This document shows, piece after piece, positions 1-64,000 of a stretch of 64,000 nt of DNA; within the stretch, counting starts at the first letter, position 1; each line of letters starts with the position of its first letter. The notes beneath the pieces are model-generated. The model made no database searches. It was given only the letters and a program-made list of their open reading frames with translations, and had not been told where the DNA came from. This stretch comes from Escherichia coli O157:H7 (GTDB lineage: Bacteria > Pseudomonadota > Gammaproteobacteria > Enterobacterales > Enterobacteriaceae), in the NCBI RefSeq assembly GCF_013167455.1, contig NZ_CP038328.1, one strand, 5' to 3'. Both the position numbers and the translations under genes were made by a program.

Positions 1-1858
1 GCTGACCGTTTACACTACCCGCCCGGACACCTTTATGGGTTGTACCTACCTGGCGGTAGCTGCGGGTCATCCGCTGGCGCAGAAAGCGGCGGAAAATAAT
101 CCTGAACTGGCGGCCTTTATTGACGAATGCCGTAACACCAAAGTTGCTGAAGCTGAAATGGCGACGATGGAGAAAAAAGGCGTCAATACTGGCTTTAAAG
201 CTGTTCACCCATTAACGGGCGAAGAAATTCCCGTTTGGGCAGCAAACTTCGTATTGATGGAGTACGGCACGGGCGCAGTAATGGCGGTTCCGGGGCACGA
301 CCAACGCGACTACGAGTTTGCCTCTAAATACGGCCTGAACATCAAACCGGTTATCCTGGCGGCTGACGGCTCTGAGCCAGATCTTTCTCAGCAAGCCCTG
401 ACTGAAAAAGGCGTGCTGTTCAACTCTGGCGAGTTCAACGGTCTTGACCATGAAGCGGCCTTCAACGCCATCGCCGATAAACTGACTGCGATGGGCGTTG
501 GCGAGCGTAAAGTGAACTACCGCCTGCGTGACTGGGGTGTTTCTCGTCAGCGTTACTGGGGCGCGCCGATTCCGATGGTGACGCTGGAAGACGGTACCGT
601 AATGCCGACCCCGGACGACCAGCTGCCGGTGATCCTGCCGGAAGATGTGGTGATGGACGGCATTACCAGCCCGATTAAAGCAGATCCACAGTGGGCGAAA
701 ACTACCGTTAACGGTATGCCAGCGCTGCGTGAAACCGACACTTTCGACACCTTTATGGAGTCCTCCTGGTACTATGCGCGCTACACTTGCCCAGAGTACA
801 AAGAAGGTATGCTGGATTCCGAAGCGGCTAACTACTGGCTGCCGGTGGATATCTACATTGGTGGTATCGAACACGCCATTATGCACCTGCTCTACTTCCG
901 CTTCTTCCACAAACTGATGCGTGATGCAGGCATGGTGAACTCTGACGAACCAGCGAAACAGTTGCTGTGTCAGGGTATGGTGCTGGCAGATGCCTTCTAC
1001 TATGTTGGCGAAAACGGCGAACGTAACTGGGTTTCCCCGGTTGATGCTATCGTTGAACGTGACGAGAAAGGCCGTATCGTGAAAGCGAAAGATGCGGCAG
1101 GCCATGAACTGGTTTATACCGGCATGAGCAAAATGTCCAAGTCGAAGAACAACGGTATCGACCCGCAGGTGATGGTTGAACGTTACGGCGCGGACACCGT
1201 TCGTCTGTTTATGATGTTTGCTTCTCCGGCTGATATGACTCTCGAATGGCAGGAATCCGGCGTGGAAGGGGCTAACCGCTTCCTGAAACGTGTCTGGAAA
1301 CTGGTGTACGAGCATACTGCGAAAGGTGATGTTGCGGCACTGAACGTTGATGCACTGACTGAAGATCAGAAAGCGCTGCGTCGCGATGTGCATAAAACTA
1401 TCGCTAAAGTGACCGATGATATCGGCCGTCGTCAGACCTTCAACACCGCAATTGCGGCGATTATGGAGCTGATGAACAAACTGGCGAAAGCACCGACCGA
1501 TGGCGAGCAGGATCGCGCTCTGATGCAGGAAGCACTGCTGGCCGTTGTCCGTATGCTTAACCCGTTCACCCCGCACATCTGCTTCACGCTGTGGCAGGAA
1601 CTGAAAGGCGAAGGCGATATCGACAACGCGCCGTGGCCGGTTGCTGACGAAAAAGCGATGGTGGAAGACTCCACGCTGGTCGTGGTGCAGGTTAACGGTA
1701 AAGTCCGTGCTAAAATCACCGTTCCGGTGGACGCAACGGAAGAACAGGTTCGCGAACGTGCTGGCCAGGAACATCTGGTAGCAAAATATCTTGATGGCGT
1801 TACTGTACGTAAAGTGATTTACGTACCAGGTAAACTCCTCAATCTGGTCGTTGGCTAA
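1..1858 (+). CDS. leuS: leucyl-tRNA synthetase, C-terminal ~619 codons (5' end lies outside window)
   Basis: ORF 35..1858 continues in frame to window start (codon phase from position 2: [17 protein letters not shown]...); class I aaRS KMSKS motif visible ([11 protein letters not shown]). Confidence 0.97.
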
Positions 1859-1872
1859 GCGCGGGAGGAAGC

Positions 1873-2454
1873 GTGCGATATCTGGCAACATTGTTGTTAT
1901 CTCTGGCGGTGTTAATCACCGCCGGGTGTGGCTGGCATCTGCGTGACACCACGCAGGTTCCTTCCACTATGAAGGTCATGATCCTGGACTCAGGCGATCC
2001 GAACGGGCCATTAAGCCGTGCGGTGCGTAACCAGTTACGTCTGAATGGTGTCGAGTTGCTTGATAAAGAAACCACGCGTAAGGACGTTCCATCCCTGCGT
2101 TTGGGTGCTGTATCAATCTCACAGGATACCGCGTCGGTTTTCCGTAATGGTCAAACTGCGGAATATCAGATGGTGATGACTGTTAGCGCGTCGGTATTGA
2201 TTCCTGGACGAGATATCTACCCGATTAGCACCAAAGTCTTCCGTTCATTCTTCGATAACCCGCAAATGGCGTTAGCGAAAGATAACGAGCAGGAAATGAT
2301 CATTAAAGAGATGTACGACCGTGCTGCCGAACAGCTGATTCGTAAGCTGCCAAGCATCCGTGCTGCGGATATTCGTTCCGACGAAGAACAGACGTCGACT
2401 ACAACGGATACTCCGGCAACGCCTGCACGCGTCTCCACCACGCTGGGTAACTGA
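1873..2454 (+). CDS. lptE: LPS assembly lipoprotein LptE
   Basis: 193 aa ORF with GTG start; lipoprotein signal and lipobox (LITAGC); immediately downstream of leuS as in E. coli. Confidence 0.93.
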
Positions 2455-3485
2455 TGATTCGGTTGTACCCGGAACAACTCCGCGCGCAGCTCAATGAAGG
2501 GCTGCGCGCGGCGTATCTTTTACTTGGTAACGATCCTCTGTTATTGCAGGAAAGCCAGGACGCTGTTCGTCAGGTAGCTGCGGCACAAGGATTCGAAGAA
2601 CACCACACTTTTTCCATTGATCCCAACACTGACTGGAATGCGATCTTTTCGTTATGCCAGGCCATGAGTCTGTTTGCCAGTCGACAAACGCTATTGCTGT
2701 TGTTACCAGAAAACGGACCGAACGCGGCGATCAATGAACAACTTCTCACACTCACCGGACTTCTGCATGACGACCTGCTGTTGATCGTCCGCGGTAATAA
2801 ATTAAGCAAAGCGCAAGAAAATGCCGCCTGGTTTACTGCTCTTGCGAATCGCAGCGTGCAGGTGACCTGTCAGACACCGGAGCAGGCTCAGCTTCCCCGC
2901 TGGGTTGCTGCGCGCGCAAAACAGCTCAACTTAGAACTGGATGACGCGGCGAATCAGGTGCTCTGCTACTGTTATGAAGGTAACCTGCTGGCGCTGGCTC
3001 AGGCACTGGAGCGTTTATCGCTGCTCTGGCCAGACGGCAAACTGACATTACCGCGCGTTGAACAGGCGGTGAATGATGCCGCGCATTTCACTCCTTTTCA
3101 TTGGGTTGATGCTTTGTTGATGGGAAAAAGTAAGCGCGCATTGCATATTCTTCAGCAACTGCGTCTGGAAGGCAGCGAACCGGTTATTTTGTTGCGCACA
3201 TTACAACGTGAACTCTTGTTACTGGTTAACCTGAAACGCCAGTCTGCCCATACGCCACTGCGTGCGTTGTTTGATAAGCATCGGGTATGGCAGAACCGCC
3301 GGGGCATGATGGGCGAGGCGTTAAATCGCTTAAGTCAGCCGCAGTTACGTCAGGCCGTGCAACTCCTGACACGAACGGAACTCACCCTCAAACAAGATTA
3401 CAGTCAGTCAGTGTGGGCAGAGTTGGAAGGGTTATCTCTTCTGTTGTGCCATAAACCCCTGGCGGACGTATTTATCGACGGTTGA
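2454..3485 (+). CDS. holA: DNA polymerase III delta subunit
   Basis: 343 aa ORF; start ATG overlaps lptE stop (TGATG); sequence recognised as HolA. Confidence 0.93.
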
Positions 3486-3486
3486 T

Positions 3487-4128
3487 ATGAAATCTTTACA
3501 GGCTCTGTTTGGCGGCACCTTTGATCCGGTGCACTATGGTCATCTAAAACCCGTGGAAACGCTGGCGAATTTGATTGGTCTGACGCGAGTCACAATCATC
3601 CCTAATAATGTTCCTCCGCATCGTCCCCAGCCGGAAGCGAACAGCGTACAGCGTAAACACATGCTTGAACTGGCGATTGCCGACAAGCCATTATTTACTC
3701 TTGATGAACGCGAGCTAAAGCGCAATGCCCCCTCTTACACTGCGCAAACACTGAAAGAGTGGCGGCAGGAACAAGGGCCGGACGTGCCGCTGGCGTTTAT
3801 TATTGGTCAGGATTCATTGCTGACCTTTCCGACCTGGTACGAATACGAAACGATACTCGACAATGCACATTTGATCGTCTGTCGGCGTCCAGGTTACCCA
3901 CTTGAAATGGCGCAACCGCAATACCAGCAATGGCTGGAAGATCATTTGACACATAACCCGGAAGATCTTCACCTTCAGCCTGCCGGTAAAATTTATCTGG
4001 CTGAAACGCCGTGGTTTAACATCTCGGCGACCATCATCCGCGAACGTTTGCAAAACGGTGAATCATGTGATGATTTATTGCCGGAACCGGTACTGACTTA
4101 CATTAACCAACAAGGCTTGTATCGCTGA
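3487..4128 (+). CDS. nadD: nicotinate-mononucleotide adenylyltransferase
   Basis: 213 aa ORF; nucleotidyltransferase motif [11 protein letters not shown] near N-terminus. Confidence 0.93.
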
Positions 4129-4151
4129 TACCTGTCGTTACGGAGGGCATG

Positions 4152-4763
4152 ATGCGACTGTGGTTAATTCGTCATGGCGAAACACAAGCGAATGTCGATG
4201 GTCTGTACAGCGGTCATGCGCCCACACCCCTGACCGCACGCGGTATTGAGCAAGCGCAAAATCTGCATACACTGCTAGATGATGTTTCCTTTGACCTGGT
4301 TTTATGCAGTGAACTGGAACGGGCACAGCATACCGCGCGACTGGTTCTCAGTGACCGCCAGCTCCCCGTTCATATCATCCCTGAACTCAACGAAATGTTT
4401 TTTGGCGACTGGGAGATGCGACATCATCGCGACCTCATGCAAGAAGATGCCGAAAACTATAGCGCGTGGTGCAATGACTGGCAGCATGCTATCCCCACGA
4501 ACGGTGAAGGATTTCAGGCATTTTCGCAACGTGTGGAACGCTTTATCGCAAGGCTTAGTGAATATCAGCACTATCAGAATATTTTAATCGTCAGCCATCA
4601 GGGCGTACTTAGTCTGTTAATTGCTCGTTTAATTGGCATGCCTGCCGAGTCTATGTGGCATTTTCGCGTTGACCAGGGGTGTTGGAGCGCCATTGATATA
4701 AACCAAAAATTCGCGACGCTACGCGTCCTCAATAGCCGTGCCATCGGGGTCGAGAATGCATGA
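4152..4763 (+). CDS. cobC: alpha-ribazole phosphatase / histidine phosphatase family
   Basis: 203 aa from second ATG (better spacing to GGAGG); RHGE catalytic motif (LIRHGETQAN); track ORF starts one codon earlier at 4149. Confidence 0.9.
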   Translation: MRLWLIRHGETQANVDGLYSGHAPTPLTARGIEQAQNLHTLLDDVSFDLVLCSELERAQHTARLVLSDRQLPVHIIPELNEMFFGDWEMRHHRDLMQEDAENYSAWCNDWQHAIPTNGEGFQAFSQRVERFIARLSEYQHYQNILIVSHQGVLSLLIARLIGMPAESMWHFRVDQGCWSAIDINQKFATLRVLNSRAIGVENA

Positions 4764-5004
4764 CTTTTCTGTTTTTTTACGGGTAAGCCGCAACGACCAT
4801 TGACAGCCCCGGGCAGGCTGATATTCTCCGCAGCCAGACTTTTTCCGCCAGACACGACTTTGTAGAAATTGTTTTACAAAAATGGCGATGCAATCTGCGG
4901 CGCGGGGTGGGATGATAGCCCACTTTCGAAAGCCGATTCGGCGACAATTGTCCCGAAATCGCCTCTGGTTCAGGTATACTGACAGACCATTTTTATCTAT
5001 TTGA

Positions 5005-5340
<336 letters not shown>

Positions 5341-5343
5341 TGC

Positions 5344-5811
5344 GTGAAGCTGCAACTTGTCGCCGTGGGAACGAAAATGCCGGACTGGGTACAAACCGGT
5401 TTTACCGAGTACCTGCGTCGTTTTCCGAAAGATATGCCCTTCGAGCTGATTGAAATTCCGGCCGGAAAACGCGGCAAGAATGCGGACATCAAGCGCATAC
5501 TCGACAAAGAGGGTGAGCAGATGTTGGCGGCCGCAGGCAAAAACCGCATTGTCACCCTCGATATTCCAGGCAAGCCCTGGGATACGCCGCAGTTAGCCGC
5601 TGAGCTGGAACGCTGGAAGCTGGATGGTCGCGACGTCAGTCTACTGATTGGCGGGCCTGAAGGGTTGTCGCCTGCCTGTAAAGCGGCGGCGGAGCAGAGC
5701 TGGTCGCTGTCGGCGCTTACCCTCCCCCATCCGCTGGTTCGCGTGCTGGTCGCAGAGAGTCTGTACCGGGCGTGGAGCATCACCACCAACCATCCTTATC
5801 ACCGTGAGTGA
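5344..5811 (+). CDS. rlmH: 23S rRNA (pseudouridine1915-N3)-methyltransferase
   Basis: 155 aa ORF with GTG start 4 nt after rsfS stop; SPOUT methyltransferase RlmH/YbeA. Confidence 0.92.
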
Positions 5812-5841
5812 TAAGGGAGCTTTGAGTAGAAAACGCAGCGG

Positions 5842-7743
5842 ATGAAACTACAGAACTCTTTTCGCGACTATACGGCAGAGTCCGCGCTGTTTGTGCGCCG
5901 GGCGCTGGTCGCCTTTTTGGGGATTTTGCTGCTGACCGGCGTGCTTATCGCCAACCTGTATAATCTGCAAATTGTTCGCTTTACCGACTACCAGACCCGC
6001 TCTAATGAAAACCGCATTAAGCTGGTGCCTATCGCGCCCAGCCGCGGCATTATCTACGACCGTAACGGTATCCCTCTGGCCCTCAACCGCACTATCTACC
6101 AGATAGAAATGATGCCGGAGAAAGTCGATAACGTGCAGCAAACGCTGGACGCTTTGCGCAGCGTGGTTGATCTGACCGATGACGATATTGCTGCATTCCG
6201 AAAAGAGCGCGCACGTTCACACCGTTTCACCTCCATTCCGGTGAAAACTAACCTGACCGAAGTACAAGTAGCTCGCTTTGCCGTCAATCAGTACCGTTTT
6301 CCGGGTGTTGAAGTTAAAGGCTATAAACGTCGTTACTATCCTTACGGTTCGGCGTTGACCCACGTCATCGGCTATGTGTCGAAAATCAACGATAAAGACG
6401 TCGAACGCCTGAATAATGACGGCAAACTGGCCAACTATGCGGCAACGCATGATATCGGTAAGCTGGGCATTGAGCGTTACTATGAAGACGTGCTGCACGG
6501 TCAGACCGGTTATGAAGAGGTTGAAGTTAACAACCGTGGGCGTGTTATCCGCCAGTTAAAAGAAGTCCCACCGCAAGCCGGACACGATATTTACCTGACG
6601 CTGGATCTCAAACTCCAGCAATATATTGAAACGCTGCTGGCGGGTAGCCGCGCAGCTGTGGTAGTCACCGATCCGCGTACAGGTGGGGTGCTGGCGCTGG
6701 TTTCCACGCCTAGTTATGACCCAAACTTGTTTGTTGACGGTATCTCCAGCAAAGATTATTCCGCCTTGTTGAACGACCCGAATACACCGCTGGTGAACCG
6801 CGCCACACAGGGGGTTTATCCTCCCGCGTCTACAGTTAAACCCTATGTGGCGGTTTCGGCATTGAGCGCCGGGGTGATCACGCGCAATACGACGCTGTTT
6901 GACCCTGGCTGGTGGCAACTGCCAGGTTCGGAAAAACGTTATCGTGACTGGAAAAAATGGGGCCACGGGCGTCTGAATGTCACAAGATCGCTGGAAGAAT
7001 CTGCGGATACCTTCTTCTATCAGGTGGCCTACGATATGGGGATCGATCGCCTCTCCGAATGGATGGGTAAATTCGGTTATGGTCATTATACCGGTATCGA
7101 CCTGGCGGAAGAACGTTCCGGCAATATGCCTACCCGCGAATGGAAACAGAAACGCTTTAAAAAACCGTGGTATCAGGGTGACACCATTCCGGTTGGTATC
7201 GGTCAGGGTTACTGGACAGCGACCCCAATCCAGATGAGTAAGGCACTGATGATCCTGATTAATGACGGTATCGTGAAGGTTCCGCATTTGCTGATGAGCA
7301 CCGCCGAAGACGGCAAACAGGTGCCATGGGTACAACCGCATGAACCGCCCGTTGGCGATATTCATTCCGGTTACTGGGAGCTGGCGAAAGACGGTATGTA
7401 CGGTGTTGCTAACCGCCCTAACGGTACGGCGCATAAATACTTTGCCAGCGCACCGTACAAAATTGCGGCGAAATCTGGTACCGCTCAGGTCTTCGGTCTG
7501 AAAGCGAACGAAACCTATAATGCGCACAAAATTGCCGAGCGTTTACGTGACCACAAACTGATGACCGCCTTTGCGCCATACAACAATCCGCAAGTGGCTG
7601 TCGCCATGATTCTGGAGAACGGTGGCGCGGGTCCGGCGGTTGGTACGCTGATGCGCCAGATCCTCGACCACATTATGCTGGGTGATAACAACACCGATCT
7701 GCCTGCGGAAAATCCTGCGGTTGCCGCAGCGGAGGACCATTAA
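5842..7743 (+). CDS. mrdA: peptidoglycan D,D-transpeptidase PBP2
   Basis: 633 aa ORF; N-terminal membrane anchor; penicillin-binding motifs SxxK (STVK) and KSGT visible. Confidence 0.97.
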
Positions 7744-7745
7744 TC

Positions 7746-8858
7746 ATGACGGATAATCCGAATAAAAAAACATTCTGGGATAAAGTCCATCTCGATCCCA
7801 CAATGCTGCTGATTTTACTGGCATTGCTGGTTTACAGCGCCCTGGTTATCTGGAGCGCCAGCGGTCAGGATATTGGCATGATGGAGCGTAAAATCGGCCA
7901 AATCGCGATGGGTCTGGTCATCATGGTGGTGATGGCGCAAATTCCTCCACGCGTTTATGAAGGCTGGGCCCCCTATCTCTATATCATCTGTATTATTTTG
8001 CTGGTGGCGGTAGATGCTTTCGGTGCCATCTCTAAAGGCGCTCAACGCTGGCTGGACCTCGGTATTGTTCGTTTTCAGCCGTCGGAAATTGCCAAAATAG
8101 CCGTACCACTGATGGTTGCGCGCTTTATCAACCGCGACGTTTGCCCGCCATCGTTGAAGAACACTGGCATCGCGCTGGTGCTGATATTTATGCCCACGCT
8201 GCTGGTGGCTGCACAGCCTGACCTGGGAACATCAATCCTCGTTGCGCTTTCCGGTCTGTTTGTACTGTTCCTCTCTGGCCTTAGCTGGCGTCTGATTGGC
8301 GTCGCAGTAGTGCTGGTAGCGGCGTTCATTCCGATTCTGTGGTTCTTCCTGATGCATGATTACCAGCGCCAGCGCGTAATGATGCTCCTGGACCCGGAAT
8401 CAGACCCACTCGGCGCGGGCTATCACATTATTCAGTCTAAAATTGCTATTGGCTCCGGCGGATTACGCGGCAAAGGCTGGCTGCACGGCACTCAGTCACA
8501 GCTTGAATTTCTCCCCGAACGCCATACTGACTTTATCTTCGCGGTACTGGCGGAAGAGCTGGGATTAGTGGGCATTTTGATTCTGCTCGCTCTCTACATT
8601 CTGCTGATCATGCGCGGGCTGTGGATAGCCGCCAGAGCGCAAACCACCTTTGGTCGCGTCATGGCTGGCGGCTTAATGCTGATATTATTCGTTTATGTCT
8701 TCGTAAATATTGGTATGGTAAGCGGTATTCTGCCGGTTGTAGGGGTTCCGCTCCCACTGGTCAGTTATGGAGGATCGGCGCTAATTGTGCTGATGGCTGG
8801 GTTCGGGATTGTAATGTCAATCCACACCCACAGGAAAATGTTGTCGAAAAGCGTGTAA
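7746..8858 (+). CDS. mrdB: SEDS-family peptidoglycan glycosyltransferase RodA
   Basis: 370 aa polytopic membrane ORF immediately after mrdA; recognised as RodA. Confidence 0.96.
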
Positions 8859-8868
8859 GAGGTGCGCA

Positions 8869-9957
8869 ATGCGTAAGCAGTGGCTCGGGATCTGCATCGC
8901 GGCAGGAATGCTCGCGGCATGTACAAGCGATGATGGTCAGCAACAGACAGTAAGTGTACCGCAGCCTGCGGTATGTAACGGCCCCATAGTTGAAATTAGC
9001 GGGGCGGACCCGCGTTTCGAACCACTGAACGCGACGGCAAATCAGGATTACCAGCGCGACGGTAAAAGCTACAAAATCGTGCAGGATCCGTCTCGATTTA
9101 TCCAGGCGGGACTGGCGGCAATCTATGATGCCGAACCAGGCAGTAACCTGACGGCCTCTGGCGAAGCTTTCGATCCGACACAGCTGACGGCGGCCCATCC
9201 AACGCTTCCGATCCCCAGCTACGCCAGAATCACTAACCTGGCTAACGGGCGAATGATCGTGGTGCGCATTAATGATCGCGGTCCTTACGGCAACGACCGC
9301 GTTATTTCGCTTTCTCGCGCAGCAGCTGACCGTCTTAACACGTCAAACAACACCAAAGTTCGTATCGATCCGATTATTGTCGCCCAGGATGGTTCGCTTT
9401 CTGGTCCTGGTATGGCTTGTACCACAGTCGCCAAACAGACTTACGCCCTGCCTGCACCTCCCGATTTAAGCGGTGGCGCGGGAACAAGTTCAGTGTCTGG
9501 CCCGCAGGGTGACATTCTTCCGGTCAGTAATTCGACGCTAAAAAGCGAAGATCCGACCGGCGCGCCGGTAACCAGCAGCGGTTTCCTCGGCGCACCAACG
9601 ACCTTAGCGCCAGGTGTACTGGAAGGCAGCGAACCGACGCCTGCTCCACAGCCCGTTGTTACAGCTCCGTCGACAACGCCTGCAACCTCGCCTGCAATGG
9701 TGACACCGCAAGCCGCCTCGCAAAGCGCCAGCGGCAACTTTATGGTGCAGGTCGGGGCCGTAAGCGATCAGGCTCGTGCGCAACAGTACCAACAGCAACT
9801 GGGACAGAAGTTCGGCGTCCCCGGTCGCGTAACTCAAAATGGCGCGGTCTGGCGGATCCAGCTTGGCCCATTCGCCAACAAAGCCGAAGCCAGTACCTTG
9901 CAGCAACGTTTGCAAACCGAAGCCCAATTACAGTCATTTATTACCACCGCGCAGTAG
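8869..9957 (+). CDS. rlpA: septal ring lytic transglycosylase / rare lipoprotein A
   Basis: 362 aa ORF; lipobox (MLAACTS); Pro/Thr/Ser/Ala-rich linker and C-terminal SPOR-like region. Confidence 0.95.
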   Translation: MRKQWLGICIAAGMLAACTSDDGQQQTVSVPQPAVCNGPIVEISGADPRFEPLNATANQDYQRDGKSYKIVQDPSRFIQAGLAAIYDAEPGSNLTASGEAFDPTQLTAAHPTLPIPSYARITNLANGRMIVVRINDRGPYGNDRVISLSRAAADRLNTSNNTKVRIDPIIVAQDGSLSGPGMACTTVAKQTYALPAPPDLSGGAGTSSVSGPQGDILPVSNSTLKSEDPTGAPVTSSGFLGAPTTLAPGVLEGSEPTPAPQPVVTAPSTTPATSPAMVTPQAASQSASGNFMVQVGAVSDQARAQQYQQQLGQKFGVPGRVTQNGAVWRIQLGPFANKAEASTLQQRLQTEAQLQSFITTAQ

Positions 9958-10096
9958 CGTAAAGCAGGCATCTGATGTGTCAATTTCTGTAAATGACGTT
10001 AACAAAGTCACGCGGAAAGTCAGATGCCTGCCGGTAGTGCATTTGCTATAGTAGGGCACTTTTTTTAATTCCATCACGGATGTCGTAGTTCAGACC

Positions 10097-11308
10097 ATGA
10101 ATACCATTTTTTCCGCTCGTATCATGAAGCGCCTGGCGCTCACCACGGCTCTTTGCACAGCCTTTATCTCTGCTGCACATGCCGATGACCTGAATATCAA
10201 AACTATGATCCCGGGTGTACCGCAGATCGATGCGGAGTCCTACATCCTGATTGACTATAACTCCGGCAAAGTGCTCGCCGAACAGAACGCAGATGTCCGC
10301 CGCGATCCTGCCAGCCTGACCAAAATGATGACCAGTTACGTTATCGGCCAGGCAATGAAAGCCGGTAAATTTAAAGAAACTGATTTAGTCACTATTGGCA
10401 ACGACGCATGGGCCACCGGTAACCCGGTGTTTAAAGGTTCTTCGCTGATGTTCCTCAAACCGGGCATGCAGGTTCCGGTTTCTCAGCTGATCCGCGGTAT
10501 AAACCTGCAATCGGGTAACGATGCTTGTGTCGCCATGGCCGATTTTGCCGCTGGTAGCCAGGACGCTTTTGTTGGCTTGATGAACAGCTACGTTAACGCC
10601 CTGGGCCTGAAAAATACCCACTTCCAGACGGTACATGGTCTGGATGCTGATGGTCAGTACAGCTCCGCGCGCGATATGGCGCTGATCGGCCAGGCGTTGA
10701 TCCGTGACGTACCGAATGAATACTCGATCTATAAAGAAAAAGAATTTACGTTTAACGGTATTCGCCAGCTGAACCGTAACGGCCTGTTATGGGATAACAG
10801 CCTGAATGTCGACGGCATCAAAACCGGACACACTGACAAAGCAGGTTACAACCTTGTTGCTTCTGCGACTGAAGGCCAGATGCGCTTGATTTCTGCGGTG
10901 ATGGGCGGACGTACTTTTAAAGGCCGTGAAGCCGAAAGTAAAAAACTGCTAACCTGGGGCTTCCGTTTCTTCGAAACCGTTAACCCACTGAAAGTAGGTA
11001 AAGAGTTCGCCTCTGAACCGGTTTGGTTTGGTGATTCTGATCGCGCTTCGTTAGGGGTTGATAAAGACGTGTACCTGACCATTCCGCGTGGTCGCATGAA
11101 AGATCTGAAAGCCAGCTATGTGCTGAACAGCAGTGAATTGCATGCGCCGCTGCAAAAGAATCAGGTCGTCGGAACTATCAACTTCCAGCTTGATGGCAAA
11201 ACGATCGAACAACGCCCGCTGGTTGTGTTGCAAGAAATCCCGGAAGGTAACTTCTTCGGCAAAATCATTGATTACATTAAATTAATGTTCCATCACTGGT
11301 TTGGTTAA
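10097..11308 (+). CDS. dacA: D-alanyl-D-alanine carboxypeptidase PBP5
   Basis: 403 aa ORF; signal peptide; SxxK (SLTK), SGN and KTG motifs visible. Confidence 0.97.
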
Positions 11309-11417
11309 AAATTGAACACTTGAAAGTGTAATTTCCGTCCCCATATACTAAGCATCAGTAAAAAACTCCCGCCTTCTGGCGGGAGTTGCTATTTAATTAC
11401 GTTACGCCGGAGCTGAC

Positions 11418-11681
11418 ATGAAAACCAAACTTAACGAACTGCTTGAATTCCCTACTCCTTTTACTTACAAAGTTATGGGGCAGGCGTTACCTGAGCTGGT
11501 TGATCAGGTGGTTGAAGTGGTACAGCGCCATGCGCCAGGTGACTACACCCCAACGGTAAAACCAAGCAGCAAAGGCAACTACCACTCGGTATCTATCACT
11601 ATCAACGCCACTCATATCGAGCAGGTTGAAACACTGTATGAAGAACTGGGCAAAATCGATATTGTCCGCATGGTTCTGTAA
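11418..11681 (+). CDS. ybeD: UPF0250 protein YbeD
   Basis: 87 aa ORF between dacA and lipB, recognised as YbeD. Confidence 0.9.
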
Positions 11682-11781
11682 CTCGCTTCTCCGTTACCCG
11701 GCCCCTGGTCGGGTAACTCCCCTCTCCTCGCTGTGATATACTTTTCTCCCACTTTTACTCATTCTCCACGGAGATGCCGTT

Positions 11782-12423
11782 TTGTATCAGGATAAAATTC
11801 TTGTCCGCCAGCTCGGTCTTCAGCCTTACGAGCCAATCTCCCAGGCTATGCATGAATTCACCGATACCCGCGATGATAGTACCCTTGATGAAATCTGGCT
11901 GGTCGAGCACTATCCGGTATTCACCCAAGGGCAGGCAGGAAAGGCGGAGCACATTTTAATGCCCGGTGATATTCCGGTGATTCAGAGCGATCGCGGTGGG
12001 CAGGTGACTTATCACGGGCCGGGGCAACAGGTGATGTATGTATTGCTTAACCTGAAACGCCGTAAACTCGGTGTGCGTGAACTGGTGACCTTGCTTGAGC
12101 AAACAGTGGTGAATACCCTGGCTGAACTGGGTATAGAAGCGCATCCTCGGGCTGACGCGCCAGGTGTCTATGTTGGGGAAAAGAAAATTTGCTCACTGGG
12201 TTTACGTATTCGACGCGGTTGTTCATTCCACGGTCTGGCATTAAACGTCAATATGGATCTTTCACCATTTTTACGTATTAATCCTTGTGGGTATGCCGGA
12301 ATGGAAATGGCTAAAATATCACAATGGAAACCCGAAGCGACGACTAATAATATTGCACCACGTTTACTGGAAAATATTTTAGCGCTACTAAACAATCCTG
12401 ACTTCGAATATATTACCGCTTAA
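11782..12423 (+). CDS. lipB: octanoyl-[ACP]:protein N-octanoyltransferase
   Basis: 213 aa ORF with TTG start; recognised as LipB. Confidence 0.93.
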
Positions 12424-12682
12424 TTTCATACCTCAATGGCCCAATTTACACTGGGTCATTACTCATAACACCTGCTAATGCTTTACATCTCCTTCGCGTT
12501 TGTATATTTTCTTTATCACTTGCAGAAATGCGATGCTACGCCTTGCTCCGTAACTCACCCCATTGATTAACTTATTGAAATAGTTGATTATGATGAGCAA
12601 AAGCGTTCCGTTCCAATTAGACATAAGATTATTGTAATTTTTTTAAATATTATTTTTCCATGAATAAAATTGGAGTAAGTGC

Positions 12683-13636
12683 GTGGATAGTAATAATCAA
12701 ATTGAATCCTGTTTAAGCAGAAAATCGTCAGAAGGTAAACCACAAATATTTACAACCTTACGAAATATTGATCTTAATCTTCTGACTATTTTTGAAGCTG
12801 TATATGTACATAAAGGGATCGTTAATGCAGCGAAAGTGCTTAATCTGACCCCCTCGGCAATCAGTCAGTCTATTCAGAAACTGCGCGTTATATTCCCTGA
12901 CCCATTGTTTATTCGCAAAGGCCAGGGTGTCACTCCTACCGCATTTGCGATGCATCTACATGAGTATATCAGTCAGGGCCTTGAGTCCATTCTTGGCGCG
13001 CTGGATATCGAAGGAAGCTATGATAAGCAACGAACGATAACTATTGCGACCACCCCCTCGGTCGGAGCTCTGGTCCTTCCTGTCATTTATCGGGCGATTA
13101 AAACTCACTATCCGCAGCTTTTACTGCGCAACCCGCCCATCAGCGACGCGGAAAACCAACTCAGTCAGTTTCAAACCGATCTCATCATAGATAACATGTT
13201 TTGCACCAATCGTACGGTGCAACATCATGTTCTGTTCACCGACAATATGGTGTTAATTTGCCGCGAGGGAAATCCACTACTCTCTTTAGAAGATGACAGA
13301 GAGACTATCGACAACGCTGCACATGTACTCCTGTTACCGGAAGGACAAAATTTCAGCGGTCTGCGGCAGAGAATTCAAGAGATGTTTCCGGACCGGCAGA
13401 TCAGCTTCACCAGCTACAACATTTTGACAATCGCTGCACTGGTTGCCAACAGTGACATGTTAGCGATTATTCCCAGCCGTTTTTATAACCTGTTTAGCCG
13501 TTGCTGGCCGCTGGAAAAACTGCCTTTTCCGTCCTTAAATGAGGAGCAAATAGATTTCTCTATCCACTACAACAAATTCAGCCTGCGTGATCCCATCCTG
13601 CACGGAGTAATAGATGTTATCCGTAATGCATTTTGA
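12683..13636 (+). CDS. ybeF: LysR-family transcriptional regulator
   Basis: 317 aa ORF, GTG start; N-terminal LysR HTH (LNLLTIFEAVYVHKGIVNAAKVLNLTPSAISQSIQKLR); gene and flanks visibly AT-rich. Confidence 0.85.
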   Translation: MDSNNQIESCLSRKSSEGKPQIFTTLRNIDLNLLTIFEAVYVHKGIVNAAKVLNLTPSAISQSIQKLRVIFPDPLFIRKGQGVTPTAFAMHLHEYISQGLESILGALDIEGSYDKQRTITIATTPSVGALVLPVIYRAIKTHYPQLLLRNPPISDAENQLSQFQTDLIIDNMFCTNRTVQHHVLFTDNMVLICREGNPLLSLEDDRETIDNAAHVLLLPEGQNFSGLRQRIQEMFPDRQISFTSYNILTIAALVANSDMLAIIPSRFYNLFSRCWPLEKLPFPSLNEEQIDFSIHYNKFSLRDPILHGVIDVIRNAF

Positions 13637-13844
13637 AAAAGTATTGTTACAGCCAGATCACAGCGCAGAACGATAAAATGGCACAATCCAACAACAATTT
13701 TACATTTTCGCGACCGCTTTGGCTGCTTTCAGGTCCGTTTCAATGATATACTGCCAGTCGTTAATTCAAAAATAGTTGATAATTACAACAATCTATTGAA
13801 TTGAAACGCTTTCCTTCGTAATTCGCAACTGGAACACGCACGCT

Positions 13845-14810
13845 ATGAGTAAACCCATTGTGATGGAACGCGGTGTTAAATACCGCGATGCCGATAAGAT
13901 GGCCCTTATCCCGGTTAAAAACGTGGCAACAGAGCGCGAAGCCCTGCTGCGCAAGCCGGAATGGATGAAAATCAAGCTTCCAGCGGACTCTACACGTATC
14001 CAGGGCATCAAAGCCGCAATGCGCAAAAATGGCCTGCATTCTGTCTGCGAGGAAGCCTCCTGCCCTAACCTGGCGGAATGCTTCAACCACGGCACAGCAA
14101 CGTTTATGATCCTGGGCGCTATTTGTACCCGCCGTTGTCCGTTCTGTGACGTTGCCCACGGTCGCCCGGTAGCTCCTGATGCCAATGAGCCAGTGAAACT
14201 GGCGCAGACCATTGCCGATATGGCGCTGCGTTATGTGGTTATCACCTCCGTTGACCGTGATGACCTGCGCGATGGCGGTGCCCAACACTTTGCGGATTGT
14301 ATTACTGCCATTCGGGAAAAAAGCCCGCAAATCAAAATTGAAACTCTGGTGCCGGATTTCCGCGGTCGTATGGATCGTGCTCTGGATATTCTGACTGCAA
14401 CGCCCCCAGATGTGTTCAACCATAACCTGGAAAACGTACCGCGTATTTACCGGCAGGTACGGCCTGGCGCAGATTACAACTGGTCGCTGAAGCTGCTGGA
14501 ACGCTTTAAAGAAGCGCATCCGGAAATCCCGACCAAGTCTGGTCTGATGGTGGGTCTGGGTGAAACCAATGAAGAAATTATTGAGGTAATGCGCGACCTG
14601 CGCCGTCATGGTGTGACGATGTTAACGCTGGGGCAATATTTGCAGCCAAGCCGCCATCACCTGCCGGTTCAACGTTACGTTAGCCCGGATGAGTTCGACG
14701 AAATGAAAGCCGAAGCGCTGGCGATGGGCTTTACCCATGCTGCATGCGGTCCGTTTGTCCGCTCTTCTTACCACGCCGATTTGCAGGCGAAAGGGATGGA
14801 AGTTAAGTAA
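13845..14810 (+). CDS. lipA: lipoyl synthase (radical SAM)
   Basis: 321 aa ORF; both Cys clusters visible ([12 protein letters not shown] and CTRRCPFC). Confidence 0.97.
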
Positions 14811-14840
14811 TCCTGTAATAATTACTTACATCTGTCTGAT

Positions 14841-14870
14841 AAAAAACCCGCTTTTTGAAGCGGGTTTTTT
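14841..14870. terminator. bidirectional rho-independent terminator between convergent lipA and tatE
   Basis: aaaaaacccgctttttgaagcgggtttttt: GC stem flanked by A-run and T-run, so it can terminate either strand. Confidence 0.7.
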
Positions 14871-14910
14871 GTATCGAACAAGATATTGAGGGAGCGTCCT
14901 GCTCGCCACG

Positions 14911-15114
14911 TCACTCTTTATGAGAGAGCTTTTCAGCCTGAAGATCAACGTCTGCGCCTTTTTTCGCCGCAGCATCGTCATCATTCATCGCCTTCTTGAA
15001 CCCTTTAATGGCCGCTCCAAGGTCTCCGCCCAGCGTACGTAACTTCTTAGTCCCAAACAGCAGAACGACCAGCGCCGCAACTACCAGCAGTTTGGTAATA
15101 CTAATCTCACCCAT
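14911..15114 (-). CDS. tatE: twin-arginine translocase subunit TatE
   Basis: 67 aa ORF; TatA/E-type N-terminal TM helix followed by amphipathic helix. Confidence 0.93.
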
Positions 15115-15242
15115 AGATACCTTCTTGACATATAACCGGCAACAGAACGCGCCTTAAAAACCAAAGAATATTAACGGTCATTCGACGCGCGCACACAATA
15201 GCAATCTGTAACAAGGTGAATCAAGCGCCGAGTAAAAAAACA

Positions 15243-16037
15243 TCATAATAATTGCGGCGGCGCAAAGCGACGGTTGTTTAAGACGGGCAGTTGCGCGCGC
15301 ACCTGACGCACACGTTCGGGCGTCACTTCCGCCATAATGAGTGCAGGCATTTCTGACGCTGCCGCAATGGTGACGCCAAAGGGATCTATAATCCGGCTTT
15401 GCCCGATATTTTTGTTCCCGCACTCCCCCGCCGCCACCATATAACAGGTGGTATCCAGCGCACGAGCGGCAAGCAACGTTGACCAGTGGTGCTCTTTGAG
15501 CGGCCCGCGAACCCAGGCGGCAGGAAGTACCAGGATTTCAGCTCCCTGTAATGCCTGTGCCAGCGCCAGCTCTGGAAAGCGTAAGTCATAACAGGTCATC
15601 AGACCGACCTTCATCCCCTCCACCTCGAGTAACGGAGCAATTTCATTACCAGCATCAACACGGCGTGATTCCTGAATGGCAAATGCATCATAGAGATGCA
15701 ATTTGGCATAACGGGCGACGATGTTTCCTGCCTGTAGCGCCACCAGCATATTCCATGCGCGCCCCGGCGTTGAAGGAACATGAATCGTCAGAATTGTCGT
15801 CATCATGTTACGTTTACTTTCTCGCCGTAAACGTCCGAGGAATTCGCCTTCCAGCAGCTGTGCTGATTTAACCGATAGATCTGCATCATGATCATCGCGC
15901 GCCAGCAATGCTTCCGGCAGGACAAACAGCGATACGTCGTTTTCCGCCGCCTGCGCCATCAACGAGGCACAAATCTCAGCGTTCTTTTCCCACACAGATG
16001 TAACAGCAAACTGTCCTGCAGCAACCAGCATTGCCAC
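15243..16037 (-). CDS. ybeM: C-N hydrolase (nitrilase-superfamily) protein; uninterrupted ORF here
   Basis: 264 aa continuous ORF with candidate catalytic residues in nitrilase-like context (LFVLPE Glu, AKLHLYD Lys, [11 protein letters not shown] Cys); I recall reference annotations treating ybeM as a pseudogene but cannot verify that. Confidence 0.75.
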
Positions 16038-16123
16038 CTCCTGTCAGAGTCGTAAAATTCGCCAACGACGATTATTCGGCGTTACACTTATCACTCATAC
16101 AAATCAAATAGCAGGATTTTGCA

Positions 16124-16507
16124 GTGTTACAACTTCTTTTAGCAGTTTTTATTGGCGGTGGTACGGGAAGCGTGGCGAGATGGCTGTTAAGTATGCGATT
16201 TAACCCGCTGCATCAGGCGATTCCGTTGGGGACGCTGGCAGCAAACCTGATTGGGGCATTCATCATAGGAATGGGATTCGCCTGGTTCAGCAGGATGACG
16301 AACATTGATCCAGTGTGGAAAGTATTAATCACCACCGGATTTTGTGGCGGTCTAACAACCTTCTCAACATTTTCGGCAGAAGTGGTGTTTTTGTTACAAG
16401 AGGGCCGCTTTGGCTGGGCATTACTGAACGTTTTCGTCAACCTTCTGGGGTCTTTTGCCATGACCGCACTGGCATTCTGGCTGTTTTCGGCCTCAACCGC
16501 ACACTAA
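16124..16507 (+). CDS. crcB: fluoride ion channel CrcB/FluC
   Basis: 127 aa hydrophobic ORF with GTG start; recognised as CrcB. Confidence 0.92.
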
Positions 16508-16512
16508 AGACC

Positions 16513-16541
16513 AAAAAAAACCCGCTGATTAAGCGGGTTTT
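16513..16541. terminator. bidirectional rho-independent terminator between convergent crcB and cspE
   Basis: aaaaaaaacccgctgattaagcgggtttt: GC stem with flanking A and T runs. Confidence 0.7.
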
Positions 16542-16560
16542 GAATTCTTGCTGACGTATC

Positions 16561-16770
16561 TTACAGAGCGATTACGTTTGCAGCAGAAGGGCCTTTGGCA
16601 CCGTTAGTGATTTCGAACTCTACGCGCTGACCTTCAGCAAGAGTTTTAAAACCATTAGTCTGGATTGCAGAGAAGTGTACGAACACGTCTTTGCTGCCGT
16701 CTTCCGGAGTAATGAAACCGAATCCTTTGGACTCATTAAACCACTTAACGTTACCTTTAATCTTAGACAT
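16561..16770 (-). CDS. cspE: cold-shock-domain protein CspE
   Basis: 69 aa from internal ATG of the track ORF ([20 protein letters not shown]...); RNP1 motif KGFGFI. Confidence 0.95.
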
Positions 16771-16944
16771 CAAAATTACCTTTACATGAAAAATAGACAC
16801 AAATGCTGTGTCGGTTACCAGTACACCAATTGTGGTACGCTTTGTCCAGTGCAACTTTACTAAAAAGTGATAAAAATCGCGTTATTTTTGATGTTGCTTA
16901 TTTTAGTTATTGATTTTAAAGAAGTTACTAAAACTTCATTTGTC

Positions 16945-17505
16945 TCAAAACTGAAAGCGCATCCAGGCAAAGTACACATTGCCATTGTTGTAGGTACCCG
17001 GAATGTAGGTCATCTGAAAAGTAACTGGGCCATAACCCACGGAGGCCAATGGCAGTAGAACCGGGAGAGGGATGTAATTCCAGTTATCGCGTGCCGTTAC
17101 GCCAGCGGTGAATCCCAGACCTAAATGAAAATTTTCATCCGCCAGCGGTCGCCAGGTACTTTCCCATCCGTATCCGGCAATCGGTTCCCATTTGTTCCAC
17201 GAGTCCTTAAATGCCATGGCATACAGGCCATGCCAGTTTCCTTTTTCATCCCAACGCGACAGGCCAAAACCGCCACCCCACGGTCGCTCGTTATAGCGAT
17301 CGGTTTTTTCTTTGTCGTAAGCGAAACGTGCATGCCAGGTGATGGCAGGAATATATAAATCATAATGTTCAGGCTGTTGCCAGGTTTGTACAATATTTTC
17401 TCTAAACGTTGTCATCCACTCATCTGCGTTAGCAAAAACTTTACCAACGCTGATTAACTGAATAAAAACAAAGGAAAAGATAGCGACATATTTACTCACG
17501 TTCAT
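16945..17505 (-). CDS. pagP: lipid A palmitoyltransferase PagP (outer membrane)
   Basis: 186 aa from internal ATG ([14 protein letters not shown]...); signal peptide; C-terminal aromatic residue typical of OM beta-barrels. Confidence 0.93.
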
Positions 17506-17990
17506 TTGTGACCATAAAACATTTATCAAAAATCTACTACTAGCATAGCAAAGCTACAATTAACATAACCTTAACAGCCCCAACATAAAGAATAATCTGA
17601 ATAGCTGCTCTATTTATTTCCGCTTGTTCAAGTTAAATATTTCCGCGCATCGATTTAAAATGACACATCGTTTTCTGCGATGGGAATAGTCATAAAAGAA
17701 AAAGCTAGTTGTTTCTGACAACAAAATGCAACCAAGAAAAAATGACTTATTTTTTAATAAGATACCAAAAATCATCTTAACAGGGAATATATTATATATC
17801 GTCAACCCACGCCCATTGCAGATTATTTTTTGAGCACACAACCGCAGCTAACACCATTGCAATTAACAAATTTGCATCAATCCTCCATCAATTTACACAC
17901 ATTATTATGTGATAATTGCCAACCGCTAAATATGCGTTTTGTTATCTACGTATAAAAACAGCAACTTCAATGTCTTAATGGCAGTTTTTC

Positions 17991-18004
17991 TTGATTTTAA
18001 TCAG
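17991..18004. promoter_or_regulatory. putative FNR-binding site upstream of dcuC
   Basis: TTGATtttaATCAG matches FNR consensus TTGAT-N4-ATCAA at 9/10 positions; 90 nt upstream of the dcuC ATG; dcuC is anaerobically induced by established knowledge. Confidence 0.5.
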
Positions 18005-18093
18005 CATTCATCGCCAATTTATTGGGCATATTTTTTCCTTAAGCTTTAGGAATTTTTTATTATTTACTTTGGGGCCTGGAGACAGGAAAAATT

Positions 18094-19479
18094 ATGCTGA
18101 CATTCATTGAACTCCTTATTGGGGTTGTGGTTATTGTGGGTGTAGCTCGCTACATCATTAAAGGGTATTCCGCCACTGGTGTGTTATTTGTCGGTGGCCT
18201 GTTATTGCTGATTATCAGTGCCATTATGGGGCACAAAGTGTTACCGTCCAGCCAGGCTTCAACAGGCTACAGCGCCACGGATATCGTTGAATACGTTAAA
18301 ATATTACTAATGAGCCGCGGCGGCGACCTCGGCATGATGATTATGATGCTGTGTGGATTTGCCGCTTACATGACCCATATCGGCGCGAATGATATGGTGG
18401 TCAAGCTGGCGTCAAAACCATTGCAGTATATTAACTCCCCTTACCTGCTGATGATTGCCGCCTATTTTGTCGCCTGTCTAATGTCTCTGGCCGTCTCTTC
18501 CGCAACCGGTCTGGGTGTTTTGCTGATGGCAACCCTATTTCCGGTGATGGTAAACGTTGGTATCAGTCGTGGCGCAGCTGCTGCCATTTGTGCCTCCCCG
18601 GCGGCGATTATTCTCGCACCGACTTCAGGGGATGTGGTGCTGGCGGCGCAAGCTTCCGAAATGTCGCTGATTGACTTCGCCTTCAAAACGACGCTGCCTA
18701 TCTCAATTGCTGCAATTATCGGCATGGCGATCGCCCACTTCTTCTGGCAACGTTATCTGGATAAAAAAGAGCACATCTCTCATGAAATGTTAGATGTCAG
18801 TGAAATCACCACCACTGCCCCTGCGTTTTATGCCATTTTGCCGTTCACGCCGATCATCGGTGTACTGATTTTTGACGGTAAATGGGGTCCGCAATTACAC
18901 ATCATCACTATTCTGGTGATTTGTATGCTGATTGCCTCCATTCTGGAGTTCCTCCGCAGCTTTAATACCCAGAAAGTTTTCTCTGGTCTGGAAGTGGCTT
19001 ATCGCGGGATGGCAGATGCGTTTGCTAACGTGGTGATGCTGCTGGTTGCCGCTGGGGTATTCGCTCAGGGGCTTAGCACCATCGGCTTTATTCAAAGTCT
19101 GATTTCTATCGCTACCTCGTTTGGTTCGGCGAGTATCATCCTGATGCTGGTATTGGTGATTCTGACAATGCTGGCGGCAGTCACGACCGGTTCAGGCAAT
19201 GCGCCGTTTTATGCGTTTGTTGAGATGATCCCGAAACTGGCGCACTCTTCCGGCATTAACCCGGCGTATTTGACTATCCCGATGCTGCAGGCGTCAAACC
19301 TGGGCCGTACCCTTTCGCCCGTTTCTGGCGTAGTCGTTGCGGTTGCCGGGATGGCGAAGATCTCGCCGTTTGAAGTCGTAAAACGCACCTCGGTACCGGT
19401 GCTTGTTGGTTTGGTGATTGTTATCGTTGCTACAGAGCTGATGGTGCCAGGAACGGCAGCAGCGGTCACAGGCAAGTAA
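18094..19479 (+). CDS. dcuC: anaerobic C4-dicarboxylate transporter DcuC
   Basis: 461 aa polytopic membrane ORF recognised as DcuC; uninterrupted. Confidence 0.95.
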   Translation: MLTFIELLIGVVVIVGVARYIIKGYSATGVLFVGGLLLLIISAIMGHKVLPSSQASTGYSATDIVEYVKILLMSRGGDLGMMIMMLCGFAAYMTHIGANDMVVKLASKPLQYINSPYLLMIAAYFVACLMSLAVSSATGLGVLLMATLFPVMVNVGISRGAAAAICASPAAIILAPTSGDVVLAAQASEMSLIDFAFKTTLPISIAAIIGMAIAHFFWQRYLDKKEHISHEMLDVSEITTTAPAFYAILPFTPIIGVLIFDGKWGPQLHIITILVICMLIASILEFLRSFNTQKVFSGLEVAYRGMADAFANVVMLLVAAGVFAQGLSTIGFIQSLISIATSFGSASIILMLVLVILTMLAAVTTGSGNAPFYAFVEMIPKLAHSSGINPAYLTIPMLQASNLGRTLSPVSGVVVAVAGMAKISPFEVVKRTSVPVLVGLVIVIVATELMVPGTAAAVTGK

Positions 19480-19519
19480 ATAGTAATGCCGGAGGCAAGT
19501 TTCCTCCGGCTTTATCATG

Positions 19520-20200
19520 TCACCCACTGTGGTATATGCGTTGCGGTCTGCCAACTTTGCCGTGAACAATTTCAGCAATAATCAGATGGCGGCTGGCGCA
19601 ATATTCAAGATAACGCCTGGCAGTGGTGCGACTGATGGTCAGTGCCTGCGCCACCGTTTCTGCCGTATGTTGCACACCAGGCTCTTTAAACAGTTTTCGC
19701 ACCGCGTTTAGCGTCAAGGGGTCAATGCCGGTCGGCAGTTCGTCTTTGGGTTCACCGCGAGCATAGGCATTAAACATCTCATCAATTTGCTTCTGGCTGG
19801 CGCTATCAATACTTTCCAGCATATGTTTACGCTGGCGGAAACGGGTTAGCGTTTGCCCCAGCCGTTCATAGGCAATGGGCTTAATGAGATAATCAAATAC
19901 ACCACAACGTACGGCTTCAGACACCGTTTCCATATCGCTGGCTGCAGTGGTAAACACCACGTCGCCGGGATAATGCGCCTGCACCAGTTCATGCAGTAAA
20001 TTAATCCCTCTACCGTCAGGAAGATAGTTATCGAGCAAGATTAGCCCCGGCTTAAAACGCTCGATCATCATTCGGGCCTGCGCCAGGTTTCCCGCCAGTA
20101 ATATCTGACTGAATCCGGGAATGTGACGAATATATTCAGCATGCATCTCTGCCAGCGGCGTTTCGTCCTCAACGATCAATAGGGTTAATGGAGCTGTCAT
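19520..20200 (-). CDS. dpiA: two-component response regulator DpiA (CitB)
   Basis: 226 aa ORF; receiver domain (LLIVEDE...LILLDNYLPDG) plus C-terminal HTH; start overlaps dpiB 3' end. Confidence 0.93.
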   Translation of the reverse strand: MTAPLTLLIVEDETPLAEMHAEYIRHIPGFSQILLAGNLAQARMMIERFKPGLILLDNYLPDGRGINLLHELVQAHYPGDVVFTTAASDMETVSEAVRCGVFDYLIKPIAYERLGQTLTRFRQRKHMLESIDSASQKQIDEMFNAYARGEPKDELPTGIDPLTLNAVRKLFKEPGVQHTAETVAQALTISRTTARRYLEYCASRHLIIAEIVHGKVGRPQRIYHSG

Positions 20201-21827
20201 TTGGTTTCACTTTCGGAATATAGATTGAAAATAAGGTACCGCAGGGATCATTATCTTCGAGAGTGATAACACCACCGCAGCGCGTTACGTAGCTGGCAAT
20301 CAAGTACAACCCAATGCCATGTTCACCGGGCTCGTCAGCACGCGTACTGACCCCCTGCTCAAATATTTTGTCTCGTAGAGACTCTGGAACGCCGCAGCCC
20401 TGATCGGCGACTTCAATCACCACATCATCGCCTTCATCGCTGAGGAATAATTCAACGATCTTGTTTCCTTCATCGCTACGCAGGCTGGCTTCGAAGGCGT
20501 TATCAAGTAAATTGCCCACAATGGCTGCAAACTCGGTGCTATCCAGTCCTGGCGGCAGTTGCGAAAGCTGGCTACCGGGGACAATGATCATTTTTAGCCC
20601 CAGTTCCCGGGCGCGCTGCACTTTACCAAAAAGCAGCCCCGCCACCTGGCGATCGGCAAACGCCTCGCGCAGGCTGTCAATAAGCTGTTGCTGGGCCTGA
20701 GACTCCCCCTGCACCATCGCCAGCACGCGATCATACTCTTTCATCTGCAACAGACCATTGAGCGTCGACATCCAATTGAGATGCTCGTGTCGCAATGTAC
20801 GAAGGCTCTCAACGTATTGTTTTATTTGCGTCAGTTGCGCATTGAGGGTGGAAATTTCGTCTTTACTGCGAAAGCTGATAATGGCCCCCAGCAAATCATC
20901 ACCTGAACGAATAGCTTCCCGATTGGCAATAACGCTCAGACCGTTAAAGTTAGCCACTACATCCTGACGTTTTTCATCAATCTGTTCGGTAAAGAAATCG
21001 GCGGGCCTGACCACTTCAGCAATGGGTTTACCCAACCATTGCCGTCCGGGAGAGCTCAGCCCCAGCATCTTTCTTGCGTTACGATTGATGGCGGTAATGT
21101 AACCATGCGGATCCACCGCAATCAGCCCTTCATAAACCGAACTAAACAGCGCCTCTTGCTGACGGACCACGCGTGCGATTTGCTTTGGCTCCATGCCCAT
21201 CATTTGCCGACGGATATGCGCTGCCAGGAACCACGACAGCAACATCAGAATCCCTAACAGCACGACAAACACGCCTGCCATCGGTAATAAAAACTCAGCC
21301 CGCCAGCTATCGATTTTACTCACCAGGTAGCCAATCGACACCACGCCGATGACTTTTCCATCGTCATCAAAGATTGGCGTTTTGGCGCGCATCGCCATCC
21401 CCATTGACCCTTTCCCGGTAATGAAGTAGCTCTCCCCTTTCTCCAGCGCGCCCTGTTTGGTGAACTGCATAGGATAACCAATTTTCTCCGGATTAGGATG
21501 GTAAAGGCGGATCGAGTGCCGGTCCCCAATCACCACATAATCAAAATCGGTATCTCTTTGTAATTTGTTAGCGATGGTCGCCAGCCGTTTGTAGTCACGC
21601 GTTTTCACCTCAGAGATGACACTGTCATTGGAGGCAATAATTTTCGCCTGATTCATTGCCATGTCGCGTACATGAAGCGTTAAATAGTCCTCAAAACTGG
21701 CCGTAAAATATTGCGCCAGGGCTGCAATGACAAATATTGAGAACACCAGAATCAGCAAAAAGATACGCAGCGGAAATGCCAGTCTTTGGAAAAATGCAAA
21801 CTGTTTATTCTCGTTAAGCTGCAACAT
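20169..21827 (-). CDS. dpiB: sensor histidine kinase DpiB (CitA)
   Basis: 552 aa from internal ATG (MLQLNENKQFAFF...); two TM segments flanking a periplasmic domain; H-box region (LRHEHLNWMSTL). Confidence 0.92.
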   Translation of the reverse strand: MLQLNENKQFAFFQRLAFPLRIFLLILVFSIFVIAALAQYFTASFEDYLTLHVRDMAMNQAKIIASNDSVISEVKTRDYKRLATIANKLQRDTDFDYVVIGDRHSIRLYHPNPEKIGYPMQFTKQGALEKGESYFITGKGSMGMAMRAKTPIFDDDGKVIGVVSIGYLVSKIDSWRAEFLLPMAGVFVVLLGILMLLSWFLAAHIRRQMMGMEPKQIARVVRQQEALFSSVYEGLIAVDPHGYITAINRNARKMLGLSSPGRQWLGKPIAEVVRPADFFTEQIDEKRQDVVANFNGLSVIANREAIRSGDDLLGAIISFRSKDEISTLNAQLTQIKQYVESLRTLRHEHLNWMSTLNGLLQMKEYDRVLAMVQGESQAQQQLIDSLREAFADRQVAGLLFGKVQRARELGLKMIIVPGSQLSQLPPGLDSTEFAAIVGNLLDNAFEASLRSDEGNKIVELFLSDEGDDVVIEVADQGCGVPESLRDKIFEQGVSTRADEPGEHGIGLYLIASYVTRCGGVITLEDNDPCGTLFSIYIPKVKPNDSSINPIDR

Positions 21828-22206
21828 TGTTTTCCTTGCGGGTTGTCCCGAGCCTCTTTGACGGATGTAATTAAAATGTTGAATCAAAATACATAGATAT
21901 TAATTATGATCGTGGCAAATTTTATTCATTAAATCAATTAAATCACTTAAACCTGCGAGTCATTTCGTAATTATATTAATTAAAAAACTTAAAACCATTA
22001 AATAAATAAAAAACCACTAACTCTATGTGAAATAAATCAAAATTTCACGCCGAAATACTCCTTAGGATGTATAGCGAAAGGAGAAAAAGATATACCTCGA
22101 TCACCCCCCTTTCTCCCAAGTGAAAATAAAAGGTTATCAGTTTGCAACATTGAACAACATTCGTTGCAAATCGATAACAACATGCACCTTCAGGATACTA
22201 TTTATT
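21828..22206. promoter_or_regulatory. divergent dpiB / citC control region
   Basis: 379-bp very AT-rich intergenic region between divergent dpiBA and citCDEFXG-citT; individual binding sites not resolved by eye. Confidence 0.5.
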
Positions 22207-23265
22207 ATGTTCGGCAATGATATTTTCACCCGCGTAAAACGTTCAGAAAATAAAAAAATGGCGGAAATCGCCCAATTCCTGCATGAAAATGATTTGAGCG
22301 TTGACACCACAGTCGAAGTATTTATTACCGTAACCCGCGATGAAAAGCTTATCGCGTGCGGTGGAATTGCCGGAAATATTATTAAATGCGTTGCTATCAG
22401 TGAATCCGTTCGCGGTGAAGGACTGGCGCTGACATTAGCCACTGAACTGATAAACCTCGCCTATGAGCGGCACAGCACGCATCTGTTTATTTATACCAAA
22501 ACCGAATACGAGGCGCTGTTCCGCCAGTGCGGTTTTTCCACGCTGACCAGCGTACCCGGCGTGATGGTGCTGATGGAAAACAGCGCCACGCGACTGAAAC
22601 GCTATGCCGAATCGCTGAAAAAATTTCGTCATCCAGGGAACAAGATTGGCTGCATTGCGATGAACGCCAATCCCTTTACGAATGGTCACCGTTATCTGAT
22701 TCAACAAGCTGCGGCACAGTGCGACTGGTTGCATCTGTTTTTAGTCAAAGAAGATTCTTCACGCTTCCCCTATGAAGACCGGCTGGATCTGGTGTTAAAA
22801 GGCACCGCCGATATTCCACGCCTGACTGTGCATCGCGGCTCCGAATACATCATCTCCCGCGCTACGTTCCCTTGCTACTTCATTAAAGAACAGAGCGTCA
22901 TTAACCATTGTTACACCGAAATTGATCTGAAGATTTTCCGTCAGTACCTCGCTCCCGCGCTGGGTGTAACTCACCGCTTTGTCGGTACTGAATCCTTTTG
23001 TCGCGTTACCGCCCAGTACAACCAGGATATGCGCTACTGGCTGGAAACGCCGACTATCTCCGCAGCGCCCATCGAACTGGTTGAAATTGAGCGGCTGCGT
23101 TACCAGGAGATGCCGATATCCGCTTCCCGGGTACGTCAACTGCTGGCGAAAAACGATCTCACGGCTATCGCGCCGCTGGTCCCTGCAGTCACGCTGCATT
23201 ATTTGCAGAACCTGCTTGAGCACTCCCGCCAGGACGCGGCAGCTCGTCAAAAGACCCCCGCATGA
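22207..23265 (+). CDS. citC: [citrate (pro-3S)-lyase] ligase
   Basis: 352 aa from internal ATG (MFGNDIFTRV...); first gene of the citrate lyase cluster. Confidence 0.9.
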   Translation: MFGNDIFTRVKRSENKKMAEIAQFLHENDLSVDTTVEVFITVTRDEKLIACGGIAGNIIKCVAISESVRGEGLALTLATELINLAYERHSTHLFIYTKTEYEALFRQCGFSTLTSVPGVMVLMENSATRLKRYAESLKKFRHPGNKIGCIAMNANPFTNGHRYLIQQAAAQCDWLHLFLVKEDSSRFPYEDRLDLVLKGTADIPRLTVHRGSEYIISRATFPCYFIKEQSVINHCYTEIDLKIFRQYLAPALGVTHRFVGTESFCRVTAQYNQDMRYWLETPTISAAPIELVEIERLRYQEMPISASRVRQLLAKNDLTAIAPLVPAVTLHYLQNLLEHSRQDAAARQKTPA

Positions 23266-23279
23266 GAAACAGGTGAAAA

Positions 23280-23576
23280 ATGAAAATAAACCAGCCCGCC
23301 GTTGCAGGCACCCTTGAGTCTGGGGATGTGATGATACGCATCGCCCCACTCGATACGCAGGATATCGACCTGCAAATCAATAGCAGCGTTGAGAAACAGT
23401 TTGGCGATGCAATTCGCACCACCATTCTGGACGTTCTCGCCCGCTACAACGTGCGCGGCGTACAGCTGAATGTCGATGATAAAGGCGCACTGGACTGCAT
23501 TTTACGTGCACGACTGGAAGCCCTGCTGGCACGCGCCAGCGGTATCCCGGCTCTGCCATGGGAGGATTGCCAATGA
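23280..23576 (+). CDS. citD: citrate lyase acyl carrier protein (gamma subunit)
   Basis: 98 aa ORF; stop overlaps citE start (ATGA). Confidence 0.93.
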
Positions 23577-24481
23577 TTTCCGCTTCGCTGCAACAACGTA
23601 AAACTCGCACCCGCCGCAGCATGTTGTTTGTGCCTGGTGCCAATGCCGCGATGGTCAGCAACTCCTTCATCTACCCGGCTGATGCCCTGATGTTTGACCT
23701 CGAAGACTCCGTGGCATTACGTGAAAAAGACACCGCCCGCCGCATGGTTTATCACGCGCTGCAACATCCGCTGTATCGCGATATTGAAACCATTGTGCGT
23801 GTAAACGCGCTGGATTCCGAATGGGGTGTTAACGACCTGGAAGCCGTCGTTCGCGGTGGTGCGGACGTTGTACGTCTGCCGAAAACCGATACCGCTCAGG
23901 ATGTTCTGGATATCGAAAAAGAGATCCTGCGTATAGAAAAAGCCTGTGGTCGTGAACCCGGCAGCACCGGCCTGCTGGCGGCGATTGAATCTCCGCTGGG
24001 CATTACCCGCGCAGTGGAAATCGCTCACGCTTCCGAGCGTTTGATCGGTATCGCCCTCGGTGCAGAAGACTATGTGCGCAACCTGCGTACAGAACGCTCC
24101 CCGGAAGGAACTGAACTGCTGTTCGCACGCTGTTCCATTTTGCAGGCCGCGCGCTCTGCGGGTATTCAGGCGTTCGATACCGTCTATTCCGACGCTAACA
24201 ACGAAGCCGGATTCCTGCAAGAAGCCGCCCACATCAAACAGCTGGGCTTTGACGGCAAATCGCTGATCAACCCGCGTCAGATTGATCTGCTGCACAACCT
24301 CTACGCACCGACCCAGAAAGAAGTGGATCACGCCCGCCGCGTCGTAGAAGCCGCTGAAGCCGCCGCTCGCGAAGGCCTCGGCGTGGTTTCCCTGAACGGC
24401 AAGATGGTGGACGGTCCGGTTATCGATCGTGCCCGTCTGGTGCTCTCCCGTGCAGAACTTTCCGGCATCCGCGAAGAATAA
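23573..24481 (+). CDS. citE: citrate lyase beta subunit (citryl-ACP lyase)
   Basis: 302 aa from ATG overlapping citD stop ([10 protein letters not shown]...). Confidence 0.93.
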
Positions 24482-24491
24482 GGCAATCAAA

Positions 24492-26024
24492 ATGACGCAG
24501 AAAATTGAACAATCTCAACGACAAGAACGGGTAGCGGCCTGGAATCGTCGCGCTGAATGCGATCTTGCCGCTTTCCAGAACTCACCAAAGCAAACCTACC
24601 AGGCTGAAAAAGCGCGCGATCGCAAACTGTGCGCCAACCTGGAAGAAGCGATTCGTCGCTCTGGTTTACAGGACGGCATGACGGTTTCCTTCCATCACGC
24701 TTTCCGTGGCGGTGACCTGACCGTCAATATGGTGATGGACGTCATCGCGAAGATGGGCTTTAAAAACCTGATCCTGGCGTCCAGCTCCCTGAGTGATTGC
24801 CATGCGCCGCTGGTAGAACACATTCGCCAGGGCGTGGTTACCCGCATTTATACCTCCGGCCTGCGTGGTCCACTGGCGGAAGAGATCTCCCGTGGTCTGC
24901 TGGCGGAACCGGTGCAAATCCACTCTCACGGCGGACGTGTGCATCTGGTACAGAGCGGCGAACTGAATATCGACGTGGCTTTCCTCGGCGTCCCGTCCTG
25001 TGATGAATTCGGTAATGCCAACGGCTACACCGGTAAAGCCTGCTGCGGCTCCCTCGGCTATGCAATGGTTGATGCCGACAACGCAAAACAGGTTGTGATG
25101 CTTACCGAAGAACTGCTGCCTTATCCGCATAATCCGGCAAGCATTGAGCAAGATCAGGTTGATTTAATCGTCAAAGTTGATCGCGTTGGCGATGCTGCAA
25201 AAATCGGCGCTGGTGCTACCCGTATGACCACTAACCCGCGCGAACTGCTTATTGCCCGTAGCGCTGCGGATGTGATTGTCAACTCAGGCTACTTCAAAGA
25301 AGGTTTCTCCATGCAAACCGGCACCGGCGGCGCATCGCTGGCGGTAACCCTTTTCCTGGAAGACAAAATGCGTAGCCGCGATATTCGCGCCGACTTCGCC
25401 CTCGGTGGTATTACCGCGACGATGGTTGATCTGCACGAAAAAGGTCTGATCCGCAAACTGCTGGATGTACAGAGCTTTGACAGCCACGCTGCGCAATCGC
25501 TGGCCCGTAACCCCAATCACATCGAAATCAGCGCCAACCAGTACGCTAACTGGGGTTCGAAAGGTGCATCGGTTGATCGTCTCGACGTGGTGGTACTGAG
25601 CGCGCTGGAAATTGACACCCAGTTCAACGTTAACGTGCTGACCGGCTCTGACGGCGTACTGCGTGGTGCTTCCGGTGGTCACTGCGATACCGCGATTGCC
25701 TCTGCGCTTTCCATCATCGTCGCGCCGCTGGTACGCGGTCGTATTCCGACTCTGGTGGATAACGTGCTGACCTGCATCACCCCGGGCTCCAGTGTCGATA
25801 TTCTGGTCACAGACCACGGTATCGCAGTTAACCCGGCACGTCCGGAACTGGCAGAACGTCTGCAGGAAGCGGGCATTAAAGTGGTTTCCATTGAGTGGCT
25901 GCGCGAACGTGCGCGTCTGCTGACCGGTGAACCACAGCCGATTGAATTCACCGACCGCGTCGTTGCCGTTGTGCGTTACCGCGATGGCTCGGTGATCGAT
26001 GTTGTGCATCAGGTGAAGGAATAA
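24492..26024 (+). CDS. citF: citrate lyase alpha subunit (citrate CoA-transferase)
   Basis: 510 aa from internal ATG (MTQKIEQSQR...). Confidence 0.93.
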   Translation: MTQKIEQSQRQERVAAWNRRAECDLAAFQNSPKQTYQAEKARDRKLCANLEEAIRRSGLQDGMTVSFHHAFRGGDLTVNMVMDVIAKMGFKNLILASSSLSDCHAPLVEHIRQGVVTRIYTSGLRGPLAEEISRGLLAEPVQIHSHGGRVHLVQSGELNIDVAFLGVPSCDEFGNANGYTGKACCGSLGYAMVDADNAKQVVMLTEELLPYPHNPASIEQDQVDLIVKVDRVGDAAKIGAGATRMTTNPRELLIARSAADVIVNSGYFKEGFSMQTGTGGASLAVTLFLEDKMRSRDIRADFALGGITATMVDLHEKGLIRKLLDVQSFDSHAAQSLARNPNHIEISANQYANWGSKGASVDRLDVVVLSALEIDTQFNVNVLTGSDGVLRGASGGHCDTAIASALSIIVAPLVRGRIPTLVDNVLTCITPGSSVDILVTDHGIAVNPARPELAERLQEAGIKVVSIEWLRERARLLTGEPQPIEFTDRVVAVVRYRDGSVIDVVHQVKE

Positions 26025-26027
26025 GCC

Positions 26028-27432
<1,405 letters not shown>

Positions 27433-27482
27433 TTATTTAAGAACTTGATAAATTTGGAAATATTAATTTTCGGAGAACCCGT

Positions 27483-28946
27483 ATGTCTTTAGCAAAAGAT
27501 AATATATGGAAACTATTGGCCCCACTGGTGGTGATGGGTGTCATGTTTCTTATCCCTGTCCCCGACGGTATGCCGCCGCAGGCATGGCATTACTTCGCTG
27601 TGTTTGTGGCAATGATTGTCGGCATGATCCTCGAGCCAATTCCGGCAACAGCGATCAGTTTTATTGCGGTTACTATTTGCGTTATTGGCAGTAATTACCT
27701 GCTCTTTGATGCCAAAGAATTAGCTGACCCAGCGTTTAATGCGCAAAAACAGGCGCTGAAATGGGGCCTGGCTGGTTTTTCCAGCACTACGGTATGGCTG
27801 GTATTTGGCGCATTTATTTTTGCATTAGGGTATGAAGTTTCCGGGTTAGGTCGTCGCATTGCCCTTTTCCTGGTGAAATTCATGGGCAAACGCACGCTGA
27901 CGTTGGGTTATGCGATTGTCATTATCGACATTCTGCTGGCACCGTTTACACCGTCCAACACCGCGCGTACCGGGGGTACGGTTTTTCCGGTCATTAAAAA
28001 CCTGCCGCCGTTGTTTAAATCATTCCCGAACGATCCGTCCGCGCGTCGTATTGGCGGCTATTTGATGTGGATGATGGTCATTAGTACCAGTCTGAGTTCG
28101 TCCATGTTTGTCACCGGTGCGGCACCAAACGTGCTGGGTCTGGAGTTCGTCAGCAAAATTGCCGGTATCCAGATTAGCTGGTTGCAGTGGTTCCTCTGCT
28201 TCCTGCCGGTTGGGGTTATCTTGCTTATCATTGCGCCGTGGCTTTCCTACGTGCTGTACAAACCGGAAATCACACACAGTGAAGAAGTGGCAACCTGGGC
28301 GGGTGATGAACTAAAAACCATGGGTGCGCTGACACGCAGAGAGTGGACGCTGATTGGCCTTGTATTGCTCAGCTTAGGTTTGTGGGTATTTGGCAGTGAA
28401 GTCATTAATGCTACTGCGGTTGGTCTGCTGGCAGTTTCGCTAATGCTGGCTCTGCACGTTGTGCCGTGGAAAGACATTACCCGCTATAACAGCGCATGGA
28501 ACACGCTGGTCAACCTGGCAACTCTGGTTGTGATGGCTAACGGCCTGACTCGTTCTGGTTTTATTGACTGGTTCGCCGGTACCATGAGTACGCACCTGGA
28601 AGGATTCTCACCAAACGCAACGGTGATTGTACTGGTTCTGGTGTTCTACTTTGCACACTACCTGTTTGCCAGCCTGTCTGCGCACACCGCAACCATGCTG
28701 CCGGTTATTCTGGCCGTCGGTAAAGGTATTCCGGGCGTACCAATGGAACAACTGTGTATCCTGCTGGTGCTGTCTATCGGTATCATGGGCTGTCTGACGC
28801 CGTATGCAACCGGTCCTGGGGTGATTATTTACGGCTGTGGCTATGTGAAATCAAAAGATTACTGGCGTCTTGGCGCAATCTTCGGGGTGATTTACATCTC
28901 TATGTTGCTGTTGGTTGGCTGGCCGATTCTCGCCATGTGGAACTAA
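27483..28946 (+). CDS. citT: citrate:succinate antiporter
   Basis: 487 aa polytopic membrane ORF at the end of the cit cluster. Confidence 0.93.
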   Translation: MSLAKDNIWKLLAPLVVMGVMFLIPVPDGMPPQAWHYFAVFVAMIVGMILEPIPATAISFIAVTICVIGSNYLLFDAKELADPAFNAQKQALKWGLAGFSSTTVWLVFGAFIFALGYEVSGLGRRIALFLVKFMGKRTLTLGYAIVIIDILLAPFTPSNTARTGGTVFPVIKNLPPLFKSFPNDPSARRIGGYLMWMMVISTSLSSSMFVTGAAPNVLGLEFVSKIAGIQISWLQWFLCFLPVGVILLIIAPWLSYVLYKPEITHSEEVATWAGDELKTMGALTRREWTLIGLVLLSLGLWVFGSEVINATAVGLLAVSLMLALHVVPWKDITRYNSAWNTLVNLATLVVMANGLTRSGFIDWFAGTMSTHLEGFSPNATVIVLVLVFYFAHYLFASLSAHTATMLPVILAVGKGIPGVPMEQLCILLVLSIGIMGCLTPYATGPGVIIYGCGYVKSKDYWRLGAIFGVIYISMLLLVGWPILAMWN

Positions 28947-28976
28947 TACGTTCGCCAAACGCTGAATAAATCATCA

Positions 28977-29011
28977 CGCCCGCCAGGTTAGCCCACCTGG
29001 CGGGCTTTTTT
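28977..29011 (+). terminator. rho-independent terminator downstream of citT
   Basis: cgcccgccaggttagcccacctggcgggctttttt: about 10-bp GC-rich stem followed by T6. Confidence 0.65.
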
Positions 29012-29059
29012 ATGATTTAATAGATAGTATTCAGTGTATGTATGAGTTCCACACCCATT

Positions 29060-29866
29060 ATGAAAGCATTCTGGCGTAACGCCGCGTTGCTCGCGGTTTC
29101 TCTGCTTCCCTTCTCTTCTGCCAACGCCGTAGCGTTGCAGGCAAAACAGTATGGCGATTTTGATCGCTATGTCCTGGCCCTCTCCTGGCAAACCGGATTT
29201 TGCCAGAGTCAACACGATCGAAATCGTAACGAACGAGATGAATGTCGCCTGCAAACCGAAACGACCAACAAAGCTGATTTTCTGACCGTACATGGTCTGT
29301 GGCCAGGATTGCCTAAATCGGTTGCTGCCCGTGGTGTTGATGAACGCCGCTGGATGCGCTTCGGTTGCGCTACTCGCCCAATCCCGAATCTACCAGAAGC
29401 GCGCGCCAGCCGGATGTGTTCATCGCCGGAAACCGGATTATCACTGGAAACGGCCGCTAAACTAAGTGAAGTCATGCCAGGAGCTGGCGGACGTTCCTGC
29501 CTGGAACGCTACGAATATGCCAAACACGGTGCCTGCTTTGGTTTTGATCCGGACGCATACTTCGGTACGATGGTACGCCTGAATCAAGAGATAAAAGAGA
29601 GCGAAGCCGGAAAATTCCTTGCGGATAATTACGGTAAAACAGTGAGCCGCCGTGACTTTGACGCCGCCTTTGCCAAAAGCTGGGGAAAAGAGAACGTGAA
29701 AGCAGTTAAGCTAACGTGCCAGGGTAACCCTGCGTATTTGACTGAAATTCAGGTCTCGATCAAAGCTGACGCCATCAACGCTCCGCTTTCTGCAAACTCA
29801 TTCTTGCCACAACCACACCCAGGTAACTGTGGCAAAACCTTTGTGATTGATAAAGCGGGTTATTAA
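29060..29866 (+). CDS. rna: periplasmic ribonuclease I (RNase T2 family)
   Basis: 268 aa from internal ATG (MKAFWRNAALL...); signal peptide; RNase T2 active-site motifs (HGLWP and KHGACF). Confidence 0.93.
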   Translation: MKAFWRNAALLAVSLLPFSSANAVALQAKQYGDFDRYVLALSWQTGFCQSQHDRNRNERDECRLQTETTNKADFLTVHGLWPGLPKSVAARGVDERRWMRFGCATRPIPNLPEARASRMCSSPETGLSLETAAKLSEVMPGAGGRSCLERYEYAKHGACFGFDPDAYFGTMVRLNQEIKESEAGKFLADNYGKTVSRRDFDAAFAKSWGKENVKAVKLTCQGNPAYLTEIQVSIKADAINAPLSANSFLPQPHPGNCGKTFVIDKAGY

Positions 29867-30012
29867 TCCTCTGATTTACAAAACACGCTAATTCGTCTTT
29901 CATAAACCATGACGATTAAGAATTATACATAATGCGCTGCATTGAGGAATTCCCTGAATGTGACGCAAATCACTTCAAAGAGTGAGCAACAGTCAGTATC
30001 ATCATGTGAGTT

Positions 30013-30047
30013 AAACCCTCGCCGCCTGACGGTGAGGGTTTTCTTTT
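30013..30047 (+). terminator. rho-independent terminator downstream of rna
   Basis: aaaccctcgccgcctgacggtgagggttttctttt: 9-bp stem with one G-U pair, then T-rich tail. Confidence 0.55.
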
Positions 30048-30095
30048 GGGTATGTTTATCTGCGACACTCGCAGTACCGACGACATGGAGTAAAA

Positions 30096-30506
30096 ATGTC
30101 CAGACCAACTATCATCATTAACGACCTGGATGCCGAACGCATCGATATTCTGCTGGAGCAACCCGCCTATGCTGGTTTGCCAATCGCCGACGCGTTAAAC
30201 GCAGAGTTGGATCGCGCCCAAATGTGTTCGCCAGAAGAGATGCCACACGACGTGGTGACAATGAACAGCCGGGTTAAATTCCGCAATCTTAGCGATGGCG
30301 AAGTGCGTGTGCGCACGCTGGTGTATCCGGCAAAAATGACCGATAGCAATACTCAGCTTTCCGTTATGGCTCCGGTAGGTGCCGCACTGCTGGGACTGCG
30401 CGTTGGCGATTCCATTCACTGGGAACTTCCGGGCGGCGTTGCAACCCACCTTGAAGTGCTGGAACTCGAATACCAGCCAGAAGCTGCTGGCGACTACCTG
30501 CTTTAA
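30096..30506 (+). CDS. rnk: regulator of nucleoside diphosphate kinase (GreA/GreB-like)
   Basis: 136 aa ORF recognised as Rnk. Confidence 0.9.
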
Positions 30507-30538
30507 TCCCATCTGTACAAGCGATAACTCGCTTTGCC

Positions 30539-30565
30539 CAGAGGATGCACTCGCATCCTCTTTAT
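30539..30565 (+). terminator. candidate terminator hairpin downstream of rnk
   Basis: cagaggatgcactcgcatcctctttat: 9-bp perfect stem (agaggatgc/gcatcctct) with short T-rich tail. Confidence 0.45.
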
Positions 30566-30643
30566 GCAAAATCAGCAATTTTTCCTGGTTCTCACTGTTC
30601 ACTTTTGCTGCAAAATTATTCCGTTTCGTTTGTGGGAATAACC

Positions 30644-30733
30644 ATGGCAGAAGCATTTTACATCCTGATAGGATTTCTGATTATGGCGGCGATTATCGTC
30701 ATGGCTGTCCTTTACCTCGAAAACCACTCCTGA
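30644..30733 (+). CDS. candidate small hydrophobic protein (29 aa), hypothetical
   Basis: ATG preceded by GGGA about 6 nt upstream; encodes MAEAFYILIGFLIMAAIIVMAVLYLENHS, a single predicted TM helix; lies after the rnk terminator; I do not recognise it as an annotated gene. Confidence 0.3.
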   Translation: MAEAFYILIGFLIMAAIIVMAVLYLENHS

Positions 30734-30736
30734 CGC

Positions 30737-31975
30737 TCATATTGTTCCCCCCGGCATCGCATTCACCAGACCTGAAACCGCCTTCTGCGCCGCCTCTGCG
30801 CTTTGTGCACCGGGTACCAGAATCACCTTACGGCACTCCTCTTCACGCTTTTCAAAGATCTCATATCCCCGGGCGGCCTCTTCAAACGGCATATAGTGGG
30901 TAACAATTTCTTCTGGTTTCAGTAATCCTTTCTCAATTAACGGTAATAATTCTCCCAGCCATGCGTGAACGTGGGTCTGTCCCATTTTAAACGTCAACCC
31001 TTTATCAAAGGCGTCGCCAAACAGGAAACCGTGAATAAATCCAGCGTAGACGCCCGGTACGCTAACAATGCCGCCACGCCTGACCGCCGCAATACACTGA
31101 CGCAACGCTTTACCGCTGCTGCCCTCCAGTTTCAGGTTAGTCAGCACCGTTTCCGTGGTGCTGCCTTTCGCTTCAAAACCGACGGCGTCTATTACTGCAT
31201 CCACGCCCCGGTGACCTGCCGTTTGTTCAATAATTGACTGTGCCGGATCGCTATCTTCATCGAAATTAATCGGGATCGCGCCGTAGCGGTCAGCGGCGAA
31301 ACGCAAGCGGTAGGGATGATGATCAACAACAAAAATCTGTTCCGCACCGAGCAACCGTGCACAGGCGATTGTCAACAATCCCACAGGACCGGCACCATAG
31401 ACAGCAACGCTTGAACCTTGTTGGATCTGCGCATTTTTTGCTGCCTGCCATGCCGTTGGCAGAATATCAGAAAGGAAAAGGGCTTTATCATCTGAAAGCA
31501 AAGGCGGTACTTTAAACGGCCCCACATTCCCTTTAGGGACACGGACATACTCCGCCTGTCCACCAGGAACGCCACCATACAGGTGACTATAACCAAACAA
31601 TGCCGCGGGAGCTGGTATCTGTTTTTTATTGAGCGCAGCGCCTTTACCCGCATTGGTATTTTCGCAGGCGGCATATTGCTGCAGTCGACAGAAAAAACAG
31701 TCGCCACAAGCAATGACGAACGGAATTACCACCCGGTCGCCTTTTTGCAAATTTTTTACATCCTTTCCGGTTTCAACTACTTCCCCCATAAATTCATGAC
31801 CAAAAATATCGCCATGTTTAACCTGGGGTATTTTGCCTCGATAAAGATGGAGGTCAGAGCCACAGATCGCCGTTGCCGTTATACGCAGAATAATATCATC
31901 TGCCTGTTCAATGCCCGGATCGGGAACATTTTCTACCTGAACGTGATGTGGGCCGTGATAAGTCAATGCTTTCAT
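30737..31975 (-). CDS. ybdR: Zn-dependent alcohol dehydrogenase family oxidoreductase
   Basis: 412 aa ORF; zinc-ADH signatures ([14 protein letters not shown]) and a second Cys cluster (CGDCFFC). Confidence 0.9.
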
Positions 31976-32195
31976 GCAACCTCCAGAGACAGTTCAAAAA
32001 AGAGTCAGTCTTTAAGGGTAGCTATCACAGCGGGAAAACGGGCGGTACCGCAGGTTTTGGGAGAATTCCTGGTGTTCAGTGAGAATATATTCATCACAGA
32101 AACAGTTCGTAAGGAAAAAGAACCAGACAAATATCAGGGATAAATATTATAATCATGGCGAATGATTTGTTCATGATTAACAGGGAGAAAGGGTT

Positions 32196-32624
32196 ATGTA
32201 TAAGACAATCATTATGCCAGTTGATGTATTTGAAATGGAATTGAGCGACAAAGCTGTTCGCCACGCTGAATTCCTCGCCCAGGATGACGGAGTTATTCAT
32301 CTACTTCACGTACTACCCGGGTCAGCCAGCCTGAGCCTGCACCGTTTTGCCGCTGATGTGCGTCGTTTTGAAGAGCATCTGCAACATGAAGCAGAAGAAC
32401 GTTTGCAAACGATGGTCAGCCACTTCACCATCGATCCTTCCCGCATTAAACAACATGTCCGTTTTGGTAGCGTGCGGGATGAAGTCAATGAGTTAGCAGA
32501 AGAACTGGGGGCTGATGTTGTAGTTATTGGTTCTCGCAACCCATCGATTTCGACCCATCTGTTAGGTTCTAACGCCTCGAGCGTGATCCGCCACGCCAAT
32601 CTGCCTGTACTGGTCGTTCGCTAA
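32196..32624 (+). CDS. uspG: universal stress protein G
   Basis: 142 aa ORF recognised as UspG/YbdQ. Confidence 0.9.
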
Positions 32625-32644
32625 CAGATAAAAGTATTTATGCC

Positions 32645-32676
32645 GCCCTGCCTGGAACATCCCGGCAGGGCTTTTT
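32645..32676 (+). terminator. rho-independent terminator downstream of uspG
   Basis: gccctgcctggaacatcccggcagggcttttt: 8-bp GC stem followed by T5. Confidence 0.6.
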
Positions 32677-32684
32677 AATGCCAT

Positions 32685-32714
32685 AAAAAAGCCGCCAGGT
32701 TTGACCCCGGCGGC
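32685..32714 (-). terminator. rho-independent terminator downstream of ahpF (minus strand)
   Basis: plus-strand aaaaaagccgccaggtttgaccccggcggc; on the minus strand this reads as a GC stem followed by a T6 run. Confidence 0.6.
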
Positions 32715-32744
32715 TAAGCAATTGCAGGTGAATCTTACTTCTTC

Positions 32745-34310
32745 TTATGCAGTTTTGGTGCGAATCAGGTAGTCAAAAGCACTCAGAGAGGCTTTGGCAC
32801 CTTCGCCAGTGGCGATGATGATCTGCTTGTACGGAACCGTCGTACAGTCACCCGCTGCGAACACGCCTTTCACGTTGGTTTCGCATTTCGCATCAATGAT
32901 AATCTCGCCCATGCGGTTACGTTCGACTGCGCCTTCGAGCCAGTTGGTGTTCGGCAGCAGACCAATCTGCACGAAAATACCGGCCAGTTCGATGTTGTGA
33001 ATATCGCCGCTGACACGATCTCGATATTCCAGACCAACGACTTTGCTGCCGTCGCCTTTCACTTCCGTGGTTTGCGCATTCAGAATAATGTCGACGTTTT
33101 TCAGGCTGCGCAGTTTGTCCTGCAGAACCTGGTCGGCTTTCATTTCTGGCGCAAATTCCAGCAGCGTTACGTGCTCAACGATACCCGCCAGGTCAATTGC
33201 CGCTTCCACGCCGGAGTTACCGCCGCCGATAACCGCTACGCGTTTACCTTTAAACAGCGGGCCGTCGCAGTGCGGGCAGTAGGTCACGCCTTTGGTGCGA
33301 TACTGATCTTCGCCCGGAACGTTCATGTTGCGCCATTTTGCACCGGTCGCCACGATAATGCTGCGTGCTTTCAGTACCGCGCCAGAAGCTGTTTCAATCT
33401 GATGCAGACCACCTTCAACTGCTGCTGGGATCAGTTTGCTGGCGCTCTGGCTGTCGATCACATCAACGTCGTATTCATCAACGTGAACTTTCAGTGCGCC
33501 TGCCAGCTTCTGCCCTTCAGTCTTCGGTACAGAAATGTAGTTTTCGATATCAACGGTATCGAGGATCTGACCACCAAAACGTTCGCCCATCAGACCGGTA
33601 CGGATGCCTTTACGTGCGGAGTAAATTGCTGCCGCTGCACCCGCCGGGCCGGAACCGACGATTAATACGTCATAAGCATCACGCTTGTTCAGCTCTTCTG
33701 CCGCACGTTTTTCCGCGCCCGTATCAATTTTGGCAACGATTTCAGTCAAAGTCATGCGGCCCTGACCAAACTCTTTCCCGTTCACGAACACTGCCGGAAC
33801 GCCCATCACGTTACGATCAGTGATCTCGTTCTGGAAGGTGCCGCCGTCAATTGCAGTGTGCTTGATGCGCGGGTTCAATACGCTCATCAGGTTCAGCGCC
33901 TGTACCACGTCCGGGCAGTTATGGCAAGAGAGCGAGTAATAGGTTTCGAATTCAAAATCACCGTCAATATGGCGAATCTGCTCCAGCAGAGACTGCGCTT
34001 CTTTCGACGGATGACCACCGGTCCACAGTAACGCCAGTACCAGCGAGGTGAACTCGTGGCCCAGCGGGGAGCCTGCAAAACGTGGCCCCTGGTTAGAACC
34101 TGGGTTGGTGATCAGGAAAGACGGCTTACGCACCGGCAAGCTGTTATCTTCTTTAAAGGTGACTTTGTCTGACAGTTCTGCGATTTCAGCCAACAGTTCC
34201 TTGATTTCTGCCGATTTAGCGCTGTCATCCAGCGTGGCAATTAACTCAACAGGCTTGGTCAATTTCTCAAGGTAAGCCTTGAGTTGAGTTTTCATATTTG
34301 TGTCGAGCAT
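32745..34310 (-). CDS. ahpF: alkyl hydroperoxide reductase subunit F (NADH-dependent flavoprotein)
   Basis: 521 aa from internal ATG ([11 protein letters not shown]...); redox Cys pairs CHNC and CPHC; FAD/NAD Gly-rich motifs. Confidence 0.96.
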
Positions 34311-34438
34311 GTTTATCTCCTGGGCTTTAAACATCATCATGCAAGCGGCCTCTGCGGCTACCTGGATGCAGCTTGCATCATGGTGCGGGGAAGAAAATCG
34401 GGTGCCGCAGCACCCGATTAATTACGCGATTGCGGAAC

Positions 34439-35002
34439 TTAGATTTTACCAACCAGGTCCAGAGACGGAGCCAGAGTTGCTTCACCTTCTTTCCATTTAG
34501 CCGGGCAAACTTCACCTGGGTGAGAAGCTACGTACTGTGCTGCTTTGATTTTACGCAGCAGGTCAGACGCGTCACGGCCAATGCCTTCAGCGGTAACTTC
34601 GATTGCCTGGATGATACCCTGCGGGTCAACAACGAAGGTCGCACGGTCAGCCAGACCTTCATCTTCACGCATGTTGTCGAAGTTACGGGTCAGGGCGCCA
34701 GTCGGGTCGCCGATCATCGCATATTTGATTTTAGCGATGGTTTCAGAGCTGCTGTGCCATGCTTTGTGGGTGAAGTGAGTATCGGTAGATACTGCGTATA
34801 CGTCTACGCCCAGTTTCTGCAGTTCTTCGTAGTGGTCAGCAACGTCACCCAGTTCGGTCGGGCATACGAAAGTAAAGTCAGCCGGGTAGAAGAAGAAGAC
34901 GCTCCAGCGGCCTTCGGTATCTTTTTCGGTGATTTCGATGAATTCGCCGTTTTTGAATGCCTGGTTTTTAAAAGGTTTAATTTTGGTGTTAATCAAGGAC
35001 AT
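34439..35002 (-). CDS. ahpC: alkyl hydroperoxide reductase subunit C (2-Cys peroxiredoxin)
   Basis: 187 aa ORF; peroxidatic Cys motif [10 protein letters not shown]. Confidence 0.97.
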
Positions 35003-35373
35003 CTATACTTCCTCCGTGTTTTCGATGAGATGTAAGGTAACCAATTTTTACCGATTCGGCTAATGCGTTTCCATTATCAAATCGATAAGTTTTACCTTAC
35101 AACCTTCGTAAGACAACTTTGTGAACTTTGCACCGCCAGCGGCGATAAAAAGTAAAATGGCCCCCTTTCCAGGTGACCGTGTAATCTGAACTACCCTTTG
35201 GTATCTTCAGCGCCAGTCTGCAGGCTGCGTTGTTGCTCTTACAAATGCAACAACGACATGGATTACAACACCCTCATAAACAAAGGGCAATCACCTGATC
35301 TAAGCTCTTACCTATGACAATGATAGGTTATGCCTTTTACTCGACTTTTGCACTGACTGAAAAGGACAAATTA
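35003..35373. promoter_or_regulatory. divergent ahpC / dsbG control region
   Basis: 371-bp intergenic region between divergent ahpCF and dsbG; ahpC is an OxyR target by established knowledge; exact site not resolved. Confidence 0.5.
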
Positions 35374-36120
35374 ATGTTAAAAAAGATACTTTTACTGGCT
35401 CTGCTTCCTGCAATCGCCTTCGCAGAGGAACTTCCTGCTCCAGTAAAAGCGATTGAAAAACAGGGCATTACAATCATCAAAACGTTCGATGCCCCCGGAG
35501 GAATGAAAGGTTATCTCGGAAAGTATCAGGATATGGGCGTCACCATCTACCTGACTCCAGATGGTAAGCACGCTATCTCTGGTTACATGTACAACGAGAA
35601 AGGTGAAAACCTGAGTAACACACTTATCGAAAAAGAAATTTACGCACCAGCCGGACGCGAAATGTGGCAACGGATGGAACAATCCCACTGGCTCCTCGAC
35701 GGTAAAAAAGATGCGCCGGTCATTGTCTACGTCTTCGCCGATCCGTTCTGCCCATATTGTAAACAGTTCTGGCAGCAGGCGCGCCCGTGGGTAGATTCTG
35801 GCAAAGTACAGTTGAGAACATTGTTGGTTGGGGTTATCAAACCAGAAAGTCCGGCGACAGCCGCGGCAATTCTTGCCTCCAAAGATCCCGCAAAAACCTG
35901 GCAAGAATATGAAGCCTCTGGTGGCAAGCTTAAGCTAAACGTGCCTGCAAACGTAAGTACAGAGCAAATGAAAGTGTTAAGCGACAACGAGAAACTCATG
36001 GACGATCTGGGGGCAAATGTCACTCCGGCTATCTATTACATGAGTAAGGAAAATACGCTGCAACAGGCCGTGGGGTTGCCCGATCAGAAAACGCTTAATA
36101 TCATTATGGGAAATAAATAA
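35374..36120 (+). CDS. dsbG: periplasmic thiol:disulfide interchange protein DsbG
   Basis: 248 aa from internal ATG ([17 protein letters not shown]...); signal peptide; thioredoxin-fold CPYC motif. Confidence 0.93.
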
Positions 36121-36329
36121 AAGGTAATTCATGGATGGTTGAACTATATCCCTGCTTTTCAACCATCCTAAAAAAGCATGAATTGCTCGCTCTGCCCTAA
36201 GTGGCTGTGCTATTTTAGAAAAACTTAATCCTGAGTTAAGCAAAAAAAACATAATCAATAAAAATATATACGCAAAAAACATTGATTAAGTGAATATATC
36301 ATGGAAGAAAAATATAACCGGAGTAGTGT

Positions 36330-37232
36330 ATGACCAATCTCTACGACTTGAAAAAGTTCGACTTAAATCTTCTTGTCATATTTGAGTGTATTTACCAGCA
36401 TTTAAGCATTAGCAAAGCTGCTGAATCACTATATATCACCCCATCAGCCGTGAGCCAGTCGTTACAACGCTTACGTGCGCAATTTAATGACCCTTTATTC
36501 ATTCGCTCAGGAAAAGGTATCGCGCCGACGACAACAGGGTTAAATCTGCATCACCATCTTGAGAAAAATCTCAGAGGCCTTGAACAAACAATTAATATAG
36601 TCAATAAGTCCGAACTAAAGAAAAACTTTATTATTCACGGCCCTCAGCTCATTTCTTGCTCTAATAATAGTATGCTGATCCGCTGCCTACGGCAAGATTC
36701 CTCTGTCGAGATTGAGTGCCATGATATCCTCATGTCAGCAGAGAATGCTGAAGAACTGTTGGTTCACCGCAAAGCCGATCTGGTGATCACCCAAATGCCA
36801 GTGATCAGCCGTTCCGTCATTTGCATGCCATTGCATACGATTCGCAATACTCTAATTTGTAGTAATAGGCATCCACGAATTACTGACAATAGCACTTATG
36901 AACAAATTATGGCAGAAGAGTTCACCCAATTAATATCTAAATCAGCAGGGGTTGATGATATTCAAATGGAAATAGACGAGAGATTTATGAATCGCAAAAT
37001 TTCATTTCGTGGTTCCTCTTTGCTGACAATCATTAATAGCATTGCAGTTACAGATTTACTGGGAATAGTCCCCTATGAACTTTATAACTCCCACCGTGAC
37101 TTTCTTAATTTAAAAGAGATAAAACTAGAACATCCGTTACCTTCAATAAAGCTTTACATTTCCTATAATAAATCTTCTTTAAACAATCTGGTGTTCTCAC
37201 GATTTATTGACCGTCTAAATGAGTGTTTTTGA
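36330..37232 (+). CDS. ybdO: LysR-family transcriptional regulator
   Basis: 300 aa ORF; LysR HTH (LNLLVIFECIYQHLSISKAAESLYITPSAVSQSLQRLR); strongly AT-rich; paralogous to ybeF in this window. Confidence 0.85.
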   Translation: MTNLYDLKKFDLNLLVIFECIYQHLSISKAAESLYITPSAVSQSLQRLRAQFNDPLFIRSGKGIAPTTTGLNLHHHLEKNLRGLEQTINIVNKSELKKNFIIHGPQLISCSNNSMLIRCLRQDSSVEIECHDILMSAENAEELLVHRKADLVITQMPVISRSVICMPLHTIRNTLICSNRHPRITDNSTYEQIMAEEFTQLISKSAGVDDIQMEIDERFMNRKISFRGSSLLTIINSIAVTDLLGIVPYELYNSHRDFLNLKEIKLEHPLPSIKLYISYNKSSLNNLVFSRFIDRLNECF

Positions 37233-37378
37233 TATATAACCTCAGACAGCTACTATAACTTTCACCTATTTATTCACAGCGCGAATGAAAAATAAAACAC
37301 TCTGCTTTTCAGTGTTTACTTTATAATTAACAGTCTTATCTCACTGATCACCCTGTAACGTTCAGAGAGCGTCTTCAG

Positions 37379-38599
37379 ATGTCTATTTATAAAATTCCTC
37401 TTCCGCTCAATATTCTGGAAGCTGCACGAGAGCGTATTACCTGGACACTCAACACCCTACCCCGCGTTTGTGTCTCATTTTCTGGCGGCAAAGACTCTGG
37501 TTTAATGCTGCATCTGACAGCCGAACTCGCCCGACAAATGGGCAAAAAAATCTGCGTTTTGTTTATCGACTGGGAGGCGCAATTCTCTTGCACCATTAAC
37601 TATGTTCAGTCCCTGCGCGAGTTGTACACCGATGTCATCGAAGAGTTTTACTGGGTTGCGCTCCCGCTTACGACGCAAAATTCCCTTTCACAATACCAAC
37701 CCGAATGGCAGTGCTGGGAACCTGATGTCGAATGGGTACGTCAGCCCCCGCAAGATGCGATAACCGATCCTGACTTTTTCTGCTTTTACCAGCCAGGCAT
37801 GACCTTCGAACAATTTGTACGTGAGTTTGCCGAATGGTTTTCACAAAAACGTCCGGCGGCGATGATGATCGGCATCCGTGCGGATGAGTCCTACAACCGT
37901 TTTGTCGCCATCGCCAGTTTAAATAAACAACGTTTTGCCGACGATAAACCCTGGACTACGGCCGCACCAGGCGGTCATAGCTGGTACATTTACCCCATTT
38001 ACGACTGGAAAGTGGCTGATATCTGGACCTGGTATGCAAATCATCAAAGTCTCTGCAACCCACTGTATAACCTAATGTATCAGGCAGGCGTTCCTCTGCG
38101 TCATATGCGAATTTGCGAACCTTTTGGCCCGGAGCAACGACAAGGATTATGGCTCTATCACGTTATCGAACCGGATCGCTGGGCTGCTATGTGCGCACGA
38201 GTCAGCGGGGTAAAAAGTGGCGGCATTTACGCCGGACATGATAATCATTTCTATGGGCATCGGAAAATCCTCAAGCCAGAACATTTAGACTGGCAAGAAT
38301 ATGCATTATTGCTGCTCAATAGCATGCCGGAAAAAACAGCTGAGCATTACCGCAATAAAATCGCCATTTATTTGCACTGGTATCAGAAAAAAGGCATCGA
38401 GGTTCCACAAACCCAGCAAGGGGACATTGGCGCGAAAGATATCCCCTCCTGGCGGCGGATATGCAAAGTTTTACTCAATAACGATTACTGGTGTCGGGCA
38501 TTATCATTTAGTCCTACGAAAGCGAAGAACTATCAGCGTTATAACGAACGGATAAAAGGAAAACGTCAGGAATGGGGGATACTATGCAACAACGATTAA
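37379..38599 (+). CDS. ybdN: PAPS-reductase-like PP-loop ATP pyrophosphatase family protein (IbrA-like)
   Basis: 406 aa ORF; PP-loop motif SGGKDS visible (VSFSGGKDSGLMLHL). Confidence 0.85.
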   Translation: MSIYKIPLPLNILEAARERITWTLNTLPRVCVSFSGGKDSGLMLHLTAELARQMGKKICVLFIDWEAQFSCTINYVQSLRELYTDVIEEFYWVALPLTTQNSLSQYQPEWQCWEPDVEWVRQPPQDAITDPDFFCFYQPGMTFEQFVREFAEWFSQKRPAAMMIGIRADESYNRFVAIASLNKQRFADDKPWTTAAPGGHSWYIYPIYDWKVADIWTWYANHQSLCNPLYNLMYQAGVPLRHMRICEPFGPEQRQGLWLYHVIEPDRWAAMCARVSGVKSGGIYAGHDNHFYGHRKILKPEHLDWQEYALLLLNSMPEKTAEHYRNKIAIYLHWYQKKGIEVPQTQQGDIGAKDIPSWRRICKVLLNNDYWCRALSFSPTKAKNYQRYNERIKGKRQEWGILCNND

Positions 38600-39201
38600 C
38601 GCAGGATTTAACGCAATTTCTCGCCAGCTTGCCGGAAGATGATCGCATCAACGCGATTAATGAAATCCGCATGGCGATCCATCAGGTTAGCCCCTTTCGT
38701 GAAGAGCCAGTGGATTGCGTTCTGTGGGTTAAAAACAGCCAACTTATGCCTAATGATTACAACCCAAACAACGTGGCACCACCCGAAAAAAAACTGCTGA
38801 AAAAATCCATTGAAATAGATGGTTTTACCCAACCCATTGTGGTCACGCATACGGATAAAAATGCCCTGGAAATCGTGGATGGTTTTCACCGCCATGAAAT
38901 TGGTAAAGGCTCATCATCATTAAAATTACGCTTAAAAGGTTATTTGCCGGTGACCTGTCTGGAAGGTACGCGTAATCAACGCATCGCCGCGACTATTCGT
39001 CATAATCGCGCTCGTGGACGCCATCAAATCACCGCCATGTCGGAAATCGTCCGTGAACTCAGTCAGTTGGGATGGGACGATAATAAAATTGGCAAAGAGC
39101 TGGGAATGGACAGCGACGAAGTGCTGCGCCTGAAGCAAATTAACGGTCTGCAAGAGCTGTTTGCCGACCGTCAATATTCCCGCGCCTGGACTGTCAAATA
39201 A
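38572..39201 (+). CDS. ybdM: ParB/sulfiredoxin-like domain protein (IbrB-like)
   Basis: 209 aa ORF overlapping ybdN 3' end by 28 nt; ParB-type motif (IVDGFHRHEIGKG). Confidence 0.85.
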   Translation: MGDTMQQRLTQDLTQFLASLPEDDRINAINEIRMAIHQVSPFREEPVDCVLWVKNSQLMPNDYNPNNVAPPEKKLLKKSIEIDGFTQPIVVTHTDKNALEIVDGFHRHEIGKGSSSLKLRLKGYLPVTCLEGTRNQRIAATIRHNRARGRHQITAMSEIVRELSQLGWDDNKIGKELGMDSDEVLRLKQINGLQELFADRQYSRAWTVK

Positions 39202-40362
39202 CTACAGCTGGCGCAGTCGTTCAGCTGCTGCCAGCAACGTCGATTCCTTCTTGGCAAAACAGAGACGAATCAGTTTATGTGGGAAGGGATCGGCGCAAAA
39301 CACCGATAGCGGAATCGCCGCCACGCCGTGCTCCCGCGTCAGCCACTGGCAAAACTCAACATCATCCAGGGTAGAAACCGCGCTGTAATCCACCAGCAAA
39401 AAGTATGTGCCTTCGCACGGTAAAATCTCCAGCCGACTTTCATTTAAGGCATTTACCAGAATATCGCGCTTCTGGCGATAAAAGTCCGGTAACGCAAGAT
39501 AATGCTCAGGTTCTGCACGTAGCATATCCGCAATTGCCAGCTGTGCCGGGGTATTCACCGAAAAGGTCAGATACTGATGTACCTTGCGAATTTCGGCGCT
39601 GATGGGCGCTGGCGCAACACAATAACCCACTTTCCAGCCGGTCATATGATAGGTCTTGCCAAACGATGACACCGCCACCGCCCGCTCACGCAGCTGCGGA
39701 TGCGCCAGCACACTGGCATGGCCCTGTTGTGAAAAGTTGATGTGCTCGTAGACTTCATCGCTAATGACAAAAATCTCGTGCCCGGCGATCGCCTGCCACA
39801 AAGCGGCGAAATCAGCCTGCTGCCAGACAGTTGCACTGGGATTATGCGGAGTGTTGAGGATCACCAGTCTGGTGCGCTCGCTTAACAATGCGGCAAATTC
39901 CTGCCAGTCAACGCGAAAATGCGGTGGTTGCAGTGCCATACGCTTCACTATTCCCCCAGAAAGCGCGATGGCGGGGGCGTAACTGTCATAGCTGGGATCA
40001 AAACAAATCACTTCATCGCCATTGCGCACCAGTGCGGTAATCGCCGCGTATAACGCTTCCGTCGCCCCTGCCGTTACGGTGATATCGCTATCGGCATCTG
40101 GTTGATAGCCATACAAACGTTCCGTTTTCTGAGCAATCGCCTCGCGCAAGGCCTGCACGCCGGTCATGGGCGCGTATTGGTTTGCCCCCTGGGCAACGTG
40201 GTACGCCAGCCGCTCCTGTAAATAGCGCGGACCATCAAAATCAGGAAAGCCTTGCGACAGGTTAATCGCCTGGTGTTGCTGCGCCAGCGCGCTCATCTGG
40301 GTGAAAATAGTGGTGCCAAGTTGTGGAAGTTTGCTTTGTGGAATCAGAGGGTTATTTGTCAT
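39202..40362 (-). CDS. ybdL: PLP-dependent aminotransferase (methionine aminotransferase)
   Basis: 386 aa ORF; class I aminotransferase fold with PLP-lysine region (SSFGKTYHMTGWKVGY). Confidence 0.9.
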   Translation of the reverse strand: MTNNPLIPQSKLPQLGTTIFTQMSALAQQHQAINLSQGFPDFDGPRYLQERLAYHVAQGANQYAPMTGVQALREAIAQKTERLYGYQPDADSDITVTAGATEALYAAITALVRNGDEVICFDPSYDSYAPAIALSGGIVKRMALQPPHFRVDWQEFAALLSERTRLVILNTPHNPSATVWQQADFAALWQAIAGHEIFVISDEVYEHINFSQQGHASVLAHPQLRERAVAVSSFGKTYHMTGWKVGYCVAPAPISAEIRKVHQYLTFSVNTPAQLAIADMLRAEPEHYLALPDFYRQKRDILVNALNESRLEILPCEGTYFLLVDYSAVSTLDDVEFCQWLTREHGVAAIPLSVFCADPFPHKLIRLCFAKKESTLLAAAERLRQL

Positions 40363-40470
40363 TTTTATTGTACCTGACGAAGTTGCGTGTTGAAGGCACT
40401 ATAACACGATGCTAGTATTTGGCAATCAAGACGTTTAGATGTCTAAATAAAACAATAAGGACAACACAAC

Positions 40471-41559
40471 ATGCCTCACAATCCTATCCGCGTGGTCGTC
40501 GGCCCGGCTAACTACTTTTCACATCCAGGAAGTTTCAATCACCTGCACGATTTTTTCACTGATGAACAACTTTCTCGCGCGGTGTGGATCTACGGCGTAC
40601 GCGCCATTGCTGCGGCGCAAACCAAACTTCCGCCAGCGTTTGGACTTCCAGGGGCAAAGCATATTTTGTTTCGTGGTCATTGCAGCGAAAGCGATGTACA
40701 GCAACTGGCGGCTGAGTCCGGTGACGATCGCAGCGTGGTGATTGGCGTCGGCGGCGGCGCACTACTCGACACCGCGAAAGCCCTCGCCCGCCGTCTCGGT
40801 CTGCCATTTGTTGCCGCTCCAACGATCGCCGCCACCTGCGCCGCCTGGACACCGCTCTCCGTCTGGTATAACGATGCCGGACAGGCGCTGCATTATGAGA
40901 TTTTCGACGACGCCAATTTTATGGTGCTGGTGGAACCGGAGATTATCCTCAATGCGCCGCAACAATATCTGCTGGCGGGGATCGGTGATACGCTGGCGAA
41001 ATGGTATGAAGCGGTGGTGCTGGCTCCGCAACCAGAAACGTTGCCGCTAACCGTGCGACTGGGGATCAATAATGCTCAGGCCATTCGCGACGTCTTGTTA
41101 AACAGTAGCGAACAGGCGCTTGCCGATCAGCAAAATCAGCAGTTAACGCAATCATTTTGCGATGTGGTGGATGCCATTATTGCTGGTGGTGGGATGGTCG
41201 GTGGTCTGGGCGATCGTTTTACGCGTGTAGCGGCGGCCCATGCCGTACATAACGGTCTGACTGTCCTGCCACAAACCGAGAAGTTTCTCCACGGCACCAA
41301 AGTCGCCTACGGAATTCTGGTGCAAAGCGCCTTGCTGGGTCAGGATGATGTGCTGGCGCAATTAACCGGGGCGTATCAGCGTTTTCATCTGCCGACTACG
41401 CTGGCGGAGCTGGAAGTGGATATCAATAATCAGGCGGAGATCGATAAAGTGATTGCCCACACCTTGCGCCCGGTGGAGTCCATTCATTACCTGCCAGTCA
41501 CGCTGACACCAGATACGTTGCGTGCAGCGTTCGAAAAAGTGGAATCGTTTAAAGCCTGA
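40471..41559 (+). CDS. ybdH: iron-containing alcohol dehydrogenase family (hydroxycarboxylate dehydrogenase)
   Basis: 362 aa ORF; Fe-ADH/glycerol-dehydrogenase-like Gly motif (GVGGGALLDTAKA). Confidence 0.88.
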   Translation: MPHNPIRVVVGPANYFSHPGSFNHLHDFFTDEQLSRAVWIYGVRAIAAAQTKLPPAFGLPGAKHILFRGHCSESDVQQLAAESGDDRSVVIGVGGGALLDTAKALARRLGLPFVAAPTIAATCAAWTPLSVWYNDAGQALHYEIFDDANFMVLVEPEIILNAPQQYLLAGIGDTLAKWYEAVVLAPQPETLPLTVRLGINNAQAIRDVLLNSSEQALADQQNQQLTQSFCDVVDAIIAGGGMVGGLGDRFTRVAAAHAVHNGLTVLPQTEKFLHGTKVAYGILVQSALLGQDDVLAQLTGAYQRFHLPTTLAELEVDINNQAEIDKVIAHTLRPVESIHYLPVTLTPDTLRAAFEKVESFKA

Positions 41560-41568
41560 CGTGCAAAT

Positions 41569-41766
41569 TTAGCAGCAGCGCGCGCCGCCTTTTCCACCGT
41601 AGCGCGCGTCCTGCCGCTCACGGAAAAACTCTTCGTAGGTCATCGGCGTTTGATCGGGATGGTTAACCCGCATATGTTCGACATAGTTGTCGTAATCAGG
41701 CATACCAATCATCAGCTTCGCCGCCTGACCTAAATATTTTCCGGCTTTTGCCAGTGAATCAAACAT
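41569..41766 (-). CDS. ybdD: DUF466 small protein, co-oriented downstream partner of cstA
   Basis: 65 aa ORF downstream of cstA on the same strand, recognised as YbdD. Confidence 0.85.
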
Positions 41767-41799
41767 CTTGGCCTCCGCTAACCATGTTGCTGAAAGAGT

Positions 41800-41833
41800 G
41801 CCGGATGCGGCGTGAACGCCTTATCCGGCCTAC
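41800..41833. repeat. REP (repetitive extragenic palindromic) element
   Basis: gccggatgcggcgtgaacgccttatccggcctac, canonical REP sequence, in the cstA-ybdD intergenic region. Confidence 0.85.
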
Positions 41834-41858
41834 AAATGCTATCAACGCGCTCGGTCAG

Positions 41859-41942
41859 CCCCCTCGCCCCATCGGGGAGAGGGTTAGGGTGAGGGGGAAC
41901 CCACGGCGCCATGCCAACATTCGCCAACATCCCCCCTCACTC
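41859..41942. repeat. GC-rich palindromic intergenic repeat adjacent to the REP
   Basis: ccccctcgccccatcggggagagggttagggtgaggggg ... cccccctcactc; nested inverted repeats (cccctcgcccc/ggggagaggg; gtgaggggg/ccccctcac); family not identified. Confidence 0.5.
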
Positions 41943-41947
41943 TGACT

Positions 41948-44053
41948 TTAGTGCGCGCCTTTTGCCTGCACCACGATCTCCTCGACATTTTCCGGCATTG
42001 GCTCATACGGCGTTTCTTTCGCCGTTGGCTTCGGCTCTTTCAATGCCGCAAGTGCCGTCTTAATCGAGAACAGTGCCAGAACCACCACGACCACCATAAA
42101 GAAGATGGTTAACCCGGCATCCAGACGGTTGTTGAACACCAGTTGCGCCAGCTGTGACTCAGTATACTGCGATGGAATATTACCGCTGTCGATCATTGCC
42201 TGGAACTTATTAGCAATGGCCAGGAAGCCGACTTTCGCATCCGGGCTAAACGCTTTCTGCCAGCCTGCGGTCAGGGTACAAATCAGCAGCCAGGCCGTTG
42301 GTACCAGCGCCACCCAGGCGTAACGTTGACGTTTCATCTTGAACAACACCACGGCACAGAGCATCAGCGCCATCCCTGCCAGCATCTGGTTGGCAATACC
42401 AAACAGCGGCCACAGAGTGTTAATACCGCCCAGCGGATCGACCACACCCTGATGCAGGAAGTAGCCCCACGCCAGCACGCACAGCGCCGTTGCCAGCAGG
42501 TTAGCAGGCAGTGAATCGGTCCGTTTCAGGCCCGGAGAAACCACGCCCAGCAGATCCTGCAACATAAAGCGCGCAGCACGCGTACCTGCATCCACCGCCG
42601 TCAGAATAAACAGAGCTTCAAACAGAATGGCGAAGTGATACCAGAACGCCACATCCATCATGCCGCCCAGCGCGCCATGCAGAATGTAGGCCATCCCCAC
42701 CGCCAACGTCGGCGCACCGCCCGCACGGGAAATGATCGACTGTTCTCCCACTTCGCTGGCAATCTGGTTGAGCGTATCCGGAGTAATCGCAAAGCCCCAG
42801 CTACTCACCACTTGCGCGGCAGAAGCGACCACATCCGCCGTCCCTGCCGGAGCCAGCACCGCCATCGGGCTGTTCATGGCGAAGTACACGCCCGGATCGA
42901 TGATACAGGCGGAAACCAGTGCCATAATCGCCACGAAGGATTCCATTAACATTCCACCGTAGCCGATAAAACAAGCCTGCCCTTCGTTCGCCAGCATCTT
43001 CGGCGTGGTGCCGGAAGAGATCAGCGCATGGAAGCCAGACACCGCGCCACAGGCGATGGTGATAAACAGGAACGGGAACAGGTTACCGGTCCATACCGGG
43101 CCAGTGCCGTCAACAAATTTGGTCAACGCAGGCATGGTCAGCGTCGGGCGCATAATCAAAATGCCTACCGCCAGACCAACGATCGTCCCGATTTTCAGGA
43201 AGGTAGAGAGGTAGTCACGCGGAGCCAGCAGCAACCATACCGGCAGCACCGCCGCCACAAAACCGTAACCCACCAGCATCCAGGTCAGCTGCACGCCGGT
43301 AAAGTCAAAGTACGGTGCCCAGGTCGGACTTTCTGCCACCCAGCCGCCAGAAATAATGGCGAAAATCAGGAATACCAGACCGATGACCGACACTTCACCA
43401 ATACGCCCCGGACGCAGATAGCGCAGGTAGATCCCCATGAACAGCGCCAGCGGAATGGTGAACGCAACGGTATACGTTCCCCACGGGCTATGAGTCAGGG
43501 CTTTCACCACGATCATCGCCAGTACTGCAAGGATAATGACCATGATCATAAAGCAGGCCACCAGCGCGATCACCCCGGCGGTTGGCCCCATCTCTTCTTT
43601 GACCAGCTCACCCAGCGAACGACCGTCACGGCGCGTAGAAACAAACAGCACCATGAAATCCTGCACCGCACCGGCGAGAACCACCCCGGCGAGTAGCCAG
43701 ATCATCCCTGGCAGGTAACCCATTTGCGCCGCCAGTACCGGCCCAACCAACGGACCTGCTCCGGCAATGGCCGCAAAATGGTGACCGAACAGCACTTTCT
43801 TGTCCGTCGGCACATAGTCCAGCCCGTCGTTATGGCGCACCGCTGGCGTCATACGCGTCGGGTCAACCGCCAGCACATTTTTGGCGATATACAGACCATA
43901 AAAACGGTAAGCGATCAGATAGATACAGACCGACGCCACCACAATCCACAGCGCGTTGATCTGTTCCCCACGATTTAAAGCAATATATCCCAGAGCAAAT
44001 GCTCCCATTACAGAGAGCACTGTCCAGACGAGGTATTTCCCTGATTTGTTCAT
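41948..44053 (-). CDS. cstA: carbon starvation protein A (peptide/pyruvate transporter)
   Basis: 701 aa polytopic membrane ORF recognised as CstA. Confidence 0.95.
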   Translation of the reverse strand: MNKSGKYLVWTVLSVMGAFALGYIALNRGEQINALWIVVASVCIYLIAYRFYGLYIAKNVLAVDPTRMTPAVRHNDGLDYVPTDKKVLFGHHFAAIAGAGPLVGPVLAAQMGYLPGMIWLLAGVVLAGAVQDFMVLFVSTRRDGRSLGELVKEEMGPTAGVIALVACFMIMVIILAVLAMIVVKALTHSPWGTYTVAFTIPLALFMGIYLRYLRPGRIGEVSVIGLVFLIFAIISGGWVAESPTWAPYFDFTGVQLTWMLVGYGFVAAVLPVWLLLAPRDYLSTFLKIGTIVGLAVGILIMRPTLTMPALTKFVDGTGPVWTGNLFPFLFITIACGAVSGFHALISSGTTPKMLANEGQACFIGYGGMLMESFVAIMALVSACIIDPGVYFAMNSPMAVLAPAGTADVVASAAQVVSSWGFAITPDTLNQIASEVGEQSIISRAGGAPTLAVGMAYILHGALGGMMDVAFWYHFAILFEALFILTAVDAGTRAARFMLQDLLGVVSPGLKRTDSLPANLLATALCVLAWGYFLHQGVVDPLGGINTLWPLFGIANQMLAGMALMLCAVVLFKMKRQRYAWVALVPTAWLLICTLTAGWQKAFSPDAKVGFLAIANKFQAMIDSGNIPSQYTESQLAQLVFNNRLDAGLTIFFMVVVVVLALFSIKTALAALKEPKPTAKETPYEPMPENVEEIVVQAKGAH

Positions 44054-44233
44054 AGTTGTTATCCGTGTGCGTGTCCATAGAGATGTTACATTTTGTTTCT
44101 ATAACATCTTTGTACGATTTAACAACACAGCAACCATGTAAATCGGAGTTGAAACCAATATTTAACTTAACAATGTTAACTCGATCACTCCGTTAACCGA
44201 GTTTTCCTGCAATCTCATATAATTCTGTCGGGT
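44054..44233 (-). promoter_or_regulatory. cstA promoter and 5' leader
   Basis: Region upstream of the cstA start; GGA-containing motifs near the ribosome-binding site (acacGGAtaacaact-ATG) fit the established CsrA control of cstA; CRP site not pinpointed. Confidence 0.4.
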
Positions 44234-45395
<1,162 letters not shown>

Positions 45396-45396
<1 letters not shown>

Positions 45397-46253
45397 TATT
45401 TCACCTCGCGGGAGAGTAGCTTCCACCAGGCGTCGATGGTCGGGTTTTTCGCCAACATGACAAAGTCGATATCGCCATGCACTTTGCGCCAGCGCGCCGC
45501 CAGCGCCATCATGCGCACCGAATCCAGACCGTAGTCGATCAGGTTGTCGTCATCGAACGGTTCATCGGACTCGTCCAGCAACGGCAGGATCACCTCACGC
45601 AGCGCCGCTTTGCTGGCGGGGATAGGTGCTGGCAGTAATTCTTCGGTCATCACCACCCGGCCAGAACGTCCGGCCACATATTTCAGCGACATCAAATGCT
45701 CGTCACGGCTGAAATCGGCCAGCGCATCCGCCACCATAAACGGTTTAATATCGCGCATAAATGCGTCGGTTGCGGTGGTCATACAGCCAATGTGGGCATA
45801 TACCCCGGTAATAATCAGCTGGTTACGTCCACTCTCTTTGAGCATTTGCTCCAGCGGAGAACGATGAAACGCGCTGTAGCGCCACTTCACCAGCACCGTG
45901 TCGTCGGCATCTGGCGTCAGTCGATCCACCACCTTTTGCTGTTCCGGCGAACGGGTCAGGCCCGGCCCCCACATATCATTCAACAGCGCCCGATCTTCAT
46001 CGCTCTGCTCTTTCGGCTGGGCGGTGTAATAAACCGGGATATTGTGCTGTTTGCAGTAGTCGCGCAGCGCAGCAATATTCGCGATCACCTGCTCCATCAT
46101 CGGGCAGTTCTCGCCCCAGAAGCTGACAAAATAGTCCTGCATATCATGGATTAACAACGCGGCACGTTGCGGTTCAAAGGCCCAGTCAACTTTATTCTGC
46201 GGAATATCGTGAGACTCCGGCAGTGCGTAAGCCTGTAATTTTGGAATAGCCAT
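45396..46253 (-). CDS. entB: isochorismatase / aryl carrier protein
   Basis: 285 aa ORF; N-terminal isochorismatase domain and C-terminal carrier domain with phosphopantetheinylation Ser (GLDSVRMMAL). Confidence 0.96.
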
Positions 46254-46266
46254 CGTGTTCTCTCCT

Positions 46267-47877
46267 TCAGGCTGATGCGCGTGACGCCAGCCACTGACGT
46301 AATTGTTTTTTATCGACTTTCCCGACCGCCGTCAGCGGAAGTGAATCCACACACTCCACGCGATCCGGTAATTTAAATTCGGCAATACCCTGTTCACGCA
46401 GGAAACGACGCACCTGCACCGCGCGAAGCGGCTCTTTTACCACCAGATAAGCACAGCTTTTTTCGCCCATCAGCTCATCTTCCATACTGACCAGTGCGGC
46501 GTAGATCACCGCCGGATGGCGCAGTAACAGGTTTTCGATCTCTTCGGCAGCGATCTTCTCGCCGCCACGGTTGATCTGATCTTTCTCGCGCCCCTGCACG
46601 GTGATGTAACCCTCTGGATCAATAGAGATCAGATCGCCGGAACAGTAAAAACCGTTGGCATCAAAGGCGCTGGCATTGTGCTGCGGGCTTTTGTAATAGC
46701 CACGGAAGGTATACGGCCCGCGCGTCATCAGTCGTCCGACTTCCCCTTGCGGCAGTGGATTTCCTTCGGCATCGGCAACCCATACTTCGTCATCCGGACA
46801 CATTGGGTAACCCTGGGTATGGATAATTTTCTCCGCGCTATCATCAAGACGGGTATAGTTCACCAGCCCTTCCGCCATACCAAACACCTGCTGCAACTGG
46901 CAACCAATCTCAGCGGGAATACGCGCCGCAAGCGTGGCAGAAAGACGTGCGCCACCGACCTGTAACAGTTTCAGCGAGGCAAGCTGCGCCCGGCTTTCGC
47001 CTTCGGTCAGCGCCTGCAACCACAGGCTGACTGCCGGCGGCACCAGCGCGGTAACGTTAATCTGATGTTTTTCAATCAATGGGAAGCAAAGCGTGGCGCT
47101 GGGATCGGCCGCCAGAACAACCGTTCCTCCGGCAAGAAAGACGCCCAGCGATCCCGGCGAACTCATGGCGTAGTTATGAGCCGCCGGGATCGCGCACAGG
47201 TAGCGTGTCTGTTGTGTGAACTGACAAATCTCGACGCTACGACGCACGCTGTAGTAGTAGTCGTTATGAGTGCGCGGGATCAGCTTCGGTGTACCGGTGG
47301 TGCCGCCGGAAAGCTGGAAATAGACCACTTCATCAGCAGGTGACGGCGTAGCAGTAAAACCGTCTGCCGGATGGTTAATCGCATCCTGCAAGTTATGCTC
47401 ACCGCTGTCGTTGAGTAGCTGCACCACGCGAATGGAAGAATGCTCTGCAACAAATGTGTTGAGGAAATCATCCCCGCTAAACAGCGCATGTTGGCGATCG
47501 GCAATCAGCAATGCGGGTTCAATCTGGCTGGCATAGGCGTTCAGTTCACTACGCTGATGGCTGAACAACGCCAGCACCGGCGCAACGCCCAGTTTCAGCA
47601 GCGCGAAAAAGGTAATGTAAAGTTCAGCGACGTTACCCAGTTGTACCAGCGCGGTTTCACCAGGTTTAATGCCCTGACGGCGTAAACTACACGCGAGGTT
47701 ATCCGCCGCCTGATTCAGCTCCCGGTAACTCAACTGTCGCTCGCCGTCGATAACCGCGATGCTGTCACTCGCAGCGTGGCGAGTCAGAATGTCAGTCAGT
47801 GGCAAATCCTGCCAGTAGCCTTTTTCCCGATAGCGACGGGCAAACTCTTCCGGCCAGCGGGTGAATGGAATGCTCAT
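46267..47877 (-). CDS. entE: 2,3-dihydroxybenzoate-AMP ligase
   Basis: 536 aa ORF; adenylation core motif (SGGTTGTPK). Confidence 0.96.
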
Positions 47878-47886
47878 CCTCGCTCC

Positions 47887-59604: not shown

Positions 59605-59819
59605 TGTGCCTCCTGCAACTGGGTGAAATTCGCCGGTGTCAGAGTACGCCAGTGGACTTCCAGCCACTGCTGGCAGGACTCTTGTGACTGCGGCTGACAC
59701 ACAATGTCCCAGCCTGCCGGTAAGGCGCATTGTTGCGGCCACAGACTGAATTGCCCCTGCGCATTGCGCAAAATGTAAAACACTCCCTGTGGATCATCGA
59801 AGGGATTACTGAATGCCAT
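59601..59819 (-). CDS. ybdZ: MbtH-like protein
   Basis: 72 aa from internal ATG (MAFSNPFDDPQ...); conserved Trp residues typical of MbtH-like NRPS partners. Confidence 0.9.
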   Translation of the reverse strand: MAFSNPFDDPQGVFYILRNAQGQFSLWPQQCALPAGWDIVCQPQSQESCQQWLEVHWRTLTPANFTQLQEAQ

Positions 59820-59821
59820 AT

Positions 59822-61024
59822 TCAACTCCTGTCATGGAAAAGTGGTTGCCAGAGGTCGATTAACCCCTGCATCAAGCCACCGCGCCAACAAAGCGCATCA
59901 TGTCCGCCGTCAACCTGACGCCAGAAAATGGATTCTTTTATAGGGTGTAATTGCGCATACAGCGCCTGATTGGCCCGCATGATCATCGGCTCGCGAATAC
60001 CCGCTTCCAGCACAATGCGCAGACCTTCGGCGCTAACTTCACCAGCTTTTAGCTTTTCAAGTAACACGCCCTCTTGCTGCCCGCCCCGATGCGGCCACCA
60101 GTACGATCCTGACTGGCTTAATACACAGCCAAAGCGTTCAGGCCAGTGCAGTCCGGCATACAGCGCGGACAGCCCACCAAAACTCTGCCCGGCGACCACG
60201 GTGCGATCGGCGCGATCGCTAAAAGGGGCAATAGCTTTCACCAGGGGTAATAACTCTTGCTGTACTGCCAGCCAGAAATCCGCATTACACGGCAGTTCGT
60301 GGGCGCGGTGCGTGGTGTCGATAGCGTCGATCAACACATACACGGCGGGAGGAAGTTGCTGACGATGGGTCAGCGAAATCAGCACAGGCCAGACGGGCAT
60401 ACTTTGCGCCCAAAATTCGCCATCGAGCAAAACTGCCAGCGGGCGTTCTTCTGCTGTTACATCGCCGGTGGTAAAAATCCATACACGACGTGAATTTTTC
60501 AACCGTTCACTTTTCCAGATAATTTCTTTGGCTGGTATTTCTGGCGCTTGCGGACAATCCCATCCCGGTTGCAGAGGCGCTTGCGGCATTTCGAGTGCAG
60601 AAACAGCGTGCCCTCGCCCGCCTTTCCAGCTTTGTGGATTCAGCGGATCGGCTATTGCCTGGGGTAATAGTTTTCGCCAGCCTTCACGTAATTCGAGGCG
60701 ATCGGGGGATGGTGCAGAAAAAATGTCATCGCGTTCGGTGGGAATAAAGCAGTAGCTGCCGCGCCAGTTGGCATTGAGTTGTGTCGTCCACTGCCAGACA
60801 TCAGTACCTGCAATTCGCTGCATCGACTGGGGCTGGCTGTTCTGATGATGATCGGTCACACCAGTGATGTAGATCCATACGCGCTTTATCGTCGAGTATT
60901 CTTCAGAACCTTGGGGATCACGCCACCAGAAAGTGACCTCAAACATTTCGTCATTCAGACGCTGCCATTCCGGGCCATGTTTCGACTGCCACCAGCTCTC
61001 ACTTCCTACTTTTAACGCCGTCAC
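59822..61024 (-). CDS. fes: enterobactin / ferric-enterobactin esterase
   Basis: 400 aa ORF from a GTG start; serine hydrolase motif GQSFGG; an in-frame ATG 26 codons downstream (about 60946) would give 374 aa, so the start is ambiguous. Confidence 0.9.
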   Translation of the reverse strand: MTALKVGSESWWQSKHGPEWQRLNDEMFEVTFWWRDPQGSEEYSTIKRVWIYITGVTDHHQNSQPQSMQRIAGTDVWQWTTQLNANWRGSYCFIPTERDDIFSAPSPDRLELREGWRKLLPQAIADPLNPQSWKGGRGHAVSALEMPQAPLQPGWDCPQAPEIPAKEIIWKSERLKNSRRVWIFTTGDVTAEERPLAVLLDGEFWAQSMPVWPVLISLTHRQQLPPAVYVLIDAIDTTHRAHELPCNADFWLAVQQELLPLVKAIAPFSDRADRTVVAGQSFGGLSALYAGLHWPERFGCVLSQSGSYWWPHRGGQQEGVLLEKLKAGEVSAEGLRIVLEAGIREPMIMRANQALYAQLHPIKESIFWRQVDGGHDALCWRGGLMQGLIDLWQPLFHDRS

Positions 61025-61266
61025 ACCATAACCCCATGTTTACTGTGCAATTTTTCATTGATTGCAGAAATATATTGATAATATTATTGATAACTATTTG
61101 CATTTGCAATAGCGTAATGGCGCGCCGTGGGAAGCGCGGACATTAATTAACCAACTGCACTGCGTGTCTTTCAGGATCAAAGGTTTTCGCGGTAGCGGGA
61201 TGCGTCGTGTTGATGACGACCATGCCCGACAGTTGCAATTCGTGGCAAAAATGCAGGAATAAAACA
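61025..61266. promoter_or_regulatory. divergent Fur-controlled fes / fepA promoter region
   Basis: tandem Fur-box-like repeats tatattgataatattattgataactatttgcatttgcaat (about 61068..61110). Confidence 0.75.
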
Positions 61267-63507
61267 ATGAACAAGAAGATTCATTCCCTGGCCTTGTTGG
61301 TCAATCTGGGGATTTATGGGGTAGCGCAGGCACAAGAGCCGACCGATACTCCTGTTTCACATGACGATACTATTGTCGTTACCGCCGCCGAGCAGAACTT
61401 ACAGGCGCCTGGCGTTTCGACCATCACCGCAGATGAAATCCGCAAAAACCCCGTTGCCCGCGATGTTTCGGAGATCATCCGTACCATGCCAGGCGTTAAC
61501 CTGACCGGTAACTCCACCAGTGGTCAGCGAGGGAATAACCGACAGATTGATATTCGCGGTATGGGGCCGGAAAACACGCTGATTTTGATTGACGGCAAGC
61601 CGGTAAGCAGCCGTAACTCGGTGCGTCAGGGCTGGCGTGGCGAGCGCGATACCCGTGGTGATACCTCCTGGGTGCCACCTGAAATGATTGAACGTATTGA
61701 AGTTCTGCGTGGTCCGGCAGCTGCGCGTTATGGCAACGGCGCGGCGGGCGGCGTGGTTAACATCATTACCAAAAAAGGCAGCGGCGAGTGGCACGGCTCC
61801 TGGGACGCATATTTCAATGCGCCAGAACATAAAGAGGAAGGTGCCACCAAACGCACTAACTTTAGCCTGACCGGTCCGCTGGGCGACGAATTCAGCTTCC
61901 GCTTGTATGGCAACCTCGACAAAACCCAGGCTGACGCGTGGGATATCAACCAGGGTCATCAGTCCGCGCGTGCCGGAACGTATGCCACGACGTTACCAGC
62001 CGGGCGCGAAGGGGTGATCAATAAAGATATTAATGGCGTGGTGCGCTGGGACTTCGCACCATTGCAATCGCTGGAACTGGAAGCGGGTTACAGCCGCCAG
62101 GGTAACCTGTATGCGGGCGATACCCAGAACACCAACTCTGACGCTTACACTCGCTCGAAATATGGCGATGAAACCAACCGCCTGTATCGCCAGAACTACT
62201 CGCTGACCTGGAACGGTGGCTGGGATAACGGCGTGACCACCAGCAACTGGGTGCAGTACGAACACACCCGTAACTCGCGTATTCCGGAAGGTCTGGCGGG
62301 CGGTACCGAAGGGAAATTTAACGAAAAAGCGACACAGGATTTCGTCGATAACGATCTTGATGACGTGATGCTGCATAGCGAAGTTAACCTGCCGATTGAT
62401 TTCCTCGTTAACCAGACGCTGACGCTGGGTACGGAGTGGAATCAGCAGCGGATGAAGGACTTAAGTTCCAACACCCAGGCACTGACCGGAACGAATACCG
62501 GTGGCGCTATTGATGGCGTGAGTGCCACCGACCGTAGCCCGTATTCAAAAGCAGAAATTTTCTCGCTGTTTGCCGAAAACAACATGGAGCTGACTGACAG
62601 CACCATCGTAACGCCGGGGCTGCGTTTCGATCATCACAGTATTGTCGGCAATAACTGGAGCCCGGCGCTGAACATATCGCAAGGTTTAGGCGATGACTTC
62701 ACGCTGAAAATGGGCATTGCCCGCGCCTATAAAGCGCCGAGCCTGTACCAGACTAACCCGAACTACATTCTCTACAGTAAAGGTCAGGGCTGCTATGCCA
62801 GCGCGGGCGGCTGCTATCTGCAAGGTAACGATGACCTGAAAGCAGAAACCAGCATCAACAAAGAGATTGGTCTGGAGTTCAAACGCGACGGCTGGCTGGC
62901 GGGCATCACCTGGTTCCGTAACGATTATCGCAATAAGATTGAAGCAGGCTATGTTGCTGTAGGGCAAAACGCAGTCGGCACCGATCTCTATCAGTGGGAT
63001 AACGTGCCGAAAGCGGTGGTTGAAGGTCTGGAAGGATCGTTAAACGTACCGGTTAGCGAAACGGTGATGTGGACTAATAACATCACTTATATGCTGAAGA
63101 GTGAAAACAAAACCACGGGCGACCGTTTGTCGATCATCCCGGAGTATACGTTGAACTCAACGCTGAGCTGGCAGGCACGAGAAGATTTGTCGATGCAAAC
63201 GACCTTCACCTGGTACGGTAAGCAGCAGCCGAAGAAGTACAACTATAAAGGTCAGCCAGCGGTTGGACCGGAAACCAAAGAAATTAGTCCTTACAGCATT
63301 GTTGGGCTGAGCGCGACGTGGGATGTGACGAAGAATGTCAGTCTGACCGGCGGCGTGGACAATCTGTTCGACAAACGTTTGTGGCGTGCGGGTAATGCCC
63401 AGACCACGGGCGATTTGGCAGGGGCCAACTATATCGCCGGTGCCGGGGCGTATACCTATAACGAGCCGGGACGTACGTGGTATATGAGCGTAAACACTCA
63501 CTTCTGA
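61267..63507 (+). CDS. fepA: ferric-enterobactin TonB-dependent outer membrane receptor
   Basis: 746 aa from internal ATG (MNKKIHSLALLVNLGIYGVAQA signal peptide); TonB box DTIVVTA; C-terminal aromatic residue (NTHF). Confidence 0.96.
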   Translation: MNKKIHSLALLVNLGIYGVAQAQEPTDTPVSHDDTIVVTAAEQNLQAPGVSTITADEIRKNPVARDVSEIIRTMPGVNLTGNSTSGQRGNNRQIDIRGMGPENTLILIDGKPVSSRNSVRQGWRGERDTRGDTSWVPPEMIERIEVLRGPAAARYGNGAAGGVVNIITKKGSGEWHGSWDAYFNAPEHKEEGATKRTNFSLTGPLGDEFSFRLYGNLDKTQADAWDINQGHQSARAGTYATTLPAGREGVINKDINGVVRWDFAPLQSLELEAGYSRQGNLYAGDTQNTNSDAYTRSKYGDETNRLYRQNYSLTWNGGWDNGVTTSNWVQYEHTRNSRIPEGLAGGTEGKFNEKATQDFVDNDLDDVMLHSEVNLPIDFLVNQTLTLGTEWNQQRMKDLSSNTQALTGTNTGGAIDGVSATDRSPYSKAEIFSLFAENNMELTDSTIVTPGLRFDHHSIVGNNWSPALNISQGLGDDFTLKMGIARAYKAPSLYQTNPNYILYSKGQGCYASAGGCYLQGNDDLKAETSINKEIGLEFKRDGWLAGITWFRNDYRNKIEAGYVAVGQNAVGTDLYQWDNVPKAVVEGLEGSLNVPVSETVMWTNNITYMLKSENKTTGDRLSIIPEYTLNSTLSWQAREDLSMQTTFTWYGKQQPKKYNYKGQPAVGPETKEISPYSIVGLSATWDVTKNVSLTGGVDNLFDKRLWRAGNAQTTGDLAGANYIAGAGAYTYNEPGRTWYMSVNTHF

Positions 63508-63545
63508 TGCTAACGTCAGATTGTTGACAAAGTGCGCGTCGTTCA

Positions 63546-63645
63546 TGCCGGATGCGGCGTGAACGCCTTATCCGGCCTACAAAAATCTTGCCAATTCAAT
63601 ATATTGCAGGACCATGTAGGCCTGATAAGCGTAGCGCATCAGGCA
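63546..63645. repeat. pair of inverted REP elements (BIME-like) downstream of fepA
   Basis: tgccggatgcggcgtgaacgccttatccggcctac and inverted copy gtaggcctgataagcgtagcgcatcaggca about 35 nt apart. Confidence 0.85.
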
Positions 63646-63681
63646 GTTTTGCGTTTGTCATCAGTCTCGAATATGGTCGAT

Positions 63682-64000
63682 ATGAAAACTACGCATACCT
63701 CCCTCCCCTTTGCCGGACATACGCTGCATTTTGTTGAGTTCGATCCGGCGAATTTTTGTGAGCAGGATTTACTCTGGCTGCCGCACTACGCACAACTGCA
63801 ACACGCTGGACGTAAACGTAAAACAGAGCATTTAGCCGGACGGATCGCTGCTGTTTATGCCTTGCGGGAATATGGCTATAAATGTGTGCCCGCAATCGGC
63901 GAGCTACGCCAACCGGTGTGGCCTGCGGAGGTATACGGCAGTATTAGCCACTGCGGGGCTACGGCATTGGCCGTGGTTTCCCGTCAACCGATTGGCGTTG
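63682..64000 (+). CDS. entD: phosphopantetheinyl transferase EntD, 5' portion (3' end outside window)
   Basis: Open frame from ATG at 63682 to window end (MKTTHTSLPFAGHTLHFVEFDPANF...); alternative in-frame ATG at 63673; not in the ORF track because no stop lies within the window. Confidence 0.85.
   Translation, partial: MKTTHTSLPFAGHTLHFVEFDPANFCEQDLLWLPHYAQLQHAGRKRKTEHLAGRIAAVYALREYGYKCVPAIGELRQPVWPAEVYGSISHCGATALAVVSRQPIGV

Follow-up and report, generated by a model that had tools for sequence, protein, structure and literature searches.

The rlpA-dacA spacer and its inverted repeat

The window considered in this study, a stretch of 64,000 nucleotides of Escherichia coli DNA, carries on its plus strand the genes mrdA, mrdB, rlpA (8869 to 9957) and dacA (10097 to 11308), in this order, and a spacer of 139 bp separates the TAG stop codon of rlpA (9955 to 9957) from dacA. 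The host is E. coli: of the 5426 complete genomes of this species, 5424 contain a match to a 451-nt query taken around the site, with an identity of at least 99% in 5397 of them. An earlier note on this DNA, drawn up from the sequence alone, had pointed to a perfect 12-bp inverted repeat in the spacer and to a run of T residues downstream of it. Both direct reading and the repeat finder returned exactly the arm coordinates, the complementarity and the 44-nt spacing that had been described, with the first arm starting 7 nt after the rlpA stop; the run is exactly T7. In particular, the two arms, GCAGGCATCTGA and TCAGATGCCTGC, are 12 nt long and 100% complementary (Table 1).

The repeat had also been judged unlikely to arise by chance, and the comparison with shuffled sequences agrees with this judgment. 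Perfect inverted repeats whose arms reach 12 nt or more and whose spacer spans 3 to 60 nt number four in the 64-kb window, whereas 100 dinucleotide-preserving shuffles produced 0.23 per 64 kb on average and never more than 2. The expectation for one 139-bp spacer is, by our own arithmetic, about 5e-4. The remaining repeats of this kind lie at 14841 to 14870, 47148 to 47193, and 55673 to 55709; the first of them (AAAAAACCCGCTT, with a 4-nt loop) matches the string that Adams et al. 2021 print for the terminator of cspE.

No second copy of the arm sequence occurs in the 64-kb window, even when one mismatch is allowed, and the 85-nt element that contains the repeat is single copy, with a median of one place per genome over the 5424 E. 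coli genomes. No annotated feature lies beneath the 85-nt element, and an Rfam scan of positions 9850 to 10200 at a permissive threshold returned only MIR477, with 16.4 bits versus a gathering score of 65 (E = 0.89).

Table 1. Features of the rlpA-dacA spacer, in window coordinates
Feature	Position	Strand	Relative to dacA start site	Basis or remark
Whole stem-loop in rlpA 3′ UTR	9964..10031	+		Fold, covariation, covariance model
5′ arm, GCAGGCATCTGA	9964..9975	+	−94..−83	Starts 7 nt after rlpA stop; read directly and by repeat finder
Loop motif TGTAAA	9988-9993	+		Near-invariant (conservation profile)
Loop motif TTAACAAAGTCA	9999-10010	+	−70..−48 together with TGTAAA	Near-invariant (conservation profile)
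3′ arm, TCAGATGCCTGC	10020..10031	+	−38..−27	Read directly and by repeat finder
−35-like hexamer ATGCCT	10024-10029	+		Inside the 3′ arm; 17 bp upstream of TATAGT
rlpA-sense steady-state 3′ end	10041..10042	+		10-11 nt 3′ of the stem; Term-seq of Adams et al. 2021
Extended −10, TGcTATAGT	10044..10052	+	−14..−6	Near-invariant in the Enterobacteriaceae alignment
T7 run	10060..10066	+	+3..+9	Within dacA mRNA
Weak antisense 3′ end (...GCCUGCUUUACG)	9958	−		6 nt past the hairpin; Term-seq of Adams et al. 2021

Predicted fold of the spacer RNA

Folding of the rlpA-sense RNA from 9958 to 10041 recovered the long stem-loop that the earlier note had envisaged between rlpA and dacA, with a predicted energy of −32.4 kcal/mol (z = −4.75) that none of 200 shuffles equaled. 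The fold comprises a 13-bp outer stem, which includes the pair U9976-G10019, followed by a 7-nt asymmetric internal loop and by weaker inner helices. The antisense strand can form the same outer stem, at −25.7 kcal/mol, and the sense strand is the one with the more stable fold in 38 of 49 species (Wilcoxon p about 0.001, a value not corrected for phylogeny).

Past the stem, the sense strand reads CGGUAGUGCA / CGGTAGTGCA, where no U-tract is found, and the minus strand reads UUUACG, that is, a short UUU and no longer U-tract. A simple promoter and terminator scan calls no terminator at the hairpin; the same scan also misses the extended −10 promoter of dacA. A second small hairpin, located at 10036 to 10060 just before the T run, reaches only −8.1 kcal/mol (z = −2.0). 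Two further repeats returned by the repeat finder would pair the last codons of rlpA with the loop; we attribute them to chance, the partner in the loop not being conserved in other genera.

Conservation and covariation of the stem

A search with DacA provided 80 loci from different Enterobacterales species, 48 of which belong to the Enterobacteriaceae; Salmonella and Klebsiella are absent from the 80. Covariation was counted, uncorrected for phylogeny, at the 12 pairs of the E. coli stem in a 49-sequence Enterobacteriaceae alignment. A long hairpin is predicted upstream of the dacA −10 in all 48 of the other Enterobacteriaceae species sampled, and the register and the length of its stem shift between genera.

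The co-variation of the two arms across Enterobacteriaceae, which the earlier note had proposed to look for, is evident in this alignment. Over the 49 sequences and 12 pairs, 82.4% of the cells are paired, versus 29 to 37% in six slid registers; both sides have changed in 7 of the 12 pairs, and the 47 double-changed cells that result were reached in none of 500 shuffles. Examples of compensatory change are pair 20-74, which is UA in 23 and CG in 20 sequences, pair 18-76 (UA in 42, CG in 4) and pair 13-81 (AU in 15, UA in 7, CG in 2), and in Mangrovibacter the arms read CTGGCACCAG paired with CTGGTGCCAG. Moreover, the changes confined to one side, counted in the inner 9 pairs, leave 35 G-U versus 7 A-C cells on the rlpA-sense strand, and the distance from arm to arm ranges from 50 to 56 nt among species. 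Since the double changes are compensatory, the one-sided changes are biased toward G-U and the arm distance is variable, selection appears to have acted on the stem of the sense-strand RNA. Taken as a comparison of sequences, these patterns point to a structure that acts as RNA in the rlpA-sense transcript, and not to paired half-sites for a protein.

As a caveat, RNAalifold, when run unaided, recovered only the six innermost pairs of the stem. The inner helices of the fold are weakly supported, being paired in 68% of the cells versus 56% in a slid register, with a GC/CG flip only at pair 39-67. A covariance model built from the alignment has a single match in the window, at this site, with 89 bits.

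Outside the Enterobacteriaceae the element thins out. Some Erwinia loci carry a shorter hairpin, with borderline covariance-model scores (E about 0.1), and the model has no match in the Serratia, Yersinia, Hafnia, Rahnella and Edwardsiella loci and in most Pantoea loci. The rlpA-dacA spacers of Rahnella, Hafnia and Serratia contain different compact hairpins located further upstream (at about 1330 to 1440 of the loci): in Rahnella, rlpA is followed by GGGGCTGCGGCCCC and then by a T-rich tail, and in Serratia we could notice TAGCTGAAACATTTTCTTTCAGCTA. These hairpins come from reading the sequences, and the simple terminator scan makes no call in the loci of the three genera to which it was applied. 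Their occurrence suggests that an rlpA transcript ended by a hairpin may be general, and that the sequence used for it is not.

Overlap of the 3′ arm with the dacA promoter

The transcription start site of dacA was mapped to an A residue, which corresponds to position 10058 on the plus strand and gives a 5′ UTR of 38 nt (Kim et al. 2012, PMC3415461, supplementary file 2, where the printed string ends with ...GCTATAGTAGGGCA); in the same data set, the listed start sites of rlpA and dacA have none in between. The dacA start site lies 27 nt beyond the hairpin, which therefore falls outside the dacA leader. For the same reason, since transcription starts at A10058, the T7 run falls at the very beginning of the dacA mRNA (Table 1).

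The extended −10 and the start site lie 13 to 27 nt beyond the 3′ arm. The TGcTATAGT sequence is the most conserved block of the whole spacer and occurs in most of the other Enterobacterales loci, including those of Yersinia, Serratia and Edwardsiella. Furthermore, the arrangement ATG(C/T)CT + 17 bp + TATAGT is kept in Serratia, Yersinia and Brenneria, all of which are without the partner arm. In the Enterobacteriaceae the 3′ arm reads GTC(A/G)GATGCC(T/A)G, at a constant distance from the −10, and the G, T, G and C of its GATGCC are invariant in the 49 species; the mean column identity is 0.87 in the 3′ arm and about 0.69 in the 5′ arm. The 3′ arm would thus be nearly frozen because it carries the −35-like hexamer of dacA. 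Judging from the alignment, the primary role of the 3′ arm is that of promoter DNA, and its 5′ partner appears to have evolved to pair with it.

The same overlap could be read in a different way, namely, that the arms are DNA half-sites for a regulator of dacA, such as BolA, and that the RNA hairpin is incidental. The 3′ arm does overlap the −35 region, binding of BolA to the dacA promoter has been reported, and the GCCAG core of its ChIP-seq consensus, YYGCCAGH, recurs as the core of the arm in Cedecea, Buttiauxella, Mangrovibacter and Shimwellia, where E. coli has GCCTG. However, this consensus holds too little information, a BolA motif at one mismatch being found in 39.5% of all genes. Moreover, the arms are 56 bp apart from center to center in E. 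coli and 50 to 56 nt apart among species, so that helical phasing would be broken, and recognition of DNA does not explain either the compensatory variation of the 5′ arm, with G-U far in excess of A-C, or the shift of stem register and length between genera. What we found is therefore at variance with a palindromic operator: the spacing varies between 50 and 56 nt, and a 5′ arm with an identity of only 0.69 accumulates compensatory and wobble changes. We consider half-sites of this kind very improbable, and the site for a dimeric protein that the earlier note had offered as an option is a poor fit to the variable spacing and to one-sided changes that are wobble-biased on one strand.

The two loop motifs lie upstream of the −35-like hexamer. 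Because the inner helices show little covariation, the conservation of the loop motifs probably reflects an upstream promoter or regulator sequence that acts at the DNA level. The arrangement GTAAA-N5-TTAAC in the loop is loosely similar to the CpxR box, which is GTAAA-N5-GTAAA.

Two observations concern the dacA 5′ UTR itself. Its 38 to 39 nt (10058 to 10096) are almost invariant in the 49 Enterobacteriaceae, to a degree that exceeds that of the start of the coding sequence, and the block CACGGATGTCGTAGT (10076 to 10090) stands out in it, its core persisting in Serratia, Yersinia and Erwinia. This block resembles the high-affinity CsrA motif A(N)GGAUGU; however, a CsrA site in the dacA 5′ UTR (ACGGAUGU) is unsupported, dacA having neither a CLIP-seq peak nor an expression change in the data of Potts 2017. 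The dacA transcript starts with A-C-U7, where the C and the U run occupy 10059 to 10066 after A10058, and the run is conserved in nearly all the Enterobacterales loci. UTP-sensitive reiterative transcription at pyrBI, codBA and upp uses such an arrangement, in which a long U run is among the first nucleotides transcribed.

RNA 3′ ends mapped at the hairpin

The Term-seq data of Adams et al. 2021 (PMC7815308, supplementary file 1) for E. coli K-12 list an rlpA-sense 3′ end at 664018(−), with 91,306 reads in LB at an OD of 0.4, and one at 664017(−), with 41,794 reads in LB at an OD of 2.0. An end antisense to rlpA is listed at 664101(+), with 1,166 reads in the sheet for LB at an OD of 0.4 and 1,788 reads in a second sheet; the file gives this coordinate three times, which apparently corresponds to one entry for each growth condition. 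The ends were placed on the window through the printed 61-nt strings, which are identical to the window sequence, so that the K-12 coordinate equals 674059 minus the window coordinate. Comparison of the two coordinates places the 3′ end at nucleotide 51 of each string, a register that was verified with the ends of the aspU and aspV tRNAs. It follows that the strong sense end falls at 10041/10042, 10 to 11 nt past the stem, as the Term-seq evidence that the earlier note had called for. That note had staked its proposal on arms that persist and co-vary in related genomes and on transcript ends in the region, and both were found. The names rlpA and dacA are absent from the labeled entries of the Rho termination region table of Adams et al. 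2021, and the SMRT-Cappable-seq supplements mention neither gene.

The T7 run, which had been noticed as a possible terminator tail, does not behave as one: it belongs to the dacA mRNA, and no 3′ end is listed in PMC7815308 between K-12 662338 and 664018, that is, from the ybeD terminator to the hairpin site. For the same reasons we rejected the run as the tail of the small hairpin at 10036 to 10060, which reaches only −8.1 kcal/mol; no 3′ end follows the run, and the run itself belongs to the dacA mRNA. The suggestion of a terminator or attenuator had a mixed outcome: the data support a stem-loop tied to the end of the rlpA transcript, but an attenuator in the dacA leader does not agree with a hairpin that lies upstream of the start site at 10058.

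A position 10 to 11 nt from the base of a stem is the geometry of hairpin-stabilized pausing. It is thus conceivable, even if rather unlikely in our judgment, and it represents the main rival to the explanation favored below, that the hairpin is a bidirectional terminator or insulator that does without a U-tract and that, perhaps with NusA/NusG or with polymerase bound at the dacA promoter, causes release at 10041/10042. Such an element would shield the dosage-sensitive dacA from read-through out of the elongasome operon, and antisense transcription would be stopped at 9958. The distance of the 3′ end from the stem base is as expected, ends occur at the hairpin on both strands, UUUACG comes after the stem on the minus strand, a strong and conserved promoter of dacA's own lies directly downstream, and rlpA of Rahnella is followed, as far as reading the sequence tells, by compact GC-rich hairpins with T-rich tails. 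On the other hand, the plus-strand stem runs into CGGUAGUGCA, with no U-tract, and the terminator scan is empty both here and, in its simple form, in the Rahnella, Hafnia and Serratia loci; moreover, Term-seq records steady-state ends, among which termination and trimming look the same.

The abundance of the sense end also brings to mind a stable RNA of about 80 to 200 nt that ends at 10041, derives from the rlpA 3′ UTR or from a stationary-phase start site of its own less than 200 nt upstream, and has the loop (UGUAAA ... UUAACAAAGUCA) as its active part. In the same Term-seq list, abundant mRNAs have read counts comparable to the 91,306 of this end; the loop motifs are near-invariant, and the end at an OD of 2.0 passed the filter of Adams et al. 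2021 (PMC7815308), by which an end whose nearest upstream feature is a stop codon is kept only if a start site lies no more than 200 nt upstream. Nevertheless, we find no Rfam match, no mention in the literature searched of an sRNA at the rlpA 3′ UTR, no U-tail to which Hfq could bind, no promoter-like site upstream in the simple scan and, in Kim et al., no additional start site between the rlpA and dacA ones; the inner helices show little covariation, and a promoter constraint at the DNA level explains a loop at −70 to −48 more simply. A stable RNA therefore appears improbable. If it were true, the loop would act in trans or bind a protein, and would link the expression of the elongasome operon to another process.

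The earlier note had also considered a substrate for RNase III, and a cut at the hairpin could split a read-through transcript between rlpA and dacA. The hairpin does look like such a site, being a long but imperfect duplex between two cistrons, and intergenic regions within transcripts are described as enriched for RNase III sites in the main text of Altuvia 2018, a text in which rlpA and dacA are both absent. However, the mapped 3′ end lies 10 nt outside the stem and not within it, and the continuous duplex measures 13 bp only before the 7-nt asymmetric internal loop interrupts it, where about two turns would be expected. We regard an RNase III site as highly improbable.

A protective 3′-terminal stem-loop as the favored explanation

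Considering the fold, the covariation and the mapped ends together, we judge it probable, if by no means certain, that the hairpin is a 3′-terminal stem-loop devoid of a U-tract that defines and protects the end of the rlpA (mrdA-mrdB-rlpA) mRNA and that overlaps the dacA promoter. RNA polymerase coming from rlpA would transcribe the hairpin, and the RNA beyond it would be lost, either to 3′-to-5′ exonucleases after termination further downstream or through an endonucleolytic cut in the AU-rich GCA/UUUGCUAUAG. Degradation would then halt about 10 nt 3′ of the stem and leave the abundant end at 10041/10042. Because the stem can form on either strand, the weak antisense transcript would end at 9958 through the same stem formed on the minus strand. 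We could also notice a perfect TTGACA on the minus strand, at 9983 to 9978, inside the loop of the hairpin. In the DNA, the 3′ arm would have a second job as the −35-like ATGCCT of dacA, and the 5′ arm would evolve so as to keep its complementarity.

We infer that the hairpin blocks exonucleases and stabilizes the upstream mRNA, and the initial 3′ end could originate from trimming, from an endonucleolytic cut or from hairpin-dependent release of the polymerase. Two findings sit uneasily with a protective stem-loop. The tail of 10 to 11 nt is longer than "immediately downstream" implies and also fits hairpin-dependent pausing or termination, and the near-invariant loop motifs would be superfluous to a pure exonuclease barrier.

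The closest parallel is a class of E. coli mRNAs described by Dar and Sorek 2018 (PMC6061677), in which a stable stem-loop with no uridine tract is followed shortly by a precise steady-state 3′ end. In this class, termination occurs further downstream, and the structure then shields the RNA from attack by PNPase and RNase II. As in the class described there, the rlpA hairpin is a stable stem-loop with no uridine tract and with a precise 3′ end nearby, and it lies in a short 3′ UTR and is not itself a REP element. It differs in its tail of 10 to 11 nt, in a loop that is unusually long (44 nt) and conserved, and in a 3′ arm that doubles as the −35 region of the next gene. The hairpin thus matches this class, as far as the text of the article defines it, by its stem-loop, its 3′ end and the missing U-tract, while Rho dependence and trimming by PNPase or RNase II are only putative at this locus.

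With intrinsic terminators, including bidirectional ones, the rlpA hairpin shares a GC-containing stem-loop at a gene end, 3′ ends on both strands a few nucleotides past the stem and, on the minus strand, a short UUU. However, its sense strand carries no U-tract and receives no call in the pattern scan, and its 3′ end lies 10 to 11 nt after the stem and its loop measures 44 nt, whereas an end 7 to 9 nt away in a U-run and a loop of 3 to 8 nt are typical of intrinsic terminators. In fact, neither a U-tract at 0 to 2 nt from the stem nor a short loop is found here.

The REP/BIME elements that stabilize mRNA 3′ ends, e.g., at malE-malF, offer another comparison, being intercistronic palindromes able to block 3′ exonucleases and, in this way, to set differential stability within an operon. 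Unlike them, the rlpA element is single copy and orthologous and does not belong to a dispersed repeat family; its sequence is, we assume, unrelated to the REP consensus. A dispersed repeat was accordingly rejected, with one place per genome, an arm unique in the window and one covariance-model site.

Finally, the locus resembles overlapping terminator-promoter spacers, in that an upstream end signal and a downstream core promoter share 70 bp. It is different from them since the overlap is base for base, an arm of the RNA stem being at the same time the −35 hexamer. This overlap gives rise to an asymmetry between the arms, the 3′ arm being frozen and the 5′ arm compensating for its own changes. 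The one neat feature of the locus is precisely that the RNA stem arm and the −35 hexamer occupy the same bases.

Implications

If the favored explanation holds, the hairpin would be a previously unannotated member of a known and ordinary class, and it would account in structural terms for an "orphan" Term-seq 3′ end that lies upstream of dacA and otherwise resembles a candidate regulatory event in the dacA 5′ UTR. This may be of use for the annotation of a cell-shape gene cluster and for the engineering of dacA or rlpA expression. The frozen promoter arm and its compensating partner would represent a clean, small example of overlapping constraints at the RNA and DNA levels. As for the organism, the mrdAB-rlpA and dacA messages would be separate units, and the compact spacer between them would serve at two levels, in the RNA as a stem and in the DNA as a promoter.

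Follow-up and report, generated by a model that had tools for sequence, protein, structure and literature searches.

The gene ybeF, which encodes a LysR-type regulator, lies in the Escherichia coli O157:H7 chromosome between lipB and lipA, and another LysR-type regulator gene, ybdO, starts 23,647 bp downstream of the ybeF start on the same strand. This arrangement raises the question whether the two genes are specific paralogs, and whether ybeF is a foreign gene that landed by chance between two lipoate synthesis genes or a long-term resident of this position. We address this question for the stretch of 64,000 nucleotides of the E. coli O157 chromosome that includes both genes (hereafter, the window). 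The interval 12424-13844 comprises exactly the lipB-ybeF spacer, ybeF and the ybeF-lipA spacer, and the locus as a whole is organized as follows.

11782..12423, + strand: lipB (octanoyltransferase), the upstream neighbor of ybeF, from the ORF and the RefSeq annotation
12436..12459, + strand: hairpin ATGGCCCA...TGGGTCAT, directly 3' of the lipB stop
12482..12510, + strand: ybeF sigma-70 promoter, TTTACA-15-TATATT or TTTACA-17-TATTTT
12511..12682, + strand: ybeF leader, AT-rich, about 170 nt, with a sequence that varies among genera
about 12650-12666, + strand: degenerate remnant of the palindrome CATTCA-N5-TGAATG, near the end of the ybeF leader
12672-12675, + strand: ybeF Shine-Dalgarno sequence GGAG, at the end of the leader
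12683..13636, + strand: ybeF, LysR-type regulator, GTG start, 317 aa
13637..13844, + strand: ybeF-lipA spacer
13678-13706, + strand: published lipA promoter ATGGCA-17-TACATT, inside the ybeF-lipA spacer
13744-13752, + strand: conserved extended -10 element TGaTATACT, in the ybeF-lipA spacer
13763-13769 / 13796-13802, + strand: inverted repeat AATTCAA / TTGAATT in the nearly invariant lipA leader
13845..14810, + strand: lipA (lipoyl synthase), the downstream neighbor of ybeF

The ybeF promoter has been published as a constitutive promoter, together with an 'HNS' mark for the spacer (PMC3946193); it is a unique match in the window that was also picked up by the promoter scan, and it belongs to a block, CTTTACA..TcTATATTTTC, that is conserved across the Enterobacteriaceae. 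The stem of the hairpin that follows lipB differs in sequence but remains self-complementary, with compensatory changes, in an alignment of 17 genera. This hairpin lacks a T-tract and so is not a canonical intrinsic terminator; the terminator scan made no call there. A search of positions 11000-15500 against Rfam (E <= 1) gave no match in either of the two ybeF spacers. The same search yielded sub-threshold matches (E 0.02-0.7, all under the gathering score) at 14741-14933, around the 3' end of lipA and the lipA-tatE spacer.

By their domain organization, YbeF and YbdO are standard LysR proteins, in which a winged-helix DNA-binding domain at the N terminus is followed by a C-terminal effector-binding and oligomerization domain. 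The winged helix-turn-helix domain (PF00126, cut-off 26.6 bits) was detected at residues 31-89 of YbeF (54 bits) and 12-70 of YbdO (68 bits), and the substrate-binding domain (PF03466, cut-off 28 bits) at residues 116-316 (59.5 bits) and 135-298 (38.6 bits), respectively; the lengths of 317 and 300 aa correspond to the approximately 300 aa of LysR-type regulators. YbeF matches the YbeF equivalog model of NCBIfam (NF008554, cut-off 277 bits) over residues 1-317 of 317 with 613.5 bits, and YbdO matches the CitR equivalog model (NF047710, cut-off 400 bits) with 458.7 bits, whereas YbeF reaches only 180.8 bits on the latter and so is not CitR. The LeuO equivalog model (NF007063, cut-off 262 bits) is reached by neither protein (112 bits for YbeF and 103 bits for YbdO). 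For both proteins, LeuO follows as the next E. coli family; it shares with them the beginning of the HTH, DLNLL..F..V/I, and with YbeF the N-terminal extension, but differs in the recognition helix (SQPAVSNAVARLK), which is nearly identical in YbeF and YbdO, TPSA[I/V]SQS[I/L]Q[K/R]LR. By these scores, YbeF and YbdO are relatives, not orthologs, of LeuO. Solved structures include neither YbeF nor CitR nor any close relative; the best matches of YbeF among them, over residues 24-284 with E of about 1e-18, are of the DntR/NahR type (1uth, 1utb, 2uye and 5ae5, along with PA0477, 2esn), a generic similarity of about 70 bits.

The original prediction, made from the DNA alone, was that two related LysR genes lie about 23 kb apart in this window; the coordinates and the Pfam matches agree with it, and the two HTH peptides that it quoted are found verbatim in YbeF and YbdO. 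The proposal that the two are paralogs also stands: BLASTP aligns them over their full length, with 31% identity across 299 aligned residues and E of 2e-41, and the best non-self NCBIfam model of each is the family of the other (181 and 164 bits), with the LeuO and BsrA models trailing at 89-120 bits and LeuO, in particular, about 60 bits behind. The relationship was in fact published in 2022 ('paralogs, identity 30%'; PMC9068703). An alternative is that the similarity is generic to LysR proteins and concentrated in the HTH, as could be suggested by the low overall identity and by the 16% identity of the linker helix; the winged helix-turn-helix is 55% identical and the effector domain 27%. 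However, the last value compares with only 16-18% between either effector domain and that of LeuO, which counts against generic similarity, named by the prediction itself as the competing outcome. Furthermore, the family is small, with 36 cluster representatives at E <= 1e-30 among 1.84 billion proteins, and its named members are without exception from Enterobacterales; the search retrieves YbeF orthologs (at least 42% identity) first, followed by CitR-like proteins at 26-32%, and all 10 representatives scanned (one Rahnella YbeF ortholog and nine CitR-like proteins) gave higher scores with the CitR and YbeF models than with those of LeuO and BsrA. In a neighbor-joining tree (200 bootstraps) of 75 representatives of YbeF, YbdO, LeuO and their relatives, the clade of YbeF has a bootstrap of 0.97 whereas the deep nodes, a further point in favor of generic similarity, remain below 0.3, so the tree does not settle whether YbeF and YbdO group together apart from the LeuO-like proteins, and the case for the closest paralogs stands on scores and domain identities and not on a resolved phylogeny. 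Taken on that basis, the data support YbeF and YbdO as apparently each other's closest relatives in E. coli, beyond generic LysR similarity, which we consider a very unlikely account of the pair.

The second gene of the pair resides in the following locus.

36121..36329, + strand: dsbG-ybdO spacer with the ybdO promoter, 32% GC, which holds an H-NS-dependent upstream element (PMC4720273)
36280-36296, + strand: palindrome-like site CATTGATTAAGTGAATA in the dsbG-ybdO spacer, from the motif search
36330..37232, + strand: ybdO (= citR), LysR-type regulator, 300 aa, NCBIfam NF047710 CitR
37233..39201, + strand: ybdO-ybdN spacer (35.6% GC) and the ybdN-ybdM operon
37271-37287, + strand: site TATTCACAGCGCGAATG in the ybdO-ybdN spacer, from the motif search

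[quoted passage not shown] Together with the ybdO-ybdN spacer and ybdN-ybdM, ybdO forms a block of lower GC content (47-48%) in the window. In Escherichia and Citrobacter, ybdO and ybdNM are flanked by dsbG and ybdL, with the gene order repeated in C. freundii. Neither YbeF nor YbdO was matched in PADLOC. YbdN showed weak matches to DndC and BrxP in that search.

The base compositions of the two genes differ. Among the 58 genes of the window, ybdO, with a GC content of 38.6% and GC3 of 39.2%, is the lowest (z = -3.2), and its counterpart in C. freundii is at 38.9%. For ybeF, the GC content of 44.7% ranks fourth lowest (z = -1.8), and the GC3 of 46.5% is below that of lipA (56.5%, with GC of 53.7%) but not below that of lipB (44.9%, with GC of 47.5%); across loci, ybeF has a lower GC3 than lipB in only 36 of 78, and its GC3 follows the GC content of the host (r = 0.68). 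Thus, the description of both genes as much more AT-rich than their flanks is accurate for ybdO and applies to ybeF only mildly, and the high AT content of silenced genes is likewise clear in ybdO and weak in ybeF. The spacers upstream of ybeF and ybdO are at 34.4% and 32.1% GC, respectively; given that 7 of the 28 window spacers of at least 60 bp are at 34.5% or less, these values are low but not exceptional.

Could ybeF, then, be a recent, foreign islet, silenced by H-NS, that the E. coli lineage acquired through a chance insertion between lipB and lipA? Its GC content below that of both neighbors, the AT-rich upstream spacer and the H-NS site selected there by genomic SELEX are all in line with such an origin, which is nevertheless refuted by synteny, so that we give it next to no credence. 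The gene is found in the same place and orientation in all 80 Enterobacteriaceae loci analyzed, from about 30 genera, in the order dacA-ybeD-lipB-ybeF-lipA-tatE wherever the flank is long enough, lipB included; the locus is present, at 95-100% identity, in 5421 of 5426 E. coli genomes. None of the signs of recent transfer (patchiness, mobility genes, foreign GC3) is seen in ybeF: no mobility genes flank it and its GC3 has been ameliorated. The position also holds in Mangrovibacter and in Rahnella, a member of the Yersiniaceae in which the homolog at the same site is 42% identical and scores 301 bits on NF008554 (above the cut-off of 277). [quoted passage not shown] The spacer alignment shows that the lipA promoter and leader are homologous in genera with and without ybeF and are, therefore, older than ybeF. 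Together, these comparisons show ybeF as a clean single-gene insertion that carried its own promoter and landed just past the end of lipB, ahead of a lipA promoter that was already there. The insertion dates to the root of the Enterobacteriaceae or earlier, and the gene has kept its place ever since. The presence of YbeF in Rahnella and its absence in the related Rouxiella imply either an older insertion followed by several losses or one further transfer of ybeF. Horizontal acquisition, as originally proposed, thus holds in deep time and fails as a recent event, and what had been taken for an odd position for a foreign insertion turns out to be a conserved trait of the family, already noted in PMC4398509. 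It also has to be considered that YbeF regulates lipA and/or lipB, given that LysR proteins usually control a neighboring gene. The location between the two genes, the near invariance of both the YbeF DNA-binding domain and the adjacent lipA promoter and leader, and the ATTCA/TGAAT-type half-sites in that leader would fit such a role. However, the lipA promoter and leader are conserved also where ybeF is missing; the genes are co-directional rather than divergent; none of the three YbeF ChIP-exo sites falls at lipA or lipB; neither gene appears in the examined supplementary files of the ybeF-knockout study; and the literature on lipoate calls the function of YbeF unknown (PMC4398509). A lipoate regulator, accordingly, strikes us as quite improbable.

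As regards the origin of the pair, a local duplication would account for the two genes lying 23 kb apart around the cit locus; the other option is two independent acquisitions. YbeF and YbdO being mutual closest relatives, and encoded on one strand with the dpiAB-cit cluster between them, a clustering with cit genes noted in PMC9068703, speaks for duplication in place. Yet the distributions of the two genes differ: ybeF occurs throughout the family, whereas the best 120 YbdO matches are confined to Escherichia and Citrobacter (Salmonella also has ybdO; PMC12994799), CitR-like relatives occupy unrelated contexts in other Enterobacterales (for example, locus L096), and no flanking homology is left. 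Local duplication is, on balance, somewhat unlikely. Within E. coli, ybdO was matched in 5356 of the 5426 genomes, and it is syntenic in Citrobacter; unlike ybeF, it retains a low GC3 and deeply divergent alleles, the high intraspecific divergence reported previously (PMC4720273) being seen here as well. The explanation that we favor, with good confidence, is that ybeF and ybdO have long resided in the chromosome, have been inherited vertically and belong to a small LeuO-like branch of the LysR family, confined to Enterobacterales, in which they are mutual closest E. coli relatives. The finding is real but ordinary: both genes are old chromosomal residents and not recent foreign insertions, and ybeF, in particular, is an ancient fixed insertion and no foreign islet.

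The evidence on H-NS silencing, which was predicted for both genes, is of different depth in the two cases. For ybdO, the prediction is supported by a ChIP profile conserved in three strains and by reporters that are derepressed in hns mutants through elements that lie 5' of the promoter and in the 5' part of the coding sequence (Higashi et al. 2016, PMC4720273), and also by EMSA and qRT-PCR in E. coli K1 (PMC9141747). The gene also has unusually high substitution rates and serves as the worked example of horizontally transferred genes that H-NS silences, as with bgl and proU, through elements on both the upstream and the downstream side (PMC4720273). Unlike ybdO, ybeF, which is highly conserved across E. 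coli, is on record solely with the in vitro genomic-SELEX site in the lipB-ybeF spacer (PMC3946193); ybdO is listed in the supplements of Higashi et al. and the ybeF spacers are absent from them (PMC4720273). In our scan for the high-affinity H-NS motif TCGATAAATT with up to 2 mismatches, there were 65 matches in the window against 58 expected, with no cluster at ybeF or ybdO.

The orthologs of the two proteins diverge very differently along their length. The ortholog alignment and domain statistics divide YbeF into a variable tail (residues 1-19), the winged helix-turn-helix with the linker (20-121) and the effector-binding domain (122-317). Among YbeF orthologs, residues 20-121 are 92% identical and the effector domain 55%. 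Within conserved codons, the third positions have identities of 0.45 and 0.41 in these two parts, compared to 0.59 in lipA, so the synonymous sites look saturated in both. In YbdO, the corresponding ranges are 89-100% for the winged helix-turn-helix and 42-83% for the effector domain. In both proteins, then, the alignments show very strong purifying selection on the DNA-binding domain and fast divergence of the effector domain. From evolutionary rates alone, we infer that the output of YbeF and YbdO might be set mainly by the amount of protein once silencing by H-NS is relieved, more than by any conserved small-molecule ligand. LeuO is silenced by H-NS and is active when overexpressed. Each of the two genes is transcribed from its own AT-rich promoter region; in the published work, H-NS binds and represses ybdO in vivo and binds the ybeF spacer in vitro, so that both genes would be barely expressed in laboratory culture. 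Relief of silencing would then let protein amount determine the output, as for LeuO. Conceivably, YbeF, YbdO and LeuO even form an 'expression-gated' class (H-NS-silenced, with a frozen DNA-binding domain and no ligand), within which YbeF and YbdO would be partly redundant counter-silencers of shared AT-rich targets, for example the promoters of cryptic fimbrial genes and of one another, the lrhA/flagellar pathway and palindromes of the CATTCA-N5-TGAATG type; this extension we regard as doubtful. Under it, the effector domains would drift freely because no ligand is sensed, and the recognition helices, whose near identity may in any case give the two proteins overlapping DNA specificity, would direct them to overlapping AT-rich targets. 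The contrast between the frozen and the diverging domain thus offers a testable idea of why YbeF has resisted characterization: de-silencing or overexpression, rather than a ligand, may be required to reveal its targets.

The genes themselves, their paralogy, the control of ybdO by H-NS and the lipB-lipA location of ybeF are already in the literature, and two studies of the same genes (PMC9068703 and PMC8464067) cover the paralogy, the cit clustering, the regulation by CitR, the knockout effects and the ChIP-exo sites. Beyond these, the present analysis adds the family-wide synteny of ybeF with its outgroup state, the ameliorated GC3 of ybeF against the persistently low GC3 of ybdO, the domain-wise pattern of divergence and a tally of ybdO allele classes across 5426 genomes.

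With respect to targets, CitR binds its own locus (autoregulation) and represses ybdNM (Rodionova et al. 2022, Sci Rep 12:7274, PMC9068703), it activates kpsM in E. coli K1, and knockouts of ybeF and of ybdO each decrease lrhA and increase the flagellar regulon (PMC9068703). A YbdO ChIP-exo peak at 636934-636965 of MG1655 (Gao et al. 2021, NAR 49:9696, PMC8464067) maps, via the MG1655 annotation and sequence, to positions 36983-37014 of the window, inside the ybdO coding sequence; other YbdO peaks lie at ybgD and ygiL (PMC8464067), cryptic fimbrial genes with H-NS sites in their spacers (PMC3946193). The three sites reported for YbeF, at moeB, yfiD and yihQ, have a signal-to-noise ratio of 1.1-4.3 (PMC8464067) and, with yihQ recurring for other factors, were set aside as targets. 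A candidate operator is the palindrome CATTCA-N5-TGAATG. It contains T-N11-A, the dyad pattern to which LysR-type regulators bind near their own genes, with negative autoregulation. Of about 57 loci, 44 conserve the palindrome 5' of ybeF; in E. coli only a degenerate form remains, and Klebsiella, Mangrovibacter and Rahnella have none. As a common operator of YbeF and YbdO, it was rejected, given that the strong YbdO peak is instead in the ybdO coding sequence and that the palindrome is missing in E. coli and these three genera; it is kept only as a lead from sequence comparison. Two copies with 2 mismatches flank ybdO, and in Enterobacter or Kosakonia, the palindrome upstream of ybeF reads TCATTCATATTGTGAATGA.

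The two LysR regulator genes, ybeF and ybdO (current name citR), are located on the same strand at a distance of 23,647 bp, in agreement with the original prediction of a spacing of about 23 kb within one window, and the two HTH peptides reported there were found verbatim. In the RefSeq annotation of the matching record, the gene order is leuS ... dacA-ybeD-lipB-ybeF-lipA-tatE ... dpiBA-citCDEFXGT ... ahpFC-dsbG-citR(ybdO)-ybdN-ybdM-ybdL ... ent/fep; the window is chromosomal DNA of the E. coli O157 lineage, and its segment 11700-14900 is 100% identical to O157 strains. The features considered here are as follows.

12424-13844: lipB-ybeF spacer, ybeF and ybeF-lipA spacer
12683-13636, + strand: ybeF, GTG start, 317 aa
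36330-37232, same strand as ybeF: ybdO (citR)

Both proteins contain both LysR domains, and BLASTP gave a full-length alignment of 299 residues, 31% of them identical (E 2e-41). When compared to the NCBIfam models, YbeF scored 613 bits with its own equivalog, 181 with CitR, 120 with BsrA, 112 with LeuO and 68 with YidZ, and YbdO scored 459 bits with CitR, 164 with YbeF, 103 with LeuO and 89 with BsrA, a lead of about 60 bits that makes the two families mutually nearest. A three-way alignment that included E. coli LeuO placed the surplus similarity between YbeF and YbdO chiefly in two parts, the effector domain and the recognition helix. This helix (TPSAISQSIQKLR in YbeF and TPSAVSQSLQRLR in YbdO) is different in LeuO (SQPAVSNAVARLK). 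The resemblance therefore goes beyond that generic to LysR proteins.

Amino acid identity by domain in the three-way alignment (wHTH, DNA-binding domain)
YbeF and YbdO: wHTH 55%, linker 16%, effector domain 27%
YbeF and LeuO: wHTH 48%, linker 19%, effector domain 16%
YbdO and LeuO: wHTH 43%, linker 10%, effector domain 18%

The proposed paralogy is thus upheld by the full-length alignment, the reciprocal NCBIfam cross-matches and an effector-domain identity above that to LeuO. Among 1.84 billion cluster representatives, an exhaustive HMMER search yielded only 36 at E <= 1e-30; YbeF orthologues, with identities of 42% or more, came first, and the next group had 26-32%. Ten representatives, nine of them from the 26-32% group and one a YbeF orthologue from Rahnella, were scanned against NCBIfam; all ten scored higher with the CitR and YbeF models than with LeuO or BsrA, and the named family members belonged to Enterobacterales in every case. 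In a neighbour-joining tree, the YbeF clade was recovered with a bootstrap of 0.97 and the deeper branching lacked resolution, so the sister relation of YbeF and YbdO rests on scores and not on a resolved phylogeny. The observation of two related LysR genes is real, and everything central to it has already been published.

YbeF is the fastest-changing protein of its block, with 50-82% identity to E. coli compared to 94-99% for LipA and 90-99% for DacA. The change is unevenly distributed: in a set of 49 ungapped orthologues, identity is 92% in residues 20-121, which span the wHTH and the linker helix and are almost invariant in non-Escherichia genera, 55% in the effector domain and 29% in the N-terminal tail. 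Synonymous sites look saturated, and third-position identity within conserved codons is low in the DNA-binding and effector parts (0.45 and 0.41, respectively, against 0.59 in lipA), so the invariance of the DNA-binding part reflects purifying selection rather than recent exchange. YbdO shares this pattern of an almost invariant DNA-binding domain and a rapidly diverging effector domain, with 89-92% identity in the wHTH and 42-46% in the effector domain between E. coli and Citrobacter, and 100% and 83%, respectively, between two common E. coli alleles (O157 and P0132). Presumably, the DNA target is fixed in both regulators, and the C-terminal domain would need only to fold and oligomerise. Judging from this pattern of conservation, control by expression level, as in the case of LeuO, would fit better than control by a conserved ligand.

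Within E. coli, ybdO is deeply divergent (window 36200-37500): among 5426 complete genomes, 3567 had a match with at least 95% identity, 231 had one with 80-90% and 1558 one with 60-80%. A divergent strain, in which citR is frameshifted, has identity of 65-85% only from the ybdO promoter through the coding sequence and the ybdO-ybdN spacer to about nt 100 of ybdN; its flanks are 95-100% identical.

The position of ybeF between lipB and lipA results from a very old insertion. Scanning one genome per species with the YbeF alignment detected 124 relatives. The best 80 of these 124 all come from loci with Enterobacteriaceae-type gene content, representing about 30 named genera, and every one of these loci has ybeF in the same syntenic block; wherever the flank was sufficient, the order was dacA-ybeD-lipB-ybeF-lipA-tatE-ybeM-crcB-cspE with identical strands. 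Mangrovibacter, too, has this order. The locus is also present in 5421 of the 5426 complete E. coli genomes, at 95-100% identity. The recent foreign insertion implied by the original prediction is not compatible with this conservation. Among the best 80, two metagenome-assembled genomes are labelled Proteobacteria only and one record (CACSKA010000002.1) is labelled 'Chryseobacterium sp. 18061'; the latter has the dacA-ybeD-lipB-ybeF-lipA block typical of Enterobacteriaceae and a LipA that shares 97% identity with that of E. coli, and it is probably mislabelled or contaminated.

In genera outside Enterobacteriaceae, there is no LysR gene between lipB and lipA in Rouxiella, Pectobacterium and Mixta, where the spacer is 172-227 bp, and likewise none in Yersinia pestis; Shewanella has a lipBA operon (PMC4398509). 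Spacer alignment showed homology of the lipA leader and promoter, the latter with an extended -10 ATGATATAnT, with and without ybeF, so ybeF was inserted, together with its own promoter region, behind lipB and in front of a lipA promoter that was already present. In Rahnella (Yersiniaceae; L085, 5001-5942), a 42% identical YbeF (301 bits, above the NCBIfam cut-off) lies between lipB and lipA, whereas in its relative Rouxiella, with the same downstream genes, lipB and lipA adjoin. This implies either repeated losses of an insertion older than the families or a second transfer of ybeF into the same site.

Base composition separates the two genes. Against a mean GC of 52.4% (sd 4.3) for the 58 annotated window genes, ybdO is the lowest (38.6%, GC3 39.2%, z = -3.2) and ybeF the fourth lowest (44.7%, GC3 46.5%, z = -1.8). 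The claim that both are much more AT-rich than their flanks thus holds for ybdO but goes too far for ybeF, whose GC3 exceeds that of lipB (GC 47.5%, GC3 44.9%; lipA, 53.7% and 56.5%). The lipB-ybeF and dsbG-ybdO spacers have 34.4% and 32.1% GC, and, of the 28 window spacers with a length of 60 bp or more, 7 are as AT-rich as these. Across 78 orthologous loci, ybeF has a lower total GC than lipA in 76 cases and than lipB in 73, and its GC3 tracks the host (r = 0.68), being below that of lipB in only 36; the deficit thus resides in codon positions 1 and 2, that is, in amino acid composition. The synonymous signature of foreign origin has been lost from ybeF. By contrast, ybdO GC3 is low both in E. 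coli and in Citrobacter freundii (GC 38.9%, GC3 40.7%; neighbours, 45-56% GC). Together with ybdO, the genes ybdN (PAPS-reductase-like and DUF3440) and ybdM (ParB-N/IbrB-like), at window 37379-39201, make up a lower-GC block (47-48%); in PADLOC, YbdN matched only DndC and BrxP, both weakly (E 2e-5 and 1e-4, respectively).

The predicted H-NS silencing is documented for ybdO by published data. H-NS binding profiles over the gene are conserved in K-12, SE11 and SE15, transcription starts 107 nt 5' of the ATG, and promoter fusions are derepressed in hns mutants via an upstream (-250 to -176) and a downstream (+27 to +164) element (PMC4720273). In E. coli K1, H-NS binds the ybdO promoter in EMSA, hns deletion raises ybdO about 2.3-fold, and repression is relieved by acid pH (PMC9141747). 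For ybeF, the published evidence is the mark on the lipB-ybeF spacer as an H-NS binding site in a genomic-SELEX catalogue, where the constitutive promoter TTTACA-15-TATATT is also listed (PMC3946193); a literature search found no in-vivo H-NS or hns-mutant data for ybeF, and an H-NS consensus motif scan was uninformative. This promoter has a single match in the window (12482-12508) and is conserved across genera.

CitR binds its own locus, represses ybdN-ybdM, an IbrAB-like pair, and influences low-pH growth with citrate (PMC9068703); in K1, it activates kpsM (PMC9141747). ChIP-exo of YbdO gave four peaks, at ybdO, ybgD, ygiL and yjjP (PMC8464067), the strongest of which (MG1655 636934-636965, signal/noise 97) corresponds by coordinates to window 36983-37014 (ATGAATcgcaaaaTTTCAT). 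This places it in the last third of the ybdO coding region rather than between genes, with ybdN ~365 nt further downstream. Knockout of ybeF reduces lrhA 3.5-fold and increases the FlhDC regulon, and a drop in lrhA and a rise in the FlhDC regulon are likewise seen on citR knockout (PMC9068703); of the three YbeF ChIP-exo sites, all of them weak with a signal/noise of 1.1-4.3, one is common to other factors (PMC8464067). YbeF is without an established target. That it regulates lipoate genes is improbable, given that the lipA promoter and leader are older than ybeF, that ChIP-exo reports no binding to lipA or lipB (PMC8464067), and that the lipoate literature lists YbeF as of unknown function (PMC4398509).

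Phylogenetic footprinting upstream of ybeF revealed four successive elements. A hairpin follows lipB; next come the conserved promoter and then a leader of ~170 nt that varies in sequence. The fourth element is a palindrome, CATTCA-N5-TGAATG, which precedes the Shine-Dalgarno sequence by about 10 nt and lies about 35-20 nt 5' of the start (L004-L082, loci from other genomes). The palindrome contains T-N11-A and has conserved arms and a variable centre; it occurs in 44 of ~57 ybeF loci, is degenerate in E. coli (window 12650-12666) and is absent 5' of ybeF in Klebsiella, Mangrovibacter and Rahnella. Copies with two mismatches flank ybdO, at 36280-36296 (50 nt before the ATG) and 37271-37287 (ybdO-ybdN spacer), among 9 such matches in the window against 3.8 expected, and the C. 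freundii ybdO-ybdN spacer also has a copy (L095, 5934-5950). The palindrome could be an autoregulatory operator common to YbeF and YbdO; since its position differs from that of the published ChIP-exo peak of YbdO and it was noticed post hoc, it is a lead only. The hairpin (12436-12459), directly 3' of the lipB stop, shows compensatory base changes across genera and, having no T-tract, is unlike a canonical intrinsic terminator.

The lipA promoter (extended -10 TGaTATACT, 13744-13752) and ~90-nt leader (window 13735-13844) are nearly invariant across Enterobacteriaceae and recognisable in genera without ybeF; for the leader, no Rfam family and no known regulator were found, and it contains a 7-bp inverted repeat, AATTCAA/TTGAATT. 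Elsewhere, AT-rich patches (window 16771-18093, 21828-22206 and 54374-55722) comprise the cspE-pagP and pagP-dcuC spacers, both with 31-32% GC and the second one marked as an H-NS site (PMC3946193), as well as the dpiB-citC spacer with 31% GC and fepE (44.6% GC) with its spacer (33.5%).

Follow-up and report, generated by a model that had tools for sequence, protein, structure and literature searches.

The window analyzed here is a 64,000-nucleotide stretch of Escherichia coli O157:H7 DNA, collinear along its whole length, from leuS to entD, with the chromosome of the O157:H7 strain PV15-279 (NZ_AP018488.1) at 99.97% identity. The gene of interest, ybeM, lies in the order ybeF, lipA, tatE, ybeM, crcB, cspE, and pagP, and the 1051 nt around it are 100% identical to PV15-279. 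In O157:H7, RefSeq labels the product “deaminated glutathione amidase” (WP_000959109.1) and attaches no pseudogene flag. Public annotation already contains this gene, together with its name, family, and K-12 pseudogene status.

The reading frame of ybeM is intact. On the minus strand, an uninterrupted open reading frame extends from a GTG at 16037 to a TGA at 15243–15245, which the ORF listing gives as 795 nt and 264 amino acids. The sequence upstream of ybeM is GACAGGAGGTGGCAATGCTGGTT, in which the GTG is composed of the final base of a consensus AGGAGG followed by TG. Two codons downstream is an ATG at 16031, and the RefSeq CDS of O157:H7 begins with this ATG and is 789 nt long. Because the ATG falls 5 nt past the Shine–Dalgarno sequence, is the RefSeq start, and gives the 262 residues found in the orthologues, ybeM occupies 15243–16031 and encodes 262 amino acids, not 264. 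Translation almost certainly begins at this ATG; the GTG start was rejected, as it overlaps the Shine–Dalgarno sequence while the ATG fits the spacing, the RefSeq call, and all orthologues. The original prediction of a continuous 264-codon frame is correct in its continuity and in its count from the GTG, but the gene itself is shorter by two codons and lies on the minus strand, which the prediction left unstated. Overlapping antisense ORFs, such as one of 106 amino acids at 15551–15871 on the plus strand, lie wholly within the well-supported and conserved ybeM and were set aside. Residues are numbered from the ATG throughout, and the features of the gene are collected in Table 1.

Table 1. Coordinates within the window of the ybeM gene, its translation signal, its predicted catalytic codons, and the site of the K-12 lesion.
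Feature	Position	Strand	Basis
ybeM CDS, ATG to TGA, 262 aa, predicted deaminated glutathione amidase of the Nit1 branch	15243..16031	minus	ORF list, RefSeq CDS, Pfam, NCBIfam, exact UniRef match
Shine–Dalgarno AGGAGG, 5 nt upstream of the ATG at 16031	16037..16042	minus	Read from sequence: GACAGGAGGTGGCAATG
Codon of predicted catalytic Glu40 (LPE)	15912..15914	minus	Aligns with LPE Glu of NitFhit 1EMS and yeast Nit2 4H5U; invariant in orthologues
G deleted in K-12, second base of Arg67 codon CGT, gene position 200	15832	minus	Alignment column 206; G present in window
Codon of predicted catalytic Lys110 (AKLHLYD)	15702..15704	minus	Aligned with 1EMS/4H5U; invariant in orthologues
Codon of Glu121 (IQES), second Glu of the Glu-Lys-Glu-Cys tetrad	15669..15671	minus	Aligns with “ES” of NitFhit and yeast Nit2; invariant
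Codon of predicted nucleophile Cys147	15591..15593	minus	Aligned with 1EMS/4H5U; invariant in orthologues

The encoded protein is a member of the nitrilase superfamily. The Pfam profile CN_hydrolase (PF00795) matches with E = 8.5e-41 and 140.4 bits against a cut-off of 23.2, covering profile positions 2–255 of 256, and a match of this strength over nearly the full profile places the ORF and its motifs far beyond chance. The superfamily named in the original prediction is thus borne out. It can be refined to a Nit1-type deaminated glutathione amidase by the RefSeq and Swiss-Prot names and by the NCBIfam model NF033621 (de_GSH_amidase), which scores 452 bits against a curated cut-off of 355 across profile positions 2–260 of 260. 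The model for the Nit2/YafV omega-amidase, NF007757, matches only in part, with 58.4 bits against a cut-off of 249, and YbeM is therefore not a member of the YafV family. The Yersinia-type deaminated glutathione amidase model, NF043013, likewise falls below its cut-off (82.5 bits versus 500).

The sequence motifs expected of the catalytic residues are complete. LFVLPE spans residues 35–40 and ends with Glu40, AKLHLYD spans 109–115 and contains Lys110, and the motif of Cys147 spans 144–154; all three contexts quoted in the original prediction are present in the ORF. Glu121 corresponds to the second glutamate of the Glu-Lys-Glu-Cys catalytic tetrad of the superfamily. When YbeM is aligned with the Nit domain of Caenorhabditis elegans NitFhit (1EMS) and with yeast Nit2 (4H5U), all four residues are found at homologous positions. 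These two proteins are also the closest solved structures by sequence (3e-29 and 1e-26, respectively), with mouse Nit2 behind them.

In a search of a 5.8-billion-protein collection, E. fergusonii, Citrobacter, Salmonella, Leclercia, Kosakonia, and Enterobacter were among the sources of orthologues bearing the name “deaminated glutathione amidase”, and among the matches listed nearly all enterobacterial orthologues have 262 residues and 100% query coverage. An alignment of 13 sequences has 262 columns and no gaps, the orthologues being 72–84% identical to YbeM of the window. Glu40, Lys110, Glu121, and Cys147 are invariant in this alignment, and the window protein departs from none of the invariant columns. 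Truncation at either end or an inactivating substitution would have spoken against intactness. Measured against the 12 intact orthologues, neither end is shortened, no gap is introduced, and the invariant catalytic residues are kept.

The AlphaFold model of YbeM, built on the same 13-sequence alignment, is of moderate confidence (mean pLDDT 76, pTM 0.82) and is weakest in the C-terminal tail and in residues 115–124 (pLDDT <50), the loop that carries Glu121. The predicted fold is the alpha-beta-beta-alpha sandwich. The best 50 matches in the PDB are all superfamily members (TM 0.66–0.81), headed by Nit2 of Kluyveromyces lactis and Saccharomyces cerevisiae (TM 0.76–0.81), with other superfamily amidases next.

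Deaminated glutathione (dGSH) is a side product of transaminases that, according to reports citing Peracchi et al. 2017, is hydrolyzed to 2-oxoglutarate and Cys-Gly by Nit1 and by the yeast NIT2 product (PMC9913352, PMC10452834, PMC5714238). For bacteria, the NIT1 label has been assigned to YbeM and the NIT2 label to YafV (PMC8788347). By analogy with the superfamily, the substrate of YbeM would be 2-oxoglutaryl-Cys-Gly, formed by mistaken transaminase action on glutathione. Cys147 would act as the nucleophile that attacks the omega-amide carbonyl to form a thioester, with Glu40 as the probable general base and with Lys110 and Glu121 thought to stabilize the tetrahedral intermediate. Cys-Gly would then leave, and hydrolysis of the thioester intermediate would release 2-oxoglutarate. 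The overall process would be a metabolite-repair reaction (EC 3.5.1.128) that clears damaged glutathione. E. coli proteins, recombinant YbeM among them, were reportedly assayed as well in the 2017 work of Peracchi and colleagues. In the strain of the window, both the expression of ybeM and the dGSH amidase activity and chemistry of its product are presumed.

The assignment of the substrate is the part of this description most open to an alternative. An intact and active YbeM could act instead on 2-oxoglutaramate or another omega-amide, as Nit2 and YafV do, or on some other amide, in which case its name has been over-extended. Specificity is not readable from sequence, identity to the characterized eukaryotic Nit1-type enzymes is only ~24–28%, and weak sub-threshold matches connect YbeM to other amidase models. 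On the other hand, the cut-off of the curated dGSH amidase model is passed (452 versus 355) and that of the YafV model is widely failed (58 versus 249), the best relatives by both sequence and fold belong to the Nit1 branch and not to mouse Nit2, and Swiss-Prot gives the exact sequence the name deaminated glutathione amidase. A different true substrate is, on this balance, very unlikely, and a Nit1-type dGSH amidase is the preferred identity for YbeM.

The YbeM protein of the window is widespread. By exact-sequence look-up, it is a UniRef representative and the Swiss-Prot entry YBEM_ECO57, “Deaminated glutathione amidase”. The exact sequence is carried on at least 1000 contigs, and its 90% cluster has 3131 members. 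Shigella shares it with O157:H7 and with E. coli B, whose derivative NEBExpress has the same protein accession, WP_000959109.1. At the nucleotide level, ybeM of the window differs from that of E. coli B by five synonymous and no nonsynonymous changes, and from that of the uropathogenic (UPEC) strain 536 by 12 synonymous and two nonsynonymous changes. The mostly synonymous character of these differences within E. coli is consistent with purifying selection.

A simple consensus scan of 14800–16600 detected neither a minus-strand sigma-70-like site upstream of ybeM nor a convincing terminator beyond the gene, with site counts at the level expected from shuffled sequence. The divergent ybeM–crcB spacer of 92 nt (given as 16038–16123) has a sole promoter-like match, which points toward crcB. 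An Rfam search of the whole window found no fluoride riboswitch before crcB and no RNA family in or adjoining ybeM. Elsewhere in the window, the same search matched the cspA thermoregulator at 16513–16955 on the minus strand (123 bits against a gathering score of 78), spanning cspE and a long leader and adjoining crcB. It also matched the rnk leader at 29942–30050 on the plus strand (125 bits), upstream of rnk, and the ES036 (CssrF) sRNA at 63582–63623 on the plus strand, near the fepA/entD end of the window, where 40.5 bits is just over the gathering score of 37.6.

Expression of the gene has been described in another strain. In the UPEC strain CFT073, the ybeM orthologue is transcribed and responsive to NO by ChIP-seq and transcriptome analysis, and an NsrR ChIP-seq peak, “345 (ybeM)”, is reported 345 nt into the gene in both CFT073 and K-12 (PMC5320621). 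In the window, an NsrR-like half-site, ATGATGCATTT, is found at 15681–15691 on the minus strand, gene positions +341 to +351, and has one mismatch from the NsrR half-site AANATGCATTT. The half-site pattern has four matches in the window against about eight expected by chance, and the count alone is uninformative. As ATGATGCATTT encodes the invariant residues Y114-D115-A116-F117, NsrR binding there may be incidental to coding constraint.

These observations bear on whether ybeM could look intact and yet be dead in this strain too, a cryptic pseudogene that is either silent or inactivated by a missense change. In favor of such an outcome, ybeM is dispensable, E. coli has lost it by at least three different routes, and the consensus scan shows no promoter. 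Against it, no residue invariant among the 13 orthologues is altered, the same sequence is maintained in O157:H7, E. coli B, Shigella, and at least 1000 contigs, substitutions between lineages are overwhelmingly synonymous, the Shine–Dalgarno sequence is strong and ideally spaced, and CFT073 transcribes and regulates its orthologue. A cryptic pseudogene is thus exceedingly improbable, and the window is best regarded as holding a functional ybeM.

The condition of ybeM in K-12 is due to a single-base deletion. In NC_000913.3, ybeM (b4581) is marked “pseudogene” at 658031–658818, 788 nt, as the original prediction stated, and PGAP flags the locus of a second K-12 genome as “frameshifted”. Alignment of the window with these two K-12 sequences, numbered from the GTG so that the lesion falls in column 206, contains one gap, a G at gene position 200 that converts CGT of codon 67 to C-TT. 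The K-12 frame consequently encodes 66 native residues and nine aberrant ones (LYGEKVNVT) before a TGA, a product of 75 residues in which Glu40 is the only catalytic residue kept; Lys110, Glu121, and Cys147 are out of frame. The window does not carry this K-12-type allele, as its G at 15832 is present. The original prediction had offered two explanations for the K-12 flag. The first, that this strain carries an intact allele, agrees with the unbroken frame, the retained G, the full length, and the kept catalytic residues. The second, a pseudogene call with no visible frame break, fails because the K-12 lesion is an ordinary frame break. The alignment that was proposed to decide the matter gives a consistent answer: MG1655 has the 1-bp deletion, E. 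coli B has the same protein as the window, and the 12 orthologues from other Enterobacteriaceae align free of gaps. Since the deleted G lies in the context GGAC[G]TTTAC with no homopolymer run, phase variation at codon 67 is unlikely.

The deletion is not confined to K-12. The K-12 allele, taken as the exact 70 nt across the deletion, is found in 860 (about 16%) of 5424 complete E. coli genomes, and the exact 71-nt allele of the window is found in 3552; most of the remaining genomes, among the rows sampled, have normal-length alleles that differ by SNPs. Many natural isolates carry the deletion, and they come from human stool in Mozambique, river water in Japan, frog-farm sediment and human urine in China, and from chicken, dog, cucumber, and bovine mastitis sources, so that several continents are represented; of 60 listed carriers, at least 22 are not laboratory strains. 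Given these counts and the many natural isolates, the deletion is a lineage polymorphism and not a laboratory artefact. That the K-12 “pseudogene” reflects a sequencing or annotation artefact, with ybeM intact in all E. coli, is refuted by the alignment, the position of the deletion, and the population counts: the identical deletion occurs in MG1655, the second K-12 genome, and independent natural isolates, all flagged “frameshifted” by PGAP, and the exact allele is in 860 independent complete assemblies, with nothing found in favor of an artefact.

In four wild carriers that were read (300709, KMi025, ES10, and EC29), the deletion is at the same position and the alleles are identical or nearly so. 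The linked crcB allele, WP_000939747.1, is common to K-12 and the wild carriers. The shared position, the near-identical alleles, and the common crcB allele point to a single origin of the K-12-type deletion. Relative to these wild frameshift carriers, K-12 ybeM has no extra synonymous changes and two nonsynonymous ones, V33A and V37A. Both are upstream of the frameshift, and V37 is invariant in the 13 orthologues and lies three residues before Glu40. The numbers are tiny, though the pattern fits decay after inactivation. Clusters of 205–215-residue proteins (343–945 members), some named “hydrolase, partial”, are 98–100% identical to the C-terminal ~80% of YbeM. They are probably ORFs called downstream of the frameshift in K-12-type alleles and, if so, would be devoid of Glu40.

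Other lesions of ybeM are independent of the K-12 deletion. In O166:H15 strain JNE21-003, an IS21-family ISEc62 insertion splits the gene. In ERL03-1416, a different 1-bp deletion, GAAAAGA[A]C, falls at about gene position 50; apart from this lesion, which could be an assembly error, the allele equals that of the window. A “nitrilase-related hydrolase, frameshifted” in strain UTME-9 was discarded, as all genes in that region are flagged frameshifted, which suggests an assembly of low quality. Repeated loss indicates that ybeM is dispensable, at least in some lineages. None of the allele counts and lesions collected here demonstrates selection for that loss. The published NsrR peak inside the coding region, together with recurrent loss, leaves room for a conditional role in nitrosative or thiol stress. 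A broader account would join these elements: dGSH repair would be lost recurrently, the K-12-type deletion would be old, widespread, and identical by descent, and, alongside the stress-conditional role, loss would be neutral or even favored in one major commensal lineage. This account is speculative and, as a whole, unlikely.

With great confidence, the window carries an intact, functional allele of ybeM that encodes a 262-residue cytoplasmic amidase of the Nit1 branch, and the status of the gene in K-12 arises from a lineage-specific 1-bp deletion. K-12 is then the exception, and most E. coli, including O157:H7, B, and UPEC, retain an intact gene for a Nit1-type metabolite-repair amidase. Metabolic models and knockout collections based on K-12 are without an activity that wild strains have. 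In MG1655, ybeM serves as a “neutral pseudogene” integration site (PMC4788846). In most other strains this site holds a live gene, which is a practical warning. Because K-12 also has V33A and V37A, repair of the frameshift alone would not restore wild-type YbeM. Beyond such bookkeeping, an intact ybeM is of little consequence.

Comparison with known systems places YbeM at increasing distances. YBEM_ECO57 (WP_000959109.1) is the same gene, with all 262 residues identical, the same crcB–tatE locus, and no difference. K-12 b4581 shares the locus and the neighbors pagP-cspE-crcB-ybeM-tatE-lipA and has 11 substitutions in 789 nt, but it is without the G at position 200 and bears the two valine-to-alanine changes at residues 33 and 37. 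The Nit1-branch enzymes are mammalian Nit1, S. cerevisiae Nit2 (4H5U/4HG3/4HGD), K. lactis Nit2 (7ELF), and the Nit domain of C. elegans NitFhit (1EMS). With these, YbeM shares the superfamily fold, as predicted, and the aligned Glu-Lys-Glu-Cys residues, and they are its best solved matches by sequence and fold; the named reaction, dGSH to 2-oxoglutarate and Cys-Gly, is also the same (PMC10452834). YbeM differs from them in its low identity (~24–28%), its length of 262 residues compared to about 290–340, and its lack of a Fhit fusion and of a mitochondrial targeting sequence. The Nit2 and E. coli YafV omega-amidases (2-oxoglutaramate amidases) resemble YbeM in superfamily, in catalytic chemistry, and in serving metabolite repair downstream of transaminase side reactions, but they act on another substrate, and their NF007757 cut-off is one that YbeM fails.

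Follow-up and report, generated by a model that had tools for sequence, protein, structure and literature searches.

Control of the divergent genes pagP (crcA) and dcuC is known from Escherichia coli K-12, in which published data establish FNR occupancy, FNR-dependent expression of dcuC, both σ70 peaks, H-NS occupancy and repression of pagP. The FNR dependence of dcuC was first shown by Zientz et al. 1999, as cited by Myers et al. 2013 (PLoS Genet). The latter assign dcuC to category 1, directly activated genes, with FNR ChIP peaks at 655298 and 655340; by RNA-seq the gene is listed as 'Activated' by FNR (Table S8), and its aerobic/anaerobic ratio of 0.05 makes it 20-fold higher anaerobically (Table S12). 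On the opposite side, the PhoP site of E. coli crcA is 32 bp from the mapped transcription start site (TSS; Minagawa 2003 via Harari 2010). In E. coli biofilms, deletion of hns derepresses pagP 18-fold, and SlyA, for which three putative sites have been proposed, antagonises H-NS (Chalabaev 2014). RcsB and GadE provide further inputs to pagP control.

The same region is described here in E. coli O157:H7, the identity of the 64-kb window (the whole stretch of DNA analysed, 64,000 nucleotides), established by a 100% match in sequence comparison. The gap between pagP and dcuC is very probably the control region published for K-12, made up of an FNR-activated promoter of class II type, a PhoP-activated promoter and a spacer silenced by H-NS and relieved by SlyA. 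The FNR site, the PhoP-dependent pagP promoter and the H-NS silencing of the region are already known and published, so that their confirmation in the O157:H7 window adds no new biology; the only lead worth following up is a hyperdivergent core in the middle of the gap.

The pagP–dcuC intergenic gap

The gap comprises 588 bp (17506–18093) between the divergent genes pagP (16945–17505, minus strand, ATG at 17505), encoding lipid A palmitoyltransferase, and dcuC (18094–19479, plus strand, ATG at 18094), encoding the anaerobic C4-dicarboxylate transporter. Both coding sequences are defined by their open reading frames (ORFs) and by RefSeq annotation, and the annotation of a 100% identical O157:H7 record has nothing between them. 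The GC content of the gap is 0.32, against about 0.5 for the flanking genes, and its length is equal in K-12 and O157; known silencing by nucleoid proteins, acting on a pair of divergent promoters, accounts for both the AT-richness and the length. The two strains have 100% identical DcuC proteins, and within the dcuC-proximal 243 bp of the gap 3 positions differ from K-12, none of them within the FNR site, the −10 hexamer or the 5′ untranslated region (UTR) of dcuC.

A preliminary description, made from the letters of the DNA, had presented the interval as AT-rich and non-coding, with an FNR-like site at 17991–18004 upstream of dcuC and enough room for the pagP promoter as well, and this reading of the raw sequence was sound. 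Its coordinates, sequence and AT-richness are correct; the single long ORF lacks conservation, being interrupted by in-frame stops in the K-12-type and B2-type alleles; a PhoP box, a −10 hexamer and a σ70 ChIP peak are present at the pagP end; and the identical K-12 site upstream of dcuC has been both predicted and found to be bound by FNR in ChIP.

Across the Enterobacteriaceae loci compared (L003–L082), PagP is far less conserved than DcuC, with 70–88% and 88–98% identity to the O157 proteins, respectively, and the dcuC neighbourhood is lost in about a third of these loci. The sole RNA-family match near the gap is the Rfam cspA thermoregulator RF01766 (123 bits; gathering score 78), which spans cspE and its leader at 16513–16955 on the minus strand.

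The FNR site and the dcuC promoter

The FNR site, TTGATTTTAATCAG (17991–18004, centre 17997.5), matches 9 of the 10 specified bases of the FNR consensus (TTGAT-N4-ATCAA) and ends 89 nt before the dcuC ATG. K-12 carries an identical sequence, and Table S6 of Myers 2013 lists for dcuC/pagP a ChIP-bound K-12 site at 655281, CTGATTAAAATCAA, with a position weight matrix (PWM) score of 12.38 bits. Given the offset of 777 between U00096.2 and NC_000913.3, this site coincides to the base with the K-12 homologue of 17991–18004.

Taken alone, the motif is weak and marginally above chance. With one mismatch allowed, the consensus has 7 matches in the window, a count reached by 3 of 100 shuffles, against 2.3 expected; within the gap, 0.09 such matches are expected on both strands, and about 8% of gap shuffles hold at least one. 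Its conservation, the published ChIP data and a conserved −10 block downstream make it more than a chance match. Conservation was assessed in a set of 49 sequences, consisting of the window, K-12 and 47 loci with a divergent upstream dcuC and a matched DcuC N-terminus, drawn from 80 genome loci recovered with PagP. All 49 loci (Enterobacteriaceae) retain the site, in 48 of them at 85–99 nt upstream of the dcuC ATG. Changes cluster in the N4 spacer, which FNR does not contact, and the flanking DNA is unalignable between genera. In 47 of the 49 loci the right half-site reads ATCAG, with a conserved G, instead of ATCAA, and the T-rich 5′ flank of the site (TTT-TTGAT) is also conserved.

The lone positional exception is Citrobacter amalonaticus S646, in which the site is 327 nt from the dcuC ATG; here an insertion of roughly 235 bp just after the dcuC −10 carries ERIC-like inverted repeats (CCCCAGTCAC...CTCCTGGGGA).

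A second conserved block, TTTATTnGGCAYATT, is found 15 nt downstream of the FNR site and contains the putative dcuC −10 hexamer, CATATT (18027–18032, plus strand; CACATT in other genera), 22 nt after the FNR site. The anaerobic σ70 ChIP-seq peak of K-12 at 655235 maps to window position 18050, at limited resolution. The dcuC TSS is predicted near 18039, which would centre the FNR site at about −41.5, in class II geometry, a placement based on the spacing itself, on conservation and on this σ70 peak of limited resolution. Judged from the position of the −10 and the sequence, the dcuC 5′ UTR would then be about 55 nt long (18039–18093, plus strand), with the Shine–Dalgarno sequence AGGA at 18084–18087.

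In E. coli, a 14-nt segment at 18026–18039, covering the −10 and TSS region of dcuC, is 93% complementary to 18084–18097, which includes the Shine–Dalgarno sequence and the ATG. The pairing is not conserved in other genera, and it would block ribosome access only in transcripts starting upstream. Translational occlusion of dcuC was rejected, since no conserved pairs, and no conserved RNA structure in the dcuC leader, came out of RNAalifold on 20 species, and since the first arm lies upstream of the predicted TSS.

The pagP promoter

At the other end of the gap, a PhoP box, TGTTAA-GGTTA-TGTTAA (17560–17576, minus strand), has two mismatches to the consensus (T/G)GTTTA-N5-(T/G)GTTTA and is positioned 12 nt, one helical turn, upstream of the pagP −10 hexamer TATGCT (17542–17547, minus strand), which aligns with the S1-mapped −10 of Salmonella pagP, TATTAT. 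Both the core of the box, GTTAAG-N5-ATT, and the −10 show conservation between genera, and the K-12 σ70 ChIP-seq peak at 655742 (U00096.2) maps to window position 17543, on the −10. On the pagP strand, the distance from the −10 to the ATG is about 36 nt. The 32-bp distance given by Harari 2010 fits a pagP TSS near 17535; combined with the position of the −10, it suggests a start at 17535–17536 and a 5′ UTR of about 30 nt (17506–17535, minus strand).

Under anaerobic conditions in K-12, σ70 occupancy at the pagP promoter is up about tenfold and crcA mRNA about 3.4-fold. Despite this rise in σ70 occupancy, pagP is not listed as FNR-dependent in K-12. Park 2013 reports an ArcA PWM site in the pagP/dcuC gap, without ChIP binding; the PhoP box, with TGTTA repeated at 11-bp spacing as in ArcA boxes, may be this match. 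Genomic SELEX detected weak binding of RpoN holoenzyme and NtrC in the dcuC/pagP spacer at K-12 position 655760 (window about 17525), a low signal (35–50%) at array resolution. A σ54 promoter was considered and rejected, the best matches to TGGCAC-N5-TTGCW having 2–3 mismatches and being no commoner than in shuffled sequence. Scans of the gap for CRP, NarL, IHF and RcsB motifs gave no enrichment over shuffles.

The H-NS-covered spacer and a model for the region

Two H-NS ChIP-chip regions of K-12 (Myers 2013, Table S3), 654590–655558 and 655584–656283, map to window positions 17727–18695 and 17002–17701, respectively, and together cover the gap. At the FNR site, Table S6 of the same study enters nucleoid-protein overlap as 'None', though the H-NS region in Table S3 spans that site. 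A search of the gap with a strict SlyA consensus yielded no site with three or fewer mismatches and no enrichment over shuffles. Insertions of IS5 in the gap were repeatedly selected under kanamycin during laboratory evolution (Hoeksema 2018). In the natural isolate E. coli O18ac:H14 873.10, an IS1B and an IS3-family element are both found inside the pagP–dcuC gap.

The proposed arrangement has one promoter at each end of the gap with an H-NS-bound, AT-rich spacer between them. Under anaerobiosis, FNR would bind TTGATTTTAATCAG and activate a σ70-dependent dcuC promoter with its −10 located 22 nt downstream. PhoP would bind the direct repeat at 17560–17576, one helical turn upstream of TATGCT, with transcription of pagP starting near 17535. 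H-NS would coat the region and silence pagP, and SlyA, RcsB and GadE would counteract it. All experimental data on pagP/dcuC control come from K-12, and we infer that they transfer to O157.

A hyperdivergent central segment

The central 200 bp of the gap (17651–17850) differ from K-12 by 17.4%, as against 0–2.3% for every other gene and gap in 7.5 kb. Among 984 sliding 200-bp windows over 49.6 kb of alignable sequence, in which the mean divergence is 1.76%, this segment is the top outlier, with about double the divergence of the independent locus ranked next. Second in the window, for divergence between O157 and K-12, comes a stretch at about 32500–32800, which reaches 9% over 200 bp.

The segment occurs as discrete E. 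coli alleles. Seven E. coli genomes contain three allele classes, O157-type, K-12-type and B2-type, which are 14–18% apart and roughly equidistant; the K-12-type class, alone in being represented by more than one genome, differs internally by 0–3%. In 5,376 genomes, identity to the O157 segment is distributed discontinuously, with 454 genomes at 95% or more, 21 at 90–95% and 4,900 at 80–90%, so that about 454 of the 5,376 carry the O157-type allele. Recombination is indicated by one genome, in which a B2-like pagP stands beside a K-12-type centre. In Escherichia albertii, E. whittamii and Escherichia sp. E1V33 the central segment has diverged too far to tell which allele is ancestral. The pattern looks as if recombination had replaced alleles in a core, either free of constraint or under a different constraint, that two conserved promoters enclose. 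Intergenic regulatory alleles reportedly switch among E. coli strains.

The alleles also differ in a local inverted repeat. The K-12 allele (5395–5418 of the K-12 locus, L002) has an 8-bp hairpin followed by a T-run on the dcuC-direction strand, GCGCATCGATTAAAGATGATGCGT; O157 (17645–17682) is without it, its own hairpin being of 5 bp and on the opposite strand. The two alleles are set apart by clustered substitutions, ACACAT versus ATGCGT, which make the K-12 inverted repeat perfect, as quasi-palindrome template switching would.

Alternative readings of the region

Four other readings were weighed against the published control region. The FNR-like motif could be a chance match in AT-rich DNA, with dcuC controlled from elsewhere: matches at 9 of 10 positions are common in the window and in gap shuffles, as the counts given above show, and Myers 2013 remarks of dcuC, 'TSS not in peak region', which places the known TSS outside the FNR peak. 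The K-12 site is, however, bound by FNR in ChIP and dcuC is FNR-activated; moreover, the half-sites are conserved at a constant distance from dcuC, in 48 of 49 loci, amid flanks that are unalignable, and a conserved −10 follows at class II spacing with a σ70 peak nearby, so that this reading is highly improbable. Still less credence can be given to a 75-aa protein encoded by the ORF at 17614–17841 on the minus strand, which we regard as not a gene. Its frame is open in O157, but only in that allele: all non-O157 Escherichia alleles examined, K-12-type and B2-type included, have two to four in-frame stops or frameshifts. It would start at a TTG, with GCGG 1–2 nt upstream as the only candidate for a ribosome site and no real Shine–Dalgarno sequence, and it has neither a Pfam match nor a RefSeq annotation. 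The small ORFs of the gap in general have no Pfam family, and conservation of none of them extends past E. coli. It is very unlikely that the pagP strand also carries, besides the two promoters, a small RNA gene of its own. Wang 2016 predicted Ssr31 in the pagP/dcuC gap of Shigella flexneri 301, on the pagP strand from 694274 to 693980 (295 nt), with a positive RT-PCR result. Reckoned by synteny from Ssr5 in the dacA/ybeD gap, a counterpart would have its 5′ end at roughly 17813–17834 and its 3′ end at 17519–17540, and the minus strand of O157 has a perfect TATAAT at 17796–17791 and a weak terminator-like hairpin at 17682–17666. Against this, the evidence for Ssr31 is RT-PCR alone, without northern blot, RACE or mapped ends; the span so placed includes the pagP promoter itself; and the hairpin has only 5 bp and is not kept in K-12. 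A permissive Rfam scan of 16400–18400 returned nothing in the gap (best E = 3.4), and sliding 100-nt windows on both strands gave fold z-scores between −1.3 and +1.9, none below −1.4. A promoter and terminator scan found one plus-strand promoter-like match and one 5-bp hairpin, with promoter-like sites fewer than in shuffles. The anaerobic σ70 ChIP list of K-12 has no peak between the pagP and dcuC promoters, and no pagP or dcuC entry occurs in the available parts of the Adams 2021 3′-end tables or of the SMRT-Cappable-seq supplement. No other DNA in about 50 kb is as variable as this span, which is unalignable between Escherichia species, and the hyperdivergent centre is a further argument against a conserved small RNA or ORF there. 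The small RNA tentatively proposed in the preliminary description was therefore not upheld: the gap has no Rfam family, no stable or conserved structure and no intervening σ70 peak, and its centre is hypervariable.

The remaining reading concerns the central segment and would extend the published control region rather than replace its promoters. The central 200 bp could be a functional, lineage-specific module whose alleles tune the H-NS/SlyA silencing of pagP or dcuC to different degrees in O157, K-12-like and B2 strains, kept by selection or exchanged by recombination. A divergence of 17.4% against a background of 1.8%, with sharp boundaries, would fit such a module, as would the existence of three roughly equidistant allele classes 14–18% apart with little variation within a class, the single genome with a B2-like pagP and a K-12-type centre, and the location of the segment under H-NS upstream of a gene strongly controlled by H-NS. 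A neutral patch imported by recombination into an unconstrained spacer would fit equally, however, and the tolerance of the region to IS1, IS3 and IS5 insertions, together with its fast evolution between species, also speaks against a function; on balance, the module is unlikely. The more specific proposal, that 17651–17850 comprises three ancient discrete alleles, with flanks differing by about 1%, acting as a selected, exchangeable cassette that sets H-NS silencing of pagP/dcuC or encodes a lineage-specific transcript such as Ssr31, is a speculation that we consider quite unlikely. If the alleles did change pagP/dcuC regulation, this would be a natural case of promoter-region allele switching affecting outer-membrane remodelling in a pathogen; pagP serves lipid A palmitoylation and immune evasion, and its level of silencing would then vary by E. 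coli lineage.

Comparison with known systems

Ssr31 (Wang 2016) was placed in the same gap and on the same strand as pagP, but nothing in the O157 sequence or its conservation supports a small RNA. The gap shares with H-NS-silenced, SlyA-countersilenced promoters, such as pagP in biofilms (Chalabaev 2014; Szczesny 2018), a low GC content (32%) and coverage by H-NS; in contrast to these promoters, the strict SlyA consensus is absent from the gap. The pagP end resembles E. coli crcA and Salmonella pagP (Zwir 2012; footprinting and S1 mapping) in having a direct-repeat PhoP box by the −10, with a shared GTTAAG half-site, whereas the footprinted box of Salmonella pagP is one half-site further upstream, 23 nt from the −10 compared with 12 nt in E. 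coli, as noted by Harari 2010.

The dcuC end is like class II FNR promoters, in which FNR is centred at −41.5 and no −35 element is needed, in that 22 nt separate its 14-bp site from a −10-like hexamer; it differs from them in its right half-site, ATCAG rather than ATCAA, and its own position of −41.5 is a prediction. The dcuC promoter of K-12 shares with that of O157 all 14 bp of the site and its distance from the dcuC ATG; O157 differs from it by strain and by the 3 substitutions in the dcuC-proximal 243 bp.

The hyperdivergent core, finally, is similar to the regulatory switching reportedly described by Oren et al. in PNAS in 2014, in which the upstream region of a core gene exists as discrete, highly diverged alleles within one species. 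Here, by contrast, it is a 200-bp core between two conserved promoters that has been replaced, and not the promoters themselves.

Follow-up and report, generated by a model that had tools for sequence, protein, structure and literature searches.

yldA between rnk and ybdR in Escherichia coli O157:H7: a known 29-codon small membrane protein gene and its probable relationship to YoaI

The yldA locus and its transcription

The window analyzed here is a stretch of 64,000 nucleotides from the genome of Escherichia coli O157:H7 (RefSeq assembly GCF_013167455.1, contig NZ_CP038328.1). On its plus strand, rnk, encoding a nucleoside diphosphate kinase regulator, occupies positions 30096..30506, and on the minus strand ybdR, encoding a zinc-dependent alcohol dehydrogenase, occupies positions 30737..31975. 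Between them, co-directional with its upstream neighbor rnk and convergent with ybdR, lies a short ORF on the plus strand (30644..30733), which comprises 29 sense codons beginning with an ATG (30644-30646) and a TGA stop codon at 30731-30733, and whose translation is MAEAFYILIGFLIMAAIIVMAVLYLENHS. A Shine-Dalgarno-like GGGA on the plus strand (30634..30637) stands 6 nt 5' of the ATG and probably acts in ribosome binding. The ATG, the length of 29 codons and the position of the GGGA had been described in an earlier note on this DNA and are read directly from the sequence, as is its statement that the ORF ends 3 nt from the convergent ybdR stop, the two stops being separated by positions 30734-30736.

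Two other in-frame start codons lie 5' of this ATG, namely an ATG at 30545, which would yield a product of 62 aa, and a GTG at 30632, which would yield one of 33 aa. Despite these upstream starts, conservation across species begins at ATG 30644. The 33-aa form is annotated in few genomes. When the regions upstream of the ORF are aligned, they have in common a TCACCC block, a TTAATC-GTTT block and the G-rich, Shine-Dalgarno-like block, the last of which (GGGGA, GGGA or GGAA) is found at the same position in all 36 aligned regions.

Although the earlier note regarded this ORF as unrecognized, it corresponds to the annotated gene yldA. By exact-sequence look-up, the encoded protein is an exact match to the UniProt entry YLDA_ECOLI, and it scores well above the cut-offs of both curated family models, with 57.9 bits against a cut-off of 45 for the YldA equivalog of NCBIfam (NF041476, covering residues 1-29 of 29) and 73.6 bits against a cut-off of 27 for Pfam PF23689 ("YldA-like"). 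In E. coli K-12 MG1655 the gene is b4734 (YP_009518757.1), located at 643330-643419, and the K-12 protein does not differ from that of the window in any of its 29 residues, in its position between rnk and ybdR or in its strand relations. When 501 nt around the ORF were used as a query, 5422 of the 5426 complete E. coli genomes gave a match, and in those aligning over its full length the RefSeq annotation reads "yldA: small membrane protein YldA", so that the annotation check proposed in the earlier note had a positive outcome. Over these 501 nt, the DNA of the window is 100% identical to that of O157:H7 strains and 98.8% identical to that of K-12-like strains. The gene order in strain J53 is rna-rnk-yldA-ybdR-uspG, and the annotation of MG1655 gives the same order.

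A full-text literature search with the peptide led to one paper (VanOrsdel et al. 2018, PMC6001520), in which YldA was detected in LB cultures by means of a chromosomal C-terminal SPA tag and immunoblotting. A specific immunoblot band was obtained for the SPA-tagged protein, and the sequence given in Table 1 of that paper is identical to the protein encoded by the ORF of the window (PMC6001520). The epitope-tagging experiment suggested in the earlier note had thus already been published, with a positive result. Having been named, detected and included in the reference annotation since 2018, yldA is already known, and its recovery here is the rediscovery of an annotated and experimentally supported gene, not a discovery. 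Its value is that of a positive control, in which a genuine 29-codon gene was picked out from raw sequence.

The region between rnk and yldA contains a stem-loop on the plus strand (30540..30561) with a 9-bp stem and a 4-nt loop, AGAGGATGC-ACTC-GCATCCTCT, located 34 nt past the rnk stop and 82 nt before the yldA ATG, which is a putative rnk terminator. The "rnk terminator hairpin" of the earlier note is therefore present as a hairpin, but as a terminator it is weakened by a poor T tail (TTAT in the window) and was not called in the terminator scan of the window. The sequence of its stem (GAGGATGC/GCATCCTC) is conserved at 67 of the 83 rnk loci compared, irrespective of the presence of yldA. 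No sigma-70 consensus promoter was found from the hairpin to the yldA ATG in either of the two E. coli haplotypes described below, and the sole nearby match to a sigma-70 promoter on the plus strand (30657-30684) falls within the yldA ORF itself. Considering the lack of a consensus promoter together with the poor T tail of the hairpin, read-through from rnk would be at least as likely a source of yldA transcription as a promoter of its own, although a non-consensus promoter is also possible. Two promoter candidates noted by eye, TTCACC and CTTAAT, were dropped since their spacing was wrong.

Downstream of yldA, the terminator scan found no terminator up to ybdR in the window, and in the haplotype to which the window belongs the yldA transcript would have to run antisense into ybdR. 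In the haplotype that lacks ybdR, the sequence 3' of yldA shows at most a weak hairpin and a run rich in T. A published RNA-seq survey counts ybdR-yldA among the convergent "excludons", pairs whose transcripts overlap, and reports it from at least 50% of the samples (PMC12288877); both genes are among those up-regulated by fluoride under anaerobiosis (PMC10100675). Searches against Rfam matched the known rnk leader at 29942-30050 and nothing else, so that neither yldA nor the 3' hairpin of rnk gave a match to an sRNA; the predicted RNA structure of 30500-30760 shows no unusual stability (z = -1.4).

A possible additional layer of regulation was seen outside E. coli. A perfect CTTAAT-N5-CTTAAT repeat, placed 42 nt before the yldA ATG, occurs only in nine Enterobacter/Lelliottia loci, and judging from this repeat yldA may additionally be under PmrA control in the Enterobacter group. 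A PmrA box was rejected for the window, where the E. coli counterpart of the sequence is degenerate. The PmrA-box-like repeat of Enterobacter is offered as a lead and not as a finding on the novelty of the window.

Conservation and two allelic forms

Orthologs were sought at the rnk loci of 80 species-representative genomes of Enterobacteriaceae, so that only copies of yldA beside rnk were covered. An unbiased Smith-Waterman scan and a motif scan selected the same 34 of the 80 loci, and within this search of rnk loci each of the 34 carries an ORF of exactly 29 codons about 140 nt past rnk. The genera concerned are Escherichia, Citrobacter (several species), Enterobacter, Lelliottia, Leclercia, Pseudenterobacter, Kosakonia and Phytobacter. 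The consensus of the encoded proteins is MsEiLxITLxFLIxxAIIVxAVLYLERHW, in which M1, E3, A21, V22, L25 and E26 are invariant across species and I7, A16, V19 and L23 nearly so.

The substitution pattern is that of a coding sequence. Entropy amounts to 0.66, 0.48 and 1.18 at the first, second and third codon positions, respectively, and the mean pN/pS is 0.39 in the yldA frame, compared with 1.25 and 1.42 in the shifted frames, while synonymous sites are near saturation (pS 0.6-0.8). It is thereby shown that yldA is a protein-coding sequence under purifying selection. The conservation check named in the earlier note was borne out by the 29-codon orthologs in 34 of 80 species and by the in-frame pN/pS of 0.39. 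Together with the published detection of the protein, conservation and purifying selection also uphold its reading of the ORF as a genuine gene for a small, single-pass membrane protein, the membrane helix being a prediction.

In the other 46 of the 80 species, including Salmonella subspecies, the Citrobacter freundii group and Kluyvera, yldA is not found at the rnk locus, and its absence beside rnk in these species suggests that the gene is dispensable. With respect to ybdR, 12 species have both genes, 22 have yldA only, 10 have ybdR only and 36 have neither, a co-occurrence that is not significant (Fisher p=0.21 over 80 species, not phylogenetically corrected). Wherever both genes occur, their stops are separated by 2-11 nt. 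Since the presence of yldA is independent of that of ybdR, the tail-to-tail arrangement is not needed for the persistence of yldA.

Within E. coli, two deeply diverged haplotypes were found, whose point of divergence lies immediately past the rnk hairpin. Haplotype A, to which the window belongs, combines allele 1 of yldA with ybdR and is present in 3600 E. coli genomes. Haplotype B, present in 1816-1818 E. coli genomes, carries allele 2 (MSEALGITAFYIFIAAIIVAAVLYLEQRW) and lacks ybdR, uspG being the next gene; genomes of this type cease to align with the window at about position 30563. Alleles 1 and 2 together account for about 5418 of the 5426 E. coli genomes, with a median of one place per genome, which shows that yldA is a single-copy gene kept in essentially all E. 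coli as one of two diverged allelic forms. Allele 2 is also found in E. albertii and E. marmotae. The two alleles share only 54% identity at the DNA level and 52% at the protein level, with AAIIV.AVLYLE common to both, and their tails differ (...ENHS in allele 1 versus ...EQRW in allele 2).

Within E. coli allele 1, sizeable subpopulations differ at some of the sites that do not change from species to species, with L25F in no fewer than 1000 contigs and V22A in 451. Changes of Glu3 and Glu26 are very rare in this allele. The L25F/V22A polymorphism could indicate that the constraint on allele 1 is relaxed.

The predicted helix and the relationship to YoaI

Hydropathy predicts a single transmembrane helix formed by codons 4-25 (AFYILIGFLIMAAIIVMAVLYL; 30653..30718 on the plus strand). 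As the earlier note had proposed in describing one helix flanked by charged residues, the stretch between Glu3 and Glu26 (residues 4-25) consists of 22 consecutive uncharged residues. The best 19-residue Kyte-Doolittle mean of the protein is 2.97, a value compatible with a transmembrane helix that exceeds those of all 156 ATG-started ORFs of 25-40 codons in the window, whose maximum is 2.31. Both flanking residues, Glu3 (codon at 30650..30652, plus strand) and Glu26 (codon at 30719..30721, plus strand), are invariant in 34 of 34 distinct orthologs, and in MAFFT and hhalign alignments they stand opposite Glu8 and Glu31, respectively, of another small membrane protein, YoaI.

YoaI (E. coli b1788, 34 aa, NCBIfam NF041475) is a small membrane protein under PhoB control, which binds the sensor kinase EnvZ and activates it. 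In an NCBIfam scan of YldA, it is the only other family with a meaningful E-value. All 34 YldA orthologs match the YoaI model at E<=0.01 (best 1.2e-8), in every case with a score short of its 45-bit cut-off, and each family other than YoaI is matched by at most three of the 34. The scores against the YoaI equivalog model, 22.5 bits for the allele of the window and 30 bits for allele 2, fall below its cut-off of 45, and YldA is accordingly not a YoaI ortholog and may have a different target. In the reciprocal direction, E. coli YoaI matches the YldA model in the same register (E=0.035), YldA being its second-best family among 18,950 models. Comparison of the YldA alignment with YoaI by hhalign gave a probability of 91.5% and an E-value of 8.5e-7, with a gapless pairing of YldA E3, I7, V22, L23 and E26 with YoaI E8, I12, V27, L28 and E31; MAFFT independently pairs YoaI E8, V27 and E31 with YldA E3, V22 and E26.

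Hydrophobic bias was addressed with a background of 12,079 six-frame segments (765 kilo-residues, including real membrane proteins), against which a custom YldA HMM was run. YoaI was the first non-YldA match, at 16.9 bits, followed by the next at 6.9 bits. The score of 18.9 bits obtained for YoaI was reached by none of 3000 full shuffles and by none of 3000 block-preserving shuffles, and when only the core of YoaI was shuffled with its ends fixed, the maximum was 17.8 bits as against the real 18.9. For short hydrophobic proteins of 29-34 residues, profile scores are intrinsically less trustworthy, despite the shuffle and real-sequence controls.

A joint YldA/YoaI profile, searched against 1.84 billion representative sequences, retrieved 64 proteins, consisting of YldA, YoaI and intermediates between them. 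Examples of the latter are ...MNDPAFFDTLCITAVFLVIASALVMSVLYLERRW and MYDQQFVETLIIFLSFLSVGGILVASVLYLERRH, with tails such as SVLYLERRW. Two of the intermediates lie in a yoaI neighborhood, convergent with a YeaK-type tRNA_edit gene and with DUF441/YeaL, DUF444/YeaH and PrkA/YeaG nearby, and both of these bear a precomputed match to PF23689:YldA. Positional YoaI orthologs of other genera have the YldA-type tail SVLYLERRW/H and match the YldA Pfam model.

The two proteins have in common a single helix, a gapless alignment over 27-29 residues, a Glu at both ends of the helix and the tail motif V-L-x-[LI]-E-[RN]. Their genes both abut a convergent gene tail to tail, with 0 nt between yoaI and yeaK and 3 nt between yldA and ybdR, and both pairs are listed as excludons (PMC12288877). 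YldA differs from YoaI in lacking its five N-terminal residues MNDQM, and of the invariant Ser26-Val27 of YoaI it retains the Val (V22, in 34 of 34 orthologs) whereas the Ser is replaced by Ala21 in 34 of 34. The genomic positions also differ, yldA lying past rnk and yoaI at yeaK-yeaL, and both genes coexist in one genome.

Taken together, these profile searches and alignments show YldA and YoaI, as far as such comparisons allow, to be members of one small-protein superfamily that are homologous and not orthologous, and by the same comparisons YldA is a shorter YoaI paralog. As a joint claim, it is very probable that the ORF is yldA and a real gene and that YldA is related to YoaI. The YldA-YoaI link is not mentioned in the literature searched and, within that literature, is apparently new.

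Possible functions of YldA

In the literature searched, no experiment on the function, partners, localization or topology of YldA was found, and the characterized relative offers the main guide. YoaI resides in the inner membrane and has a short tail on the cytoplasmic side; binding to EnvZ was shown by two-hybrid assay, and YoaI increases the output of EnvZ-OmpR. The substitutions E31A and E31Q abolish this binding as well as the activation, and overexpression of YoaI prolongs lag phase (PMC11429745). A conserved juxtamembrane Glu of the YoaI type is found in YldA as Glu26, which is present in 34 of 34 orthologs opposite YoaI Glu31. By analogy, our best guess, held only tentatively, is that YldA could be a YoaI-like modulator of a membrane sensor kinase. 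YldA would adopt an N-out/C-in orientation in the inner membrane, a topology suggested by the Arg/His-rich ERHW tail of most orthologs and by the analogy with YoaI. It would then bind a sensor histidine kinase of the membrane, be it EnvZ or a different one, making contact through its helix and the invariant juxtamembrane Glu26, and would tune kinase output as YoaI does for EnvZ-OmpR. The allele of the window, which ends in ENHS, is entirely devoid of Arg and Lys, so that its topology cannot be argued from the positive-inside rule.

The same general logic, in which a tiny inner-membrane protein shifts the activity of a histidine kinase, is known from MgrB and SafA, which act on PhoQ, and from MzrA, which acts on EnvZ (PMC12648545, PMC11429745). 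No sequence relation of YldA to any of these three was detected, all of them being absent from the matches of the NCBIfam and Pfam scans. MgrB and SafA act mainly through periplasmic regions, and, unlike them, the 29-residue YldA with its 3-residue N-terminus cannot supply such a region. Four observations run counter to a kinase-directed role, namely the score below the YoaI cut-off, the change from Ser26 to Ala21, the lack of positive charge in the ENHS tail of the window allele and the dispensability of the gene in many genera.

Alternatively, YldA could act on a partner other than a kinase, such as a transporter or a respiratory or other inner-membrane complex, in the manner of AcrZ, MgtS or CydX; this is a substantial possibility, though short of an even chance. 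Most characterized bacterial small membrane proteins bind varied larger membrane proteins (PMC12648545), and the position of YldA below the YoaI equivalog cut-off and its Ala in place of the invariant Ser26 fit such a partner as well, whereas the sole characterized relative is a kinase activator whose key residue is invariant in YldA. In a variant of this explanation, YldA might be functionally tied to the neighboring stress genes rnk, ybdR and uspG, as the location of all orthologs found directly past rnk and the shared fluoride induction of yldA and ybdR under anaerobiosis (PMC10100675) could suggest. Against such a tie, the products of rnk, ybdR and uspG are soluble and have no evident need for a membrane partner, the presence of yldA is independent of that of ybdR by the phylogenetically uncorrected Fisher test given above, and the linkage to rnk arises partly by construction, only rnk loci having been searched.

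A role in cis, in which transcribing or translating the yldA stretch over the 3' end of the ybdR mRNA would lower or couple the expression of ybdR and rnk and the peptide itself would be secondary, is very unlikely. The closeness of the stops, with 3 nt between them in the window and 2-11 nt in all loci that have both genes, the lack of a terminator between yldA and ybdR and the ybdR-yldA excludon in at least 50% of RNA-seq samples (PMC12288877) are all in keeping with it. However, it is the protein that is conserved, with saturated synonymous sites (pS 0.6-0.8) and a pN/pS of 0.39 in this frame only; moreover, yldA occurs without ybdR in 22 of 34 species and in about one third of E. coli genomes, and it is homologous to YoaI, whose function is shown at the protein level.

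Even less probable is that YldA is a type-I-toxin-like peptide restrained by antisense pairing with the 3' end of the ybdR mRNA or by another antisense RNA. A short and very hydrophobic single-helix peptide with reported overlapping antisense transcription (PMC12288877) and a patchy presence among genera would suit this description, but cells growing normally in rich medium do accumulate the tagged protein (PMC6001520), the gene occurs as a single copy with conserved synteny and vertical conservation and is neither multi-copy nor island-borne, it is kept without ybdR in many lineages, and Rfam found no sRNA here. Its relative YoaI is, in addition, a signaling modulator, although overexpression of YoaI does prolong lag phase.

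The fallback of the earlier note, a chance ORF in the rnk 3' UTR without a selected product, accords with the mere 29 codons, the weak Shine-Dalgarno sequence, the lack of an own consensus promoter and the absence from the rnk locus in 46 of 80 species, yet it has a negligible probability, being contradicted by the uniform length of 29 codons across 34 species from at least eight genera, the frame-specific codon-position pattern and pN/pS, the retention of the conserved motif by alleles with 54% DNA identity, the experimental detection of the protein (PMC6001520) and the existence of curated family models.

Returning to the role as a sensor-kinase modulator, its fullest form, which is doubtful as a whole, holds that YldA is a truncated YoaI paralog whose Glu26 would bind and tune a sensor kinase, that the alleles would differ in target or strength, and that PmrA control is possible in Enterobacter. 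The analysis also makes modest additions to what was known of yldA, namely that nearly all E. coli retain it, in the form of two ancient haplotypes, and that its presence in Enterobacteriaceae is patchy and independent of ybdR. The YoaI link and the two E. coli haplotypes are leads and not findings on the novelty of the window. For the uncharacterized YldA, the link to YoaI names a residue, Glu26, and a class of partner; if the proposed role is true, YldA would represent a second, differently regulated small-protein input to two-component signaling.

Structured elements flanking rnk

Upstream of rnk, positions 29942-30050 (+) match the known Rfam element rnk_leader (RF01771) at 124.9 bits, and a terminator-like hairpin at 30013-30041 forms a portion of this leader. 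A second stem-loop lies 3' of rnk, at 30540-30561 in the window and at approximately 2940-2965 in the species-representative rnk loci (L003-L082). Its stem (GAGGATGC/GCATCCTC) is kept in 67 of 83 loci spanning many genera, with a variable loop, and a search of Rfam returned no match to it. Because the stem is conserved and the T tail is wholly missing in most loci that lack yldA, the element is possibly not just a terminator; judged from its sequence, it may have a role beyond, or different from, intrinsic termination.

Start, upstream repeat and convergent neighbor of yldA

Two in-frame alternatives precede the ATG of yldA at 30644 on the same (+) strand: an ATG at 30545, inside the rnk 3' hairpin, which would give a 62-aa product, and a GTG at 30632, which would give 33 aa and is annotated as the start in a few genomes (P0013). 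Cross-species conservation of the frame is seen only from the ATG at 30644 onward.

In nine Enterobacter and Lelliottia species (loci L026, L030, L035, L041, L044, L045, L049, L056 and L057), a perfect CTTAAT-N5-CTTAAT direct repeat is located 5' of yldA, 42 nt from its ATG. Across 883 kb of fetched sequence, searched on both strands, all nine exact occurrences of this repeat fall at that position. By sequence, it resembles a PmrA box, as CTTAAT is the half-site preferred by PmrA and the spacing matches that of the box. The counterpart in the window, at approximately 30604-30625, is degenerate.

Both yldA (30644-30733) and yoaI, which encodes its proposed paralogue (10079-10183 in locus L083), adjoin a convergent gene tail to tail, with gaps of 3 nt between yldA and ybdR and 0 nt between yoaI and yeaK. 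Both pairs appear in a published list of convergent excludons (PMC12288877).

Two haplotypes in the E. coli population

A comparison of 5426 genomes revealed that the segment between the rnk hairpin and uspG exists in E. coli as two deeply diverged haplotypes, with a breakpoint directly 3' of the hairpin. The divergent segment extends from 30563 to approximately 32190 in the window and over 4165-4463 in the E. coli locus L002. The haplotype of the window, carrying yldA allele 1 together with ybdR, accounts for approximately 3600 of these genomes, and the other, carrying allele 2 without ybdR, for approximately 1818; the two alleles share 54% identity. In strain HS-02, the allele-2 region (H42, NZ_CP172818.1 630519-630699) is only 57% aligned, at 91.7% identity, and bears no feature annotation, and this partial alignment may reflect deletion or decay of yldA. 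In addition, a 67-aa database protein, P0031, begins with residues 1-19 of allele 2 and continues into allele 1, of which it contains the translation of the upstream region followed by the complete sequence. Since it fuses both alleles, a recombinant or a tandem remnant of both haplotypes is present in some genome, and may hint at how the two yldA haplotypes originated.

Follow-up and report, generated by a model that had tools for sequence, protein, structure and literature searches.

A BoxC element and a single REP between cstA and ybdD of Escherichia coli O157:H7 as candidate interchangeable hairpins at the 3' end of cstA mRNA

REP elements are recognised by a GTAG/CTAC tetranucleotide at one end as their defining feature, and the element between malE and malF serves as an intercistronic REP stabiliser. 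Besides the REPs, E. coli harbors a dispersed G/C-rich repeat which has been described under several names. The TMECO pattern with its A and B types was equated with BoxC and PIT elements (Holder et al., 2015, NAR; PMC4666352), and individual E. coli strains carry between 1 and 29 TMECOs, while a function has not been found in 30 years of research (PMC4666352). The same sequences feature a G-quadruplex motif termed HPG1, and Table 1 of the respective study lists the copy at cstA>>>ybdD as HPG1 no. 19, at K-12 position 632058 on the minus strand (Kaplan et al., 2016, NAR; PMC5100583). On the level of RNA, stem-loops devoid of a U-tract were found directly upstream of steady-state 3' ends and were interpreted as shielding the RNA against PNPase and RNase II (Dar and Sorek, 2018; PMC6061677). 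The genes on both sides of the repeats considered here encode proteins that work together, CstA and YbdD both being required for constitutive pyruvate uptake (PMC5847655).

The window analyzed here is a stretch of 64,000 nucleotides of E. coli O157:H7 (assembly GCF_013167455.1, contig NZ_CP038328.1), to which all positions refer unless K-12 is named. ORF coordinates and sequence confirmed the original prediction of a 181-nt spacer between the co-oriented genes cstA and ybdD (41767..41947, minus strand), and the region proved to be 100% identical in several O157:H7 chromosomes. The following features are of relevance:

40471..41559, plus strand: hcxA, convergent with ybdD; its read-through RNA would carry G-rich REP and BoxC
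41569..41766, minus strand: ybdD, downstream gene, encoding the 65-aa partner of CstA
41767..41799, minus strand: ybdD leader of 33 nt with Shine-Dalgarno sequence
41772..41776, minus strand: ybdD Shine-Dalgarno GGAGG, invariant columns in all alleles aligned
41800..41833, plus strand: single REP of 34 nt, GCCGGATGCGGCGTGAACGCCTTATCCGGCCTAC, with CTAC at its plus-strand 3' end (41830..41833)
about 41843..41899, plus strand: BoxC at full length, i.e., the core together with a family-conserved flank of about 18 nt
41850..41947, minus strand: predicted 98-nt RNA domain, from the cstA stop codon to the equivalent of a K-12 Term-seq 3' end
41861..41895, plus strand: TMECO/PIT core, type A with one mismatch, CCCTCGCCC-CATCG-GGGAGAGGG-TTA-GGGTGAGGG
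41875..41895, plus strand: HPG1 G-quadruplex motif of 21 nt, GGGAGAGGGTTAGGGTGAGGG, identical to the HPG1 core of PMC5100583
41883..41946, minus strand: predicted hairpin A, in which the G-rich arm 41932..41946 pairs with the outer BoxC C-block 41883..41897
41948..44053, minus strand: cstA, upstream gene, encoding a pyruvate/peptide transporter

Likewise predicted were a canonical REP (41800..41833) and a second, G/C-rich element containing nested inverted repeats; both were recovered, the former by its palindrome, an aligned Rfam REP hairpin and an identical copy within the window, the latter by a match to the TMECO pattern and by two nested inverted repeats, I3 (41859-69 with 41887-97) and I1 (41883-97 with 41932-46). 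The proposed order, REP followed by the G/C-rich element, holds in window coordinates but is reversed on the transcript, where BoxC precedes the REP. Similarly, two repeat elements are indeed present, but the spacer is not "almost entirely repeat", as dispersed-repeat families cover about 91 of its 181 nt (REP 34 nt, BoxC about 57 nt) and positions 41900..41946 comprise a locus-specific hairpin arm and loop outside of these families. Read along the cstA transcript, a G-rich arm (AGUCAGAGUGAGGGGGG), which is specific to Escherichia, lies directly past the UAA stop and is followed by a loop, the C-rich block with the BoxC hairpin and its tail, the REP, which is located 15 nt beyond the BoxC domain, and finally the ybdD leader. 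The C-rich block runs into a short hairpin, CCCCCUCACCCUAACCCUCUCCCC-GAU-GGGGCGAGGGGG, and then into the tail CUGACCGAGCGCGUUGA.

It is near certain that the G/C-rich element is BoxC, and thus the PIT element, a TMECO of type A-mm and the HPG1 G-quadruplex motif in one, and that the other element is a single REP. The TMECO pattern, CCCTCNCCC-N3-6-GGGNGAGGG-N3-GGGNGAGGG, gave one exact match (41861..41895) and none in shuffled sequences. Alignment with eight other copies from K-12 revealed 35 invariant columns, located in the core and in the final bases of the flank, besides an additional flank consensus, CG.GC.CGGACGGT, common to the BoxC copies. Accordingly, the element shares pattern, core and the flank of about 18 nt with the described family, and it is likewise intergenic and multi-copy: a 93-nt BoxC query matched in 5,017 of 5,426 E. 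coli genomes, the median number of places per genome being 14, and O157:H7 genomes have nine such places. No structural difference from the family was found, with the one peculiarity that the outer C-block at cstA–ybdD doubles as the 3' arm in a hairpin specific to this locus. BoxC has its G-rich strand on the plus strand of the window and hence on the template strand of cstA and ybdD. At a permissive threshold, Rfam returned further matches to mir-423, the antizyme frameshift element and HDV, which were dismissed as chance, and no RNA family was assigned. The cstA–ybdD copy does not occur among the 23 TMECOs in Table 1 of Holder et al. (PMC4666352), because the K-12 copy (NC_000913.3, 632050..632090) is degenerate: its third G-block is altered (GGGTGAGAGGG), so that the TMECO pattern no longer matches. 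The copy of O157:H7, in contrast, is intact.

The REP, which we take to be of the Y-type, is an imperfect palindrome whose inverted-repeat arms (I2, 14 nt) are 86% complementary. It resembles its family in length, terminal CTAC, extragenic position and the occurrence of identical copies elsewhere, one of which is found in the same window (63547..63580, plus strand; 0 expected in shuffled sequences). It differs from the REP clusters, or BIMEs, as the spacer holds just one REP and no BIME pair. The Rfam model naRNA4 (RF02564) aligned to the REP hairpin with 38.2 bits (E 4e-5), below the gathering score of 59.5; of the two REPs in the model just one hairpin is matched, and the element was not counted as a member. 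In a genome search with a 701-nt query, in which the REP segment alone was also matched, the matching places amounted to a median of at least 37 per E. coli genome, a part of them being BoxC matches. A REP also adjoins a BoxC inside the operon at the pstA–pstB spacer (K-12 3908395..3908630), there in the opposite relative orientation, so that the pairing of REP and BoxC is not a fixed composite. Both repeats are thus already known, and the BoxC copy at cstA–ybdD is already catalogued in the literature.

A comparison of strains for presence or absence of the repeat block had been suggested together with the original prediction; carried out with junction-specific queries against 5,426 complete E. 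coli genomes, it revealed four states. BoxC and REP occur together in 3,695 genomes (junction of BoxC tail and REP), BoxC alone in 249 (BoxC tail joined straight to the ybdD leader), REP alone in 134 (hairpin A joined straight to REP, the BoxC core being absent) and neither repeat in 1,189 (112-nt form), while about 159 genomes fall outside these four junction classes. Accordingly, REP, BoxC or both are missing in about 29% or more of the complete E. coli genomes, and neither element is therefore required. At least eight length alleles were distinguished (182, 181, 175, 172, 153, 133, 127, and 112 nt). Only the G-rich arm past the stop codon (alignment columns 11-27) and the Shine-Dalgarno sequence are invariant across all alleles examined. 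The 112-nt allele keeps the BoxC tail without the core and still folds into two predicted hairpins, the second of which (AGCCCTCT…GGAGGGCATTTGTA) sits where other alleles have the REP and resembles the hairpin of Citrobacter and Salmonella at the same spot. Hairpin A and REP without BoxC were also encountered in Escherichia albertii, E. whittamii and two other Escherichia representatives, and with such outgroups no single order of insertions and deletions was found to fit the four alleles. Further polymorphisms include a 6-nt deletion in the core and a 10-nt tandem duplication in the loop of hairpin A (GCCAACATTC / GCCAACATCC, 41913..41932, plus strand), which is present or absent by strain, as seen from a 10-nt gap in the 172-, 133-, and 127-nt alleles, and which is consistent with replication slippage.

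The allele comparison also bears on the idea of a hidden small protein encoded through the repeats. A sense ORF of 50 aa (41778..41930, minus strand) ends beside the ybdD Shine-Dalgarno sequence and is open in the window as well as in K-12. Its start codon, frame and length vary among alleles, however, and the 10-nt indel shortens it to three codons, while the 112- and 133-nt alleles do not have it at all; moreover, stop-free frames are to be expected in G/C-rich repeats. A frame that is not conserved among E. coli alleles makes such a protein scarcely credible, and the candidate was rejected. Stop-free ORFs through the repeats are found on both strands, as a frame of 65 aa extends over 41748..41945 (plus strand) besides the minus-strand one, with peptides such as GERVRVRG and PHPNPLP. 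Neither frame is conserved among alleles, and ORFs of this kind are likely to give rise to spurious gene calls, so that annotation pipelines should skip them.

The sense RNA of the whole spacer is predicted to fold better than shuffled sequences (z -3.3). Hairpin A, whose arms (I1, 15 nt) are 87% complementary, is supported by minimum-free-energy structures, and its 5' arm begins 2 nt past the cstA UAA. For the 98-nt domain a fold of -55.1 kcal/mol was calculated (z -3.57), in which GUCAG (41946..41942) pairs with CUGAC (41858..41854) to form an outer stem around both hairpin A and the BoxC hairpin, with 4 unpaired nt remaining as a 3' tail. The REP follows as the second hairpin met by the cstA transcript (-21.1 kcal/mol, z -4.5). 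A scan of 41400..42300 returned no hairpin-plus-U site on either strand and a promoter scan of the spacer no sigma-70-like promoter; the spacer was accordingly rejected as a canonical intrinsic terminator or a ybdD promoter. Earlier reporter tests on PIT/BoxC, in so far as they are summarised by Holder et al. (2015; PMC4666352), gave neither terminator nor promoter activity.

A stem in such proximity to the stop codon might act on translation instead of RNA decay. Liang, Rudd and Deutscher reportedly described in 2015 that REPs within 15 nt of stop codons stall terminating ribosomes and reduce output. By analogy, a stem starting 2-7 nt past the cstA stop could stall terminating ribosomes and lower the output of CstA, and, the Shine-Dalgarno sequence aside, no part of the spacer but the 5' arm of hairpin A is unchanged in every allele. 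The effect was published for REPs, however, and the REP of the spacer is located more than 110 nt from the cstA stop, which leaves this explanation very improbable.

Mapped transcript ends in K-12 point to the BoxC domain. The original prediction, according to which extragenic palindromes may act on the operon mRNA, had named 3'-end mapping as a check and the lack of 3' ends at the repeats as an argument against it. A curated Term-seq 3' end does exist at K-12 632098 on the plus strand, classed as "orphan", with 1,686 reads in the sheet for LB at an OD600 of about 2.0 (Adams et al., 2021, supplementary file 1), a weak peak that was listed in one of three conditions and belongs to K-12, not to O157:H7. 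It is located 84 nt upstream of ybdD (Adams et al., 2021, supplementary file 3). Mapped onto NC_000913.3, the RNA ends with …GGGGACUGACCGAG-3', 10 nt past the BoxC hairpin, and the equivalent position in the window is 41850, i.e., 4 nt past the base of the predicted -55 kcal/mol domain, which is 1 nt shorter in O157:H7 than the corresponding stretch of K-12 and differs by several substitutions. Searching the same supplement with the BoxC core yielded a second BoxC with a 3' end, at K-12 624567 (minus strand; 50,300 reads, M63) downstream of fepB, where the RNA features BoxC in the same C-rich orientation and ends 11 nt past the hairpin. The K-12 supplement of Adams et al. (2021) gives no 3' end for the REP or for the region behind ybdD, and the TERMITe supplements hold no entry for cstA or ybdD. 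The prediction is thus partly supported, as the palindromes are transcribed, a 3' end lies within the spacer of K-12 and a hairpin at this position is nearly universal in Enterobacteriaceae, but the end occurs at the BoxC domain and none is listed at the REP. The tuning of YbdD relative to CstA that had been proposed is a hypothetical effect.

In K-12, a U-less stable stem-loop therefore lies directly 5' of a mapped end within a multi-gene unit, and the lack of a U-tract terminator or promoter in the spacer fits the class of protective stem-loops described by Dar and Sorek (2018). The difference from the described intercistronic REP stabilisers is that the protecting element at cstA would be the BoxC domain and not the REP. 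By equivalence with K-12, a protective 3' stem-loop may also be assumed for the window of O157:H7, on the basis of its sequence.

The same element has mainly been studied as a DNA structure, and a triplex or G-quadruplex of the G-rich template strand could be thought to block polymerases or, mainly, to promote local genome instability. CD and NMR demonstrated that TMECO forms a triplex in vitro, and variation at TMECO loci exceeds that at control intergenic sites (PMC4666352), while a switch between G4, hairpin and duplex was shown in vitro for HPG2 and a terminator role was proposed for in-operon copies (PMC5100583). The spacer is, moreover, unusually polymorphic, with its eight or more length alleles, the tandem duplication and the core deletion. 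Nevertheless, in vivo DMS footprinting gave no support for a stable triplex, and earlier tests, as far as they are recounted in the same article, found no effect on RNA polymerase (PMC4666352). Since RNA ends occur at a fixed offset from an RNA hairpin at two loci, an explanation at the RNA level is simpler, and an effect through DNA structure appears distinctly unlikely.

Another explanation assigns the block to the opposite strand, where it would end or protect read-through from hcxA and limit antisense transcription into cstA. The stop codons of hcxA and ybdD are only 9 nt apart (41560..41568) and no terminator-like site is found there, so that hcxA read-through probably crosses ybdD and the repeats; for the resulting antisense RNA, a G-rich hairpin or G4 of high stability is predicted (-26.3 kcal/mol, z -2.9), and the literature lists ybdD–hcxA as a convergent excludon. 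A Rho termination region was reported at K-12 631994 (minus strand), antisense to the end of cstA and just past the repeats, but this coordinate is of low resolution (800-nt windows), and no minus-strand Term-seq 3' end is listed for K-12 6319xx–6324xx. Such a role is unlikely, and it would be compatible with a function on the cstA transcript.

The position between both genes was further compared with one genome per species in the Enterobacteriaceae, which yielded 80 ybdD loci, and the cstA–ybdD spacer was delimited in 77 of them. Three of these species exhibit spacers of 14-20 nt without a hairpin, which implies co-transcription of cstA and ybdD. The remaining 74 have spacers of 47-195 nt (mode 55-63) with a median fold of -25 kcal/mol and a median z of -3.3, z being below -2 in 62 of them. 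The hairpins in this slot are not homologous to each other and fall into classes of unrelated sequence: 20 of the 74 are plain CCCTCTCC/GGAGAGGG stems, in many cases with a T-run behind them, 14 are REPs of the local type, 13 are TMECO singles or inverted pairs in both orientations, and 27 are of other kinds. TMECO-type occupants were found in Enterobacter, Leclercia, Lelliottia, Pluralibacter, Phytobacter, Cedecea, and Pseudocitrobacter. At two loci, in Leclercia adecarboxylata and a "Bacillota bacterium" MAG, a local-type REP is combined with a TMECO in an independent composite, the REP coming first and thus in the reverse order of E. coli. The scan also returned enterobacterial ybdD loci from assemblies assigned to unrelated phyla, namely Streptomyces sp. 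DH24 (a 465-nt contig, 98% identity) and the said "Bacillota bacterium" MAG (89% identity), which are probably due to contamination or mis-binning. Likewise, the paralogous transporter/small-protein pair btsT–yjiX of K-12 features the same gene architecture with a strong GC hairpin in the spacer, but this spacer has only 49 nt and comprises one terminator-like hairpin followed by a U-rich tail, without dispersed repeats. Judged by predicted folds, what is conserved between the transporter gene and the gene of the small partner is the presence of a strong stem-loop rather than a particular repeat.

This distribution is of importance for the main alternative, according to which REP and BoxC are neutral or selfish filler in a permissive gap and the Term-seq end is a by-product of any stable hairpin. 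The segregation of four presence/absence states in E. coli, in addition to the 172-, 175-, and 133-nt variants, would be expected from filler, as would the degenerate K-12 copy that no longer matches the TMECO pattern, and the strongly varying TMECO numbers and the long search for a function (PMC4666352) point in the same direction. A strong hairpin is, however, retained in 74 of the 77 species as well as in the paralogous btsT–yjiX operon, and the E. coli alleles without the repeats carry another hairpin. The persistence of a hairpin without the repeats argues for selection on structure and not on these particular elements, and we consider filler possible but rather doubtful.

The mechanism favored here starts from the cstA transcript, which carries the C-rich version of BoxC and whose first 98 nt past the stop would fold into a closed two-hairpin domain. 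This domain might define the 3' end by halting 3'-to-5' exonucleases, or possibly mark a non-canonical termination point, and a stable cstA-only mRNA ending a few nt past the domain would result. Translation of ybdD would then solely proceed from transcripts that extend through the spacer, and as both CstA and YbdD are needed for constitutive pyruvate uptake, some read-through must occur. The REP may represent a second, redundant hairpin barrier of the same generic kind. The elements would be interchangeable, E. coli strains filling the slot with BoxC and REP, BoxC, REP or an older simple hairpin, and the mechanism, deduced from K-12, would extend to O157:H7. Any such effect is dispensable, given the 1,189 of 5,426 genomes devoid of both repeats and the three species with hairpin-less spacers of 14-20 nt. 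A strong or specific role is also disfavored by the weak Term-seq peak in a single condition, by the reporter tests on PIT elements and by the absence of one or both repeats from about 29% of the genomes. The entire reading, i.e., the identity of the spacer elements together with an interchangeable, exonuclease-blocking structure that defines the 3' end of cstA mRNA and leaves ybdD to read-through, is on balance somewhat probable, while the mechanistic part by itself might equally well hold or fail. In any case, the block is better read as a generic interchangeable intercistronic hairpin than as a REP-specific regulatory device.

As a discovery, the finding is ordinary, since it concerns two long-known repeats of E. 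coli and a BoxC copy that had already been tabulated. Mildly new are the tie of BoxC hairpins to transcript 3' ends at the RNA level and the recurrent occupation of the slot. The natural allelic series of BoxC with REP, BoxC, REP, and neither in a two-gene transporter unit offers a ready test of repeat effects. It is a tentative and rather speculative thought that BoxC in its C-rich orientation represents a portable module for mRNA 3' ends and stability, and that the slot is selected for such a structure, which would set the amount of transcript reaching ybdD. Selection of this kind would explain the repeated recruitment of BoxC singles and inverted pairs, REPs and CCCTCTCC/GGAGAGGG hairpins across genera, and recruitment may, for instance, have proceeded by homology-driven conversion of a hairpin that was already present. 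For a repeat that has been without an accepted function for about 30 years (PMC4666352) and has chiefly attracted attention as a DNA structure, the occurrence of an RNA 3' end at a fixed offset from the BoxC hairpin at two loci hints at a role on the level of RNA.
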